Positions 1 through 64,000 of a stretch of 64,000 nt of DNA are shown piece after piece. The position numbers and the translations under genes are program-made. Below the pieces are notes generated by a model, which was not told the DNA's origin, did not search any database, and saw only the letters and a list, made by a program, of their open reading frames with translations. The stretch comes from a virus: IMG/VR virus record IMGVR_UViG_3300042898_002099. The stretch is one strand, 5' to 3'. Each line of letters begins with the position of its first letter. Position 1 is the first letter of the stretch.

Positions 1-517
1 TATGAATAGCCTGGTGCTTAACATCTGTACCGTGAATAGCATTAGCAACAGAAAGATTGGCGTGTGTGTGAATATTGCCATCTGAGTCTTTTGTAACAAC
101 AAGCGGGTCTTCATGTGTTGTTTCAACTTCTTCATTTACATCTTTATTCGATTGCATATAATCTCTAACTGTTGATATATAATCAGCACTTAAAGTAATT
201 TTACTCTGTACCCATTCTGCAAGGTTAGTATTATCTTCTAACATATCATGCACTGTCTGAGCATTGGCAATAATAGATCTCAGTTGAGACTTGGCCATAT
301 CGCCTTCATAGTCATACTCACGAGAATCTTTTGCCTCATTGGTTTTCTTTGCACCATAAGATGCGCCCAACGCCATACGAATACGTTCTTTTTTAGACTT
401 ACCGGCAAATTTAGGATTATCCGAATGGACAAAATCGCTAATATATTTGCCCGCAGGATCAGAAGCCTTTAGTTTTTCTTCTAAAGTTTCTTCTCTGATA
501 CTATTAAACGTTTTCAT
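1..517 (-). CDS. Partial head/prohead-associated protein (runs off window start)
   Basis: Not in ORF track. ATG at 517 reads MKTFNSIREETLEEKLKASDPAGKYISDFVHSDNPKFAGKSKKERIRMALGASY..., open to the edge. It lies after the gp67-like gene and has I/L-x-E motifs like T4 gp21 cleavage sites. Confidence 0.75.
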   Translation of the reverse strand, partial: MKTFNSIREETLEEKLKASDPAGKYISDFVHSDNPKFAGKSKKERIRMALGASYGAKKTNEAKDSREYDYEGDMAKSQLRSIIANAQTVHDMLEDNTNLAEWVQSKITLSADYISTVRDYMQSNKDVNEEVETTHEDPLVVTKDSDGNIHTHANLSVANAIHGTDVKHQAIH

Positions 518-695
518 TTTCTTGTTCTTCTACGTCTATTGTAGTTTTACCTATAGCTGATGCAATCTCTACTTTTCTAACATCAAGGGCATCAGAAATT
601 TTATTTGCCATTGCTGTATTAAAATCTTGTAAAGCGTCAGCCTGCTTGTTGTTGATAATATTATCAATCATATTTTGAATAACTGCGGATTCCAT
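504..695 (-). CDS. Prohead core protein, gp67-like
   Basis: Small helical protein directly downstream of portal, matching T4 synteny. Confidence 0.6.
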   Translation of the reverse strand: MESAVIQNMIDNIINNKQADALQDFNTAMANKISDALDVRKVEIASAIGKTTIDVEEQENENV

Positions 696-704
696 ACTTT
701 TTCC

Positions 705-2261
705 TTACTGTGAATTATTTATAGGTTCTTGTCCCGGAGGTAATTGGCCTGGGGGCATGCCCGGCATTCCAATTTGCGGCGGAGGACCTTCATCTTCAAT
801 TTGTGTCTTCATTTCTTGAATCTCTTTGTCAGACATTCTTAAAATATTTTTCATTACATAATCTTGACTGTAATATGCGCCTACAAAGGGCTGAACTTGA
901 TTCAATAAATCTATACGATTTCTTAAATTCTCAGCATTTTTCATTTCTTCAAAATACTGATCTTGTGCATATCTATATTGAATGTCATCTTTAATAACAT
1001 TCCAGTCTTTATCTGTTAGAACACCTTTTAAAATTAATTGTGTTCTTAACAAATCGCCAAATATTTCATTAAACTTTTTGCGTAATCTACCAACAAATTT
1101 GGCAAATTTTAATTCGTCTCTTGTTATCTCTGTTGCTCTACCAAAAGAAATACCAGTTTGCGGTTGCATTCTAGAAAGCGGAACATTTAATGCTTGATAT
1201 AATTTACCTTGGAAGTAATTAATATCTTCAATCTGTCCCAAATTTTCGCCGCCAGGTAATGTAGTAATCTCAGTACCTCTGCCGCCTTCTCTTCTTGGCA
1301 ACCAAAAATCTTCTAACATAGACATCATTTTACGATCATCTCGTATCTCGCCAGTATTAGAATCATAAACGATCTTATTACGATAACGAGCCATAATATC
1401 TTTTAAATATTGTTCAGCTTTCAATTTAGGCAAATTGCCCACATCAATATAAAATATTCTTCTTTCAGGTGCTCTAGCCAATCTATAGATTACTAAGGCA
1501 TCTTCCATCATCTTTAACTGATTCACAGGTTTAATGGCTTTATGTAAGTGACTTAACACTACATTTTTATCCAAATCCATAATCCCAGAAGGTACAAATG
1601 TTATTGCATCTGTTGATATCTTAATACCTTGCGTTGGGTTATTTGCAGTATAACCCGGATTATACGTAATACCTTTTTCATTATATAAGAAAAATTCTTC
1701 TACTGATTTGATAATATCAACACCAGTCTTTTGATCTTTCTCTTTTTTAACTTCTCTAATCTTTTTAATTTTTCTAGGATCTATAATTAGTGTTTCCAAA
1801 ATACCACGTTTTGGATTGCTAGTGTCTATAATCTTCTGAAAATAAATTCTTCCATCGATATACCATCTACGAAAATAATCAAATCCTCTAGTATCAAATT
1901 CAATCAATTTGTAAATCACTTCAAATTCTTTAATGATACTATCTTTAATATCTTGAGGAATCTTTGATTGATCCAAATTAATTTGTACTAATGCTTCATC
2001 ATCAACTGCTGCAATGGCCTCAGTTAAAATTTCATCAATAGCTGCGGATGTATCTGAATACATTGCCGCTTCACGATATCGTGTAATAAGTTCATACTCA
2101 GATTTCGCAGTCGCATCTAGATCAACGTATGTGCCAAAATGCCCACCCGCTTGTACTGTTGATGCACCGTCGTCAGAAACAGGAGTAGCGAAACCTTGCA
2201 GTTTACGATCTATCTCATCTTCCTCACGACTAATATTAAAACCAAATAATTTAATTGCCAT
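705..2261 (-). CDS. gp20: Portal vertex protein
   Basis: RAPERRIFYIDVGNLPK, EDFWLPRREGGRGTEITTLPGG and ITRDELKF motifs. Confidence 0.98.
   Translation of the reverse strand: MAIKLFGFNISREEDEIDRKLQGFATPVSDDGASTVQAGGHFGTYVDLDATAKSEYELITRYREAAMYSDTSAAIDEILTEAIAAVDDEALVQINLDQSKIPQDIKDSIIKEFEVIYKLIEFDTRGFDYFRRWYIDGRIYFQKIIDTSNPKRGILETLIIDPRKIKKIREVKKEKDQKTGVDIIKSVEEFFLYNEKGITYNPGYTANNPTQGIKISTDAITFVPSGIMDLDKNVVLSHLHKAIKPVNQLKMMEDALVIYRLARAPERRIFYIDVGNLPKLKAEQYLKDIMARYRNKIVYDSNTGEIRDDRKMMSMLEDFWLPRREGGRGTEITTLPGGENLGQIEDINYFQGKLYQALNVPLSRMQPQTGISFGRATEITRDELKFAKFVGRLRKKFNEIFGDLLRTQLILKGVLTDKDWNVIKDDIQYRYAQDQYFEEMKNAENLRNRIDLLNQVQPFVGAYYSQDYVMKNILRMSDKEIQEMKTQIEDEGPPPQIGMPGMPPGQLPPGQEPINNSQ
716..723 (-). 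promoter_or_regulatory. T4-type late promoter TATAAATA
   Basis: Exact gp55 consensus ~20 nt upstream of the gp67-like gene. Confidence 0.7.
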
Positions 2262-2282
2262 AATTTAATTCACTTTATATGA

Positions 2283-2858
2283 TTAAGCCAAAGTTGTAAT
2301 AGCGTCTACCAATTGTTGTGCTGGATTATTAGAGAATTCAAAAGTTTGATACTGGAAAGATACCGAGAATGTCGATAACTGATCGTTGCTACCAAAGTCT
2401 AAACCAACTGCTCCCAACTCAACTGGGAAGGCGCCTATTAATTTATATTGTTTCAGAACTGAACCATTACGATCCAATTGAGAAATAAACATATCTGTTT
2501 GATACTGAGCAGGCTGTAATGCACCTGTTTTATTTCCGAGATTTTCCATTCCGTTCATCCATTGTTCTATTGCGGATCTAATAGTAAATCCGGAATCATT
2601 TAGAACTGTACATTGGAACGGTGCAAATTCTCTGTCGCCAGCCATCTTAATTAGACGTCCTCTGTAATATACTGGAGCAACACCAATTGTTTGTCCTGGT
2701 AATTCAGCCACACTAATTAAAAATGGGGACTTTGTCACAGCCGCCGCTCGACCTGTGACATAGTTTGGAAATGTCAACTGAACCGCAAACTGATTGGGAC
2801 GAGCCCCACCGTTTGTTAGTTCGGATTTAAATCTCTCTACATTAAATGGTATTGCCAT
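2283..2858 (-). CDS. gp19: Tail tube protein
   Basis: GGARPNQF, ELPG and GR.IK.AGDREF motifs; lies between gp18 and gp20. Confidence 0.95.
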   Translation of the reverse strand: MAIPFNVERFKSELTNGGARPNQFAVQLTFPNYVTGRAAAVTKSPFLISVAELPGQTIGVAPVYYRGRLIKMAGDREFAPFQCTVLNDSGFTIRSAIEQWMNGMENLGNKTGALQPAQYQTDMFISQLDRNGSVLKQYKLIGAFPVELGAVGLDFGSNDQLSTFSVSFQYQTFEFSNNPAQQLVDAITTLA

Positions 2859-2873
2859 TTCTTATACTCCTAA

Positions 2874-5543
2874 TTAGGCGCCGACTTCTTCAAACGACAC
2901 GCCACTTCTTGTAGCTACAAAATTCAACTGAATAAAGTTGATTGCTCTTGCAGGCTTGATGAATATGTCTGCAACAAATTCATTACGGTCTACAACCGAT
3001 CCTGGATTATTTGTGTCATCACATATTACTCTAAAGTCTGTAATACCACGACGACCTTGCACATCTCTTAAGAATGGTTCAACAAGATTTCTAAATTGAG
3101 CTCTTGTAAACGGATCATTAAATTCAAATAATTGGAATTTAGATGCTGTAGAAATTGCTTTTTCTAATACGATAAACAATCTACGAACATTGATACGATC
3201 AAATGCACTTGGTCTTGCTAATAGAGTTTTATCTCCAAATAACAATGTTCCTTGTCCAGGGAATGTTACTACTGGGTTAATACCTTTCTTGTACAGATCA
3301 TCTCTGTCTGTCTTAGTAGGTGAGAAAGCCAATTTAACAACATTCTTAATAACGCCTCTGTTATAGCCTGCAGGAGAGAACCAAGGATCAGCAATGTAAT
3401 CTGTTCTTGCAGCTAAGCCTGCGACGTCACCATTTAATGGAACATATCGATATTTATCATTGTAACGATCGTACTGATATTTCCAACCTGAATCCAATAC
3501 CGCAAATGAGGAACTTGTTAAGGTATCTCTGTATGCTGCAATTTTGCTTGCTTGGTTCGTAGTATTAACTACATCTACATATGGAGGAGATACAAATACT
3601 ACACAATCTCTTCTTGCTTCAGCAATACCAATAACAGTATTAACTACACCAACATTTGTCGTTGGTCCCATTGGAATTAAGCTTACATCAAACAATTCGT
3701 CATTACTAAACAATTCATATCCGGCTTGGACATTTCCTGCAGAAACAGATGAGCCTGTTACACCGCCGGTTAATGTAGTTGTAATATTTGCAGTTAATGT
3801 TGCAAATGTTTTAGCCGAACCTGTTGTTCCCCAATTTGTTCCTGCTATTGGGTGATCCAACCAACTAATATATCTAGATTGATTGTTAATCACATCTTTG
3901 TAATAGTTTGTAGAATTGTCAGAATTTTTAGCGTCTGATGCTTTAGAAATATATGAGAATTTTTCAAGTACTGTACCAGCAGTACCTGTCCAATTTCCAG
4001 TTGCATCTAGAACAATTACGTGTAATTCATCTGCAGAACCATTTCTAGCAGAAACCCAAGCCGATGTGCCTGGAGCAGAATTGAATTGGTTGGCATATTG
4101 CCAGCCTGCGAATGTATTGGAATCAGCAACCGATACTTTTAATGAATTTCCCAATGTTCCTGGATATTTAGCAATAAATTCGCCATATCCAAATCCGCCT
4201 GTGCTATATTCGCTATCATATACATCAGAGTTTTCAATTAATAATGCGTCAAAAGATACAGTTGCGTTACCCGTTGCGGTAATATTTTGCGAATCTACAA
4301 TAGTAACTGTTGGTACCGATGTATATCCGGCGCCTGCATTTGTTATAGTAATACTAGAAAGCGTACGTCCGACAGATGCTACAGCTGCCGCATTACTACT
4401 AATAAAATTAGAGTCTCCTAATACTGGAGTAATAATTACATTAGGTCTTGTTACGTATCCAGAACCACCGTTTGTTACGATAATTGAATCAATTAGTGCT
4501 TCTATTCTAGCAGTTGCGTTAGCAGTTGCACCACCTAAAAGATTATTTTTATTAATAACAACATTAGGAGTAAACGTATAACCACCAGCACCAGGATTAA
4601 TGATGTTGATACTGTTAATAATACCGTATCCTAAATTGGCTGTTAAAACAGCACTAGTACCAGTGTTACCATCTAAACGAGTTAAAACAATATTAGGTGC
4701 GGCCAAATAGCCGTTACCATTATTTGTAATTGTATAACCTGTAATAATATTACCTGTAATAATAGGATATGCTGTTGCTTGTCTACCACCAGGAACTAAT
4801 ACACCACCAGAAATTGAAATATTACATGCTGTGTTTGCAGGTCCAAAGTTTGAACCTGGATTTGATATTTGAATATCTTTTAAACTAAAGTGTATTACTA
4901 AATTTGCGCTGGCGCTTGTTGAATCTTGATTTTGAATAACTACATTAGATAAACTATTATAGTTATTTCCTACGTCTTGAACATTTATAGCTCCAATTCC
5001 ACCCGATCCCAAAACAGCAGTTGCAGTTGCTCCAGAACCACTACCACCCTCGAAAGTAACTGTTGGTACGGCAGAATATCCAAAACCAGAAGTCGATAAA
5101 TTAATTTCACTAATTCTACCAGTTGTTGATAATACTGCATTGCCTAATGCTCTTGTACCATTAGTAGGTGCTGCAAATGTAACTGTCACGTCTGCAGCTG
5201 ATATAAATGTATTTGGTGTATTGGTAATTGTTACGCCAGAAACTCTACCAGAAGGTGTAGAAACTGCGTTTCTTGCAACAGATTTATCTGCTACTCTGAC
5301 TAATTTTAAATTATTTCCATATGATAAAAAGTTTGCCGCTGTGAAAAAATAACCTGCAGTATCATCATTTGGATTACCAAATTGTTCTACAAGATTTCTT
5401 TCCGTGTCTACGGTTGTAACTTTTTCGACCGGTCCCCATTGAAAGGCTCCCGAAAATGCTCCAGCAGAAGTTGCTACCGCGGGAACAACCGTACTTTTAT
5501 CTTCCTCGGTAACTAAAACGCCAGGTGAAAGCTGAAATGCCAT
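2874..5543 (-). CDS. gp18: Tail sheath protein with ~330-aa repeat insertion
   Basis: LSPGVLVTEED, FQWGP, WFSPAG and FDRINVRRLF motifs. Confidence 0.97.
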   Translation of the reverse strand: MAFQLSPGVLVTEEDKSTVVPAVATSAGAFSGAFQWGPVEKVTTVDTERNLVEQFGNPNDDTAGYFFTAANFLSYGNNLKLVRVADKSVARNAVSTPSGRVSGVTITNTPNTFISAADVTVTFAAPTNGTRALGNAVLSTTGRISEINLSTSGFGYSAVPTVTFEGGSGSGATATAVLGSGGIGAINVQDVGNNYNSLSNVVIQNQDSTSASANLVIHFSLKDIQISNPGSNFGPANTACNISISGGVLVPGGRQATAYPIITGNIITGYTITNNGNGYLAAPNIVLTRLDGNTGTSAVLTANLGYGIINSINIINPGAGGYTFTPNVVINKNNLLGGATANATARIEALIDSIIVTNGGSGYVTRPNVIITPVLGDSNFISSNAAAVASVGRTLSSITITNAGAGYTSVPTVTIVDSQNITATGNATVSFDALLIENSDVYDSEYSTGGFGYGEFIAKYPGTLGNSLKVSVADSNTFAGWQYANQFNSAPGTSAWVSARNGSADELHVIVLDATGNWTGTAGTVLEKFSYISKASDAKNSDNSTNYYKDVINNQSRYISWLDHPIAGTNWGTTGSAKTFATLTANITTTLTGGVTGSSVSAGNVQAGYELFSNDELFDVSLIPMGPTTNVGVVNTVIGIAEARRDCVVFVSPPYVDVVNTTNQASKIAAYRDTLTSSSFAVLDSGWKYQYDRYNDKYRYVPLNGDVAGLAARTDYIADPWFSPAGYNRGVIKNVVKLAFSPTKTDRDDLYKKGINPVVTFPGQGTLLFGDKTLLARPSAFDRINVRRLFIVLEKAISTASKFQLFEFNDPFTRAQFRNLVEPFLRDVQGRRGITDFRVICDDTNNPGSVVDRNEFVADIFIKPARAINFIQLNFVATRSGVSFEEVGA

Positions 5544-5594
5544 CTTCTTCTCCTTGATAATTTTATAGATAGCTCTATAATATGATTTTCTATT

Positions 5595-5602
5595 TATTTA
5601 TA
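5595..5602 (-). promoter_or_regulatory. T4-type late promoter TATAAATA
   Basis: Exact consensus in the gp17-gp18 intergenic region. Confidence 0.75.
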
Positions 5603-5613
5603 AGTATGTTCAT

Positions 5614-7299
5614 TTAGACATTTTCAAGGAATTTTCTTTGCATTTCGTGAATCTCATCTGGAGATTTGGATGATGCTGTAAACCATATTTCGTCAGTTGT
5701 TATTACTGGAGCTTCGTGTTCTGGAACTCCCCTATCAACAATACCAAACGGAGTCAGATTTTCTTCAATCTGTTTAAATTGTTCTTCGTACAGGGCTTTT
5801 CTTAAATTGCTATCAGTTAGGTCTTTAAAAAATGATTCGTTAGTTGCCCATGCAAACAGTACCAGAGTCATAACCAAATCGTCATGATACCCCTCGTCTG
5901 CTTTGTGTGTTCCCCGAACTTCAATAAACGTAGAAATTTCGTTTATAATATCTGGATCATGAATTAGTAATTTTGTGCCCTCAACTAAACTCTTGAACGA
6001 TGTACATCCCAATCGTTTAACTTGTTTAGTTGTTCTTACACCAAGGGTTGCCCCATTTGAAAATCCGCCAGACAGATACTGTCCCGATTTACTGTTATTT
6101 CCGACAAAGAATACATTTTCATATTCTAAGTCCATGTATAATGTATCAGCCACTTGTTGACCGTTATCATTAATCTCAACTAAGCAATATGCTTTGTTGT
6201 AATCTTTTGCTACTTTATATATTATATTTGGAAAAAGCAAAGGACTTATCTTGTTGTTTCTATACTTGGCAACTACGGAATACGGGTATGCTGTGATATC
6301 CAATACTGTAAATGCTGAGTAATCTCCCCCTACTCCTCTGGATGTATCAGCTACAAGCATATACACCTTGTCCTCTTCTGGTTCCACAAATACATCTAAA
6401 CCATCTTTACTATAGATATAGGGCTTAACCGACATTCTACCAATTGTGTCTGGATTGACTAGGGTATTAGAAGATCCAAGGAATCTACATAAAACTTCTT
6501 GGTTGAACTTGAGTTCGCCCAGCATAGCTTTTTGTTCTGCGGCCCATTTATCATCTCTACCAGGTATTTTGCTATATGGAATAAACAATGGAACAAAGCC
6601 ATTCAATTCTTGTTCAGCCTCATTCCAGAATTTCCAGAAGTGATTGTAACCAAGCGGTGTAGATGTTAATAAAATCTTTGTGGTATTACCAGCAGAAATT
6701 GTTGGATAAACAGATGTGAAGAAATCTTCTGCAACATTATTAGGAATAATTGCTGCCTCGTCAATGTACAACCAGTTTACAGATTTACCTCGAATACCGG
6801 ATGAGCTTGTTGCTGCTGTGAATACTTTAGAACCATTCTCAAGTTCAATGTCACCTTTGTTAAATGTCTTTACACCTTGTTGCATCCATATTGGAAGCAT
6901 CTCATACATTAGTTCGTATCTAGAAAGTACTTCTCGAGCAGCTGAAGATTTATTTGCTAGGATGGCGACTGTCTTATTTTCTTGAAATAACGTATACCAA
7001 AGAATACAGGCGGCGGCAGTAATTGTCTTGCCTTGTTGTCGACCTTCCATCAGTATAACTTTACGATTATTAAGTATAATGTTTACTTTTTCTTTTTGAC
7101 AATCGTATAATTTAAAAGGGATTAGACCTTTATCCAATGAAACAATTTTACAATAGTTCTCAATAAAGTAAATTGGATCTTGACTGCATTTTATAATTTC
7201 TTTAACCTGTTCCGAAGAATATGATATGACCGTACCAATCTGTTTTAGATTGGGGTTACCATTGTAGGATAATTTTTTATTGGTCGATGATGTTGTCAT
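5614..7299 (-). CDS. gp17: Terminase large subunit
   Basis: Walker A GRQQGKT, Walker B YIDEAA, STPLG, nuclease ADTSRG and HDDLVM. Confidence 0.98.
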   Translation of the reverse strand: MTTSSTNKKLSYNGNPNLKQIGTVISYSSEQVKEIIKCSQDPIYFIENYCKIVSLDKGLIPFKLYDCQKEKVNIILNNRKVILMEGRQQGKTITAAACILWYTLFQENKTVAILANKSSAAREVLSRYELMYEMLPIWMQQGVKTFNKGDIELENGSKVFTAATSSSGIRGKSVNWLYIDEAAIIPNNVAEDFFTSVYPTISAGNTTKILLTSTPLGYNHFWKFWNEAEQELNGFVPLFIPYSKIPGRDDKWAAEQKAMLGELKFNQEVLCRFLGSSNTLVNPDTIGRMSVKPYIYSKDGLDVFVEPEEDKVYMLVADTSRGVGGDYSAFTVLDITAYPYSVVAKYRNNKISPLLFPNIIYKVAKDYNKAYCLVEINDNGQQVADTLYMDLEYENVFFVGNNSKSGQYLSGGFSNGATLGVRTTKQVKRLGCTSFKSLVEGTKLLIHDPDIINEISTFIEVRGTHKADEGYHDDLVMTLVLFAWATNESFFKDLTDSNLRKALYEEQFKQIEENLTPFGIVDRGVPEHEAPVITTDEIWFTASSKSPDEIHEMQRKFLENV

Positions 7300-7702
7300 C
7301 TTTTTTACCTAACAATTTCATTAGTTCGCTAGTAGAACCAGCAAATACTACATTATTTTGAGTACCAATTTGAACTGGATCGTCAGCTTGCAATTCTTTA
7401 ACTTGTTTCTGTAATCCTAATAAATCTTTTGAGACATCAGATAAGGTTTTAATAAATTGCCCTGTTACCTCATAACTTCTAGGATGCTCAGAATTTTTAG
7501 ATAAACTAATTAATTCTTCCAAAGTATCCTCACCTTTTAGCAACAATTTTCTCATTGTTTGTCTGGCCAATTGGTAATCATCTTCCTGATCCATTGCTTT
7601 TGTTGCATTTAAATTTTCAGGAATTGAGGGTAAATTTGTATTTTCAGTTTCATCCATTGGATTTATATTAAAAATATCATTCAAATTTTCTATATTTTTC
7701 AT
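7277..7702 (-). CDS. gp16: Terminase small subunit
   Basis: DDYQLAR, HPRSYEV and FAGSTSELMK motifs. Confidence 0.92.
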   Translation of the reverse strand: MKNIENLNDIFNINPMDETENTNLPSIPENLNATKAMDQEDDYQLARQTMRKLLLKGEDTLEELISLSKNSEHPRSYEVTGQFIKTLSDVSKDLLGLQKQVKELQADDPVQIGTQNNVVFAGSTSELMKLLGKKDDNIIDQ

Positions 7703-7704
7703 AT

Positions 7705-8454
7705 TTAAAAGTCTTCAAAGTTTTCAATATATCCAAACGAATCAGTTACATTTGCAGTTACCGGATCAGGTTGTACTGTTATTATTTGTTGCTGAGATGT
7801 AAGTTCCGCATCATTAAAAATATTAGATGTTGTCTTTTTAATGATACCTTGTTTATTAACAGGACCATAAAAATTAAGTTTCATCACAAAACTTAATGTC
7901 CATATAATAGATCTTCTTGTAGTTAAGTCGCCCTCATAATCATCTTCGAATCCTATAGAATTCAAAATTATAGGCAAATCGTTTTTAATGTTAAGTTGCG
8001 GTACAGCTTTAATAGTTAAATTATAATCAGGATTAAAATAAGGTAGAATTTGTTCTATTACTTGTAATGCATCATCTTGATTTTTTGCATATACATATAA
8101 AATTACATTTATATTATACGGGGTAGGAGCATATTGTGCGTTTGCTGCAGTTGAACTATTAATTGTTCTTGATTGTTGTATTGGACTTATTTTTCTGTTA
8201 GGATCATAGTCCAACGAAATCATTTCAAATCCCATTCTAGGCAATAGAACTTGTACGTTTTGAACGTCTACATTAGGTTGTTGTCTTATCTTAGTTAAGA
8301 ATTTTTGTTTAGGTGAATATGACAGCGGTACTTTTTGTAGTTGCACTACATTGCCATCAGCATCTACTCTTTGTATGGTAATATTATTAAACATATTACC
8401 AAACGCAACGATTGCTTTACGTATTGTTCCCCAATAAAAACGTTGGTCTAACAT
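7705..8454 (-). CDS. gp15: Tail sheath stabilizer / terminator
   Basis: KVPLSYSPKQKF, LPRMGFE and QILPYFNP motifs. Confidence 0.95.
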   Translation of the reverse strand: MLDQRFYWGTIRKAIVAFGNMFNNITIQRVDADGNVVQLQKVPLSYSPKQKFLTKIRQQPNVDVQNVQVLLPRMGFEMISLDYDPNRKISPIQQSRTINSSTAANAQYAPTPYNINVILYVYAKNQDDALQVIEQILPYFNPDYNLTIKAVPQLNIKNDLPIILNSIGFEDDYEGDLTTRRSIIWTLSFVMKLNFYGPVNKQGIIKKTTSNIFNDAELTSQQQIITVQPDPVTANVTDSFGYIENFEDF

Positions 8455-9203
8455 TATTTACTAACCTCACCAAAAGGATTTCTTTCAGAAAAATCCAAAA
8501 CGTTATCTGCTTCTGCAGTAAAATAATCATTGTCTGCAGCACTAGGATCATTATTTGTAGTCTGTGCTTCATTAATTATTGGAGACAAAGAATTCGATTC
8601 TGTAACTAGAGTTTCGCCGTTTTCTTGTAGCATTTCAAAATTATCCAATGGATCAGCAAATTGATTAAACAGGTTATCTATTTCTTCGACACCGGTTTCA
8701 AACACCTCATTGGAATATTGCATTAATTCACAACTCATTCTAAAAACAAATAATTTACCCACTTGGAAAAACGGTGTTTGGCTGTCTACTTTTCTAATCT
8801 CAAATAAAGATTTTGTTAAAGGCATATAAATTATATCACCCTCAGCTGGTCTAATACTCAATACCGAATTGCCAGTTGAACCAATTGTTTCGACCCACCT
8901 TTTTCTAGAAACAACAAAATTCGCCTGGTCTCTGATTTCCAAACCGAATTTAGTAATTATTTCATCGTCACCATCGTAACCCGAAACATTTTCCATATAC
9001 ATCTCAATCGGATAAGCGTATTCATAACTGTTGTAAGGATCTTCTGTTAATATAGGATCAGGGTTGAAAGGTTTTCTAGGCAAATAATAGACTTCTACGC
9101 CGTAAATCTTCATGGATTCGATAATCAACTCTTCGTATAAATTCTGTTCAGAGCTACGACCTATCGTTTTGCCTGACTGAAAATAATGATTAACTGTTGC
9201 CAT
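8454..9203 (-). CDS. gp14: Neck protein
   Basis: YYLPR, KFGLEIRD, RPAEGD and ERNPFG motifs. Confidence 0.95.
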   Translation of the reverse strand: MATVNHYFQSGKTIGRSSEQNLYEELIIESMKIYGVEVYYLPRKPFNPDPILTEDPYNSYEYAYPIEMYMENVSGYDGDDEIITKFGLEIRDQANFVVSRKRWVETIGSTGNSVLSIRPAEGDIIYMPLTKSLFEIRKVDSQTPFFQVGKLFVFRMSCELMQYSNEVFETGVEEIDNLFNQFADPLDNFEMLQENGETLVTESNSLSPIINEAQTTNNDPSAADNDYFTAEADNVLDFSERNPFGEVSK

Positions 9204-9210
9204 TTTACTA

Positions 9211-9239
9211 TTGACTTCCTATTGACATGATGTTATCAT
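9211..9239 (+). promoter_or_regulatory. Sigma70-type promoter oriented antisense to gp13
   Basis: TTGACT-17 bp-TATCAT with extended -10 TG. Confidence 0.55.
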
Positions 9240-9271
9240 CATCTATGTACCGGTTTAATAAAGCCTACAAA

Positions 9272-10015
9272 TTATCCAGTAAACATATCCACTGGTAATT
9301 CAAATCTAGATTGCATCTCTGCTTCAATCTTGTTAATTTCCTCTAACGCATCTTCATATATTTTATCGGCATTAAGTGTAACTCCCCCCGGAAGTTGTAC
9401 ACCTGCAAACTTTTTAAGATTCTCTCCCCATTGTCTTTTAAATAGGGCAGTAGTATATTGCTTTAGAAATCTATCGTTATATACGTCTCTATATGTGTCT
9501 GGATCTAATATTCTGTAACATTCAACAATAATGTAATCACCGACATTAGCATCTGCGCCCCAATCCATATCTACGTATAATCGATTCATATGCCTATTAA
9601 ATCTAATTGGTTTAGTACCAACTAATACTTGATTAATTAATTCTAATTCTTGTTTAACCTGATAGTAATAAATCAAATTAGTAGACATTAAGCTATAAAG
9701 GTCATTAATTAAAATTTGGTATCTAATACTAAACATATTAGTACCATCTGATCTATCAGAAAATGGTAAAATTCTGTTGATACCTACAACAGTATCGGGT
9801 ACCGAAATATATTGATTAGTTAAATCTTGTGCAGTAAATTGATGTTTTAGATAAACCATTTCTACAGCATCATAATGATATTCTCTGTAGAATTGAAACG
9901 CGTCATCTATACGATCTTCAATTTGATCATCATCTACATTTATCTCAATAACAGGCGCACCTAATCTGCGCAGGCAATAATCTTTAAGTTGTTCTCTTGT
10001 TGTTACGGTTGCCAT
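9272..10015 (-). CDS. gp13: Neck protein
   Basis: LRRLGAPVIEINV and QWGENLKKF..VQLPGGVTLN motifs. Confidence 0.96.
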   Translation of the reverse strand: MATVTTREQLKDYCLRRLGAPVIEINVDDDQIEDRIDDAFQFYREYHYDAVEMVYLKHQFTAQDLTNQYISVPDTVVGINRILPFSDRSDGTNMFSIRYQILINDLYSLMSTNLIYYYQVKQELELINQVLVGTKPIRFNRHMNRLYVDMDWGADANVGDYIIVECYRILDPDTYRDVYNDRFLKQYTTALFKRQWGENLKKFAGVQLPGGVTLNADKIYEDALEEINKIEAEMQSRFELPVDMFTG

Positions 10016-10042
10016 AATAGTCCTTTAAATATATATCTACTT

Positions 10043-13000
10043 TTAAAATGTAGATAACGCGTATCTAACCCAATAATCTTGTTCTACGCATAAGTATACA
10101 TAATTTGCGTCTGCAATTATAGAACCTTGTGCACCTCGACTAGATGATGAAGTTGGTATAGCTGGTGAATATTTATTTGTAGATGGCGCAAAATTGCAAC
10201 CATGTGTCAACACGGGCCACAAGTTGCTGCCATTGGATAATGTTTTTCTGGCGGCATCTTCTGAAAATCCTGCGGCAGGCCACCAGCCACAACCAATAAA
10301 TGATATTGGAAATACAACAGATGAATCAGATGCTTCCAATGCTACCCAATGTGAAGAAATAGTACCAGGTATACCATTAAAGCTACACCCAGTAAGAATT
10401 CCTGTTAAGCCTGGTCTGCTTACAGTTTGTTCTACCCAACATTGTGCTTTACCGCCATTGTGTTCAAAGTAAACTCCGTGTAGCGCAAAACCATTCGATG
10501 ATTCTTGTCCACCTACACTGTCTCCACCTGAATTAGTTAATCGCAATCCCCATTTAGATGTGGATAAATCTGTACCCGTACCATTGCCTTCAAAACTGCC
10601 GCCTATATAATTAAATGTACCTGCTCCTACTACCCAACCACCATAAAAATAATTGTTACCTACAGTACAACCTATCATAGTAATAGCATTTGGGCTAGAA
10701 TTAGGTGTTGAAGCTGCATTTCTTTCAAATCTAAATCCATTATTATTAAATGACAATGTTGCTCTTTGTATATGGCTGCTTAAGAAATTAGACGCATATA
10801 TGCCTGTACCAAACCCTTTAATATTTACATCATCTATTTCAAAATATGCAAGTTGATTCATTGTCAGCCCTGCGCCAAACCCTGATGCGGTTCCAAGTAT
10901 ACCCATTTTTCTTATAGCGGAATAACCGCCAAAAGAACTAGCACTAGCACCAGTAAAATTAATACCATTTTGCCCTGAAGTTTCTTGGTAAATATAACTT
11001 GAAGCAGAACCTTCACCTTCGAAATTTACCACTTTAATAGGATCAAGTCTAAATGGCACTGATACATTTATTGGAGATGTTATTTTATAAGTGCCTGCGG
11101 GGAAAAATATTGTGCCGCCATTTGCTGCTAAAGCTGCCGCTACTGCAGCATTGATTGCAGCAGTGTCATTAGTTGTACCATTTCCTACAGCGCCATAAGT
11201 TTTTACATTATAAGTAAAACCAACTCCGGTTGCACCTACCGCCCCCGACGCGCCGGTTGAACCAACTGTACCTATACCCGTCGCACCCGTTGCACCATTT
11301 TGTCCACTAGCGCCGGTTGCACCTGTTGCCCCGACTGAGCCTGCACCCGTGGCGCCTGTTGCTCCGACTGAGCCTGTACCAGTAGCACCAGTTGCACCAG
11401 TTGCACCGGGAATAGTACTTGCCGCTCCCGTAAGACCTGTAGAGCCTCGTACACCTGTAGCACCAGTAGTGCCTAATAGTCCTGTTGCACCGGTCAACCC
11501 TGTTGCGCCAATTACACCTGAAGAACCAGTTGCACCTACAACACTAGCTCCTGAGGCTCCTGTTGCACCAATAACACTTAAACCAGACGCGCCTGTTAGT
11601 CCAGTTGCACCTTGGACGCCAGTAGCACCTGTTGTCCCCGCTCCTGTTCCACCGGTCAATCCTGTTGCACCGGTTAATCCTTGTACACCTGTGGCGCCTC
11701 TCAATCCTGTTGCGCCTAATCCAGTAGCACCAGTCGCACCCAAATTTCCTGTGGCTCCCGTAGATCCCGTTGGACCTATTAATCCTGTTGCGCCTGTGGC
11801 GCCAGTTCCACCTATACTTCCAGGTGTGCCCGTTGCTCCTGTTAAACCAGATGCGCCACTAAACCCTGAGGCACCAGTTGCCCCAGGTAAACTTAGTCCA
11901 GACGCACCAGTTAGTCCTGTTGCTCCGGTTAATCCTGTAGCACCAGTTGATCCTATTCCTGTTGCTCCTGTAGATCCCGTTGCGCCTGTCGATCCGGGTA
12001 TTACAGACGCAGCACCAGTTGAACCGGTCAATCCTGTTGCGCCAGTTGATCCTATTCCTGTGGCTCCCGTAGATCCAGTTGGACCTGTTAATCCTGTTGC
12101 ACCTGTTGGGCCACCTGAAGGACCTGTTGCGCCGGTTGCACCATCAACACCAGCACTACCTGTGGCACCTGTTGGACCACCCGATGGGCCTGTGGCACCT
12201 GTTAATCCTGTTGCGCCAGTTGTTCCTTCGCCGGTTGCGCCTGTTAATCCTGTGGCTCCCGTAGATCCCGTTAAACCTTGTATACCTGTAGCACCTCTGA
12301 AACCTGTTGCACCAGTTGCCCCTGATGACCCATCTATTCCAGACGTTCCCATATTTCCTGTAGCACCTGTAGCACCATCTGAACCAGTGGCGCCAACTAA
12401 ACCTGTGGCTCCTCTTAGCCCAGTTGAACCAGTTAAACCAGTAGATCCCTGTGTGCCTGTAGCACCAACTGATCCTATTCCTGTTGCCCCTGATGCTCCT
12501 GTTGCACCCGAACCTGTGGCGCCTGTTAATCCTGTTGATCCTCGTAGTCCGGTTGCACCAATTAATCCTGATGCACCGGTTGAACCTTGTATACCTGTAG
12601 CACCATCAATCCCCGAGACACCTGTTGCACCAGGTATTCCTGTTGAACCTCTGCTACCAGTTAAACCAGTTGCTCCAGTTAATCCTGTAGCGCCTGTTAG
12701 ACCAGTTGAACCATTAATTCCTGATGCACCAGTTAAACCAGTGGCGCCTGTTGAACCAGTTGCACCATTTGGTCCTCTTATGCCTGTTGCTCCAGTAATA
12801 CTTTGTCCTGTGGCACCAACAGATCCTGTAGCACCTTGTAATCCAGTTGCGCCTGAAGCACCAGATCCTGTAGCGCCTGTTAGACCAGTTGATCCTGTTG
12901 CACCTGTTAGACCAGTTAAACCAGTAGCACCAGATGGGCCTGTTGCACCATCATATAAGAATATTGCGTTTTGCGATATAGGTGTGCCTGGGACAACTAT

Positions 13001-13336
13001 AACATTACCAGTTTGTCCAGGTTCAACTTCAACGATACCTTCTGCTATTCTATAACTTGTAGTTGTGTTTGCAGCATCTACATAGTAAATATATCTACCA
13101 ACATTAATATTTGCTGTACTAGAATTACTCAATCCTATAGCAATTACACCATTTGATGCATCAATTACTGTAGTTATAAGTGCTGCTACAGCATTCGCAG
13201 TAGTATAAGATTTTTTAACGTAACCGTAGACATTAAACCCATTTAAATTTATGGGTTGTTTTTGATTGTCAACAAACGTTATTTGGTCCGAATACGTCGT
13301 ACCTTGAATTACTGTAAAATTAACAACTATTGACAT
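10043..13336 (-). CDS. Collagen-like fibre protein: BppU-like N-terminus, ~575-aa G-X-Y region, pectate-lyase-like beta-helix C-terminus
   Basis: GAT/GST/GLT triplets; [19 protein letters not shown]...FFPAGTY motif; occupies the wac/fibritin position next to gp13. Confidence 0.85.
11220..12950 (-). repeat. Degenerate 9-bp (Gly-X-Thr) coding repeat
   Basis: Well over 100 GGNGCNACN-type triplets; opposite strand reads as PVAP repeats. Confidence 0.9.
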
Positions 13337-13530
13337 TATAGACCGTTATTTTTTATTTCATTATCAACTAATGTCATCAAATCATCGTTTATTGTCGTGT
13401 GGATTCCTGATAAAATAACTCGTACTTTATCTTTAACTTTTTGTAATGACCCCACAGTTTCATAAATTTCTGCAGTAATAGTTGTAGTATCTGCAACATG
13501 ATCTGCTGTAAGTTGTGTAATATTGATCAT
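13336..13530 (-). CDS. Hypothetical protein (possible fibre chaperone)
   Basis: Coupled start/stop with neighbours in the fibre operon. Confidence 0.6.
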
Positions 13531-14009
13531 TTGAATCTTCCGTAATAAATTCTATATGCTAAGTTAATAATCTCATCGCCTGTAATATTAGTAAATCCTT
13601 GTCTGTCAAACTTGTGCTTGCATACTATTTTTAAAATTCCAGGTTCAACTATTGTTGTTATTATAGATGAACCAAGATACAACCCTGTACTAGGTTGTAT
13701 AATTTCTCTGACCATAACTGAACCAGACCCACTAATTACAGAACTTCCCGAATCTGCAATACCGCCATTTATTTTATAAAATGGCATAACAAAATAGTCA
13801 TCAGTATTTATTAAAGAATTATTAATCAGAATGAATTCGTCAGAACGATCTACATACTTAGCAGTTGGACTTAACGCTAATACTTTTGGAATACTAATAA
13901 CACCAGGTGTGTTATACAATATGTGGGGCATTCTTTTATCTAAAGAAAACTTAGTATTTCCCGACCTATCGGTTATATTGAATGCGCCAGAATTTAAAGA
14001 AATACCCAT
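13527..14009 (-). CDS. Hypothetical tail/baseplate protein
   Basis: Beta-rich protein, operonic in the structural cluster. Confidence 0.6.
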   Translation of the reverse strand: MGISLNSGAFNITDRSGNTKFSLDKRMPHILYNTPGVISIPKVLALSPTAKYVDRSDEFILINNSLINTDDYFVMPFYKINGGIADSGSSVISGSGSVMVREIIQPSTGLYLGSSIITTIVEPGILKIVCKHKFDRQGFTNITGDEIINLAYRIYYGRFK

Positions 14010-15151
14010 TATTGAATTCCAAGATAAACTAAATTACCCGTTACCTCTACGCTTCCGTTTAGGAAATAATTAGTTGTATTATATTTGTATGTTAAAGACG
14101 AACCAAGACCAGCAAGAGTTTCTCCTTGAGGCCAAATGATACTGTCTGTCTGTAATGTAACTGCACCATTTCGTTCATCATATAAACCACCAGTTTGCGG
14201 ATCTTCGCTACTAGCATTTTCTATAGTTCTACCCTCATTATAACCAGTTGTTATATAGTGAATAGTTGCATTATAAGTATCATATCCATACAACGATCTA
14301 ATATCTGCATATTTGTTTAAGTACGCAATAGGATCAAAGGTAATTGTGCGATCTCCCTTTTCATTTGCATAATGTAATTGGCCTTTATTATAATCTGACC
14401 CATACGCAAGTATTAAATCTGCATAACTAGCAATATATCTTAATGCATCTGCGGGAGAAATATAAAATAAGTTTATTGGCAAAACACCGTTTGTTCCTTC
14501 GGGTTCTCCCGGAATACTATTTAAATATGTGTTAGGATTTATAGTTGTCGGTATCGAAGTTATTTCCTCATTCCCCGTCAGTCTTCTTAAGAATAGATTT
14601 AATTGTGTTGGTATATACTCATATACGCCATTTACTAAATTTGCAGTATACAATAAGTTTTTGCTAATTTCTATAGCATAACCTAAATCATTTGGTTGTT
14701 CTGTATAAACATACTTGGAACCAACTCTTTCCCAATTATAATAAGTATATTTTGTTTGTTTAGTAACTAATCCTGTAAATGTTTGACCACCTACAAAGAA
14801 TTGAAAAAATCCTGTTCTAACAGGTGGCTTATCTAATAGTAAAAGATTGATAAATGTATTGGTATTCAAATCACCGTTAACAGAATAGTTTTCTATAAAT
14901 GGACCTAATACTGGAACATCGGGTCCAATATTTTCTCTTTTAGATATTTGGCTGTAATCTGTAATCTTTATACCGTTTTGCGTTTCTTGATATAGTCTTA
15001 AATCATTAGACTGTAAAGTTTTAGTAAAAGCATAGTTTGCCGCAGATGAATATTGAGCAGTATTTTTGTAAAGATAACTTTTATCTGTACTAAATACATT
15101 ACCCATAGACACAAAATCTTGGGTTAAATTTAAAAGATAAACATTAGCCAT
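14009..15151 (-). CDS. Virion protein with two FD..YL..Y.D...HY...G..EGR-type repeats
   Basis: DALRYIASYADLILAYG..HY and FDPIAYLNKYADIRSLYG..HYITTGYNEGR. Confidence 0.65.
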   Translation of the reverse strand: MANVYLLNLTQDFVSMGNVFSTDKSYLYKNTAQYSSAANYAFTKTLQSNDLRLYQETQNGIKITDYSQISKRENIGPDVPVLGPFIENYSVNGDLNTNTFINLLLLDKPPVRTGFFQFFVGGQTFTGLVTKQTKYTYYNWERVGSKYVYTEQPNDLGYAIEISKNLLYTANLVNGVYEYIPTQLNLFLRRLTGNEEITSIPTTINPNTYLNSIPGEPEGTNGVLPINLFYISPADALRYIASYADLILAYGSDYNKGQLHYANEKGDRTITFDPIAYLNKYADIRSLYGYDTYNATIHYITTGYNEGRTIENASSEDPQTGGLYDERNGAVTLQTDSIIWPQGETLAGLGSSLTYKYNTTNYFLNGSVEVTGNLVYLGIQ

Positions 15152-15152
15152 A

Positions 15153-15656
15153 TTAGAAAGATGGTACCGATGCTGTATTTTCGAATGTTAACAAAGTATA
15201 TCTTCTTGTCAGTGTCGTCAATGAATCTGTGTTAACAATATTTCGTTCTTTGATGTAAAATTTAGTACTATCCATTGCCAATGATACAATTCTAAATGAA
15301 TTATTATTTACAATTTGCGCATATGTGTGTCCTGCTATAATTTCTCTTGTGTCATAATCTATTAAAATTGCAGCTGGTACATATCCAAAATTATGTATTG
15401 ATATGGTATATTCGTTGGTATTTTTAGTTGTAACACTTGGATCGGGATCCGCAGTAACTAAAGAATAATTTTGAACAAAATCTGTTTTCGATAAAATATT
15501 TAGATAATCAAATCTAGTATCAAAATATATTCTATTCAAATATGTTGTAGGATTTGTCAATGGTAAATTACTACCCTGTTGTCCCGTGGGGTTATTAAAG
15601 ATAGATACTACCTTTTTGCCCCCAGTTGTGCCCGCCCACAAAACATTAGTTGTCAT
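15153..15656 (-). CDS. Hypothetical tail protein
   Basis: Operonic, beta-rich. Confidence 0.6.
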   Translation of the reverse strand: MTTNVLWAGTTGGKKVVSIFNNPTGQQGSNLPLTNPTTYLNRIYFDTRFDYLNILSKTDFVQNYSLVTADPDPSVTTKNTNEYTISIHNFGYVPAAILIDYDTREIIAGHTYAQIVNNNSFRIVSLAMDSTKFYIKERNIVNTDSLTTLTRRYTLLTFENTASVPSF

Positions 15657-17266
15657 AATTCAATTCTGATAAATTTACTGTTTAAATCAATAACCATTCT
15701 ACCATCAGTTGATCTTAAAATTCCTGAAGTAATAGTACCAGCATTTTGAGAAACTTCTGATAATGCGTTTGCCGTTACTGTGATACCAGTAAAAATATTT
15801 GCAACCAATTGAGATCTAGTAATAGTACCACTTACAATTTTTGTTCCGCTAATAGAATTGCTAGCAATTTCTACCCCTGTTATTGAACCGGGTTGTATTT
15901 TACCTGTCGTAACAGCATTTGCGCCTAATTTACTAGATGTTACCGCTCCGTTAAACAACTCTCTTGTTGTTATAGTATTACTTACTAATTTTTCTCCAGT
16001 AATAACATTTGCTGCAATTTTAGATGTTATTATTGCATTAGATGCTATCTGTACATTACCTACTTGGCCTGCATTTAGAACAATATTTGTTACAGTGCCA
16101 CTTACACCTGGAGAATAAAAATCCCAACTAGTTTTAGTTGTATTTAAAATATAGCTAGTACCACCTACAATAATTAAATCGCCCGGATTAAATAGTGTTA
16201 CATCTGATGGCAATGATGCCAATGTTCTAACTCTTGCGGTGCCAGTATTTGCTGTAAATTGTTGTATTGTATTCCATGTACCGGAATAGATATATAACCC
16301 TTGATCTATACCAGATGTTTTTCTAAACAACTCAAATGCATTTGCTGTTGCTGGTAAAGAACCACCCGAAGAAATTCCTCCGCCTGCACCAGAAGAACTA
16401 GAAACATAATCACTTAAATTTTTCCATGCATTATTAATAAAGATATAAGCAATTGACCCTACAACAACTGTTCTACCTGAATAATTTCCTGCATCGCCTA
16501 CTACAGGCAACGTAACTAATACTTCTAGACCCGACGGTGCGCTAGATGTTATAACACTTGATAATGTTTTCCATTGACCAGAAATAAACAAATACGGTAT
16601 AGCATTTGCTGTTTCATAAAAGACTGTGCCTTCTGGCGCTGTCTGCGGTTTAACCGCACCTATAGCAAATGCTGTATCGCCTCTAAATCTTACCCATCTA
16701 GAATCGGAACCAGCTAATCTTGCAATTGCAGAATCTGCCGGTAATCCTGTACCATTGCCTACGGGGTATTTAGAGAATACCCAAACATCTCCAGAATTAA
16801 ATACAATCCTGCCTTCATAGTTACCCAATGTCGGTAAAGATGAAACTACAGGAATACCATTAACAGTTACATTTGCCGTACCTGAACCAGTGACAACAGT
16901 AATGTTTGCGCCGCTTATACCGCCAGTAAATGCGGCTAATCTAGCTAACACATAATCTTGTGTTGCTAATTCATTTGTATACCATTTAATAGTGCCATTC
17001 TCATTCAATATTAAAGAATCTGCGCCGTTTAAAGAAAAGCCAATAACACCCGAGGCTTGTCTGTACATTCCGGTGTCTTTATCACCTTGCCAAGCATATC
17101 CTGGTAATATTTTAGAATCAGATCCATAGCTTACAACTTGCCCGCCAGTATAAAGCGAATTAAAATTGTCGTTTACTTTGATGAAGGCATCGCGAAGTAA
17201 ATCGCCGTCTCCACTATTCGGTGTTGTTCCTACAAGAACATTTGGTAGATTTTTTGGGGCAGCCAT
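15653..17266 (-). CDS. Baseplate/tail-fibre protein with gp9/gp10-like N-terminus
   Basis: GTTPNSGDGDLLRDAFIKVNDNFNSLY motif; C-terminal IT..KI 10-residue repeats. Confidence 0.75.
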   Translation of the reverse strand: MAAPKNLPNVLVGTTPNSGDGDLLRDAFIKVNDNFNSLYTGGQVVSYGSDSKILPGYAWQGDKDTGMYRQASGVIGFSLNGADSLILNENGTIKWYTNELATQDYVLARLAAFTGGISGANITVVTGSGTANVTVNGIPVVSSLPTLGNYEGRIVFNSGDVWVFSKYPVGNGTGLPADSAIARLAGSDSRWVRFRGDTAFAIGAVKPQTAPEGTVFYETANAIPYLFISGQWKTLSSVITSSAPSGLEVLVTLPVVGDAGNYSGRTVVVGSIAYIFINNAWKNLSDYVSSSSGAGGGISSGGSLPATANAFELFRKTSGIDQGLYIYSGTWNTIQQFTANTGTARVRTLASLPSDVTLFNPGDLIIVGGTSYILNTTKTSWDFYSPGVSGTVTNIVLNAGQVGNVQIASNAIITSKIAANVITGEKLVSNTITTRELFNGAVTSSKLGANAVTTGKIQPGSITGVEIASNSISGTKIVSGTITRSQLVANIFTGITVTANALSEVSQNAGTITSGILRSTDGRMVIDLNSKFIRIEL

Positions 17267-17270
17267 ATGG

Positions 17271-17477
17271 TTAACTTAAATTTAGATGGTTTTTAATTTT
17301 ATCAATTTCCGCTTTTAACATATTTATTTCGTCTTTCATATCCTGAATTAGTTTAGTCTGTTTTCTTTTTTGCTTATACTCAATTAACGCATGAGTATTA
17401 GTATTAAGAATTGCAGAACTTGCTGGGTCTATAACATACCCAGGATCGTTTTCTACGGGAATATATCTTGAATTCAT
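17271..17477 (-). CDS. Small coiled-coil virion protein
   Basis: D..S.AILNT motif plus coiled coil, as typically found after DUF4815 genes in T4-like phages. Confidence 0.7.
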   Translation of the reverse strand: MNSRYIPVENDPGYVIDPASSAILNTNTHALIEYKQKRKQTKLIQDMKDEINMLKAEIDKIKNHLNLS

Positions 17478-17478
17478 T

Positions 17479-19197
17479 TTATAATAATGAAGTTGCTACT
17501 AAGTTTTTAATCTTAGGTAAATAAACTGGATTGTTTGCGTAGAACACAATCTTAACTTGATAATTTGCAAAAGTTTCATATGTAGATGTTATTGCAACAT
17601 TTGAAACTAAGTTTGCAGAGTTTGAATATGTCAAAGCAGGTTCTAATAGTCTGTATGTTTCCTCCGTGAATAAATCGTCATTTGTTCCTGCATAAGATTT
17701 ACTCACAGGCGAAACTAATGGAAGTTTAATAAAAGGTCTTGCTACTATACCATTGACAAAACTTTTATCGTTTCTAGATAATACTCTAACAAAAACTTCG
17801 ATATCTGTACCAATTTTTCTATTGACATTTACTTTTACTTCCATGCCTGTAGAGTCAAATTGGTCTGCAAGCGATACAACTTTACTAATATATCTTGCCT
17901 TCGCTGTTCCGTGATTTGCAGCTAATTCAGATGTAGAAATATCTGCACTATAAGGCAATACGTTATTTCTAAATATTTGAGCTTTCATCAACTGTTTATC
18001 TAAAAATGGCGCAACATCTTTAGATTTTGTTGTTAATGATACTTGTAATTTTAAATCGCCGTTTTCTCGTAAAGATTGTCTTCCTGTTAAATTCAATTCC
18101 GAACCAGGAACAATATCGGTAAATTTTGTTTTATCTCTAGAGTTAGTATCTTCAGTTGTTTGTATTTTATATGTAACTTGTGCGGTATCACCCAAAGCAA
18201 CTTCTGTACTTAACAAACGAATTCTATTATAATCTATTTCAGCAAGAGCAGGGGTTGTCATTTCAAAAGTTACTGTGCCAGGATCAAATTTTGCTTTACC
18301 TAACATAAAAGTTAAATCCTCATTCTCATCACCCAGCCAATCTGTAGTATTCTGTGCTTTAAATAACCTACCAGCAAACGGTTGCTTAACTGTTTTACCA
18401 TCGCCTGTTTTTGCGGACAATAATTGATATTTGTCCGATTTAGTATATACACAGAATGCATATTCGCCAGGCTTCAAATATATTGGATTTGCGAATACAA
18501 ATGTTGTTGCTTTTGCCCCTGCTGTTGCGTCATATACGTTTATATCTGTAGGTGTCTTTGTTGATACTGTACCAGACATATATTCTGTTGTAGACGGTTT
18601 GCTACCAGACATAGGTCTTAATTCTATACTTACAGGTAACTTATCGTCTTTAGTATAGAAGAATAAATTAATATAAGTTAAAACAATACCCAATGGATAT
18701 GTCCCTGCATCTATTGTGAATGTTTGCGATAACGGATCCAATCTTTTCTGAGTATTATTTGCATCCGCGGAAGATCCTAACGGAGAAGTTCTAAATTTTT
18801 CCGTTGTTCTTAGCGCAATTGTACCACCTTGTTCTGGATCTACGATATTTAACCCGTGATTCATTAAAGTGGTTTCAGAAATATACTTACATTTTTCTAT
18901 ACCATCTGCACTATCACCAAATGTTAGACGAATTTCACCTGCATTAAATTTGTATTTGCCTTCGGTGCTAGGTATATACACAAAACCAAGTGCACTACCT
19001 AATTGATCTGTAGTAATAGTATCACCTAATAATGCGCCAGTTGTTACCGGTGCTGTAAAAGGAGTTATATTAACACCATTTACATAAGTATAAATTTTTA
19101 TACCAGGTGGCATTTGAGCCACCGTAAAAGACATAACCTCAGATCCCGCATAAATCGGTATTTCTGCATCTCTGGTTGATGTTATATTTGTCGCCAT
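17479..19197 (-). CDS. Virion structural protein, C-terminal half of DUF4815/VrlC-like protein
   Basis: DPLSQTF, LFKAQN..W..EDL.F and ARYISK motifs. Confidence 0.8.
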   Translation of the reverse strand: MATNITSTRDAEIPIYAGSEVMSFTVAQMPPGIKIYTYVNGVNITPFTAPVTTGALLGDTITTDQLGSALGFVYIPSTEGKYKFNAGEIRLTFGDSADGIEKCKYISETTLMNHGLNIVDPEQGGTIALRTTEKFRTSPLGSSADANNTQKRLDPLSQTFTIDAGTYPLGIVLTYINLFFYTKDDKLPVSIELRPMSGSKPSTTEYMSGTVSTKTPTDINVYDATAGAKATTFVFANPIYLKPGEYAFCVYTKSDKYQLLSAKTGDGKTVKQPFAGRLFKAQNTTDWLGDENEDLTFMLGKAKFDPGTVTFEMTTPALAEIDYNRIRLLSTEVALGDTAQVTYKIQTTEDTNSRDKTKFTDIVPGSELNLTGRQSLRENGDLKLQVSLTTKSKDVAPFLDKQLMKAQIFRNNVLPYSADISTSELAANHGTAKARYISKVVSLADQFDSTGMEVKVNVNRKIGTDIEVFVRVLSRNDKSFVNGIVARPFIKLPLVSPVSKSYAGTNDDLFTEETYRLLEPALTYSNSANLVSNVAITSTYETFANYQVKIVFYANNPVYLPKIKNLVATSLL

Positions 19198-19198
19198 A

Positions 19199-22100
19199 TT
19201 AAATTCCTACTAAAGAATAGTTTACTGATTTATATCCGTTATTTTCAATTTGCACAGCTTTAGGATAACGCTTTTCAACTTCGTGAGCCATATATCCTTC
19301 AAACACGCCATGTCCTGCAATATCTTTAAATTCTTTTCTATATTCATATTGATATAGATTTAACCCGTTTGGCATTTTTCTAACAAACTTGACGTTTGTT
19401 TTCATTCTTTCATCTGAGAATAATTTTTTAAGACCCTTCCATACAACTTTTACTACTTTAACTGCAACATATGCAACAGCAACAACTGCCGCAACTTGAA
19501 TAAGTACGGGTGCGGTACTAATATATGCAGCAAATGTAGTAGCACCAGATGCAATTGCTGCGGTTGCAGCTCCTAAAATAGGCACGCCGGTGGTTGCTGC
19601 AGCTAATGCACTCGCCCCCTGTGCAATTCCAGCAAAGACAAATGTTGCAGACGCTGATACAAGTTGTGTTAATCCTGTTTGCAATCCTGATAATGTAGTA
19701 CTAAAAGAATTTGAAAAGATGCCGCCCAATGTGTCTGTTAAACTGGTCAATGCTGTACTAAAATTGGCAGCTCCAGAAGTTAATAGTTGAGAATTTAATA
19801 AAGATAACTCAGTCGCAGTAGCCAATCCTGCAGTTGTGCTTGGTATTACGCTACTACTACCTGTTAACCAATCGGATACAAAACTTGTCATGTCTTTCAA
19901 AGTTGTAAAACCAGAATTTACAAATTTAGATAGTCCATCTATAGAACTTATTGAATTATAAAAATTCAAACCAATATCTCGAACCGCTCCCCACGCTACA
20001 GATAATATACTTTCTCCATAAAATGCTGCCGTATTTGCGAATCCCCCAATTCCGATGCCATCCGCAAGGGCAGCAATACTATATGCTGTAATTACTTTTG
20101 ATGCAACTAACCCACCAAATAATAACAGGCCTCCGGTTAACCATATATTAATATTAAAGGAATTTTTCTTTGAAATTTCTGCTCTACCCACACCATCATT
20201 AATAGCACCAGGATTTACATTAATAAAACTATTTGCTTCTAATTGTGATGCAAATACTTCATTTACATATTTCATAGTAATAAGATCATTTATTTCTAAA
20301 ATGTCTATATCTGCTACCACATTTAAATCTACATTATATACTGCAAAACCGGGGAAACATTCTTGTTCGTCAGTATCAACAGCAACACCAAAATAACCAC
20401 TTGTAAGATCAGCTTTATCTGTGTCGGTAAAATCTTCAACTAAAATGCCAGATTTCAACAATGTATCGCCGTTATCATTTGTTACAATGGATCTCAAATT
20501 TGCAATTTCAATACTTTGTAATTTTACTGCTTTATCTAAATTAATTGCAAGAGTTTCAATTTTGCCTATGTCTCGCATAGTGAAGCGTTTATTATCATCA
20601 TATGTTATTTTAACATCAAAAGAACTTCTTGCATATGGTGGTATTTCTAAAACTGCAAGACTCAATTTGCTAATATCCGAGATATCGTTAATTTCTTTTG
20701 GGTTAGCGGATTCGATACCTTGTTGTACATAGAATTTATTATACGGAGAATCATAATTTTGTAACGTATTAGTCACATAAATTCTATCTTTTCTGCCAAG
20801 ATAATAAGTAACATCTGCTTCAGTGTTAACTGTAGATGTTGGTATGATTGAGGCCGCAAAATTATAATAAAGACTATCATCAATTCTTCTTGGTCTAAAA
20901 TCTATTGCATCTCTCAAATTAAATTCATTTGAATCTACAACCGATCTATAGGTTGGTATTCTAGAATAGTATGAAGCTGGATATGATTGTACTGTAGCTG
21001 GTCCTTCGCCCGTATGTGTAAAATAATCAAATAACACTAAAACATTTCCAGGAGGATTTGCTGCAGAAATAAATTTAACTGTTCCATGATCATAGAAAGT
21101 ATCTCGTTGACCATTATCTAAAATATAATTGGTGTTAGTCTCAGAAATCAACGACGTCCATGCATTGGCATTTACTGGCGAAATATTAGACGTTGGTGCA
21201 ATTGCAATATATGCGGTACTATCTAAAGTTACTATGTCATTATAATTATATGATGTTGTAGAAATCCAAGATCCAAGATATTTTCCAACATTTGATAATG
21301 CATATAAATTCTTAAACGATGTAATATCGGATTTACCTAACGAATACGCATAATCAGCCAATGCAACATTTACAATTTTTGCATGATTCTCAACTAAAGT
21401 TTTTGTTCTTGGTTGTAAATCGTCGCTTTCAATTTTTAAAGATACATCAGCAATTCCGGTGAATGACGGATCATTCATATTAATAGTTAATGTAGCGGAA
21501 TCACCGGCAATTGTTGTTGTGCCTCTTTCAAAATTATAAGCACCTAAATTTGTATTGCCTGTTGCTCCACTTTTTACCAACACAATAAAGTTTGTTCTTG
21601 CAGTACTTGCAGGAATTATACCATCACCCAATGCAAATGTTTCTGGTGCAGATAATGTCTTTGAAAATACCCCAGAACTAAACACAGCATTATTAAAAAC
21701 TCTTATATACTCACTTCTAATAGTATCAACATTTTTTACATATGTTTTATTAATAGGAAATAACAATCGTTCTGCTGGTCTATTAGAATCAAATATTGTA
21801 GTTACGCCAGATGTAGCAATACCATCACTTGCAATATCTGCATAGAAGAAAGGTGAAGAATATGTAGCCGCAGTACCATGTGATGTAAGACCATTTGATA
21901 CACCGACTACACTTCGTATTTGTTTTACGTTAATTAAACCATCATAGAATGGACTACCGTTTACAACTTCTAAATATGCTTTAACATTAGTTAATGATCT
22001 AGCTTTATCAGTTGGATCCGCGGTGGCCGAAGATACTGCCGCAACTACCTCAGCCCTGACTTTTTCAATGTCTTTATTATTATTGATCCAAGTGTTGTAC

Positions 22101-23833
22101 CAAAAATATACGCCTTCAACATCAGGCTCTCTGAATAATCCATAATATGGAGTATTTGCTGGACCATATCGCCCCCAAAGCTCATTTGATGTATAAATTA
22201 CGTTTGCAATATATTGCCCATCGGCAACTGAAACTCCATATTTCGTGGACCAATCTGCCCACGATGCTGGCACTTCTTTTACTGGGGAATATAAGTGATA
22301 GAATAATTTATATTGAGGTGCAACGTTGACTCCTCCAATATAACTATCATATTCAATGTTTTTATATGCAAGTGTACCAACTAATGTATTTGCACCTGTT
22401 GGATTTTTTACACTATGTAATTCCAAAAACAACGAGCTTGCAGTTAGTTCTGTAGGTGAAATAATCTTATACTGCAAATTAGCTAATTTAAAATAATTAC
22501 CCTGTGTAGTATTAATATTATAACCAGTCTTTGTTTCTGTCAAAGTAGACTTAGGAACAGAAACTTCTGTAGCACCTACCGTTCTTACTGGCAATCCCCC
22601 GACATATGCTTTACCCTCAGACAAAGAGAATTTTAAATCTGCATCAGTTTCTAGCCCAACAATTGGCGAAATCTTAAATTGATTTACTACATAGCTTCCA
22701 GATTCATCGTATGTTCTTTCTGCTAATTTTTTATCTAAATCGGCATCTGCAGTTAACTCTGCAAGGAATTCAATTTGCCCTTTATTGTAATTTAATAAAG
22801 GAATTACATCGCCGGCAACGGTACCTTCAACTTTACCATCGTCATTGACATCTAAACTTACGAGGTTTAGATCTACTTTTAATCTATCAGCACCCGTTGC
22901 AAAATAATTTGAACTACCAAACGCAGGATCTAAAAGTGTATTATCATCCTCACTTGTAATAATTTGTTGATCACTTAAATAACCAACCAATTTTGTTGGG
23001 TAAGCTGTGTTTTTATCCGGTACAATTCTTTGTAATGATGCTTTAACAAAAAACCCATATTTGTAAAAGATTGCATCATCCTGTGATACTATAGTTGTTG
23101 GATTTGTTGGTTTGGTAACATAAGCAACATTTTGCCCACCAATAACAACATCCGGTGCATCACTAATTTCTATTTCTAAAGTATTTACAATTTTAGTGAC
23201 ATACAGTTTCTTTGTTATAGAAGGATGTACTAATAAATCACCCACTTTAATAATTGTACTTGGGTTTGTTAGGACAACCGTTTTAGAAAATTGTTTAAGT
23301 GTAGATATTGCATTTTTTGTAATATCGGTTGTTGCAATTGCAGTGTAGCTAGGTGTTGCTTTGTTTAATGCATCTGTATAATCAGTATAAAAATACAGTT
23401 CATCGTTTTCTGTAAACATACCATCATTTTCTATATTGTATTTCTTTAAAGAAATAACAATACTAATAGGGTCACCTAATTCAGGATCATCTGCTTCATA
23501 TACAAACTCTACATAACCTAAAACTTCTGATGTTGCTGTAGTAACATACGTGTTCAATAAATTTGAAACAGTAATAGGTGTGCCGCGCGAATCTGTATTT
23601 TTTAAACGAATTGTTCTTGCATCAAGATTAACTGACGGGGCAGGGCCTGAAACTTTACTACCATCTTTGAATAGAAAATTACCTACAGACTTAATTTGAT
23701 TTTGTAATATTGTCTGCGATTGAGTTAGTTCTCTTGCTTGTACCGCTACACCGGGTTTGAATAACACTCGAACGAAGTTTTTATCTTCATCGAAGTCATC
23801 AAAATATGGTGAAACATTTGTTAGTACAGTCAT
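19199..23833 (-). CDS. DUF4815 virion protein with C-terminal hydrophobic region and peptidase S74 domain
   Basis: PYFDDFD..LFKPG..VQARELTQ, RTYDESG and RFTMRDIG motifs; terminal FSDERMKTNV..GYMAHEVE..VNYS. Confidence 0.88.
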   Translation of the reverse strand: MTVLTNVSPYFDDFDEDKNFVRVLFKPGVAVQARELTQSQTILQNQIKSVGNFLFKDGSKVSGPAPSVNLDARTIRLKNTDSRGTPITVSNLLNTYVTTATSEVLGYVEFVYEADDPELGDPISIVISLKKYNIENDGMFTENDELYFYTDYTDALNKATPSYTAIATTDITKNAISTLKQFSKTVVLTNPSTIIKVGDLLVHPSITKKLYVTKIVNTLEIEISDAPDVVIGGQNVAYVTKPTNPTTIVSQDDAIFYKYGFFVKASLQRIVPDKNTAYPTKLVGYLSDQQIITSEDDNTLLDPAFGSSNYFATGADRLKVDLNLVSLDVNDDGKVEGTVAGDVIPLLNYNKGQIEFLAELTADADLDKKLAERTYDESGSYVVNQFKISPIVGLETDADLKFSLSEGKAYVGGLPVRTVGATEVSVPKSTLTETKTGYNINTTQGNYFKLANLQYKIISPTELTASSLFLELHSVKNPTGANTLVGTLAYKNIEYDSYIGGVNVAPQYKLFYHLYSPVKEVPASWADWSTKYGVSVADGQYIANVIYTSNELWGRYGPANTPYYGLFREPDVEGVYFWYNTWINNNKDIEKVRAEVVAAVSSATADPTDKARSLTNVKAYLEVVNGSPFYDGLINVKQIRSVVGVSNGLTSHGTAATYSSPFFYADIASDGIATSGVTTIFDSNRPAERLLFPINKTYVKNVDTIRSEYIRVFNNAVFSSGVFSKTLSAPETFALGDGIIPASTARTNFIVLVKSGATGNTNLGAYNFERGTTTIAGDSATLTINMNDPSFTGIADVSLKIESDDLQPRTKTLVENHAKIVNVALADYAYSLGKSDITSFKNLYALSNVGKYLGSWISTTSYNYNDIVTLDSTAYIAIAPTSNISPVNANAWTSLISETNTNYILDNGQRDTFYDHGTVKFISAANPPGNVLVLFDYFTHTGEGPATVQSYPASYYSRIPTYRSVVDSNEFNLRDAIDFRPRRIDDSLYYNFAASIIPTSTVNTEADVTYYLGRKDRIYVTNTLQNYDSPYNKFYVQQGIESANPKEINDISDISKLSLAVLEIPPYARSSFDVKITYDDNKRFTMRDIGKIETLAINLDKAVKLQSIEIANLRSIVTNDNGDTLLKSGILVEDFTDTDKADLTSGYFGVAVDTDEQECFPGFAVYNVDLNVVADIDILEINDLITMKYVNEVFASQLEANSFINVNPGAINDGVGRAEISKKNSFNINIWLTGGLLLFGGLVASKVITAYSIAALADGIGIGGFANTAAFYGESILSVAWGAVRDIGLNFYNSISSIDGLSKFVNSGFTTLKDMTSFVSDWLTGSSSVIPSTTAGLATATELSLLNSQLLTSGAANFSTALTSLTDTLGGIFSNSFSTTLSGLQTGLTQLVSASATFVFAGIAQGASALAAATTGVPILGAATAAIASGATTFAAYISTAPVLIQVAAVVAVAYVAVKVVKVVWKGLKKLFSDERMKTNVKFVRKMPNGLNLYQYEYRKEFKDIAGHGVFEGYMAHEVEKRYPKAVQIENNGYKSVNYSLVGI

Positions 23834-23842
23834 ATCTTTTCC

Positions 23843-25141
23843 TTAAAATTCTATTACAAGATGTAAATTATCTGTTTGATCTATTGTTCTAGTTACAGGT
23901 TCTCTATTTTCCAAATAAAGTATTTCACCGGTGTCTTGCATTACTTCTGATAATAAAGATTGTGTAACTATTGCTGTTGCTCCGGAAGTCCTGCCTATCA
24001 CAGACTCTCCGATTGTAAATGGTTTATAATTTTCTGTTGTTCCAAATGATTGAATATATCTAATATATCCGTTTCCTGAAACCACATTTGATGTTACTGC
24101 ATAAGCATTTGCTTTACTAGTAATACCAACAAGGTATTCGTTGTTTATAAATGTGCCATTTACGTTACTTACATTTATACCAACCAATCCAGATAATGTT
24201 GCAGCATTTGCCAAAACATTGCCTGTCTGCATTGGATTTTTAACTATACCCACTTTTCTAAAAGAAAATCCTGTAGGGAAATCTCCGTATCCTTCATTGT
24301 ATTCGGCTTTTACATTTAACATAACATAATACGCACCTAATTCCGATACAGGATCATATCCATGCCCATTAACAGGACTCAATATTGCTTTAATGTTTGC
24401 TAACCTGCCTGTGCCTTGATTGTCTGAAATATATGCATTTGCAAATCTATATTTTGAACCAGCATTGGTATATACAAAATCATAGATAACGCCTAAATTT
24501 TGTTTGGCTGAAATATTTGCATTTATGCCGTCGCCCTCTATTGTAACTTTTGAGAATACTGAATAATCTAAACCGCCATTATAAATTTTAATATTTTCTA
24601 TAGCACCATCTTTTGCAACAGTTGCAACATCTGTATTTGTTCTTACGGGCATCCAATTGTCTGTTAAGAACTTTAATTTGTCTGATGTAGATACAGTATA
24701 TAAGTATTTCCACTTATAACTATCAGAAGTAGTAAATATATTTAAACTTTTTCCCGTTGGTTCTACTGTAGATGCAGATCCACCTACATTGTCGATACAC
24801 TTATATACATCAAAATCTCTATTGATTACATAGAAATTTTTTGTCAATAATTCTGTGTCCTCGTGGTCATATTCAGCATATATTGTTTGAGCCTCCCAAT
24901 TTATACGCTTAATAACATTAACCATATTAGTAGGCACTATGCGTTTTAAACTAACAATTTCATCCCATGTTTTAGAATAATTTTGTTGTGAATCTTTAGG
25001 GTCTGGCGGAAAATCGCCCTCACCCCAGGGGTCGGGTTTTGCTAAGAACATATATAATGTGTTTTCTCCGGAAACAGTATAACTGTCCAAGAAACTCTTA
25101 GCATTACTGATTTTAAATTTGTTAGTTACTATGTTAGGCAT
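23843..25141 (-). CDS. gp8: Baseplate wedge subunit
   Basis: VYKCIDN, YKWKYLY, GHG.DPVSELG, GEILYLENR and terminal VIEF. Confidence 0.93.
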   Translation of the reverse strand: MPNIVTNKFKISNAKSFLDSYTVSGENTLYMFLAKPDPWGEGDFPPDPKDSQQNYSKTWDEIVSLKRIVPTNMVNVIKRINWEAQTIYAEYDHEDTELLTKNFYVINRDFDVYKCIDNVGGSASTVEPTGKSLNIFTTSDSYKWKYLYTVSTSDKLKFLTDNWMPVRTNTDVATVAKDGAIENIKIYNGGLDYSVFSKVTIEGDGINANISAKQNLGVIYDFVYTNAGSKYRFANAYISDNQGTGRLANIKAILSPVNGHGYDPVSELGAYYVMLNVKAEYNEGYGDFPTGFSFRKVGIVKNPMQTGNVLANAATLSGLVGINVSNVNGTFINNEYLVGITSKANAYAVTSNVVSGNGYIRYIQSFGTTENYKPFTIGESVIGRTSGATAIVTQSLLSEVMQDTGEILYLENREPVTRTIDQTDNLHLVIEF

Positions 25142-25151
25142 CTATTATTTA

Positions 25152-28100
25152 TTATAAGTTAAATAGCGATGTTACGGAATCGGCTGTCAAACTATTGGAT
25201 GCATTGCTTGCACGCAATGCAGGATTATCTATAGTAATTGCCGAGAACGTATCTATTTCTGTATCGTTTGTTACTTTCACTTCTAACGACTTTGCATTAT
25301 ATGGCATTGTTTCATTATTTATTTCGCTAAAAACACTCAATCCTGCAGGATGTAGTACAGAGCGAATACTGCTACCCCATTCTTCTATAGACTTAGATGA
25401 ACGTATAACATACGAAAATGGTTGATAAAATGCAATCGAATCTTCTGTTGCATATTGGGTCTTGCCTTGCAGATACATATTTTCTGATAGCTGTCCCGAT
25501 GTATCTTTCCAATATGATTTTGCAATAGCCATACCACCTATGTTGGCACGCAATGTTGCAGTATCTAAAAAGCGAAGGACTATATTTCCAGTATGCGTAG
25601 CAGCCGAAGATAAATATGTGTTTCCAGAATCTATAATTTCAATTAAAGGTGATGATGTATTCCTATTTGGTATTTCTATATAGAAAAATTCAGCTTGCTC
25701 AAACAAATAATCGTCTCTAATTTCAAGAGTTATATTTGCAATGTTTGAACTAATTGCAGGAAAATACCCGTCTAAAGAACTTATTCTATCAAAATCACCT
25801 AAAGTAATATCACCCTTTTGACCTATAATTCTCCAAGGAATTATAGTACCGTCAGGTATATTTGAAGTGACTAATGATAAAGTAACATTGCTACCTTCAA
25901 CTACCCTGGTCCTATTTGCGTTAATAACAAAATCGGGTCTGGTTGTAACTGAAGTATCTAATACTGTTATTGTACTTGATACTTGTAAAGAATATGGAAA
26001 AGTAGGATCTAATAATAAAACTATTGTTTCAAGCCCTTCAGATTTTTTATCATCTAAAACAGTTAACGTAAGATTTGCTTGTGTTTGGTTTGCTGTTCCT
26101 GTAGGTAAAAATGTAAGAACTCCGGTAAGAACACCTTCTGCAATATCATCTGCTTGTATACCAAATATTCTATATGGCACAACTGTACCAGGAGTTAGAT
26201 CTACTGCCTTTATAAAGAAGTTAGCATAACTACCTTCATATATTGCAGAAGAAACAGATGTTATACTAAATTTAACTACTATATTTGACGTTGTAGTTGA
26301 AGTATCTTTTACGATGACGCCTATGTTTTGATTTGCGCCCGTACCTGTTAAAGTTAAATAAAATGTTTCATCAAATTCTGTTTTTAAATCTTTTTTAAGA
26401 TCCAGTGTTATTCTGCCTTGATTGCTACGAACATTAAAATTTCCAGACAACGAAGTTAATCCGGTAAAATCATCTGTACCAATACCAGTTCCCGTAATTG
26501 TAAATGGCACCAATGTGTTATTAGGTATACCGCTGGTATCCAATATAATCGTTACATTGGAGCCTTCGTTTACCGTAGATGAAGTTGTTGATAGGGTATA
26601 CGTTGGCACCACAATAGGATCTACAGATTTAAGTTTCACAGAAATATCATCATTGCCAGTATTAATATACAACGTGTCTATTAATGTAAGATAACGATTG
26701 GGCGACCCCTGCAAACTAAAAAGGTCATTAGCACCTCCAGCAGTGTCTGGAATTTGATTTAATTTAGCATTTGCTATTATAAGATTTCGAGCAGCACTAT
26801 GAGATAATGTCGGCGATGCTTCTAACGCACATGCCAACATGCCGGTGACCTGCGGCGCAGCCATACTCGTCCCACTAAGTTTTGCTATATAATAAGCGCT
26901 GTTTCTTGGATCAGGTACAGGAGTAGTACCTGTCGTGGCGCCGGTAGTTGTAAGCCACGCACTGGCAATAAGTGCTCCGGGTGCATACAAATCAACTCTT
27001 GGACCACAAGAGCTCGTGTCTTGTTTTCTGTCTGCACCTGGACTTGAAATTGAAGATGATATATTACCTACACATATGACAGTCGATGTGGAACCCGGTG
27101 AAGAACCTTGGTTAAAATATATAGGATTACCCGAATTAATTCCCGATGCTGTCACAGTATTGTTATAATCAATATCGGTGGGATCGGTTGTTATTTTAAC
27201 ACTATCATTACCAGCGCAGGCTACCATAATAATGCCAGCATCAATACAAGCTTGTATATCAGCATCCATCGCAGCATTTCTTAGTCCAATAAGAACATTA
27301 TTGCTGGAGTTAACAATAATGCCATACGTTGCCAGCTGATTAATAGTAAATGGGCCAGACACAGTTGAGCCACGATATGTCAGAGAAGTGATATTACCAT
27401 ATGGGATTGTGTAGCGAGAATACCAACTACTGTTTACGATTGTTGGCGTCATGTTGCCAACTGAACGTTTTTGGTTGTGCCACTCTAATATGTATTTGTA
27501 CAAATAGGTATATTGTACGCCACCTGTTACATATTGAGGACTTATGTTATAGATGTTAGCATTAGGCGCCCAACCTTGCGTATTTCCCGCAGCAATACCT
27601 GCCACGTGTGCTGCATGTCTGCTATCATCAGAAGAAGAAGTACGATTAGTTGTTATTGGAGGATTATATACACTGCCATATGCGGCATCACCGGGTATGT
27701 TTAGATTATACCAATTAAAATACTTTACTCTACTGCCGCCAGTGCCATCTGAATTCACAGCAAATTCAGGATGAGATGGATCTAAGACCCCATCTACGAT
27801 AACTATATCAACGTTTTTACCACTGGCTTTAAGCGCAACTGTACCAGACAAGTTTGAAGTTGCAGTGGCTGGCGAAGATCCCCAATTGTTATTAGGATTA
27901 GACCCATACCAAGACCTATATAATCCCCAATTGCGGTCTAAATTAGTCACAGTAAATGACTTGCTCCAACTGCCAGATGTTCTAGACCAAGAAATCAAAT
28001 TAGTTGAGTCAATCAAAAGCCCACCTGCAACGCCAGATAGTCTCAATACAAATGTTTCATCTGATTCTGTTTTTAAATCGTTCTTAATATTTAAAGTTAT

Positions 28101-28298
28101 TCTACCTTGATTATTGAGAATAATAAAGTTACCAGACAACGAAGCTAAACCTACAAAATCGTCTGTATCAATACCTGTACCAGTAATTGTATATGGCACA
28201 AGTGTATTATTCGGTATACCTACAGTATCCAATGTAATTGTTACAGCGGAACCTTCGTTTACTGTAGATGATGTTGCTGATAGAGTATACGTTGCCAT
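25152..28298 (-). CDS. Calx-beta-like repeats, S8 subtilisin domain and gp7 C-terminal baseplate domain
   Basis: Triad VIVDG / RHAAHVAGIAAG / SGTSMAAPQV; oxyanion AGND; C-terminal YQPFSYVIRS...LHPAG. Confidence 0.88.
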   Translation of the reverse strand: MATYTLSATSSTVNEGSAVTITLDTVGIPNNTLVPYTITGTGIDTDDFVGLASLSGNFIILNNQGRITLNIKNDLKTESDETFVLRLSGVAGGLLIDSTNLISWSRTSGSWSKSFTVTNLDRNWGLYRSWYGSNPNNNWGSSPATATSNLSGTVALKASGKNVDIVIVDGVLDPSHPEFAVNSDGTGGSRVKYFNWYNLNIPGDAAYGSVYNPPITTNRTSSSDDSRHAAHVAGIAAGNTQGWAPNANIYNISPQYVTGGVQYTYLYKYILEWHNQKRSVGNMTPTIVNSSWYSRYTIPYGNITSLTYRGSTVSGPFTINQLATYGIIVNSSNNVLIGLRNAAMDADIQACIDAGIIMVACAGNDSVKITTDPTDIDYNNTVTASGINSGNPIYFNQGSSPGSTSTVICVGNISSSISSPGADRKQDTSSCGPRVDLYAPGALIASAWLTTTGATTGTTPVPDPRNSAYYIAKLSGTSMAAPQVTGMLACALEASPTLSHSAARNLIIANAKLNQIPDTAGGANDLFSLQGSPNRYLTLIDTLYINTGNDDISVKLKSVDPIVVPTYTLSTTSSTVNEGSNVTIILDTSGIPNNTLVPFTITGTGIGTDDFTGLTSLSGNFNVRSNQGRITLDLKKDLKTEFDETFYLTLTGTGANQNIGVIVKDTSTTTSNIVVKFSITSVSSAIYEGSYANFFIKAVDLTPGTVVPYRIFGIQADDIAEGVLTGVLTFLPTGTANQTQANLTLTVLDDKKSEGLETIVLLLDPTFPYSLQVSSTITVLDTSVTTRPDFVINANRTRVVEGSNVTLSLVTSNIPDGTIIPWRIIGQKGDITLGDFDRISSLDGYFPAISSNIANITLEIRDDYLFEQAEFFYIEIPNRNTSSPLIEIIDSGNTYLSSAATHTGNIVLRFLDTATLRANIGGMAIAKSYWKDTSGQLSENMYLQGKTQYATEDSIAFYQPFSYVIRSSKSIEEWGSSIRSVLHPAGLSVFSEINNETMPYNAKSLEVKVTNDTEIDTFSAITIDNPALRASNASNSLTADSVTSLFNL

Positions 28299-29675
28299 TT
28301 AAAATCCAGGATATTTGTATCTAATTGATCTTACATTTGGAATAGATGTAATTGTAGCATTATGTGAGGTATTGTCAATTGGACTAAACACATTTCCAGT
28401 ATAATATGCGTTTATATTTTTACCTCTGACTAAACCGTGTTGTATTGGAAATGTTAAGGTAACTTGTCCATTTTTAACAATATAAGTTCCTGTTAAAGAT
28501 TCAGTTGGTAATCCGGGATCAATTATTGTCTTTGCGCTATAATTTAATCCGGGTTCAATAATTTCTATATTTGTGATTGCGCCAAATCTATTCACACTAT
28601 TAATTTTTGCTCTTCCAAGAATACCCGCCTCGTCAGTAATATTTATTGCATTATTCTTTTTATATCCTAACCCACCGTCGACGATATCTATTCTGCTAAC
28701 AACTGAATATAGTCTTGCTGTTAATTTGGTTGTTGTAAAATTTTCACCTGTGAGTAATATAGTTTTTGTTGCAGATATTTGTTCGTCTGCTAAAAATTCT
28801 CCAGTAATACTAGTTGTATCTAACATTAATTCATATACATCAAATCCGTTCAAATCAATTTTAATTACTTTATTAACAATTGCTTTTGCTTTTGACGTTA
28901 TACCAACTATTTCAGTATTTTCAAAATCAAAAATGTTTTGTCTACCGGTAATTTGCTTAACTCTTAGAGCTCTAGGAGTAACCAATTTTCCATCAGATGA
29001 TTTTAAAACAATATCATACGGATAGAAGAAATCAATAGATTCTCTGTAAAGAACATTGAACAATAATCTATATGCGGGCTCAGTGCCTTTTTTACTATAG
29101 ATTTCTCTTATTTTCTTTATCAGCAACCTATTATTTGCGCTGCTAGAAACAGTTAAATCGCTTGCATAATTTTGAATAAATCTAGTAACTAAATTTTCTG
29201 TTGTCTCATCGATGTCTGCATATTTAGAAATATCCTGTAATATCTCTTGTGCTTGATTATTTTGTTCTAAAAATTCATAGTATGCTTTTATGAATGTGAC
29301 AAACATACCATAATCAGATTGTATGAAATCTGGTAACTGATCCTCAACTAAAATTGATAATCTATTTTGTATTCTTTTAAAAGGATTCTCTGCACCATTA
29401 CCGTTATGCAAGGTATAAATTAAAGGATCTCTTAATTGTGCTAAATTCTTAAAACTATCTGGTATATAAAATTCACCCGTTCTACCATAAAATGTTAGTG
29501 TCTGATAAATGCCTTTGCCGGCTCTATCTATATCTGCTTGTATTGCTTCTTTACGTGTAGTGTATAACGGATAAAACCATCCTTCTAGATAACCAGCAAA
29601 AGATTCGGGTCTAGATGTTCCGTATAATTTTAAAGGACCCAATAAAGTATCGGGCGCAAAAATATTTTCTGCCAT
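28299..29675 (-). CDS. gp7: Baseplate wedge initiator, gp7 N-terminal part
   Basis: QLPDFI..F..FIKAYYEFLE and YSKKGTE..Y.LLF..LY motifs; follows gp6. Confidence 0.8.
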   Translation of the reverse strand: MAENIFAPDTLLGPLKLYGTSRPESFAGYLEGWFYPLYTTRKEAIQADIDRAGKGIYQTLTFYGRTGEFYIPDSFKNLAQLRDPLIYTLHNGNGAENPFKRIQNRLSILVEDQLPDFIQSDYGMFVTFIKAYYEFLEQNNQAQEILQDISKYADIDETTENLVTRFIQNYASDLTVSSSANNRLLIKKIREIYSKKGTEPAYRLLFNVLYRESIDFFYPYDIVLKSSDGKLVTPRALRVKQITGRQNIFDFENTEIVGITSKAKAIVNKVIKIDLNGFDVYELMLDTTSITGEFLADEQISATKTILLTGENFTTTKLTARLYSVVSRIDIVDGGLGYKKNNAINITDEAGILGRAKINSVNRFGAITNIEIIEPGLNYSAKTIIDPGLPTESLTGTYIVKNGQVTLTFPIQHGLVRGKNINAYYTGNVFSPIDNTSHNATITSIPNVRSIRYKYPGF

Positions 29676-29676
29676 T

Positions 29677-31521
29677 TTATTGTGCGGTTACTGTTACTGT
29701 TAACCCAGCTAAACGCTTGGATGTTGTATCTAATGTGCCATCATCTATAATAAGTATTAAATCTTTTGTTGCGTTAATATCTAATTCTTCAATTTTAGCA
29801 TAAAATCGAATGTCACTTGTGTTTTCAATATATCCTGCAGGATTTAAACTTGCTATAGATATTGTTCCATTGACATAATCAACGGTTCCTAGTGATGATA
29901 CTAATAAACTATCTGTATAAAGATCATATAAATTTAAACTACTAGTACCGTTTGTTGTTAAAATATCTTTAATGTATACTGCTTTTATATCATCATTTAT
30001 TTTATAAAAAAATCCTGTAGACTGTATGCTTCCTGATAATAATTTATTTGCAAATTTTATAGTTGTTGCGCCGGTATAACTATTTGATATATTAACTACA
30101 GGCGTTATTCTTTTATGAATTCTAAAATTTGTTACGTTACCAACAATGGATGAGTTAATTGAATCTATTGTCTTAGATAATTTAGAATATACAAAATCCT
30201 TATCAAATTGTTGTAGTTCTGTAGAAAAATATTCTTCAATTTTTGCTTTAGCTAAGATTTGTATTTCGGGTGTGGTATATCTTGAATTTGCTGGATCAAA
30301 TTTTACTTTTGTTTCCAAAGTAATATGTAAGTAATTTGGATCAACAAATTCAGGTATAATAGACATTATTTTTTTATCTTGTAAAATGTCTTGCAATATT
30401 TTATTTTTAAGTTCTGTATTAATAGTGTAGCCAAAATATGGCTTCAATGAAATAATAACCTTACCATATTTTGGTGGAATGTTTTCTTCTCCTCCCCAAA
30501 CAGATACAGATTCCACTAACGGATAATTGGATTCAATAATTGCTTTATAATCTTTTGCTGTCACTGCTCTATTAAATGAAGATAAGAAACGAGGAGCTTT
30601 AAATTTAATGTCTTCTAATGTGTCTGGTTCAGCACCACCCGTTGAGTTTGTTGCCGCTATTATAGTAGACCCTAAATTAACACCGCCTACAAGTGCGCCC
30701 AACGAAAATCTTTGTTCTATCTCCCCAGACACATTGCAAACGGAACCATTACTAATTAAGTATTCAATTTTTACTAAATTACCAGATACTAATTTTTTGC
30801 CCAAAATATTGTCACCAAAAAATATTTCATAAAATCCAGAAGGATTTTCTTCTAAGAAAAACACTTTTGATTCGGCTGTCAATGCTTCTAAATTGTCTGT
30901 TAGACTATAACTTTGTGTTGTTAGATCAGTGTACGAATTTTGAACCGTTACCCTAATTGTGGTTGTATCTATATTTTTATTTGGTATTGTATATTTTTCT
31001 TCAGGTCCAGAAACATCAACTCTATAAACATAACTTAATGATTCACCCTCTACTATGTCAATATCTGTGAATGTATAGACACCATTTGTTGGTTTAATTG
31101 TTACTGAATCTAAGTTTGAAAACGTATACTGAGTATTATTAATTGTTGTGGTAAAGGGTGAAAACTTAGGTAGTGTTAAAGTGGGCGGCGTATCTACCGG
31201 ATCATTAATTGTGAATGAAACTTTTGCTATAGCGCTTCTATAAGACAATGGTCGATATCCCAAATGTTTTGCAATTGATACCGCAGATTCTCTTTTAACG
31301 ACAGAATCTAAAAACATTTCATTCGCAACCATATTTGCTAAGTAAGCATTATAGTGTGTATTGTATGATAACAAATCTATTAGTATAGATAAACTAGATG
31401 CTTCAAAATCATAATCTTTAAAAATAAGATTATTATCTTTATCTCTATAGTTTGTTAAAAATTGTTTGAGATTGACTTTAATATCATCAAAGTCTAATTC
31501 TGCTAATCTGTAATTTGCCAT
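29677..31521 (-). CDS. gp6: Baseplate wedge subunit
   Basis: ELDFDDIK, LSYNTHYNA, RAVTAKDY and WGGEE motifs. Confidence 0.96.
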   Translation of the reverse strand: MANYRLAELDFDDIKVNLKQFLTNYRDKDNNLIFKDYDFEASSLSILIDLLSYNTHYNAYLANMVANEMFLDSVVKRESAVSIAKHLGYRPLSYRSAIAKVSFTINDPVDTPPTLTLPKFSPFTTTINNTQYTFSNLDSVTIKPTNGVYTFTDIDIVEGESLSYVYRVDVSGPEEKYTIPNKNIDTTTIRVTVQNSYTDLTTQSYSLTDNLEALTAESKVFFLEENPSGFYEIFFGDNILGKKLVSGNLVKIEYLISNGSVCNVSGEIEQRFSLGALVGGVNLGSTIIAATNSTGGAEPDTLEDIKFKAPRFLSSFNRAVTAKDYKAIIESNYPLVESVSVWGGEENIPPKYGKVIISLKPYFGYTINTELKNKILQDILQDKKIMSIIPEFVDPNYLHITLETKVKFDPANSRYTTPEIQILAKAKIEEYFSTELQQFDKDFVYSKLSKTIDSINSSIVGNVTNFRIHKRITPVVNISNSYTGATTIKFANKLLSGSIQSTGFFYKINDDIKAVYIKDILTTNGTSSLNLYDLYTDSLLVSSLGTVDYVNGTISIASLNPAGYIENTSDIRFYAKIEELDINATKDLILIIDDGTLDTTSKRLAGLTVTVTAQ

Positions 31522-31920
31522 TTATCGTACTCTACTTAGTAAAGTTGTAATTGTTATTGGATTGTCTGTATTCTTTAAAGCAAATACTATATTCACAAGT
31601 AAATCGTTATCCTCAACTGTTTCCGAAACATTTACCTCTATTAATCTAACTCTTGTTTCAAATTTTGTTATTGATTGCTGTATAGTTCTTTCCATTGCAA
31701 GTTTTACTGCTGGCGAAAAGTTTTCAAAAAGCAATGAATGTACTTGTGTACCTATTTCGGGATGAAAAGGTCTTTCAAAATTTCGTGTTTGTATTAGATG
31801 TTTTAAAGCTGTTTTAACTGCTTCCTCATCTGTTTTTAAATACAGGTCTTTCGTAAAAGGGTTAACCTTAAAAGAAAGATCTAAATCTACAAACTTTTTT
31901 ATCGATTTTTGTGTTGCCAT
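31522..31920 (-). CDS. gp25: Baseplate wedge / sheath initiator
   Basis: DLDLSF, ERPFHPEIG and FETRV motifs. Confidence 0.95.
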   Translation of the reverse strand: MATQKSIKKFVDLDLSFKVNPFTKDLYLKTDEEAVKTALKHLIQTRNFERPFHPEIGTQVHSLLFENFSPAVKLAMERTIQQSITKFETRVRLIEVNVSETVEDNDLLVNIVFALKNTDNPITITTLLSRVR

Positions 31921-31932
31921 AATTGATATTTA

Positions 31933-34464
31933 TTAACCTAGATTTACCAATTTATTGTATTTAGATTGATGGTTCACAAATGTTTGAACACTTGCGCCCC
32001 TTGATTGTACCAATGCGCCTTTGTCAGATAAGAACGCAACGTGTATCCATGCAACTCTAATTTTATCTGTGCCGGCATATGTTTCATATTCTAAAAGAAC
32101 TTGTCTGTGAGGAACATTTGCTGTAATCCATGCGGCAATATCTTTAATATCGCTAATTTTTCTATTTGGCCAAACTAAATCTGCAGCAGCACCTATTCCA
32201 TGATCACTACCATTTGTGCCAATTCTAAAACCGCTACTAATAATCATACCTGGATATTTTGCATTAATCGGCTCTAAAACATTTTCCGCCAACTGTATTA
32301 GATTACAAACAATATCTTGCTCCTGTAATCCTCGTTGTGCTTGTAAGGCTGGTCCAAATTTCCCAACTAACAAATTACCAAGTGTAAACGATTTTGATAA
32401 TTTAAATGATCGAGGAAAACTGTTATTAAACTTAGTGCATATCTCACAATCTGCTTGTAATATTTTTGCGTTTGATACTACACCAATGCTTCTAGCAAAC
32501 AAGTCTCCTGCTTTAGGAGTTAGTTGAATATTATTTGATATTTCACCTGCCGCTTCTCTTTGTTTATTATATGCATCTGCTTCTGGCTCGCCGGAATCTA
32601 ATAAGAATGAATCATCATTTAAAGCTTTTCTTTGTAATACTGGTATTTGTGTAGTGTTGGGTGTCTTCTTTGTTGGTGGTGTTAATACACTTAATGCAAT
32701 TGCTTTTATAATATTTGCACCCATTTTTGTTTTTACTATTGCAGCATCAATTAATACTGTTAATCCACCCTTCAAACTTAATGTGCCAGTAGAACTAGAC
32801 TGAAGATTTAAATCTGAACTAGATTTAATATTAATTGCTCCACCACTAGATCTCATACTTATGCTTTTGCCTTGTATGTTGATAGCTCCTTCTGATGCAA
32901 TATCTAAACCTTTTTTTGCAGTTACAATTGCTGTATCTGCAACTACAGCTATGTTGCCTGCGGATTGAACTAAAGTATCGCCGCGCCCTGTTACTGACAA
33001 ATCACCTTCTACTTCTATAACAGCATTGTCCTTAACTAATATACTTGTTTTGCCTTCCACGGTTAAACAATGCGCACCCTTAACATAAACAAAATTATTA
33101 CGATCCATTATCTCATAATTTTCGCCTACTGTTTTCCTGACCATTGACCCATTTACATCTATTTCAATATAGGTTCCTTTTTTGTGGAATACCTGTATTC
33201 TTTCAGCGTTAGGTGTACTATCTATTTCTATAACATGACCAGCTTCTGTTTCTATTACTTGATTATATGGGTAATTGCCCGCAAATGCTGGATCAGGCTC
33301 ATCCCAAGTTTGAGATGTTCTAGCCAATTGTATATTTTCTATCTTATTATTTTCTTTTACCTGAAAAGATAAATGAGACCTATCACCTACTGCAAGTTTA
33401 TTAACATCGGATAACCCGGCATACTCAAATTTTGGATATTTTTTATTGGGATCTTCAAACCCCTTTGCCTTAGCTAAATCTTCATTATTTAATGTAGATG
33501 TATTTGGTAAATAGTTACCCGCTTCTTCATATGTTCTAAAAAACTCTGTAGAGTCACCGCCCAATATAGAATTGCCAACGATAAAAAAGTCTCTTGCCTT
33601 TGTACCAGCATATGTTTTTTTATCTAACTTGTCAGAATTTTTTGCTCCCATTACGTGAGCAGATGCTAACAACCCACCTACAACTTGATAGTTATCTGTT
33701 TCTTTTACCTTGCCCAATCTGACTAACGTATCATAGTTACTTTTCGTATAATCAAACATTGCTGTTTCTTGAACACTTGTACTAGCTAAAAAATCACTTT
33801 TAGATTTTATGCCGCCTTTGTTTGTCCAATTTAAATTGTTGTCTGCTATATCACTAGTGATAATTCCCCCAGGCGGTCTTCGTAAATATCCAAGATCAAT
33901 TAGCGTAGATAGTGATAACTGATATTTTCCCAATTCTCCACTATCACCAACTTTAGTGTAAACACCCGCTGATAAAGTATCGCCTATTGCTTTAGTTAAT
34001 TTTGTTAAGTCTTGAGACTTTAAAGGTAATAAAGTTTCCGTGGCATCTAATTGTACTGCATCATTCTTAATAGCATTGCCCAATGGATCATATACTATAT
34101 TATTTCTACTGTCTTTTAGTGTGTTTGTTTCTATACTTGCTTGAACCTGTTTTGCTTTTGTTTCTGCATTTGACGATGGTTTGCCTGCAATCGTTCCCAT
34201 CATTACAGGTTGTTGTGCCTCCTCACCATCTAAAAACCAACCCACAACCCAAGAGCCAGTTACTATTCCTATCGGTGTTGTTCCAACTCCTGATGCTGCC
34301 GCCGAAGTTATTGGTTGTATAGGTATAGCCCATGGCAAGTCTTTTGTCGGTAATATTGTTATGTCATCAGTGTGGTATCCAAATATTCTAACTCGGCAAC
34401 GACCAAGTTTTTCGGGATCGTCTCTACTCTCAACAACACCTGACCACCAAACCATTTCTTTCAT
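31933..34464 (-). CDS. gp5: Baseplate hub spike: OB fold, lysozyme-like insert, beta-helix and peptidase M15A
   Basis: GVVE.R.DP.KLGR.RVR, YPYNQV.ETEAGH, LGKYQL and SGFR..SDH..AAD..WIHV motifs. Confidence 0.92.
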   Translation of the reverse strand: MKEMVWWSGVVESRDDPEKLGRCRVRIFGYHTDDITILPTKDLPWAIPIQPITSAAASGVGTTPIGIVTGSWVVGWFLDGEEAQQPVMMGTIAGKPSSNAETKAKQVQASIETNTLKDSRNNIVYDPLGNAIKNDAVQLDATETLLPLKSQDLTKLTKAIGDTLSAGVYTKVGDSGELGKYQLSLSTLIDLGYLRRPPGGIITSDIADNNLNWTNKGGIKSKSDFLASTSVQETAMFDYTKSNYDTLVRLGKVKETDNYQVVGGLLASAHVMGAKNSDKLDKKTYAGTKARDFFIVGNSILGGDSTEFFRTYEEAGNYLPNTSTLNNEDLAKAKGFEDPNKKYPKFEYAGLSDVNKLAVGDRSHLSFQVKENNKIENIQLARTSQTWDEPDPAFAGNYPYNQVIETEAGHVIEIDSTPNAERIQVFHKKGTYIEIDVNGSMVRKTVGENYEIMDRNNFVYVKGAHCLTVEGKTSILVKDNAVIEVEGDLSVTGRGDTLVQSAGNIAVVADTAIVTAKKGLDIASEGAINIQGKSISMRSSGGAINIKSSSDLNLQSSSTGTLSLKGGLTVLIDAAIVKTKMGANIIKAIALSVLTPPTKKTPNTTQIPVLQRKALNDDSFLLDSGEPEADAYNKQREAAGEISNNIQLTPKAGDLFARSIGVVSNAKILQADCEICTKFNNSFPRSFKLSKSFTLGNLLVGKFGPALQAQRGLQEQDIVCNLIQLAENVLEPINAKYPGMIISSGFRIGTNGSDHGIGAAADLVWPNRKISDIKDIAAWITANVPHRQVLLEYETYAGTDKIRVAWIHVAFLSDKGALVQSRGASVQTFVNHQSKYNKLVNLG

Positions 34465-35807
34465 TTCTGCACCTCTTTACTTAGAAAAGAATTTCTAGTA
34501 ACATCCATTGTAATATAATGCGTTCTAAGATTGATTTTATGTGATAAACTTGTAATCAAATAGTAACCTGAATACAACAGATCATCTACATATTCAGTTT
34601 TATCTTCTTCAGTTAAGGCTCCGCCTTTTTTCTTTGGCACTCTAACTTGTATAATGTTACCTGCTTCTACATCTGTTCTTCCGGGTATTACCAGTTCCAT
34701 TTTTAAATTATCCAGTTCTACCAAATTTGATCGTCTATTACCAAAGATATTTTTATATTTTACATCAAAATTTTCTGGATTATCATTGTGTAGTTTTGAA
34801 TAACTAAAATTTATATCGACATATGATAATGCGTTTCTTACAATTGCTGGATCAAATATTGGTGTAGATTTTGTCCCATCCATATGATTGTATTTTGAGA
34901 ATTCTGTGCCGTGATCGTAATCAACATTTGTAAATTTTTTATTATATAAATCCACATCGATTATTCTATTGGACAAATAACCAGACATAGAATTATCTAA
35001 CTGATCAAATGATTTACTAACACTTAAATTTTTAATTGCGTACATAGATTTATGCCGCTCATCAGTTGTAAGTGAATTAATAAAAGACTGAGAGTAAATA
35101 TATTCGCCTATACTTAATTCTGCGGGGTTTTTAAATAACGCGCCAATGTTACCAAAATAAAATCCTTTGGTAGTTTCCCAAAATAAGTAATTTGCTGGTT
35201 CATTATTCTTAGGAAAAGTTTTGCTCGCAATCCAATTGATACATTCTACGGGTGTCCATCCTGGACTTACAAATTTTATAGTATTTGATGACTCACCAAA
35301 TATTACTAAAGGTGTTTTTACCTTACCAAGTTCAGAAGTATCTAACGCAACATTTCTATCAGCTTGCATATAATCTAGATATATTCTCGCAACCAATTCT
35401 TCAGGTGTACCTTCAAATCCTTTAAAGATTGGATTGAGTACATCATTAAATGTTTCTATAGATGCAAAATTTAATTGGTATACCAAAGTACTACCATCAT
35501 TATAATATTTTTTGTCTTCTAATCCATATACTTTAAATGCTTTAGATATTGCATCTTTATCATCTAGACTAGGAGTTTTTACTGTTATAATTAAATACTC
35601 TTCACCCAACAACGCAAATTCTTCTGCAAGATTTCTGCTGTCAGATAAAGTTAACGTACCAGATACACCTGGTGCAAATATACTTTCGTAAATATTTAAT
35701 TCAATCAAGTAATCTGTGAGATTGACATACTTACCTTGTGTAATAGATACTAGAACAAGATTTTGTATTAATACTTCACCAGGTGTTTGTAGAACTTCTT
35801 CAAGCAT
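34461..35807 (-). CDS. Baseplate hub protein (gp27-like)
   Basis: IYESIF..G.L...D, YLFWET..GFYF and SGYYLIT.L.H motifs; lies between gp53 and gp5. Confidence 0.75.
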   Translation of the reverse strand: MLEEVLQTPGEVLIQNLVLVSITQGKYVNLTDYLIELNIYESIFAPGVSGTLTLSDSRNLAEEFALLGEEYLIITVKTPSLDDKDAISKAFKVYGLEDKKYYNDGSTLVYQLNFASIETFNDVLNPIFKGFEGTPEELVARIYLDYMQADRNVALDTSELGKVKTPLVIFGESSNTIKFVSPGWTPVECINWIASKTFPKNNEPANYLFWETTKGFYFGNIGALFKNPAELSIGEYIYSQSFINSLTTDERHKSMYAIKNLSVSKSFDQLDNSMSGYLSNRIIDVDLYNKKFTNVDYDHGTEFSKYNHMDGTKSTPIFDPAIVRNALSYVDINFSYSKLHNDNPENFDVKYKNIFGNRRSNLVELDNLKMELVIPGRTDVEAGNIIQVRVPKKKGGALTEEDKTEYVDDLLYSGYYLITSLSHKINLRTHYITMDVTRNSFLSKEVQK

Positions 35808-36415
35808 TATGTTTGTATTAATTTCTTATAGTTAGTTAAAACTTCTTGCACAATTTCCGGTTTTAATATTTTAATATTTCTATAACCTTCATTTTTATTT
35901 TGTTCAATTTCAAAATTACTTTCAAATTGAACTATTGTATTTGAGGTTTGATATGATATTGGTGTATTAATTGCATCAGGATCTGTATCTTCAAATAGTA
36001 TTCTAATTGGGTCTTTATGTGTAGATTCTTCATCAAGAACAAAAAATGTTTCTACCTGATATCCTTTTGCATTTACCGCTCTATTAATAGTAAAAACATT
36101 TTGATCTGATCCATATTTGTCGGAAACAACTTTAAATAAATTTTCTTCAGACAACGGCCATTCAAATCTAGGATCAATTACATTATTAACCATTAATATT
36201 AGCCAATGTAAATTTTGTGTACCATAAAATCTATATGAAATATCTTCGGGAGTTTCGCCGTGAAGAACTTCATAAGTTTCATAGAACGAAGAGTTTTCTT
36301 GATATTCTTTAGATAGTATAACTCTTTTAAAAATGTCTACTACAACCTGTTCGCTGTCATAATCATCTAGTGTATATGATATCCTTGGGAAGCTTTCGAA
36401 AAAATTAGTAGCCAT
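35807..36415 (-). CDS. gp53: Baseplate wedge protein (LysM-like)
   Basis: GETPE.IS..FYG...HWLIL..N...DP..EWP motif. Confidence 0.92.
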   Translation of the reverse strand: MATNFFESFPRISYTLDDYDSEQVVVDIFKRVILSKEYQENSSFYETYEVLHGETPEDISYRFYGTQNLHWLILMVNNVIDPRFEWPLSEENLFKVVSDKYGSDQNVFTINRAVNAKGYQVETFFVLDEESTHKDPIRILFEDTDPDAINTPISYQTSNTIVQFESNFEIEQNKNEGYRNIKILKPEIVQEVLTNYKKLIQT

Positions 36416-37547
36416 TTTCTTCTATTCCTTCAGAAGTCATTTGTTCTAGTTCTTTGAATGTTAAATTAATACCAACTTCAACAGGAGACCCATCTTCAAA
36501 TGTTGCAAATTGATCGCCGCCATACTCTACCGACATATCTGTTAATGCACATTTGGCAAATTTATTAATATAATTATTTTCTTTGTCTTTAAAATAATAT
36601 TGAATATCAAATTCCGATGGATAAATGTAGAATAATTTTCCGCTAGTCAATTCCGGATGCATATGTATTTTAAGCATCTCAATTATTTTAAATACTTTTT
36701 GACTTTCACTTTTATTCTTTGGGAAAAATTTATATCTAAAGTTAAATGTTCTATAATCTACAGATTCAAAAAGAACTTCTCTAAAAGGATTTGTTTTTGT
36801 TCTTGAAGATAACTCTCTCAAATCATTTAAAGTTCCACCAGCACGATTACCTAATTGTGGTAGTTTAACTAATTCGCTCAAGAACCTTGCTTGTATTTCT
36901 TTTGACATATCGCCAAGAGCACCCCTTGTTGCTGCAGCAGACCCTTCGACTAACATACCTGTTAAGGCGCCCATATCCATATCACCATAATTTACACCAT
37001 ATTTTACAGATGGTCTTTCTTCAACGTGTAATGTAATTACTTCTTTTAGCCTTAGTGTTGATCCAGATGAAAATGGTTCATAATTCATTTTATCTATCAT
37101 ATTAGTAATAAGCCTTGCACCGCCACCTGCAATTGCCGATCTTTTTAGTGTGTCAAATATTTTAGATCTCATACCAACACTTGCCAAAAAGGCACCTGCA
37201 GCCGCAATCTTACCCGCGTTGTCTTTTACTGTTGTTACCCCTGCCTCTGCCGCAGATTGCGTTATTCTAGAAGTATTTTCATTTAACGCATCTATTCTTT
37301 TTTGTTCGTCTATACTTACAAGATGATCGGAAAACTGTGCTCTTTTTCCCTGGGTGCTTTTTTCACGTACATTAATGTAAAATGCAACATAATGCTGTAA
37401 ATCCGGTTTTACTCGCAACCCTTCCGGATATTCAAAGGTACCAATATTGTACCCTCGTATTTGATCTTGATTCTTATACGGTGCTTCATTTTGTTTTCTA
37501 CCCTCAGATACTACATCAGAAGGGGGAGTAAATTGAGATTGGGCCAT
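36405..37547 (-). CDS. gp48: Baseplate tail tube cap
   Basis: NPF.E.LF....RTF.F.Y.F.PK and L.FKELE motifs; start placed at ATG 37547, downstream of the late promoter. Confidence 0.85.
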   Translation of the reverse strand: MAQSQFTPPSDVVSEGRKQNEAPYKNQDQIRGYNIGTFEYPEGLRVKPDLQHYVAFYINVREKSTQGKRAQFSDHLVSIDEQKRIDALNENTSRITQSAAEAGVTTVKDNAGKIAAAGAFLASVGMRSKIFDTLKRSAIAGGGARLITNMIDKMNYEPFSSGSTLRLKEVITLHVEERPSVKYGVNYGDMDMGALTGMLVEGSAAATRGALGDMSKEIQARFLSELVKLPQLGNRAGGTLNDLRELSSRTKTNPFREVLFESVDYRTFNFRYKFFPKNKSESQKVFKIIEMLKIHMHPELTSGKLFYIYPSEFDIQYYFKDKENNYINKFAKCALTDMSVEYGGDQFATFEDGSPVEVGINLTFKELEQMTSEGIEENGY

Positions 37548-37556
37548 GTCTGTGGT

Positions 37557-37587
37557 AATAAATATTGTTGGATCATAATTATTTATA
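37557..37587. promoter_or_regulatory. Pair of late promoters serving the divergent gp48 and gp4 genes (TATAAATA minus 37580-37587; AATAAATA plus 37557-37564)
   Basis: Located at the strand switch between gp48 and gp4. Confidence 0.65.
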
Positions 37588-37590
37588 TAG

Positions 37591-38046
37591 ATGACGTATA
37601 CCAAAACCTACAAGGGCAAATTTAGAGTCGATAATCCCGGCAAATATAAGGGCGATATAAGCAATATTGTTTATAGATCTCTATGGGAATTGCGATTTAT
37701 GAAATGGTGCGATAAGAACCAATCTGTAGAGGAATGGGGCTCTGAGACCGTGATTGTGCCCTACATATCGCCGATTGATAGGAAAGCACATAGATATTTT
37801 GTTGACTTTTATGTTAAAGTTAGGAACAAAAATGGTGCTCTTCAGAAGTATCTAATAGAAATTAAGCCCGAGAGGTTCACAAAACCTCCGGCAATACCAA
37901 AGAAAAAGACTAAAAGATTTATAGACGAAGTCTTTCAATATAGCGTAAATGACGCAAAATGGAAAGCTGCTTTTGAATTTTGTAAAGATAGAAACATGAC
38001 TTTTATGATATTAACAGAAAAAGACCTAGGGATAATTAATGGCTGA
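37591..38046 (+). CDS. gp4: Head completion nuclease (TnsA-like)
   Basis: YRSLWE..FM.WCD, HRYFVDF, EIKP and N.AKW.AA motifs. Confidence 0.95.
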   Translation: MTYTKTYKGKFRVDNPGKYKGDISNIVYRSLWELRFMKWCDKNQSVEEWGSETVIVPYISPIDRKAHRYFVDFYVKVRNKNGALQKYLIEIKPERFTKPPAIPKKKTKRFIDEVFQYSVNDAKWKAAFEFCKDRNMTFMILTEKDLGIING

Positions 38047-38614
38047 TAACATTTTTAAAACAGTTAATATGAAAGCTGGCGATGCCCAGAAATCATACAC
38101 TTGGTATAGAAATCAGGTCAGAAACTTAGGTTCTGGCGTGTCGGGTTTACAGTTAATACGTAACGAAACTTTAACTAATAGAATAAAACCGGGTGAAATG
38201 TACTTGTTTATGTATGATCCAAAGCATAAAGATACGTTGCCATACTATGACACAATGCCATTGGTACTTCCTTTTAAACAATTACCCGATGGTTTTTTAG
38301 GTATTAATTTACACTATTTGCCTTATCTAGCTAGATTTAATTTATTGGGCGCACTCAGTAAATTAGCAACAGATAAGAACATGGATGAAAAAACACGAAT
38401 ACAAATTTCGTGGCAAATATTAAACAGTTCTACAAAATATCTAGCCGCAACTGCGTGCGTGAAGCATTATCTAAACGATCATTTAAGAACAAGATTTTTA
38501 AAAATAGATTATCGCGATTGGGTAACAGCGGCAATGTTGCCAGTTGAAAACTTCAAGAAAGCAAAGAAAGAAGTTGTATGGCAAGAAACAAAAAACAAAT
38601 TCAAGTGGTATTAA
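38039..38614 (+). CDS. gp2: DNA end protector protein
   Basis: YDPKHK.TLPYYD..PL and GINLHYL motifs. Confidence 0.95.
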   Translation: MADNIFKTVNMKAGDAQKSYTWYRNQVRNLGSGVSGLQLIRNETLTNRIKPGEMYLFMYDPKHKDTLPYYDTMPLVLPFKQLPDGFLGINLHYLPYLARFNLLGALSKLATDKNMDEKTRIQISWQILNSSTKYLAATACVKHYLNDHLRTRFLKIDYRDWVTAAMLPVENFKKAKKEVVWQETKNKFKWY

Positions 38615-39322
38615 ATGGCTAATTTTTCTCTAAAACGATTTCAAGCGGAAGTAAGACAACGAGGTCTTGCTAAACAAAACAGATTTGAAATACTGTTTCC
38701 TATACCTGCAGGATTACAAAGAGTATTTAAAGATATTCAAATTGTAAATATGTTCTGCGAATCTACAAGTTTACCGCCTCAAAATATAAGCGTTAAAACT
38801 CAAAGAATTTACGGGCCGGTTTATCAGAGGCCTGTTAGTGCGGACTACGGCGGAGAAGGTATAACTATGACCTTCTTATTAGATCAGCAAATGGATATTA
38901 AAGCATTATTTGACGCTTGGCTGGGAATCGTTGTTGATCCAAAACAATACTTTGTGCACTATCAAAGCGATTATGTTGTACCTATTGAAATTATGCAACT
39001 TAACGAAAAAGATGAAATAACATATTCTGCATTGTTAGAAGATGCTTTTCCTAGAAACTATACGTTACTCGAATTGAATCAAAGTTCAACAAATAGCTTT
39101 CATAAACTAAGTGTAACCTTTGTTTATAGAAGATGGTCGCCTAACCACAGAATAACAAATGGTATAACATATTCTGATATTATGGCTTCAATCACACCTA
39201 CAGTAATTGGATCTGTACCAAATCCTGCATATGGTTTAGAGAAAGAACAGGGATGGTATTCAAGCTCAAGAGTAACTGCACCTAAACCGCAAACTGAAGA
39301 TATGATAAATGGACTTTTATAA
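38615..39322 (+). CDS. Baseplate tail tube initiator (gp54-like, gp19 paralog)
   Basis: GLAKQNRF, C....LP, AFP and VTF.YR.W motifs. Confidence 0.8.
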   Translation: MANFSLKRFQAEVRQRGLAKQNRFEILFPIPAGLQRVFKDIQIVNMFCESTSLPPQNISVKTQRIYGPVYQRPVSADYGGEGITMTFLLDQQMDIKALFDAWLGIVVDPKQYFVHYQSDYVVPIEIMQLNEKDEITYSALLEDAFPRNYTLLELNQSSTNSFHKLSVTFVYRRWSPNHRITNGITYSDIMASITPTVIGSVPNPAYGLEKEQGWYSSSRVTAPKPQTEDMINGLL

Positions 39323-39338
39323 TTAAACTGGAGAAATT

Positions 39339-40031
39339 ATGGCATTACCTAAATTAGAAACCCCAACATATGAATTGATTTTACCCTCTAGCGGAGAAAA
39401 AATTAAATACAGACCATTCTTAGTTAAAGAATATAAAATACTTCTTACGGCTTTAGAATCAGATGGTGAGGAGATACACAGGATTATAACAGAGTTGGTT
39501 GATGTTTGCACATTCAATAAACTAAAGATAGACACACTACCAAATTTTGATATTGAATATATTTTCTTAAATTTAAGAGCTAAGTCTGTAGGTGAAAATA
39601 CTAATCTAACATTACAATGTAATAATTGCGAAAACAAAATAAATTTTGAATTGGATATTACCAAAGCAGAAGTTAAAAAAGATCCAGCACATACTACAAA
39701 GATATTGATATCGGATAAAATTGGATTGGAAATGCGATATCCAAAATTTGACGAAATGATTATAATATATCAAAATTTTAAATCTGAAAGTGTTGTTGAG
39801 CTTCTTTGCTCTTGTATTAAGTCTGTTTATACTGACGAACAATTATACGATGATTATACTAAAGAAGAATTAATAGAATTTGTTAACTCTTTTTCAAAGA
39901 ATCAATTTTCAATGCTAGAACAATTCTTTATCACTATGCCAAAAGTAGTACAACATATTGAACAAGATTGTCCAGCATGCGGTGCCCACAACGAATTAAA
40001 TCTGGAGGGCCTGCAGAATTTTTTCGTCTAA
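39339..40031 (+). CDS. gp26: Baseplate hub assembly chaperone
   Basis: MALPK, YRPFLVKE.K, D.EY.FL.LRAKSVGE, two CxxC and terminal GLQNFF. Confidence 0.93.
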   Translation: MALPKLETPTYELILPSSGEKIKYRPFLVKEYKILLTALESDGEEIHRIITELVDVCTFNKLKIDTLPNFDIEYIFLNLRAKSVGENTNLTLQCNNCENKINFELDITKAEVKKDPAHTTKILISDKIGLEMRYPKFDEMIIIYQNFKSESVVELLCSCIKSVYTDEQLYDDYTKEELIEFVNSFSKNQFSMLEQFFITMPKVVQHIEQDCPACGAHNELNLEGLQNFFV

Positions 40032-40210
40032 CTCTTTCACACGAAGGTCTGGTTAACTATTATCAATTAAATTTTTCGCTTATCAATAATCACAATTATT
40101 CGTTATCCGAATTAGAAAATATGATTCCGTGGGAAAGAGATATTTACGTTACTATGTTAATAAATTATGTCAATGAACAAAATGAGAAACTTAAACACAA
40201 AAAAATCTAG
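40025..40210 (+). CDS. gp51: Baseplate hub assembly catalyst, probably expressed as a -1 frameshift extension of gp26
   Basis: NYY..NF.L...H.YSL.ELENMIPWERDIY motif; no ATG before 40121; slippery T TTT TTC at 40019-40025. Confidence 0.8.
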   Translation, partial: RLTLSHEGLVNYYQLNFSLINNHNYSLSELENMIPWERDIYVTMLINYVNEQNEKLKHKKI

Positions 40211-40218
40211 GCAAATAA

Positions 40219-41772
40219 ATGTTACCTCAAAACTCGTTAAGCAATTCTGATAGACAAATATTAGATACAATAAAATCTCAGAATACGCATCTTGATGCTC
40301 AGACTAGAGTGTTGCATACTTTGTCTGATTCTATAATGAGCTTTAAACGAGATCAAAAGAAAGATTATAATTCTTTGCGTAATGATATAAAAACTATGCA
40401 AAGAGAGTTCTTTACTGGCAATGCAAAGGGAATGACTGATATTAAGAAATATTTTGAAAAGACTAAGAATACCAGACCAGAAACATCATTCAATAAAGAA
40501 AAAGATACTGATAAAGGTTTCTTCAAATCTGCAATAAACAAGTTATTTGGACCATCTAAGTATCAACAAAAGATGATGGATGAAATTTCAATGGTTAGAG
40601 AAATTTCTGAAATACAAGCAACAGACATTGGTTTTATTAAAAAACAATATGAAGAAGGTCCTCGCGCGCGAGAAAGAGAATTGTTGGCACAAGCTATTGC
40701 TAGTAAATTAGATTTAAATGGTGGCGACAGCAGTAAGGGTATGTTGGGAATGTTAGGCGCTGGTATTATAAGTGCTCTTGGTGGTATTTTAGGAAGTCTT
40801 GGTGGTATCATTACGGCAGCAATTGCAGCAGGTTTTGCAATACTAAAAGGATTAATTGAAGCATTATTAGGATCTAAAGGATTGCCTGGAGGGTTGCCCG
40901 ACGACGCTGATCGTAATAAAAAGGGAAAAGATGGCAGAGGCCCAATACCCACGGAAGAACCTGGTAAAGTGCCTACACCTGGCGGCCCTATACCTTCACC
41001 TACACCTGGTGGTGGTTCTTCTTCTCCTAGATTACCTGGCCCTAACGTTCCTCAATTACCTGGGCCAGAAAAAACCGGTAACCCAATAGAAGACAGAATG
41101 CGAGAACGTGCACAGCAAAGAGCAGGTGGAGTCACGGACGTAAAACAAAAAATGCCGGGTATGCCTGGTAAGGCCAAGTTAGCATTAGGTACAGGCATAC
41201 TGTCAAGATTATTTGCGGGTTTGTATTCTGGCGATTTGAATGCAAATGATGAAGAAGAATTAAGAAAACGTCAAGAAAAAGGACCAACAATTGATCCAGC
41301 TAGCTTAGCTGCCACAGAAGATTTAACCGGTATACTACAAGCAAATACTGAAAAGACAGTTGAGAGTTCAGATAATATTAATGGCGCCCTAAAGACTGTC
41401 ATCGAAGGTTTAATAAATTTTGAACAGCAAGTAGAAGAAGTGGCTGAGGCTTTTGGTAAAGGTGTAATGGAAAAAGCAATACCTTTTTTGGATAAAGCTG
41501 GAGAAATTACTTTATCTAATGGTCAGTCTATAAATTTATTACCAAATTTAGGAACATCTGCTGCTGAAGTATTAGACCAAATGTATGAAGAAACAAAAGG
41601 CTATGCCAAGGCAGGTATGGAGGCAACGGCACCCATTATCAATAATATAGTAAATCAAATGACGCCAACCAGCCCAGTATCAATGCCAATGGTTGCGGCA
41701 ACAGCAGTCGCGGCAGGTGCAGGTATAACAGCTATATCTCGATATCGCAACCGCGGTGGCCGTATAAGATAG
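40219..41772 (+). CDS. Putative tape measure / hub protein (gp29-like)
   Basis: Follows gp26/51; helical with a Gly-rich hydrophobic segment and a Pro-rich linker. Confidence 0.6.
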   Translation: MLPQNSLSNSDRQILDTIKSQNTHLDAQTRVLHTLSDSIMSFKRDQKKDYNSLRNDIKTMQREFFTGNAKGMTDIKKYFEKTKNTRPETSFNKEKDTDKGFFKSAINKLFGPSKYQQKMMDEISMVREISEIQATDIGFIKKQYEEGPRARERELLAQAIASKLDLNGGDSSKGMLGMLGAGIISALGGILGSLGGIITAAIAAGFAILKGLIEALLGSKGLPGGLPDDADRNKKGKDGRGPIPTEEPGKVPTPGGPIPSPTPGGGSSSPRLPGPNVPQLPGPEKTGNPIEDRMRERAQQRAGGVTDVKQKMPGMPGKAKLALGTGILSRLFAGLYSGDLNANDEEELRKRQEKGPTIDPASLAATEDLTGILQANTEKTVESSDNINGALKTVIEGLINFEQQVEEVAEAFGKGVMEKAIPFLDKAGEITLSNGQSINLLPNLGTSAAEVLDQMYEETKGYAKAGMEATAPIINNIVNQMTPTSPVSMPMVAATAVAAGAGITAISRYRNRGGRIR

Positions 41773-41773
41773 G

Positions 41774-41796
41774 AATAGGGCCATAAAGGCCCTATT
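41774..41796. terminator. Hairpin between convergent genes
   Basis: AATAGGGCC-ATAAA-GGCCCTATT, a perfect 9-bp stem. Confidence 0.75.
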
Positions 41797-41815
41797 GGTA
41801 ATTAGACTTAACTAA

Positions 41816-42745
41816 TTAATCTTCAGCTAATTTAGCGAAGTAGGATAAAGACTCGTCGTCATTATCAAAGTCGATATCTTTAGGAGGCGCTTTAACTGGC
41901 GCCTTTTCTACGACTGGTCGATTTGCTTTGGGTGCAGACTCAACTTGTTCGTTCAAGTCTGTTTCGTCAGCCCGCTTGCCTGGTGCAGTGCCACCTGCTA
42001 GTCCCATGACCATAACAAATTTCTTTTTCAATTCGTCATAAGATTTAAAGTGCTTCTCATCTAAGAACTGTGTCAAAGAATGTTGCTTGCCCCAAATGCT
42101 TTCGATGATGGAATCATCTTCAGAGATGGCGCTTGCAGCTTCGAACTCAGACTTATCATAATTACGATAGCCTTCAACATTGCGAATCTTCAACTTGAAG
42201 TTTGCGCCTGTATCAAAGTCAAATACATTGACTGGCTTTTCGTCTTGAAACTGAGGCTCAGCCATATCTTTAATTTTATCAAAGATTTTCTTACCGAATT
42301 TATAAAGGAATACTTTACCTTCATTTTCGGGATGTGCTGGGTCTTTAATTACTAAGATGTTAGTAATATAACTTAGCTTGCGCTTTTGTTTACGAGCAAT
42401 TTCTTTATTTGCTTCTGAACCGGAATTCCAGAGTTCTGTGTTAAACTCAGAAACAGGATCTGCTTTACCTAATGTGGTCAAAGAATTCTCGATGTACCAT
42501 TTACCACCTGGGCCTTGGAATCCATGATTCCAAACGCGAACCCAGGGTAGATCTTCGCCTTGAGGTGTTGGCAAGAATCGAATAACAGCATAGCCGTTAC
42601 CTGCCTTGTCCACTTCCGGAGACCAGTAACGATCATCCGCGCCTCGAGATTCCGATTGGGGGTTTGCGATCTTTTCTACCTCTTTCATGAGGCTGTCAAA
42701 TCCGCCGCGGGATTTTCTAAGATCAGATAGTGAGTTGATTGCCAT
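41816..42745 (-). CDS. gp32: Single-stranded DNA-binding protein
   Basis: GNGYAVIRFLP, HGFQG..WYIENS, GANFKLK, NYDKSEF and acidic tail. Confidence 0.97.
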   Translation of the reverse strand: MAINSLSDLRKSRGGFDSLMKEVEKIANPQSESRGADDRYWSPEVDKAGNGYAVIRFLPTPQGEDLPWVRVWNHGFQGPGGKWYIENSLTTLGKADPVSEFNTELWNSGSEANKEIARKQKRKLSYITNILVIKDPAHPENEGKVFLYKFGKKIFDKIKDMAEPQFQDEKPVNVFDFDTGANFKLKIRNVEGYRNYDKSEFEAASAISEDDSIIESIWGKQHSLTQFLDEKHFKSYDELKKKFVMVMGLAGGTAPGKRADETDLNEQVESAPKANRPVVEKAPVKAPPKDIDFDNDDESLSYFAKLAED

Positions 42746-42789
42746 AATATTTCCTTTTCGTATTTACGGTGTATAAAAGTATGTTTGTA

Positions 42790-42984
42790 TTAACGTCGTT
42801 TAATTTTAATATAATTCGCATATTCATAATCAAAGTCATCTTCAGTATCATCCAATTTTTTAGATGATGCTATATTATATATAAGTTTTTTATGCTTGTC
42901 AATAGCAGTTTTCTTAGATATATTCTTTATTTTGCCTTCTCGATAGTCATAATCGGAAGACAAATTTCGTTTTTTAATACTCAT
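42790..42984 (-). CDS. Small hypothetical protein
   Basis: Operonic position between gp59 region and gp32. Confidence 0.55.
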   Translation of the reverse strand: MSIKKRNLSSDYDYREGKIKNISKKTAIDKHKKLIYNIASSKKLDDTEDDFDYEYANYIKIKRR

Positions 42985-43010
42985 ATTAAAAAGTGAGGTT
43001 CCTTTTACCT

Positions 43011-43232
43011 TTATGTTTCGTCATTCTTATTTGAATGCACTACAATGTACGGCCAATGTGAAATTTTCTTCGTTAATTCGGCTTGGTTGTACGCCATCTT
43101 CATTAAATATCTCTGTGTCTCTTTTAGGGACTCAATTGTATTACCTAGTAATTCTCGAGTAATCAATAATTCTTTTTCAAGAGTTTGAATCTTCTGTGTT
43201 GTTATGTCCAACTCTTCGTCTAAATATTGCAT
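43011..43232 (-). CDS. Small coiled-coil hypothetical protein
   Basis: ORF overlapping gp59 3' end; ATG 43232 chosen as start. Confidence 0.55.
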   Translation of the reverse strand: MQYLDEELDITTQKIQTLEKELLITRELLGNTIESLKETQRYLMKMAYNQAELTKKISHWPYIVVHSNKNDET

Positions 43233-43806
43233 CGAATTTTTCCTTATCAAACTTTAAAAACGGTTTGTATTTTCTAATTAGTCTTGATATATCTGGCCAC
43301 ATAATTTTGTCTTGTATTTCAGAATCAAATGTGTCTAGATACGGTCGTATTTTTTCAAGAATAACTAGAGTCTCTAAACTGATAGTTTTTCTAAGAAATG
43401 CTTTTATTATATATGGATGGTATGCTTTTGTGATTTTAAAGGAATCGTCGAAAGTTAGCTTCTCTGAGTCTAATTCTTCAATCAACCTATCAATATCGTT
43501 AGTAAAGATGTATGACAAACTCTCTACTCGCTTTTTCCAATCTGTATATCTTTGATTTGCTTCTGAGTCAAACATCCCGCCCCATCGATCACCAGACACG
43601 AAGTTAGCTATTAAGAAATTAGCTACTTCTTCGTCAGAGTAGGTTTTAGAAACTTTTTTAATAGAGAACAAATCTTTTCTCTTCGCAAAAGCCTGACGAC
43701 TTGCTCTCACTCTTCCGCGCTGTTGAATCGCATCATAATTTTCTGTAGTGAAATGTAACTTTAATGCCAAGTACATTTTATACACTGAATATTCGTCCAT
43801 AATCAC
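43177..43806 (-). CDS. gp59: Helicase loader
   Basis: Y.MYLALKLHF...YD, ISLETLVIL and KYKPFL motifs. Confidence 0.92.
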   Translation of the reverse strand: MIMDEYSVYKMYLALKLHFTTENYDAIQQRGRVRASRQAFAKRKDLFSIKKVSKTYSDEEVANFLIANFVSGDRWGGMFDSEANQRYTDWKKRVESLSYIFTNDIDRLIEELDSEKLTFDDSFKITKAYHPYIIKAFLRKTISLETLVILEKIRPYLDTFDSEIQDKIMWPDISRLIRKYKPFLKFDKEKFDAIFRRRVGHNNTEDSNS

Positions 43807-44069
43807 AATGGTAGTTTTCCCCGTTTTTTAAAATAATTTTGATCTTCTGCTTCTGATTGAATCTTATCTTTCAGAGACTGATTAATTAATTTAGACACAG
43901 ACTCAATATCAATGTCTACTTCATTACAATATTGTATAACAGCATCCATATAACCGATCTTTTCTCTAAACACTCGTTCTTCTATGTGTAGTGAAAATTC
44001 ATTAGGTGATCTAAATTTTTTAGTAATAATCAAACTATCAGTTAAAATATATTGTACTTCTTCGTTCAT
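43803..44069 (-). CDS. gp33: Late transcription coactivator
   Basis: F...IE.....YMDA...YC...LK.KI..EA...N motif; adjacent to gp59. Confidence 0.92.
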   Translation of the reverse strand: MNEEVQYILTDSLIITKKFRSPNEFSLHIEERVFREKIGYMDAVIQYCNEVDIDIESVSKLINQSLKDKIQSEAEDQNYFKKRGKLPL

Positions 44070-44737
44070 TGTGTTTCCGGGAAAAGAACCTCATCCATAA
44101 AATTCATAAACACATCTTTATCTACTCCGAAGTTAATCATCATCGCAGGTGTATGTGGATTTAATTTTTGGTTCTTACAGTAATTGTTATGTGCTTCTTT
44201 ATAATTGTCTTTTGACTCTATACCTACATTATATAGGTAATAGTCTAGATTGTCAATAACCGTAGATGCTAGTTGATCAAATTCTTCTTGAGTTTGAATG
44301 TTTCCCGCCGCCAGCATATTTGGACTGAAAATGCGCTTAGCCCAATCTGGTAATTCTCTTGGTTTGTTCCAAGTAATTTTTGACATCTTATCCTGGTACC
44401 AATCATATGTTTTTGAGTCGCCAGTATGTGAGAAATCGTGGAATGCACCTGTAATTTTGTTTTGTCCGCATACTATGTCAAAACCAAAAATGGGGTCTGA
44501 GGAATTGTGATGCGGGAAGATACACATATGCATGACCCACATCTTTTTATGTTTCGTGGCATCTACAATCTCAATGTGTGCTCTACGAAATTTGTCAGAA
44601 GTCCAAATATAATTTTCCCACGTAAAATTATCAGACTCGTGTCTATATTCTGGCTTCAAATCTTCAGGTGTGTATGACTCTAATTTTTTAATAATATCTT
44701 TTGCAAGCTTGTTGGCCTGCGGCCACACTTCAATCAT
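44066..44737 (-). CDS. pcyX: Ferredoxin-dependent bilin reductase, PcyX-like
   Basis: RRAHIE, H.CIFP, PIFGFD, AFHDFS, RELPDWA..IFS and QK.NPHT motifs. Confidence 0.85.
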   Translation of the reverse strand: MIEVWPQANKLAKDIIKKLESYTPEDLKPEYRHESDNFTWENYIWTSDKFRRAHIEIVDATKHKKMWVMHMCIFPHHNSSDPIFGFDIVCGQNKITGAFHDFSHTGDSKTYDWYQDKMSKITWNKPRELPDWAKRIFSPNMLAAGNIQTQEEFDQLASTVIDNLDYYLYNVGIESKDNYKEAHNNYCKNQKLNPHTPAMMINFGVDKDVFMNFMDEVLFPETQ

Positions 44738-45263
44738 TATAATCTTTCAACATATTAATATTATGAGTAAATGCCACATTGGCTTCTTCGGCTAATGATA
44801 CATTTAATTTCTGTCTCACATTTGCAATTAGTTGTGGTAAATTTTCAAACTGAAACATTCTATTACTACCAGGTAATAATTTAGCTAACATTTGTCCGCC
44901 GAACATATCGCCCATATGTCTTACATATACATGAGCTAACATTTTAGTTGTATCGTCTTTAATTGTTTCTAAATAATTAATATAATTAATTGTTGACGCA
45001 TTTAACTTGCCACTGGATGCCCCATCGCCTATTAATTCATTGTAGTCTAATTCGATTGCTTTTGCTCTTTTAATATTGTCTATACCTTTAAAAATACCTA
45101 GTCGTGAACCATGCCACTCTAAATTTTGATACAGTACTAGCAATTGATACAAATAGTCAATATATTTGTCTCTGTCAACTTGACCTTTGAAAATTGATTT
45201 AATAAAAGGTTGCTCTTCAGCTTCCTTGTGTTTTTCCGAAGTTAATTCTTTTAATGTACTCAT
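44730..45263 (-). CDS. hemO: Heme oxygenase
   Basis: LKE.T...H..AE (proximal His) and AHVYVRHMGDMFGGQ motifs. Confidence 0.92.
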   Translation of the reverse strand: MSTLKELTSEKHKEAEEQPFIKSIFKGQVDRDKYIDYLYQLLVLYQNLEWHGSRLGIFKGIDNIKRAKAIELDYNELIGDGASSGKLNASTINYINYLETIKDDTTKMLAHVYVRHMGDMFGGQMLAKLLPGSNRMFQFENLPQLIANVRQKLNVSLAEEANVAFTHNINMLKDYND

Positions 45264-45868
45264 AAACCTCCCATTCCACCGCTAGGTGGCGGAAATCCCA
45301 AATATTGTCTGTGGTCATATTTGTAATCTCTATACTTACCAAATTTATCTACATAATGTAGAAACGCTTGTGTTTGTCTTTCGCCTTTGTATTCATCTCG
45401 CCAATGTGGTAAGATATCACCCTTGTAAACAATAAGATCTCCTGGTTCTAAAAAGATAGGAAAACGCTCACCTTTTAAATTATCAAACCAAATTTCCCAA
45501 GGTTCAGGATCTACAGAAATATTAACAGTGGTTGAAAATTCGCAACTTGGTCTATCAGTATGTTCTGTCATTACTGCACCTTTATAATATATCCTCGCAT
45601 AGGTATAAGTATTATAAAGTTTTTTACCTGTTATATCTTCCATCATTGGTAACATTTGTACAGATAATGTTTCGAAACAAGCCGCAGAATAATAAGCAAA
45701 ACTATTTGTTACTTGGGTATCACCAAACATAAATTTGTTTTCCTCACTTTGACCACCCTTCATATAAGTTACTCTTTTTAGTAACTCAAATTCCAAATCT
45801 AGATGTTCTACTAATTGAGGTTGAATTGCGCCTCTTACAACTTCATATAGATTGTCTTTAAATGACAT
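45260..45868 (-). CDS. 2OG-Fe(II) oxygenase family protein
   Basis: YARIY..G..M..HTDRPSCE, HWRD and Q.FLHYV motifs. Confidence 0.85.
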   Translation of the reverse strand: MSFKDNLYEVVRGAIQPQLVEHLDLEFELLKRVTYMKGGQSEENKFMFGDTQVTNSFAYYSAACFETLSVQMLPMMEDITGKKLYNTYTYARIYYKGAVMTEHTDRPSCEFSTTVNISVDPEPWEIWFDNLKGERFPIFLEPGDLIVYKGDILPHWRDEYKGERQTQAFLHYVDKFGKYRDYKYDHRQYLGFPPPSGGMGGL

Positions 45869-45881
45869 ATTATTCCTTAAT

Positions 45882-45917
45882 AAAAAAAGTAGGTTATTCT
45901 GTTACGAGGAAACCTAC
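45882..45917 (-). terminator. Terminal stem plus U-tract of the tmRNA coding piece
   Basis: GTAGGTT...AACCTAC followed by T7. Confidence 0.7.
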
Positions 45918-45935
45918 CGAAACCCTAAGCAGCGT

Positions 45936-45968
45936 TTAGGCTGCTAAAGCGAACTGTTCGTCGTTTGC
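45936..45968 (-). other. tmRNA proteolysis tag reading frame ANDEQFALAA*
   Basis: TAAAT GCA AAC GAC GAA CAG TTC GCT TTA GCA GCC TAA. Confidence 0.95.
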
Positions 45969-46062
45969 ATTTACGTTTTTTGCTTCTTCGGCCGAGTTAC
46001 CTCAACCCTGCGGGTTTCACATTCCCGAGCTGTCCACTCTGTTACTAATTGCCCTGTCGAAA

Positions 46063-46245
46063 CTATTCAGGCCCCTCAAAAAGATTTTTCCATCTGTCTA
46101 GTGCTTCGAAGTAGCTGATCCAGACACATCCTTCACATCCTCTACCACAACACGTAGTTGGTTCTTGTGGCCTAGGATAAAAATCTTTTTGGTGGACCTG
46201 GGGGGATTCGCACCCCCGTCCAGAACACCGTTCTCTTTGCTTCAT
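46063..46245 (-). CDS. Oxidored-like (PF09791-type) Cys-rich protein encoded across the tmRNA acceptor piece and intervening segment
   Basis: [23 protein letters not shown] matches the P-x-P-x-E-P-x-x-CC-x-x-GC-x-x-CVW-x-x-Y pattern; ATG lies 4 nt after the upstream stop. Confidence 0.72.
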
Positions 46246-46249
46246 ACAG

Positions 46250-46459
46250 CTATAAAATATTAGTTAAATCTCCAACATGCACATATCCATCAACTTTTAG
46301 ATTAGGATCGCTAATACACTCTAACAAGACATGCCTTTTATCAACATCGTCAGGATGAAAGTGTTTGACAACAAATTCATGTCCTCGATATTTGTCATAA
46401 AAAGGTTTGAATGGTGGTTTGTAAACCTTATCTAAAAATTTAACTTTTTGTGATAACAT
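46250..46459 (-). CDS. Hypothetical protein
   Basis: 69-aa ORF whose stop abuts the tmRNA locus. Confidence 0.6.
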
Positions 46460-46512
46460 ATTATATATTGTCTAGAATTGAAAATCTATTATATAGTTGA
46501 TCTTTTATTATA

Positions 46513-47166
46513 CTAGATCAACTTCCATTTCTTATATTCTGCTCGTAGCTCTTTAAATCCGTCGATCCATTTGTTTCGTTTTTCTACAAACACCAATGGC
46601 TTTTCATCATCTACTGCTATGAGCACTACTAATTGTGGTACTGGTATTTTAGTCATCTCTTCGAAAGCAACGGCATATGCTGCACATTGCATAAAATAAT
46701 CATGAATATCATCATGATGTTTTATACGTCTGGATGTTTTGAAATCTATTACTGACATTTTACCATTGTATTCACCTATACAATCTACAGTCCCTGCGAC
46801 TTCTAGATGATCTGAATATAATGGTTGTTCTAAAGCGTGAATGTTGTCAATGCTATGAAGTACCGGTTTCATATTTTGCCACATCTCAACATCAAACATA
46901 TTTGGAACAATTTCCTTGTTTAAAAGATATTGTTCACATAAGCTGTGAATGCGCGTTCCACGGCCAGCGGCCTTGCTAGATATTTTGTTTGCTTCTTCTT
47001 CGCCTACTCTCTTACGCCATTCTATAATTGCTTGTTTTTTAAGCAATCCAGTGACAGTAGTTACAGACGGGTATGCTTTACCCGATGGTGTTTCATAAAC
47101 ACGGCTACCATTATCAGCGGTAACTCGTTTTAGTTTAGGAAACTCAAGTTGTACATGATTAAACAT
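46513..47166 (-). CDS. PD-(D/E)XK exonuclease (Cas4/RecB-like)
   Basis: YPSVTT, RGT.IH, AGTVDC, IDFKTS and Q..AYA motifs. Confidence 0.9.
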   Translation of the reverse strand: MFNHVQLEFPKLKRVTADNGSRVYETPSGKAYPSVTTVTGLLKKQAIIEWRKRVGEEEANKISSKAAGRGTRIHSLCEQYLLNKEIVPNMFDVEMWQNMKPVLHSIDNIHALEQPLYSDHLEVAGTVDCIGEYNGKMSVIDFKTSRRIKHHDDIHDYFMQCAAYAVAFEEMTKIPVPQLVVLIAVDDEKPLVFVEKRNKWIDGFKELRAEYKKWKLI

Positions 47167-47509
47167 AAGGTTTTAGATTTGGAGGTTTCCATCCTTCGGG
47201 TTTTAATATTTTACCATCTTCGCGACGAATTACTTTACCAGTTTTATAGTCAATTTTATGCAGATTACTATCAGCAACTTCTTTCCAAGCGCCTCTAACA
47301 TCAAAGCCTTTCATATGACAATAACCTAGAATAACCCAGATCATATCCATACAAGCATCTAATTGCTCTACATCGTCTCGCATAACCGTTGCTTGACGGA
47401 ATTCATCATATTCTTCAGCAATCAAATCGCGATATAAATGAACATTTTCCTCACAAGGTTTTTGTTCGCACGCCTTCAAAAACACATCCACATCAAGTAT
47501 CATTGACAT
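47159..47509 (-). CDS. MazG-like / PRA-PH NTP pyrophosphatase
   Basis: LI.EEY.E, DA..D..V, V..SN..K and REDGKILKP motifs. Confidence 0.88.
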   Translation of the reverse strand: MSMILDVDVFLKACEQKPCEENVHLYRDLIAEEYDEFRQATVMRDDVEQLDACMDMIWVILGYCHMKGFDVRGAWKEVADSNLHKIDYKTGKVIRREDGKILKPEGWKPPNLKPYV

Positions 47510-47521
47510 AATTTACCTTTA

Positions 47522-48148
47522 TTAGCCGGCCAAAATTTCTAAATTGTGCTCGTAATGTTTTTTACGATCTTCTAATCCTATTGTACCACCATTGATCTTC
47601 TTTGTCAATAGTAATATATCCTTATTATCTGCAATAGCATTTAATTTGTTTTTTGTCCAAAACCAACAAGCAGATTCAATAGCACCATCCATTGTTTCGC
47701 AATAATGAACAGCATCTTCTAATGTTAGCCCAATAGAGTTGGCAAATGCTTGATAATTTAATTTACCTGTAAGTTGGATAGCACCACGACCTCTGTGTGC
47801 ATAACCATCACCGGAAGCTTCGGGTCCGTTACCCATTCTGTTTGCGTAAATTCTGTTTGCGATCTTTTCAGGTTTGCGCTCATATTCTTTTGCCAATGCT
47901 TCTGTTGCGAAATACTTTTTAAATAATCCCAACAATCCTTTGGCGCCATAATTTAAATTTTCTTGTAGTACAGTAAAGTCTAAAGACTCATGACCACATT
48001 GTGCTAAAAATGCAGCAACTCTTTCGACAGTTGTTATCTCATACTTCGGCAACACATTTTCAAGTGCCTCAAATAAAACAGGGATGTTTTTATTTCTAGA
48101 TAAACATTGCTGTAACTTTTCTTCAGTAAATTCAAACTCAAAACTCAT
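47522..48148 (-). CDS. Glycoside hydrolase family 19 endolysin
   Basis: FLAQ.GHES, ENLNY, RGRG.IQLTG..NY and INGG..GL.DR motifs. Confidence 0.93.
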   Translation of the reverse strand: MSFEFEFTEEKLQQCLSRNKNIPVLFEALENVLPKYEITTVERVAAFLAQCGHESLDFTVLQENLNYGAKGLLGLFKKYFATEALAKEYERKPEKIANRIYANRMGNGPEASGDGYAHRGRGAIQLTGKLNYQAFANSIGLTLEDAVHYCETMDGAIESACWFWTKNKLNAIADNKDILLLTKKINGGTIGLEDRKKHYEHNLEILAG

Positions 48149-48158
48149 TTTATTCTCC

Positions 48159-48713
48159 TTATACTTCTATATAATTTCTATCTTTAGTAAACCAAATTGG
48201 CATTGTATATCTAGTACCAACAACTGTACTAACACCGTGACTATATTCTATGCCTGCGGGATATAATGCCAATTTGCCCTTCATAGGTTTAATAAAATGT
48301 GGACCGTGTCCCGGAAAAAAGGTTTCGCCTCCGGCAAAATCATCGTTCAAATATAATACTCCGGAATAATTTCTCCAAGAACAGAAATTTGGTTCGCCTT
48401 CTTGATCGCAGTTGTCTGCGTGTAAAATCATCCCGGAGCCGCTTTCCCAAGAAACCAAATCTGTGTAATCTGGATACAGATATTCTTCATTGAATACTTT
48501 TTTTGCTACGGCTGTTGCATCAAACTTAAATGCATTAACCCAGCGTTTAATTGTGTAGTCTTGAATATTACTGTAATCTATAGTTTTACCGTTGAATAAT
48601 CTATTGCGCCCACTTACGTTCATCCTTGGTCTCGTACTAAACCAAGCAACGATTGTGTCGCATAAATCATCCGGTAAAAAGTTCTCAAATTCATAGATTT
48701 GATTATCTCTCAT
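48159..48713 (-). CDS. Prolyl-4-hydroxylase-like 2OG-Fe(II) oxygenase
   Basis: HAD, YLNDDF.GGE and H.V..V...RY motifs. Confidence 0.9.
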   Translation of the reverse strand: MRDNQIYEFENFLPDDLCDTIVAWFSTRPRMNVSGRNRLFNGKTIDYSNIQDYTIKRWVNAFKFDATAVAKKVFNEEYLYPDYTDLVSWESGSGMILHADNCDQEGEPNFCSWRNYSGVLYLNDDFAGGETFFPGHGPHFIKPMKGKLALYPAGIEYSHGVSTVVGTRYTMPIWFTKDRNYIEV

Positions 48714-48721
48714 TTTAACTC

Positions 48722-49474
48722 CTAATTTGTTTCATATTTATTTTCATATTCTAGTCTCGCTAATATATATTCCTTAACTATAGAAGATCTTACAATGTCA
48801 CCTGTGCCGAATTCAAAAGTCTTAAAACTTGGCATCATGTCTGCAATTGCCATAAACTTCTTTAATCCAGACATATCGGTTTTTTTGTATAAATCAGTTT
48901 GTCTAAAGTCTCCGCAAAATATGATCTTTGACCGTGGCCCTACTCTGGTCATTATAGAATTTAATTCCATGTCAGTCATATTTTGACACTCATCTACAAT
49001 TATAATAGAATTACTCAAAGTAATTCCTCTAACAAAAGAGGTTATCATAAATTGTACTGCCTTTTGCTCTACAAGTCTTGTATATGCGTCTGGCCTATCA
49101 AATAAGTCTTGACAAATTTCTACATATGGTGCGGTATATACTTCTGTTTTTTCTTTTTCGTCTCCAGGCAAATGCCCAATTTCTCTACTAGGCACTGCTG
49201 ATCTAACTATTACTATCCTTTGATATTGATTTCGTTTATCTAAAACCTCATCTAATGCATGGTATAACGCTATGTATGTTTTTCCTGTTCCTGCAACTCC
49301 GTGTAACAAAGAAACTTTCGATTTCTCATATGCATCAAAAAACCCTTTCTGATTGTCAGTTAATGGCTTAATGGTCTTCATATCTGATAAACATAACTTC
49401 AACTTATTATTAGTTATAGTAAGTTGGGGTGTTTGATTATTTTGAATCTGAAGGTTAGTTCTTGCTTTTGCCAT
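48722..49474 (-). CDS. phoH: PhoH-family ATPase
   Basis: G.AGTGKT, RG.T, DECQN, GD..Q.D and DIVRS motifs. Confidence 0.95.
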   Translation of the reverse strand: MAKARTNLQIQNNQTPQLTITNNKLKLCLSDMKTIKPLTDNQKGFFDAYEKSKVSLLHGVAGTGKTYIALYHALDEVLDKRNQYQRIVIVRSAVPSREIGHLPGDEKEKTEVYTAPYVEICQDLFDRPDAYTRLVEQKAVQFMITSFVRGITLSNSIIIVDECQNMTDMELNSIMTRVGPRSKIIFCGDFRQTDLYKKTDMSGLKKFMAIADMMPSFKTFEFGTGDIVRSSIVKEYILARLEYENKYETN

Positions 49475-49501
49475 GTGCGTCCTCTTTGGATAGTACGAAA
49501 T

Positions 49502-49527
49502 GAGGACAATTTCTAAGGATTGTCCTC
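49502..49527. promoter_or_regulatory. Inverted repeat in the phoH leader
   Basis: GAGGACAAT-N8-ATTGTCCTC, a perfect 9-bp stem. Confidence 0.5.
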
Positions 49528-49562
49528 CCGATTTTTAAAGTGGGATTTTAGCATCATATATT

Positions 49563-49823
49563 TTAGCGTCTGCTCAACTTATCTGAAAGATTAGCTTGAC
49601 GACCGTTAGTCGAATTAATCTTAGATAAAACTTCCCTAAATCCGTTGTCTATAGTTCGTACGCCTAAACGGACAGGGTCGCCGAAGGGAATCGGCGTTGT
49701 GTGGTGAGATTCGTATTTGGTAGAATTGCAGGTAGGGCAATGTTGATTTTCCCTTTCCGAAATTCGACACATAACTTCAAAAATGTTTGAGCACTCAGAA
49801 CATTTGAAATCGTAAAATGGCAT
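49563..49823 (-). CDS. FmdB-family zinc ribbon protein
   Basis: MP.YDFKC..C...FE...CP.C motif. Confidence 0.88.
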   Translation of the reverse strand: MPFYDFKCSECSNIFEVMCRISERENQHCPTCNSTKYESHHTTPIPFGDPVRLGVRTIDNGFREVLSKINSTNGRQANLSDKLSRR

Positions 49824-49863
49824 TAATTAGCTCCTAATACAATTATATATTAAATTGTAAGTT

Positions 49864-50877
49864 TTAATTTGGATGAGGAATAGAATCCACAATATTTGTC
49901 AATGATTGATCAAATGTGTACTTAGGTGTCCATCCAAGGTCGTTTCCTATATTATTTATGCTAGGAACACGACTTGTAACGTCTTGATACCCTGCACCGT
50001 AAAATTCTCCGCTAGATTTAACACTAATTGTAGCTTTTTGTTTAGTTAATCCTGCATCTTCTAATTGATCAATTACTTTTAAAGCAACTTCTCTTACAGA
50101 TAGATTATTCCATGGATTGCCTACATTATAAATTTTACCATTAGATATTTCTTCATTTAGAAGAATTTCTTTTAACGCTCCAACGCCATCTCTAACATCT
50201 GTAAAGCATCGTTTCTGATGACCACCATCGACCAATGTTACTTCACCCCTAAATAAAGCATCTCCGATTAATTGTGTAATTAATCTTGAAGAACCTTCTG
50301 ATGTTGCTTCTAATGTATCAAGATAAGGGCCTACCCAGTTAAATGGTCTAAATAATGTAAAGCGGAAACCGTCTCGTTGATTCATCGCAAAGATTACACG
50401 ATCAAGCAATTGTTTGGAGCAAGCATAAATCCAACGAGAATACTTAATAGGACCATATACCAAATCTGTAGTCTCTTCGTCAAACGGTGCTTCACCTTTA
50501 CCATACACTTCAGAAGTAGATGGGAATAAAACACGCTTACCTAATTTTTGTGCCAATTTAATTACACGAAGATTTTCTTCAAAGTCTAATTCAAACACGC
50601 GCATTGGTTGTTCAACATATAGCTTAGGTGTAGCAATAGCAACAAATGGTAATAACACATCGCATTCTTCAATTAACTTATCAATAATATTATGATCTTC
50701 CATAATATTCAATTGATGGAATTCAAAACGATCATCCTGTGGTAACATATCGGTGCGAGTCTTATACTTGTCGACACCTACAATTTTTACATCGCTAAAA
50801 CGATCATCTGCTAAAATCGAATTACTCAAGTGATATCCGATAAATCCATCAGATCCTAAAATTAAAATTTTCATCAT
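49864..50877 (-). CDS. ArnA-decarboxylase-like UDP-glucuronate 4-oxidase/decarboxylase (extended SDR)
   Basis: G..GFIG.HL, VAIATP..Y...P.RVFELDFEENL, FPSTSEVYG, RWIYACSKQLLDRVI and FRPFNW.GP motifs. Confidence 0.92.
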   Translation of the reverse strand: MMKILILGSDGFIGYHLSNSILADDRFSDVKIVGVDKYKTRTDMLPQDDRFEFHQLNIMEDHNIIDKLIEECDVLLPFVAIATPKLYVEQPMRVFELDFEENLRVIKLAQKLGKRVLFPSTSEVYGKGEAPFDEETTDLVYGPIKYSRWIYACSKQLLDRVIFAMNQRDGFRFTLFRPFNWVGPYLDTLEATSEGSSRLITQLIGDALFRGEVTLVDGGHQKRCFTDVRDGVGALKEILLNEEISNGKIYNVGNPWNNLSVREVALKVIDQLEDAGLTKQKATISVKSSGEFYGAGYQDVTSRVPSINNIGNDLGWTPKYTFDQSLTNIVDSIPHPN

Positions 50878-51620
50878 AACCTTTCAAGTCTTATTTTCTT
50901 TTCATTAGAAACAATCTCATTAATCATTTTACTCACGGTGTCTTCACCTCTAGAGGACAAAATAATTTTTTGCTTGTCTCTTTTACTTTTCATTGTCATA
51001 CTGTTCATAGCTTTAGTAATAATAAACTCGCCAGTATATAATTCTGTTTCTATTTGTATTTTCAATCTTCTTTGAAATTGCTTTGAAATGTTTACTGTAG
51101 AAATATCATCTATAATATACTCACCGTATTCATTATGGTATATTTCAACATTTTTGTTTTTTAGATATGAATCTAAAGACGCAATGTGATACAGATATTC
51201 AGAAACAGTATTTCTTTCAATACCCCAATTATAAGTACATTTTATAACTTTGTCAACATCTAAACCAGATGTTAATTGGTCAAAAATTATAGAATATCTA
51301 TGTTGTGATAAAATATATGTAGGTATACCTTTAACAAGTGCAGATGCTTCTTGTTTTTCGGCACTACTTGAAAATCCTTTTTCTACATATATCTTAGTGG
51401 GCTGTAACTCTAAGCAATCTTTAAGATCACTTAGATGTTTGTCTGTTGCAGATGCGATGTAAATAGGTAATCCCCGATATGAGGCTTTTTTAATGGCCTC
51501 TCGGGAATATGTATTTTCTGATTTTTTACTACCAACATAAATGGGTTTAATTCTGTGACTCAATAATTTAGAGCCTAAAACTCCTGCCCATTTACCGGTA
51601 CCATAGATTATTGCATGCAG
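50874..51620 (-). CDS. Divergent Gfo/Idh/MocA-like NAD(P) oxidoreductase (probable CTG start)
   Basis: Extension upstream of the ORF track start gives HAIIYGTGKWA (Rossmann); IAS.T..H and YVEK motifs; GAGGAG 7 nt before CTG. Confidence 0.65.
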   Translation of the reverse strand: MHAIIYGTGKWAGVLGSKLLSHRIKPIYVGSKKSENTYSREAIKKASYRGLPIYIASATDKHLSDLKDCLELQPTKIYVEKGFSSSAEKQEASALVKGIPTYILSQHRYSIIFDQLTSGLDVDKVIKCTYNWGIERNTVSEYLYHIASLDSYLKNKNVEIYHNEYGEYIIDDISTVNISKQFQRRLKIQIETELYTGEFIITKAMNSMTMKSKRDKQKIILSSRGEDTVSKMINEIVSNEKKIRLERL

Positions 51621-52753
51621 AGTATTTCTCCTCGATGTCCTCTACTTACTAATTTAGCTTTAATGTCATCAAATACATTCCATGCTACAACAAAAACAAG
51701 TGCATCTTTATCTAAATCTTCTGGGCTAGTAATTAACTTATCTGTCCCTGGGAAATAGTAGCCTTGTTTTAACTCATTGTCGTCAACAACACCTGTTAGT
51801 TTAGAATTAACTAAATGTAATGTATATAATGATGTTACTGCTTTTGCGGCCGCACCATAAGCAACAAAAGGTCTATCATTTAATAAAGCTTTCATTCGAT
51901 CTTCACGATCAGAGTTATATTGCTCTACATCTTTTTTAGTTTGTTCCCAATCTACATTAGGCTTAACAACATCAGAAACGCCGCTCAATTTTCTAGCATA
52001 GATCCTAAAACTAACACCATGGGTGTTAATTGCGATATGTTTTTCTACAATTAATCCAGCGCGCTCTAAAAGTTTAGAGAATGAGTATGGGGAATAGTAA
52101 TCAATGTGTTCGTGATAAACATTGTCTAAGAACTTTCCGCTTAGAATACCCGACTGGTCACCACACTCTACAACTAATACGCCACCTGGTTTTAACGCAT
52201 TTGAAATAGCTTTAACAACATCTAATGTGTCAGGAATATGTGCAAGTACATTGTTTGCCAGGATAAAATCAAAGTTGTTTTCCCATGCTTGTGTTTTAAC
52301 TAAAGATGTAGTAAAGAAATCTGTAATTACAGGAATATTTTTACTTGTATGTTCTTCGATTAAATATTCGGATGGCTCAACCCCGACAACTTCCATGCCA
52401 TATTCTTCTTTAAATTGTTGTAGCAAATAACCATCGTTGCTACCAATCTCAAGAACTTTATTTGCACTACCTGCCCCATACCGTGTACAAACATTTTCAG
52501 CATAGCTTTCAAAATGTTTTCTAAATGAAGCTGATACTCCAGATTTATACTTGTATGTTGAAAATACGTGGTCTGGGTCTGGAGCAGATGCCAATTGCAT
52601 ATGACCGCAATCAGAACAACGATTTAGTTCTAATGGGTGTCTGTAAAAATCTGGTTCAGAGAAAAGAGCATTGGCTACCGGAGAATTCGGTAATGCTAGC
52701 CAGTGCTTTAGATCATTACTGCCGCAACAACGGCAAACATCATACTTCAACAT
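51608..52753 (-). CDS. NDP-sugar C-methyltransferase
   Basis: Zn site CRCC..C..C, EIGSNDG, NV.AH, YHEH..Y, HG.S.R and YGAAAKA motifs. Confidence 0.9.
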   Translation of the reverse strand: MLKYDVCRCCGSNDLKHWLALPNSPVANALFSEPDFYRHPLELNRCSDCGHMQLASAPDPDHVFSTYKYKSGVSASFRKHFESYAENVCTRYGAGSANKVLEIGSNDGYLLQQFKEEYGMEVVGVEPSEYLIEEHTSKNIPVITDFFTTSLVKTQAWENNFDFILANNVLAHIPDTLDVVKAISNALKPGGVLVVECGDQSGILSGKFLDNVYHEHIDYYSPYSFSKLLERAGLIVEKHIAINTHGVSFRIYARKLSGVSDVVKPNVDWEQTKKDVEQYNSDREDRMKALLNDRPFVAYGAAAKAVTSLYTLHLVNSKLTGVVDDNELKQGYYFPGTDKLITSPEDLDKDALVFVVAWNVFDDIKAKLVSRGHRGEILCMQ

Positions 52754-53135
52754 ATTGTTCGTGCAATGGTGCAATTTTTACAATATCTTCATCATATGTA
52801 GTTGCATCTCGCTTGTGTTCTGAGATAACTACCATGATAGAATCAGTTTCAAAAACCATCTCATGGTCAATCATAGGACCCGTCTTGAACATATCACCTT
52901 TGCTATAGTGCTCACGATGGATCTTTGTTTCACCATGGTTGCGCCAGTAGAACATCATTTCACCTGATACTAGATAGCAGGTATGTGTGTCTGTTTTGTG
53001 ATAGTGATTGGCACGAAGTGCGCCTGGCTTAGACCAAATCATTTGGACATTAGCGTCGCCATGTGTAAGGGGGAGAATTGTGCCGCGGTCGTCTGTGTAG
53101 CCTTGCTCAACCGGTACTCGATGTGTTTCTGTCAT
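52740..53135 (-). CDS. Cupin sugar epimerase/isomerase (RmlC/FdtA-like)
   Basis: D.RG.I, RANHYHK and P...H motifs. Confidence 0.82.
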   Translation of the reverse strand: MTETHRVPVEQGYTDDRGTILPLTHGDANVQMIWSKPGALRANHYHKTDTHTCYLVSGEMMFYWRNHGETKIHREHYSKGDMFKTGPMIDHEMVFETDSIMVVISEHKRDATTYDEDIVKIAPLHEQYVEV

Positions 53136-53144
53136 AATTGCCTT

Positions 53145-53687
53145 TCAATTAAATTCATACCAAGATGGTATAGTTCTTTTTTTCCAATTCGCTAAATGCT
53201 TTTTAGCACCTACATAATAATTTATATACGATTGTATTGAGTTATTTTTAACTCTATATTCTTCTGGCATTGCAGGTGTAGGTTCAGTAAATCCTACACC
53301 TTTAGGAATATGTGTTGGTGGCGCGCGTAATGCATCTATTAGTCGAGCAGTCGCATGAATTTTACCATACCTATAAGTATATTCGTTTAATACTGCAATT
53401 AATAATTTATATAACCATTCATAATTTTCATAAGAATGTCTTACCCAAATTGCTGAAGGATGATTGGCATGAGTAGAACGGTACAAAGTATATTCACGCT
53501 CATCGGAAAGAATGTATTTGGTTTGTTTTCGATTAGTTTTACTGACACCCACAGATTGAGTACCATCAAGAATACGATGAGCAGTAGAAAGAAGTTGAGC
53601 ATATTCTAAAATCATTTTAACGACATGCTTGTCGTTATGTAATTCAGCGCAAGTTTTAGGGTCATGATGTAAATAAAAAATATTCAT
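53145..53687 (-). CDS. Pyrimidine-dimer DNA glycosylase family (DenV-like)
   Basis: MNIFYL..CA..H.DKHVVKMILE.AQLL, H.NHP..W and EY..RYGK.H motifs. Confidence 0.82.
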   Translation of the reverse strand: MNIFYLHHDPKTCAELHNDKHVVKMILEYAQLLSTAHRILDGTQSVGVSKTNRKQTKYILSDEREYTLYRSTHANHPSAIWVRHSYENYEWLYKLLIAVLNEYTYRYGKIHATARLIDALRAPPTHIPKGVGFTEPTPAMPEEYRVKNNSIQSYINYYVGAKKHLANWKKRTIPSWYEFN

Positions 53688-53953
53688 AAAGTTTCTATAG
53701 ATTTCAATATGTCTGCAATAATTTGTTTAGACTTATTTGACAATAGACTTGAGGATTTTGCTTCAACCAAAGATTTAATAACTGTCACAGGATCATATGA
53801 CTCTAAAGTTTTATCAGTAACTTTTTCGGGCAAGTTGCCAAAAATATTTAAAGCAATAACTGTCAAAACAATCTCATCCTCAGTATACAGGGGTATTTTA
53901 TACCCTTTAAATAAAGTTCGTTTCTCTGGAAATCTATAAATCTTTGCGATCAT
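53684..53953 (-). CDS. Hypothetical protein
   Basis: Operonic ORF. Confidence 0.6.
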   Translation of the reverse strand: MIAKIYRFPEKRTLFKGYKIPLYTEDEIVLTVIALNIFGNLPEKVTDKTLESYDPVTVIKSLVEAKSSSLLSNKSKQIIADILKSIETL

Positions 53954-53980
53954 AAAAGCACCTTTGCTTTTTATTTATGC

Positions 53981-55306
53981 TTACTTTACAGATTTACTTG
54001 CCTCTGCCGTACTTTTATCTTCACGTAATTCAATAAATCTAGGTAAGAACAAACTCTCACTTTCGCCAGATCGTTCTTTAATACGTGCATTATAACGTAC
54101 AGTAATAATTTTTCCTATTACTTTTTTGTCAAACTCTGCTCGTTGTTCATCCGAATAACCAGAGCCAACATTAACACGAATAACACCGTCACTTGTTTCG
54201 CATACTAGTGCGCCTAAGCGACCTTTGTTTTTACCAGTACCTTCTTCCCAGTCAACTACCATCAGATCACATTCAAGTTCTCCCTTGAACTTAATTTGAT
54301 CTTTAGATCGGCGATCTTCCCAAATACCTGTTTTGGATTTTAGAATAGTACCTTCTTGACCTTCTGCCAAGAACTTCTCAAAGATTTTTTGTGCTTCATA
54401 TAAAGTATCTACTTGCTTAGTCCACACTAAATCTACATAATGTCTAAATTGGTCAAAATTAGATTTAACGTGTGAAATACAATTATTGAGTTTGCCCAAT
54501 CTAACATTGTAGGGCTCTTTGTCAATACCTTGTTTGAATGAAGCATATGGAATAGCATCCCACAATGTAGCTCGTACGTTTTCAGCTTCAGTATTACTCA
54601 TTGTACCTTTAATTGCTTTAGATAAAATGCCGTTACCTGTTTGTCTATTAACTGGTTTACCTGCATAATCTGCAACTAACAATTCACCATCGAATACCAT
54701 ATCATCTTTATAGAATTCTGCCATCTTAATAAATGGTATTGGGAATGATGGATTAGGAATAGTTATTTCCTTACCATTGCGTGATCTAAATTCTACTACG
54801 CCGTCTTTGACGATTGCATTGAATCGCATTCCGTCGAGCTTGAGCTGACAAAGCGCGGGGAGTGCGATTTTGTCGACAAGCTTTTGGTCGTATCCAGAAG
54901 CCAACATAACTGGGTATGTCGAAATAATACCGGGCCAAATTTTATTTGCTGTGGCTTCGGAGACTCCGCAACGGAGGTCTTTTGCAATAACACGCTCAAT
55001 GATTTTGGCATTTTCTTTACTCAAGTTAGATAGAACATTACGTAGATGTGAAATAGCATTGTTGCCTGTTACTGTTCGACTAGACAATAGTGATAAATCA
55101 TCTAATGCCTGTTCCAAAGTTTTGCTCTCTGAAACAAAATCGTAACTTGGAATTTTTCTAATGTAGAATTGAATGAACGGGTCAAGTGCAAGATAGAAAA
55201 CTTGTTTAAGTGTTTTGTTATCTTTGTTTTTAACAAGAATTGCTTCTTTAGCTAAACGGGAATTATCATTTGCTAATTGTTCAAATATATTATAGATCAT
55301 ACTCAT
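53981..55306 (-). CDS. gp30: ATP-dependent DNA ligase
   Basis: KLDG, DGEL, EG.ILK, GSG.SD and LFLPRF..R.DK motifs. Confidence 0.96.
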   Translation of the reverse strand: MSMIYNIFEQLANDNSRLAKEAILVKNKDNKTLKQVFYLALDPFIQFYIRKIPSYDFVSESKTLEQALDDLSLLSSRTVTGNNAISHLRNVLSNLSKENAKIIERVIAKDLRCGVSEATANKIWPGIISTYPVMLASGYDQKLVDKIALPALCQLKLDGMRFNAIVKDGVVEFRSRNGKEITIPNPSFPIPFIKMAEFYKDDMVFDGELLVADYAGKPVNRQTGNGILSKAIKGTMSNTEAENVRATLWDAIPYASFKQGIDKEPYNVRLGKLNNCISHVKSNFDQFRHYVDLVWTKQVDTLYEAQKIFEKFLAEGQEGTILKSKTGIWEDRRSKDQIKFKGELECDLMVVDWEEGTGKNKGRLGALVCETSDGVIRVNVGSGYSDEQRAEFDKKVIGKIITVRYNARIKERSGESESLFLPRFIELREDKSTAEASKSVK

Positions 55307-55326
55307 TTTTTCTCCTTAACAATACT

Positions 55327-55355
55327 ATTATAACACCATATTAAAAAGGTGTCAA
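55327..55355 (-). promoter_or_regulatory. Consensus sigma70 (early) promoter for ligase
   Basis: TTGACA-17 bp-TATAAT with extended -10 TG. Confidence 0.88.
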
Positions 55356-55549
55356 GCATTATATGGGATAAATGGATTAAATTGTGGATTAATTGAAAAA
55401 GAAACCTTATATTTTGGTTCATTCGCAATTACCGTCTTTTTAATCTCTTCGATTTTCTCTAAACTAGCATAAACACCTATAATACCTTTTCGTTTTACAC
55501 GATTAATATTATCCAAATACTTAGCTTCGAGAATAAATTGGTTAAACAT
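55352..55549 (-). CDS. Hypothetical protein
   Basis: ATG at 55549 directly after the dsbA stop. Confidence 0.55.
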   Translation of the reverse strand: MFNQFILEAKYLDNINRVKRKGIIGVYASLEKIEEIKKTVIANEPKYKVSFSINPQFNPFIPYNA

Positions 55550-55550
55550 A

Positions 55551-55829
55551 TTAAGCAGTTTCTTTAGCCATTGTAGTGGTATTAGTAATAGCTTGATACA
55601 TTGATTCAAACTCTTCGTGTTCCTCTAGCTCAAGACTAAAGTTTTGCTTGTGATAAACTCGTGCCATACGACGGAATGTCTTTTTAGACAATAGTTGTTT
55701 CTCACAAATTTCGTTGATAGCTTCTCGAATGAATTCACGTTCGCCTTCGATGCGTGTCATCGATGAACTAACTTCTTTCATGCAATCTAAAATTGCTTTA
55801 CGATCTACTGGGCTGGATGGGATTGTCAT
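55551..55829 (-). CDS. dsbA: Double-stranded DNA-binding protein (T4 DsbA-like)
   Basis: RIE.E.E.I.E.....K...RRMA..YHKQ motif; near rnh as in T4. Confidence 0.75.
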   Translation of the reverse strand: MTIPSSPVDRKAILDCMKEVSSSMTRIEGEREFIREAINEICEKQLLSKKTFRRMARVYHKQNFSLELEEHEEFESMYQAITNTTTMAKETA

Positions 55830-55831
55830 AA

Positions 55832-56599
55832 TTAAGGTTTCCTTTCAATATCATCTTCAATACAATTATCGCCATACTGGATTTCGATAATCTTCAATGG
55901 GACTTCAGCTTCATTGCAAAGCTGATGCCACTCTGTTTTGCCAATATGTAGACTTTCAAATTTCTCATAAGTCCCTTTTAGCTCAACATCTGTGCTTCGA
56001 TTTAAACTATAAACCGTAGCTGTTCCTTCTGCAACGAACCAATGTTCTCCACGATCTTTATGTCGTTGCATGCTTAAACATTTACCAGGATCAACAGTAA
56101 GTTCTTTTAACTTTACTTCCTTGTCTTGTTCGTGTAGTACTCGGTAATATCCCCAAACTCGATCTGTTTTTGGGGCTTTCCATTCTTGAAGAATCCAAGA
56201 ACTAGAGTTCATTTTGTTTTCGCCACCTACACCGAATAAAAATTCTAGGTTATCATCTATAATATCCATTTCCGGGATATTCTCTTTTGTACGGTCTCCA
56301 CCATTAGCAAAAATAATTTTTTCGTTAGGATATATCTCTCTAACTTTACGTATAGCATCCTTAGCAGAGTTATCATTGTCATCGAAGTTGATAACTCTGC
56401 CTATATCTTGTAAGGAAGCAACAATAGTTGCACGCTCTTCCCAGGGCATAAACGGCGAACCTTTTTTACGAGTCAACCATGCATCAGAATTTACACCCAC
56501 AACTAACAAATCGCCTAATTTTTTAGCTGATTTAAAATATTCGATATGACCAGAATGAATTGGATCGAAACCACCTGTTACTAAAACTATTGTTCTCAT
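55832..56599 (-). CDS. Cytidylyltransferase-like domain fused to mannose-6-phosphate-isomerase-type cupin
   Basis: GGFDPIHSGH, ANGGDR, R.WG.Y, SMQRH..R.EHW and IIEIQYG motifs. Confidence 0.88.
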   Translation of the reverse strand: MRTIVLVTGGFDPIHSGHIEYFKSAKKLGDLLVVGVNSDAWLTRKKGSPFMPWEERATIVASLQDIGRVINFDDNDNSAKDAIRKVREIYPNEKIIFANGGDRTKENIPEMDIIDDNLEFLFGVGGENKMNSSSWILQEWKAPKTDRVWGYYRVLHEQDKEVKLKELTVDPGKCLSMQRHKDRGEHWFVAEGTATVYSLNRSTDVELKGTYEKFESLHIGKTEWHQLCNEAEVPLKIIEIQYGDNCIEDDIERKP

Positions 56600-56988
56600 T
56601 AGCGCCTCATACTTGAAATAGATTTTGCCTCATCATCACTAAAGATAGGCACAGCATTGGATTTGTGCATAGTACCAATACCGATAATGTTAGTGCCAGT
56701 ATACTGAGGAATACCCTTAGTACAAACTGCACCACTATGACCGGTGTCTAAACTCTTAATGTGATTGCTTGTTTGCCTGCCCGCAGGAGCAGATAAAGTA
56801 TATGATAAAGACTCGAATGTCTTTTCTACTTTTTTCTTTTGAATTGCTTGCCCGTGTTGAGCAAGTACTTGTTGCCAGCTGCCATCAAGGTCACGAGCAC
56901 GCTTTGCTTCTTCAGCAGAACGATACTTGTGTTTGCCTTTTTTCTTACCGTTTGTAGATAACCAGGGTCCAACAATATGCATTGTCAT
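56599..56988 (-). CDS. Conserved T4-like hypothetical protein
   Basis: YTG..IIGI.TMHKSNAVP motif. Confidence 0.75.
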   Translation of the reverse strand: MTMHIVGPWLSTNGKKKGKHKYRSAEEAKRARDLDGSWQQVLAQHGQAIQKKKVEKTFESLSYTLSAPAGRQTSNHIKSLDTGHSGAVCTKGIPQYTGTNIIGIGTMHKSNAVPIFSDDEAKSISSMRR

Positions 56989-57011
56989 AAAAACTCCATT
57001 ACGAATAATTA

Positions 57012-57040
57012 ATTATAACATCTTTTGACGATGTTGTCAA
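57012..57040 (-). promoter_or_regulatory. Consensus sigma70 (early) promoter
   Basis: TTGACA-17 bp-TATAAT with extended -10 TG. Confidence 0.88.
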
Positions 57041-57167
57041 GTCTTATCAAAAGCCCTAAATTTATGTTCAAGAAACATTCTACTATCGTGATTAGGATCG
57101 TCGGGAATCGTTCCTTGATCTGACCATTGTTCTTTTGGCACAGAAACTGGTTTTTCTTTGAACCAGG

Positions 57168-57659
57168 TCAGGATGCGTTCAAAGAATCCGTCTTTTTTGC
57201 CTTCGGTTCTCCCAATGGCGGAATGATTGGCTTATTAGGCAATAGACCAGGAAAAGCTTCTCTTACCAAATCTTCTTTCAATGATTTGTATTTAGTTTGT
57301 AGTTTTCTATCTTTAGCTAGACACACTGCTTCAGCTTCTGTCCAATGAATGCCTTCAAGCAATTGAATAAACAACTGCTCTTTTCTAGCGCGAGTCAAAT
57401 TAACATCATTTTGTAACCAAATATAAAAACGTCTAAATTCTACATAAAGATTTGACTCAGAATAACCTGCAGGTATAGATGTATCCTTTTTGTAAGGAGG
57501 CTCACCTTCAGGTAAACTCATTTTAACATTTGGATCAAAATTAATTTGCAACATCCCTTTTAGAATAGGATGGTCATATGCTCTTAATGTTTTAATCTTG
57601 GCTTCTTTGGAGCCAGCCTTTTCAACTTCATCAAAAATCTGTGGGATAGATGTTTTCAC
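57168..57659 (-). CDS. Conserved T4-like hypothetical protein
   Basis: LPEG.PPY and E.LFIQLLEG.H..EA....KD motifs; follows rnh. Confidence 0.8.
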   Translation of the reverse strand: MKTSIPQIFDEVEKAGSKEAKIKTLRAYDHPILKGMLQINFDPNVKMSLPEGEPPYKKDTSIPAGYSESNLYVEFRRFYIWLQNDVNLTRARKEQLFIQLLEGIHWTEAEAVCLAKDRKLQTKYKSLKEDLVREAFPGLLPNKPIIPPLGEPKAKKTDSLNAS

Positions 57660-57660
57660 T

Positions 57661-58542
57661 TTAAAATTCCTCTATAACTTCTAGCATGTTCTTCATTTTA
57701 TGTTCAACAAAGAAAGTTAATAATTTACTTTTATCTTTTGTCGGCTTATCGGTATAAGTATTTATAATAGATTCTTTAATTGAAGTTGGGATGCAATCAA
57801 AACTAACTAGTTTGCGATTACGCTCATAATTTGTTTTGAACTCAGCATCCTGTGGCATAGCATCAAAATCTTTATACCATATATCCAATTTATCTTGTCT
57901 AATAGCTTTTTGTCTTGTACCGGTTACAATACTATCATCTGCAGAAAGAACATTGGGGATACCATCACCCTTGTCACCTCGAATAATATGTTCAAACAAA
58001 TATTTTTCTGGGCTAATATCTGATTTTACATATTTCTTTTGAATAGGTGAAAATTGTTTAACATTCTCATATTTTTGCAATTGAATAAAGTCATGATCGC
58101 CTGATAATACTAAGAATGGTTTTGGTTCTGAAAACAATACATTACTAGTATCATTTGTCTGAGACCATTCTGCCAATACTGCAATCACGTCATCTGCTTC
58201 TGCGCCATCGACATTAATTACTTTATATGGGAAGAATACATCAATCTCACTCCTAATAAGATTCAATGCTTCGAAAATTTGTTTCCAATCCAAGCCAGAT
58301 GCTTCACGAGCCTTTTTCCTGCCCGCCTTATAGAACTTAAATGCTTCTCTGCGCCAATAATTTTGATTGTCGCAAGCAATCACAATCTCGCCAAATTCTT
58401 TACCGAATTTTTGTTTATAGCTTCTAATAGAATTTAGAATCATATGACGTAGAAGTGGTACTTGCACCTCGATGTCATTACGGCTGCCAATCTCCATCAT
58501 AAGATTAGAGATGGCTGTTTGATTAAAGTCAACTACGATCAT
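57661..58542 (-). CDS. rnh: RNase H / 5'-3' exonuclease
   Basis: YWRR....YK..R, EADD.I, S.D.DF.QL and GD.GDGIPN motifs. Confidence 0.95.
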   Translation of the reverse strand: MIVVDFNQTAISNLMMEIGSRNDIEVQVPLLRHMILNSIRSYKQKFGKEFGEIVIACDNQNYWRREAFKFYKAGRKKAREASGLDWKQIFEALNLIRSEIDVFFPYKVINVDGAEADDVIAVLAEWSQTNDTSNVLFSEPKPFLVLSGDHDFIQLQKYENVKQFSPIQKKYVKSDISPEKYLFEHIIRGDKGDGIPNVLSADDSIVTGTRQKAIRQDKLDIWYKDFDAMPQDAEFKTNYERNRKLVSFDCIPTSIKESIINTYTDKPTKDKSKLLTFFVEHKMKNMLEVIEEF

Positions 58543-58553
58543 GATATATTTTC

Positions 58554-59501
58554 TTAAGTTAGTTTTACTGTTACACTATTTGTTGGCGGCGTTACTTCAG
58601 TACTGACAGATGCAATGACATTACCGTAAATATCATAATATGCTGCACCCGATTCATTTTGTTGTTGAATCGCTGCCGCATAAACTGACAATGTTTGTTT
58701 AACATTTGATTTTAATGTCAGATCAAATACTTGATTACCGCAACCTGATAACAAATTATAAACAATCTGTGTAATTTGAGAAGTTACTGCACTTCTAATT
58801 GCTGCCTTGTTTACTATTGTATTGAAGTTTAAATTAAATCCGTCGATTGTTGTTTTAAATGTTGCCAAAGCAGTAACTACATCAGCAATACCCAATCCAC
58901 TTGTTAATTTTGCGGTAATAGCATCAATTAAGTCTTTGGTTTTTAATGATTCTGTTAATGCTTTAAGGTCAATATCAGGAACGTCACCGTTAGGTGTACA
59001 TCCACTGCCCAATAAATCTTGTAAAGAACAACCACCGGCATTAGCTGACCCTGAAGCTGGTCCTACTCCCGACAATCTATCAGTATTTGTTTTAAAATCT
59101 TGTAATGCCGTTTTATTAGCAACAAGAGCCGCTTTTTGAGCAGTTAGTGTTGCATCGCCTGGACTTGAAACAAGACCATCATCAACAGTCGCTATCCTAG
59201 CATCAATGCCTGCAATAGCAGCGGTGATAGATGTACCAACTGGATTTTGGTATAGTTGCCCGCCAATTTTTTCCATGACATCTGAAAAATCACTAGCAGC
59301 CGCCTGCGCCGCATTTATAGTTGCGGTTACTTGATCAATTAGTTGTTTAATTTCCAATAACCCAGTTGGTATCAAACCACCTTGAGCGGCCTGTGCTTTG
59401 CCTTGGCTCAACTGAGAATAAAGTTGTTGTAATGGATTGCCGCCTATCTGAGATAAAATAATCTTGATAAGCGAGCAATATGTTAATTTTAACACTGACA
59501 T
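58554..59501 (-). CDS. Hypothetical helical Ala/Gln-rich protein
   Basis: 315-aa ORF with SD GAGG. Confidence 0.7.
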   Translation of the reverse strand: MSVLKLTYCSLIKIILSQIGGNPLQQLYSQLSQGKAQAAQGGLIPTGLLEIKQLIDQVTATINAAQAAASDFSDVMEKIGGQLYQNPVGTSITAAIAGIDARIATVDDGLVSSPGDATLTAQKAALVANKTALQDFKTNTDRLSGVGPASGSANAGGCSLQDLLGSGCTPNGDVPDIDLKALTESLKTKDLIDAITAKLTSGLGIADVVTALATFKTTIDGFNLNFNTIVNKAAIRSAVTSQITQIVYNLLSGCGNQVFDLTLKSNVKQTLSVYAAAIQQQNESGAAYYDIYGNVIASVSTEVTPPTNSVTVKLT

Positions 59502-59505
59502 ATAG

Positions 59506-60630
59506 TTACCTCATAATTCGTAAAATGATTGTATCTATATTTATCCTACCATTAACCGCTTGTTCTTTAGCCTTAATATCATTGATGTATGTTCGCAACT
59601 TAACTTTGCCTGCACCCATTAGATCTTTAATTTGTTCTGCAGGTTTACGTAGTGTCTTTTGCTTAGATTTATCTGGTGACCAATTTTGCAAAGCCGACCC
59701 CTTAACAGTCATACCTTTTGTAGACTCAGACGTATAAACTGCTAGCTTACGAGTTTTAGTATTAAATAACCAGACTTGTTCTGCACCTACAAGATCAATT
59801 GCTTTTGCAGATGTCAACCCAAGTTCTTCATCTTTAACTTTATACTTAAGAGATTTAATCTGTGTGACTGCAGGCTTTTCTCTTACTGCTCGAGGTTTGC
59901 GATTTGCTTTCTTAAATTGTGAGTATTTCTCGCAATCAGCAATAAATGCCTCAAATAGCTTAACTAAGTTCTTTAGTTTGCGTTTATTGATATTAGAATA
60001 ACCCTCAATCGTTTGAGAATCTTTAGTATCAACGACTGCATTATATTGATCTAATTTTTTCTGTGCCCATTCTTTAATGTCTGAAACATATGGTCCAGGA
60101 ATTTGATTAGATTTTAAATTATTGTATAAATTAATCTCAACATCATTCTTAATGAAGTCATCAATCAATCCTTCGACTTCGCCAATATACTCAGAAGTCT
60201 TTTCCTTCATTACATCTTGAATAGAAGGTTTTTTAACTGTGCCAATAGGCGTTACAACCTTAGCAACAGACTTTTTATTGTAGAATCTGTTTTTGCCTAA
60301 CCGAATCAATTCATCAAGTGCATTATTAAAACCTTGCATATGAGTAGGTGATAATTTTGCGCCTTGAAGAACTAGTCTAGCAACCCAACCATACGTAATA
60401 TGAACATCTTTCTCTTCAATTTCAGAAAAATATTTCGCATCTTCTGGTCTATTATGTTTAATATAATATTCGTAATACTTGTAAGAGTCAGCACGAGTCT
60501 TTTCTGCAGAATACCAATTATTAATACGCATCAAGTCTGCGTTATAGTTTACAGAAATAGGATCAAGGTGCGAAACCGTAGGTTCCGAACCATATGTGCG
60601 ACTCAAATCATGTTCACGTTTAGATGCCAA
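59506..60630 (-). CDS. Conserved T4-like hypothetical protein
   Basis: 374-aa ORF with W.FNTK.RKL..Y, S..KTLRKP and NGRIN motifs. Confidence 0.75.
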   Translation of the reverse strand: MASKREHDLSRTYGSEPTVSHLDPISVNYNADLMRINNWYSAEKTRADSYKYYEYYIKHNRPEDAKYFSEIEEKDVHITYGWVARLVLQGAKLSPTHMQGFNNALDELIRLGKNRFYNKKSVAKVVTPIGTVKKPSIQDVMKEKTSEYIGEVEGLIDDFIKNDVEINLYNNLKSNQIPGPYVSDIKEWAQKKLDQYNAVVDTKDSQTIEGYSNINKRKLKNLVKLFEAFIADCEKYSQFKKANRKPRAVREKPAVTQIKSLKYKVKDEELGLTSAKAIDLVGAEQVWLFNTKTRKLAVYTSESTKGMTVKGSALQNWSPDKSKQKTLRKPAEQIKDLMGAGKVKLRTYINDIKAKEQAVNGRINIDTIILRIMR

Positions 60631-60937
60631 TTTTATCCCCTATTGTAAATTTAATTTCTCTGATAGAATCATACCTACACGATCGCCATTCGTTTTTCTC
60701 TAAATCAAAAACAGAAAGCACGTCGTCATTTTCTTTTCTGACGCGATCTGTTTTCTTTTCTAGAATCGGTAACGATGATTCGATAAGAGTACACTTCATT
60801 TTTCTTATTGTATCATCTTTCTTCAAGAAAGTCAAATTCACAATGTCCGTTCTAAGAACGCCTTGTAACCATTCCCTAAATAACTTCTGTTCTTTCGAAT
60901 CGGCTTCTTTATACCAAGTTGGGGATTCTAAATTCAT
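60620..60937 (-). CDS. WYL_2 / SH3-like beta-barrel protein
   Basis: F.KKD.T.R.M.CTL and VFDLEK.EWRS motifs. Confidence 0.75.
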   Translation of the reverse strand: MNLESPTWYKEADSKEQKLFREWLQGVLRTDIVNLTFLKKDDTIRKMKCTLIESSLPILEKKTDRVRKENDDVLSVFDLEKNEWRSCRYDSIREIKFTIGDKIGI

Positions 60938-62015
60938 TTTGTACGGCTTTCAAAATAGTTTCCACGCGATTATCGACATGGTAATTGTTCATAATTAAAT
61001 TGTGACGAGCTAAAATGCCGTCTTTACCGGTTTCATCAAATATTTTATTTGCTTTTTCAGTAATTGGTAATGGATTTTGAATATCTTCATAATCATAGAA
61101 TAAAATATAATCATGCATATTAACAATATCTCTATGATATTTTAATGAGCGAGGAACGATTGGAATTCCTCCAGTAATTAAAGCATCGTATATTCGAATT
61201 GGCGCATCATTCAATACTGGAACAATCCAATGTGCTTTATGACTGCACCATTCGGTAAATCGATCCAACATATCTCGGCTATGATAAGAACCATCTACTA
61301 ATTTTACATTTGGCAATGTTTTATGTAGTGTGGTTAAATTCTTTTGACGTAATGGGAATTGCGGATATTCAATGTGTGTTCCTAATGGATCATTGCTACG
61401 ATCTGTGTCTGTAATAAGATTTAAATGTTCTTTTAAATATTCTTTAGACCATTGAATAGTACCAGACCCAACCGGGCCTGCCATGATATTATTAAATCTT
61501 GATAATGGTTCAAGATTATCAGAGTGTGTTGGTACGTAAAGATCACATGACGCAGCTAGCATACCTGACAGAGCAAACCAGTGGTGGTTATCAAAATCCC
61601 AAATAACGAATGCAGATGTAGGTGAATTTAAATACAATTCGATAAAACGATTTAAATTATTATCAGTCATCACATTGTTATTACTTAAAATAACAACTGA
61701 GTTCTCAAATACCTTTGGTGCCGAATTCATATTAAAGAAGTGCATATTTGCACCTTTTGGTTTATATGTAACAGCATGGAAAATATGGTCAGTTAAGTAA
61801 ACTTGTCCTGAAAAGTTTTTGCTTAAATTTTCAGCAAGGTTTCTTACTCGAATATTTTTCAAGCGAACCATATCATAAATTAAATCTTGTTGAGATTGAG
61901 CACTAGTTCCAGCAATTGACTGGGCAATGTTATTTGCAATGCCATTGGTAGAGCTAATGTAATCAACTAGATTTGTTGGTGGCGGCGGTGTATCCATATT
62001 ATAAAATACTGACAT
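60909..62015 (-). CDS. Putative glycosyltransferase (GT-B; exostosin/CgeB-like C-terminus)
   Basis: RIYDALITGGIPIV motif and WDFDNHHW. Confidence 0.55.
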   Translation of the reverse strand: MSVFYNMDTPPPPTNLVDYISSTNGIANNIAQSIAGTSAQSQQDLIYDMVRLKNIRVRNLAENLSKNFSGQVYLTDHIFHAVTYKPKGANMHFFNMNSAPKVFENSVVILSNNNVMTDNNLNRFIELYLNSPTSAFVIWDFDNHHWFALSGMLAASCDLYVPTHSDNLEPLSRFNNIMAGPVGSGTIQWSKEYLKEHLNLITDTDRSNDPLGTHIEYPQFPLRQKNLTTLHKTLPNVKLVDGSYHSRDMLDRFTEWCSHKAHWIVPVLNDAPIRIYDALITGGIPIVPRSLKYHRDIVNMHDYILFYDYEDIQNPLPITEKANKIFDETGKDGILARHNLIMNNYHVDNRVETILKAVQNEFRIPNLV

Positions 62016-62263
62016 TATTCGTAATCCTCTTCGTCATCTAAATTTCTATTATTTGCCAGATTTCTAATTCTATTTTGTAAATGATCTAAAATAAGAACAT
62101 GACATTTATCTGGGCCTACAGTTTGATCAAATACCTCAAACACTCTTTGTAACATTGCGCAATTAAACATTAATAAATCTTCATCATTGTCGCACATCAT
62201 CAGTTGGCGATCTACGGGTTTCATTAGATCTCGCATACGGTTTTCTACTTTTGAATCTTTCAA
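62015..62263 (-). CDS. Hypothetical protein
   Basis: Operonic ORF with TTG start. Confidence 0.6.
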   Translation of the reverse strand: MKDSKVENRMRDLMKPVDRQLMMCDNDEDLLMFNCAMLQRVFEVFDQTVGPDKCHVLILDHLQNRIRNLANNRNLDDEEDYE

Positions 62264-62428
62264 TTAACGACCTCTGCCGACTTTCTTTTGAATGGCTTTA
62301 TTCAGTATAGGAAGATTTTTTGGTCTTACTGTGTTTGCTAATGCCTGCAAGTCTGCTAAAGGTTTCGAATGTAATTTTGGTTTTCCTGATTTCGTTGTAT
62401 TGGTATCAAGCTCTTTATTGTTTGCCAT
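62264..62428 (-). CDS. Small basic hypothetical protein (54 aa, below the ORF track cutoff)
   Basis: SD GGAGA; MANNKELDTNTTKSGKPKLHSKPL...KKVGRGR fills the intergenic gap. Confidence 0.65.
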   Translation of the reverse strand: MANNKELDTNTTKSGKPKLHSKPLADLQALANTVRPKNLPILNKAIQKKVGRGR

Positions 62429-62440
62429 AATGTCTCCATT

Positions 62441-63139
62441 TTAAAATGCTTTTAGTTTTTGCCAAGTATCCATCCAATTAAGTACATTATAACACCCACC
62501 TATATTGTTGTCAATAATAACTTTACCTAAAGGATAATCATTACCCACCTTATCCATACGGTCTCCGAAGAAATGAACTTCTTTTTCGTCTGGTAAATAT
62601 TTGAGTATTTGAGATTTGTCGGCGCCTTTGGCAAATATGTCAATGCCCGTTTCGCCCCCGACAACGGCCTGTACAGTAGACCATTTGTTGTTGATTTCGT
62701 TTGCAATATGCTCTCGCTCAAGATGAATTCTATCCCATTGATAGTATTCGTCTCTTTCAATACCTATAGCATTACGACCAACTATTGAAAAGTTTAACAT
62801 CCCGATTCTTTCTTCGAAATGTTTACCATATTTAAAATTATATCTAGAATAATACAGTTTGTTTTCAAGAAATAGCCATAAATCATCAGGACATTTCCAA
62901 TCGCTTTTGTAGATTAATTTACCTTGTTGATAAATTGCATTACCTGAGCAATTGAAAGAAAACCTGGCTTTGTTGACCAGGTCTTCTCCAAGCTGTTCTA
63001 TAGTTTTTTCAAGATCAGATCCTGTCACAAATGCAACAGGATGTTGATCCATAAAATTATTAAACCAAACTTTAAATTCATTATCTATAACGCCACGACT
63101 CGGTGTGAGTGTGCCATCCACATCAAATATAAAATACAT
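62441..63139 (-). CDS. Eukaryotic-type HAD phosphomannomutase
   Basis: FDVDGTLT, VTGSD, E.R.GM.NFS..GR and FFGD....GND motifs. Confidence 0.9.
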   Translation of the reverse strand: MYFIFDVDGTLTPSRGVIDNEFKVWFNNFMDQHPVAFVTGSDLEKTIEQLGEDLVNKARFSFNCSGNAIYQQGKLIYKSDWKCPDDLWLFLENKLYYSRYNFKYGKHFEERIGMLNFSIVGRNAIGIERDEYYQWDRIHLEREHIANEINNKWSTVQAVVGGETGIDIFAKGADKSQILKYLPDEKEVHFFGDRMDKVGNDYPLGKVIIDNNIGGCYNVLNWMDTWQKLKAF

Positions 63140-63150
63140 AATAAATTACC

Positions 63151-63567
63151 TTATGCTTTACCTTCTACTTTTTCTTTTGTACGGCCATAAGCAGCGATAC
63201 CAAGAACGGCACCCATTGCAATATGATATAGCCCAGCACCTTGAAGTGTTAAAGGTTGCCATTGGCTCGTAACTTGACCTGCGGACATTGCTTGAAGCAA
63301 TGACCATAAGATTGGAAATACAACAAAGTCTGCTGTACAGGTCATCATGTAGACCCAACCCATAACAGGCCGCCATTTTTTGTTGATCCAATCTGTACTA
63401 TCTTTATCATGTGCAACTAGTACATCTGCACCGGAGTGCATTGCACCACCGGGGCTTTTTAACATCTCAGGATTACCAGATTGGTATCCTGTAGGTGGGG
63501 TTGCGTTAGTATTAAAAGGCGTTGGATTTCTTTTTTCTTCTTCAGCGTGATCGTCCCAATTTGCCAT
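63151..63567 (-). CDS. Holin-like membrane protein (GTA 3TM-holin family)
   Basis: WRP.MGW.Y, hydrophobic segments and GAVLG..AYGRT.EK motif. Confidence 0.7.
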   Translation of the reverse strand: MANWDDHAEEEKRNPTPFNTNATPPTGYQSGNPEMLKSPGGAMHSGADVLVAHDKDSTDWINKKWRPVMGWVYMMTCTADFVVFPILWSLLQAMSAGQVTSQWQPLTLQGAGLYHIAMGAVLGIAAYGRTKEKVEGKA

Positions 63568-63582
63568 TTTTATCCCTTTTTT

Positions 63583-63888
63583 TTATTTTTTTATCTTTTT
63601 TGCTCTTGGAGCCTTTGATGCAGCTGTTTTTCTAGCTCTTGTAGCCACTGGTGCAGTTACAGCTGCTACTACGACAGGGTCTGCCGGTGTAGCAATTAGT
63701 TCGGCTGGTGCTTGACCTTGTGCCTCGACCACAACATCTGCAGGAGCAGGTGCTGGAGCAGTTGGCGCTTCGGCAGCGGCGGCAATAGCAGGTGATGCAT
63801 TGATTTTTTCTTGTCTTGCTGCAAGATCAAGAGTTGGTTCTTCTGTTTTCTTTGGTTCTAACCCAAACAATCTTCTTAAAATACTCAT
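63583..63888 (-). CDS. Ala/Pro-rich hypothetical protein with basic tail
   Basis: SD AAGGA; low-complexity sequence. Confidence 0.65.
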   Translation of the reverse strand: MSILRRLFGLEPKKTEEPTLDLAARQEKINASPAIAAAAEAPTAPAPAPADVVVEAQGQAPAELIATPADPVVVAAVTAPVATRARKTAASKAPRAKKIKK

Positions 63889-64000
63889 TTCAGTATCCTT
63901 TTATAGTTAATATTAAAAGTCACGGCAAGAACCGCAACAGCATTATATATTTAACACAATTCACACCTCACTATTTTATGAAATTGTGTCTTCAAATAAT

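Follow-up and report, generated by a model that had tools for sequence, protein, structure and literature searches.

What becomes of the segment that is discarded when a two-piece tmRNA matures, and can that segment be a gene in its own right? The question is raised by an uncultured freshwater T4-like phage, of which we analyzed a stretch of 64,000 nucleotides (hereafter the window), part of a 119,376-bp IMG/VR record (IMGVR_UViG_3300042898_002099) that is 69% complete and has 35% G+C. Spacers of two-piece tmRNAs have been treated as disposable, whereas the one in this window is a selected gene whose frame overlaps the mature tmRNA. We think it likely that this is a functional two-piece tmRNA with a spacer slot holding an Oxidored-like gene, which would be translated before the transcript is processed.

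Anatomy of the tmRNA gene and its reading frame

A permuted (two-piece) tmRNA on the minus strand, with the tag ANDEQFALAA, is the sole RNA gene that ARAGORN reports in the window (45845-46282). The Rfam covariance model tmRNA_permuted (RF04321) matches it with 121 bits over 45936-46251, against a gathering score of 47, and beta_tmRNA (RF01850) matches the same tmRNA with 101.5 bits against 84. In the detailed ARAGORN output the 3' tRNA-like domain occupies gene positions 55-93 and the 5' domain positions 209-234, an order in which T-arm, acceptor strand and CCA lie upstream of the 5' acceptor strand. From these domain positions, the CCA end falls at 46190, G1 at 46074, and a 115-nt spacer between them at 46189-46075 (Table 1). 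The terminal hairpin, read directly from the sequence, is likely the transcription terminator of the tmRNA unit; a consensus terminator scan missed it because its 15-nt loop exceeds the length that the scan allows. Insertion of a group I intron or homing endonuclease into the tmRNA was ruled out, since the T-loop is intact and the insertion sits between CCA and G1 of the permuted gene; no intron family of Rfam matched within 45000-47500. No SmpB gene was found in the 69%-complete phage record.

Table 1. Features of the tmRNA locus, in positions of the window
Feature	Position	Strand	Remarks
Upstream 69-aa ORF	46250..46459	-	conserved upstream in L001, L002, L003, L283, L077
Permuted tmRNA gene, core matched by Rfam RF04321	45936..46251	-	narrower than ARAGORN 45845-46282
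Acceptor piece	46190..46251	-	ARAGORN, Rfam; P2 5' strand with ATG in internal loop
60-codon ORF	46063..46245	-	ATG 46245-46243, stop TAG 46065-46063
T-arm stems in acceptor piece	46217-46213 + 46205-46201	-	
3' acceptor strand CAGGTCC	46200-46194	-	followed by ACCA 46193-46190
Intervening segment, 115 nt	46075..46189	-	predicted to be removed on maturation; ORF codons 20-57
Spacer closing stem, 5' strand AAAAGATTTTT	46179..46189	-	doubles as K-D-F codons
PF09791 Oxidored-like domain, residues 24-54	46084..46176	-	invariant P..P..CCG.GC..CVW
Spacer closing stem, 3' strand AAAAATCTTTT	46079..46089	-	doubles as K-N-L-F codons; followed by leader
4-nt leader TGAG	46078-46075	-	between closing stem and G1
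5' tRNA-like domain of coding piece	46049..46074	-	G1 = 46074
5' acceptor strand GGGCCTG	46074-46068	-	makes G3-U70 pair
Tag reading frame ANDEQFALAA	45936..45968	-	resume codon GCA at 45968; stop TAA 45938-45936
Terminal hairpin GGTAGGTT / AACCTAC, then T-run	45882..45918	-	read directly from sequence

An earlier note on this DNA had described a 60-aa ORF running through the acceptor piece, the spacer and the 5' acceptor strand, and each of these elements is found in the place assigned to it. Codons 1-19 of the ORF (46245-46063) lie in the acceptor piece, codons 20-57 in the spacer and codons 58-60 in the 5' acceptor strand. In other words, the frame passes through the T-arm, the acceptor strand, the CCA and the entire spacer, and ends as GGG CCT GAA TAG in the 5' acceptor/D-loop region. 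Its ATG is placed 4 nt past the TAG of the upstream ORF (46459-46250). As the note had argued, maturation would cut the ORF twice, by RNase P at G1 (46074) and at the CCA (46190).

The same note had predicted a match of the ORF to the Oxidored-like family PF09791. The Pfam HMM bears this out (residues 24-54, E=1e-11, 44.8 bits against a cut-off of 24), and it is the only Pfam match of the ORF at E up to 1. The spacer ORF is the one PF09791 gene in the whole 119,376-bp virus record. Alignments of phage and bacterial members (A1, A2) have an invariant or nearly invariant core, P..P..CCG.GC..CVW. AlphaFold2, with 106 homologues, gives a pLDDT of 46-56 for residues 1-20 and 81-93 for residues 21-60, with a helix at residues 41-56; the model thus predicts a disordered head and, with confidence, a folded remainder. 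The head and the tail of the protein are mere translation of RNA-constrained sequence.

Comparison beyond these sequences gave few leads. A Foldseek search of the AlphaFold2 model against the PDB returned no match, PHROGs has no family for the 60-aa ORF or for the upstream 69-aa ORF, and among 50,697 phage records BLASTN and TBLASTN found no cultured relative, just short T-arm matches and one chance hit. The sole solved PF09791 relative is an accessory subunit of complex I of Chaetomium thermophilum (PDB 7ZM7 chain o, E=9e-7), designated 'Ct-NDUFV3' and located at the NADH-oxidising tip of the complex (PMC9699679). The phage protein has the core P..P..CCG.GC..CVW..Y..A...W in common with members from Burkholderiales and Rhodocyclales, with human OXLD1 and with Ct-NDUFV3, and phage members are similarly small to the bacterial ones, which are free-standing. 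However, the phage copy lacks an N-terminal helical region of its own, and its N- and C-termini are translated tRNA-like sequence. The leads to function are four invariant cysteines, the coupling of the gene to a WCGPC thioredoxin in close relatives, and the Ct-NDUFV3 structure. A metal or redox role is plausible given the cysteines and the thioredoxin coupling, but functional equivalence cannot be claimed because PF09791 is a family without an assigned function.

Selection on the protein and on the RNA

A scan of IMG/VR with the 60-aa product gave 131 relatives, from which 80 loci were kept for analysis. Half of these (40 of 80) carry the full ORF, at 61-100% identity and always inside a permuted tmRNA. 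Their Oxidored spacers measure 115 or 109 nt, the difference being an in-frame 6-nt indel. Selection was analyzed on 31 unique coding sequences, with parsimony steps counted on a tree. Within the spacer codons the steps at positions 1, 2 and 3 number 24, 30 and 114 (chi-square p=2e-20), so that third-position changes exceed first- and second-position changes about fourfold; the 19 codons in the tRNA-like domain yield 13, 19 and 16 (p=0.57). The Nei-Gojobori (NG86) dN/dS is 0.14 in the ORF frame versus 1.74 and 0.89 in the other two. Conservation of the frame and a dN/dS below 1, which the earlier note had put forward as a check, are thus both observed.

Structural constraint on RNA cannot give rise to a three-base periodicity. 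The pattern of changes indicates that the spacer is under protein-level selection, restricted to the spacer codons. Stops, frameshifts or loss of the cysteine motif in homologues had been named as evidence that would speak against a coding gene. One copy (P0011, on one contig) is frameshifted; every other copy is intact, and the cysteines and the P..P..CCG.GC..CVW core are invariant among relatives.

The RNA has left its own record. RNAalifold on 19 Oxidored-bearing loci reveals compensatory pairs in the T-arm (GC/AU 11:8; GC/CG/AU 13:5:1), in P2 (GC/AU 13:6) and in the spacer closing stem (UA/AU 11:8; CG/UA/UG 8:6:5). The acceptor stem is invariant in these loci, including the third-position U-G that constitutes the G3-U70 alanine identity pair. 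Tags remain of the ANDxxFALAA type in relatives, and related tags occur in 60 loci. The covarying helices, the invariant acceptor stem and the kept tags, taken together with the coding signature, imply that RNA and protein are both selected at one locus, and by these signs the tmRNA looks functional.

The spacer as a slot for exchangeable genes

Throughout the family the spacers follow one layout. A closing stem of 5-14 bp, which covaries, has one strand right after the CCA and the other separated from G1 by a 4-nt leader, TGAT or TGAG. An acceptor-end pattern scan yielded 104 unique spacers of 30-342 nt; a further one of 1956 nt stands apart, and there the simple pattern search may have paired the wrong G1. 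Many spacers combine AAGGA in the 5' strand of the stem with a small ORF and an ATG that lies 11-15 nt past the CCA. The cargo comprises hydrophobic peptides of 23-41 residues, CPxC...HKC mini-proteins, and ORFs of 35-101 codons; several of these ORFs use the TGA in the TGAT leader as their stop. Many tmRNAs in the family lack cargo. Two other cargo classes have enough variants for analysis, and their pN/pS of 0.24 and 0.23, against 1.2-4.5 in the other frames, points to purifying selection on both. The premise from which the earlier note had started, that spacers of two-piece tmRNAs are normally short and non-coding, does not describe this phage family, in which the spacer is a recombining slot that often contains small ORFs.

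Spacers with the Oxidored gene do not group together on the tmRNA tree but are scattered among other cargo, a distribution that takes at least 5 changes. The tmRNA body of L077 is almost identical to that of the window and encloses an unrelated 87-nt spacer, the similarity breaking within the closing stem on both sides. Near-identical bodies with different spacers, together with the scatter of the Oxidored spacer on the tree, indicate that spacers are exchanged as cassettes. The ribosome-binding site and start codon that self-contained cargo genes possess were not found for the Oxidored gene in any of its 31 unique coding sequences, and since it has no start within the spacer, the gene uses the slot but not the slot's built-in expression signals. 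Where free-standing copies start with M-Y-P-x-P, the spacer copy has F-Y-P, and the closing stem stands at the position of the lost ATG. Among the other spacers, those of L056, L057 and L199 (~284 nt) contain an 87-codon cysteine-rich ORF with several CxxC-like motifs; this tmRNA is missed by ARAGORN and found by RF04321 at 83 bits.

Related phages preserve other arrangements of the same genes. In L283 the order is MazG, PD-(D/E)XK nuclease, 69-aa ORF, thioredoxin, free-standing Oxidored gene, tmRNA; thioredoxin stop and Oxidored ATG share the overlap ATGA, and the Oxidored stop TGA in turn overlaps the ATG of the tmRNA. In L003, whose ORF is 97% identical to that of the window and whose neighbours are alike, the Oxidored domain is in the spacer and the thioredoxin gene ends in an ATGA overlap with the ATG in the acceptor piece, 55 nt before the CCA end, hereafter ATG(-55). 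This 82-aa thioredoxin (WCGPC), which lies between the 69-aa ORF and the tmRNA in L003, is missing from the window (46246-46260 compared with L003:2990-3004), where the 69-aa ORF comes directly before the ATG. The motif ATTTTAT at both junctions suggests that the thioredoxin gene was lost by microhomology deletion. We propose that the Oxidored gene was probably once free-standing upstream of the tmRNA, and thioredoxin-coupled as in sister phages, and would have lost its own ATG on entering the slot.

In distant tmRNA lineages the Oxidored gene is directly upstream of the acceptor piece, either ending within the first bases of the tmRNA (L041, L283/L284, L285/L286) or reading through the T-arm and CCA (L042, P0013, P0018). 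Phage copies without a nearby tmRNA also occur (L043, L287). Of 167 tmRNA contexts, 30 have an Oxidored gene, all in the spacer, and 137 have none in the flanks examined; the linkage of the two genes is recurrent in these sequences, not obligatory. The bacterial homologues, of about 75 aa, are mostly from Burkholderiales and Rhodocyclales, and no tRNA or tmRNA was found within 1.5 kb of the PF09791 gene at 80 bacterial loci. The nested layout was thus not found in bacteria at that depth, and we reject a bacterial origin for it.

Several further features of these neighbourhoods were seen. Upstream in the window are the PD-(D/E)XK nuclease and a MazG-like pyrophosphatase; a hairpin, GTTGATC...GATCAAC (46489-46515, minus strand), overlaps the stop of the nuclease gene, and between it and the 69-aa ORF lie boxes resembling TATATAAT. 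This hairpin and these boxes may be a terminator and a promoter belonging to the unit of 69-aa ORF and tmRNA. Directly downstream of the tmRNA terminator (44730-45868, minus strand) are a 202-aa ORF with no Pfam match and a heme oxygenase (PF01126). At L282:230-814 a free-standing Oxidored gene enters the 5' part of a tmRNA, which breaks off after TTCTGGAC at the point where a 178-aa gene starts on the other strand; an insertion may have disrupted the T-arm region there. At L285:1053-1700 a SegE-like GIY-YIG homing-endonuclease gene (faint Pfam match) lies directly downstream of a tmRNA with an upstream Oxidored gene; it is a possible driver of local rearrangements.

A proposed double role of one transcript, as messenger and as tmRNA

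If the spacer ORF is translated, there is little choice as to where translation can begin. In all 31 unique coding sequences, the stretch from codon 2 to the first cysteine is free of in-frame ATG, GTG and TTG, and near-cognate start codons in the spacer are not conserved between subtypes of this set. The sole available start is ATG(-55). It sits in an internal loop of P2, a helix that cannot form until its other strand has been transcribed, about 190 nt further on. No Shine-Dalgarno sequence is found at this ATG. It is present, with the frame open to the CCA, in 25 of 26 Oxidored contexts, and also in 42 of 84 contexts without the Oxidored gene. We rejected it as specific evidence of a start, because it goes with the tmRNA clade and not with the cargo (an independent-pairs test on the tree gave no link to cargo), and its presence is thus no proof of its use. 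Synteny, with the ATGA overlap of the thioredoxin gene and this ATG in L003, is better evidence. Judging from these sequences, we lean towards initiation at ATG(-55), and translation of the Oxidored domain itself appears highly probable.

In one lineage (L014, P0005, P0014) ACG replaces this ATG and the frame is open for 21 further codons upstream. This extension has 4 non-synonymous changes to 1 synonymous change and no sign of coding, and it speaks neither for nor against translation from farther upstream. A promoter scan found no consensus sigma-70 site on the minus strand beside the tmRNA of the window. In other relatives a near-consensus promoter, TTGACT-17-TATAAT, ends some 15 nt ahead of the ATG, so that the leader would be roughly 8 nt long. 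The -55 frame often stops within a few nt of the ATG of other cargo. The same is seen equally in spacers without cargo, and 8 of 37 such frames have just 2 codons; we make no claim of coupling between a leader ORF and the other cargo genes.

We propose the following sequence of events. The unprocessed or nascent transcript is probably translated from the AUG 55 nt before the CCA end, at a time when P2 would be unable to pair because the coding piece has yet to be transcribed. The ribosome would traverse the T-arm and CCA, then the spacer with its closing stem and loop, and finally the 5' acceptor strand. The product would be a folded domain of 35-40 residues, preceded by about 20 disordered residues and followed by 3 more, both of these ends being derived from tRNA-like sequence. 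RNase P cleavage at G1 and trimming to the CCA would then yield the two tmRNA pieces and destroy the message, whereas cleavage at G1 alone would leave a non-stop message. In other words, each transcript would be a messenger first and a tmRNA after, irreversibly. The earlier note had called protein and mature tmRNA mutually exclusive. On our reading the two would instead be sequential, since translation can be followed by processing and never the reverse.

On the most economical reading, the locus carries a cargo gene in a spacer that is permissive, well transcribed and later discarded. This reading nevertheless demands that ribosomes unwind a G+C-rich T-arm and an 11-bp stem, and the putative start is clade-wide, without a Shine-Dalgarno sequence, and changed to ACG in one lineage, while one ORF copy is frameshifted. 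The lack of a start codon of its own and of a Shine-Dalgarno sequence, the ACG lineage and the frameshifted copy would also fit an untranslated relic, a captured gene fragment kept merely as spacer RNA. We consider this very improbable, given the roughly fourfold third-position excess, a dN/dS of 0.14 that holds down to 61% identity, invariant cysteines, an indel in frame, and a three-base periodicity beyond RNA constraint. The converse, that decaying tRNA-like halves which no longer form a mature tmRNA surround an ordinary small gene, has in its favour the lack of an SmpB gene in the 69%-complete record, and is in our view likewise very improbable: the Rfam scores are far over the gathering thresholds, the T-arm, P2 and closing stem have compensatory changes, G3-U70 is invariant, the resume codon and ALAA-type tags are conserved, and the same body occurs with many other spacers. 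Both the relic ORF and the dead tmRNA are contradicted by the coding signature and the RNA covariation.

Two further explanations would give the nesting a purpose. The arrangement could be a selected switch in which the contest of ribosomes with RNase P and 3' trimming serves as a sensor, poor initiation giving tmRNA and good initiation giving the cysteine protein; cleavage at G1 first could add a feedback loop, in which the product of the non-stop message is tagged by tmRNA. The geometry does make a competition between ribosome and processing unavoidable, the Oxidored ORF, unlike most cargo, has no start of its own and relies on an AUG inside the mature acceptor piece, and the gene overlaps the tmRNA in three different arrangements. 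Against this, the same slot has many unrelated ORFs with their own ribosome-binding sites, which fits hitch-hiking, the ATG is not specifically tied to the Oxidored gene on the tree, many tmRNAs of the family are cargo-free, and a regulatory element was not found at the locus; we regard a selected switch as unlikely. Alternatively, the linkage may reflect a partnership in which the Oxidored-like protein aids phage tmRNA or trans-translation as a cofactor or modulator. The gene does adjoin or overlap tmRNAs of different lineages, upstream or inside (L041, L042, L283-L286, L282), in a phage whose partial record lacks SmpB. However, this is improbable in view of the 137 of 167 tmRNA contexts without an Oxidored gene, the free-standing phage copies without a tmRNA, the bacterial homologues with none within 1.5 kb, the coupling of the gene to thioredoxin, and a sole solved relative that belongs to respiratory complex I. 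None of our findings requires either the switch or the partnership.

Read as cargo in a functional tmRNA, the locus extends what is known of two-piece tmRNAs in phages. These have been described in aquatic T4-like myophages, the OM43 phage Melnitz and pelagimyophages, and the ssrA of Melnitz has a glutamine riboswitch in its 3' domain (PMC9004378). The locus follows the tmRNAs of Melnitz and pelagimyophages, and those of betaproteobacteria (RF01850, RF04321; PMC11915505), in its order of acceptor piece, spacer and coding piece, in a tRNA-Ala-like domain with G3-U70, and in an ANDxxFALAA-type tag; like the former it belongs to an aquatic T4-like phage with no SmpB in the sequenced part of its record. 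It differs from all of them in having a spacer that codes for protein, in a frame that reaches into the two mature pieces. In the literature searched we found no published description of a coding tmRNA spacer. A 2025 tmRNA database lists 11,946 permuted genes, but with 79 phage sequences, and inside spacers it records just one tRNA-Ala gene and a repeat element, with no ORF (PMC11915505).

Genes within removed RNA segments have precedents elsewhere. The 23S rRNA intervening sequences of Leptospira and Coxiella encode proteins, and the dual-function RNAs SgrS/SgrT and RNAIII/hld combine a coding and a non-coding role. Homing-endonuclease genes sit in group I introns of tmRNA and tRNA genes (PMC11915505). 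As with the intron and intervening-sequence genes, the phage gene lies in a removed segment and the precursor would double as message. However, at the phage locus there is neither intron nor splicing to join the two RNA pieces, which would remain apart; its cargo is no selfish nuclease, and the ORF is not self-contained, since it starts and stops in mature RNA. With SgrS/SgrT and RNAIII/hld the phage RNA has in common that one transcript would take both roles; there they reside on the same mature molecule, whereas here maturation would destroy the message, so that the roles are successive in time.

The locus thus offers a natural system in which translation and the maturation of a stable RNA would compete for the same molecule. 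A stronger proposal is that the pre-tmRNA is a bifunctional RNA with kinetic partitioning and a feedback loop, its spacer being a dedicated, recombining expression slot for small genes. We consider this proposal as a whole doubtful; if it were true, ribosomes that begin at the AUG in the acceptor piece would open up the tRNA-like domain and so hold back RNase P and 3' trimming, the ratio of redox/metal mini-protein to rescue RNA would be set by the translational state of the infected cell, and cleavage at G1 first would give a non-stop mRNA whose product is tagged by the transcript's own tmRNA. There are also practical consequences. A pipeline that annotates the tmRNA will hide the gene, and vice versa. 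The recombining slot, with its membrane peptides, cysteine-rich mini-proteins and ORFs to about 100 codons, may be an unrecognised reservoir of small phage proteins that would be co-expressed with the tmRNA. PF09791, a family that extends from bacteria to human mitochondria, gains a compact phage member with a link to thioredoxin.

Some tmRNAs of the collection are unusual in other respects. L066 and L067 have a 116-nt spacer, after position 3056, that contains a tRNA-like T-arm, GGTTCGAATCC, with no ORF and no ARAGORN tRNA; one earlier report places a tRNA-Ala within a tmRNA spacer (PMC11915505). The tmRNAs of L008, L013, L048 and L049, and that at L042:3427-3510, encode tags of 27 residues, not the 10-residue ANDxxFALAA; examples start ANVNKT or AKANTT and end ALAV or SLAV, and some are on contigs of ~340-350 kb. 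At L060:4098-4174, about 1 kb from a cargo-bearing tmRNA, is a tRNA with a CUA anticodon (labelled Pyl by ARAGORN), a potential amber suppressor.
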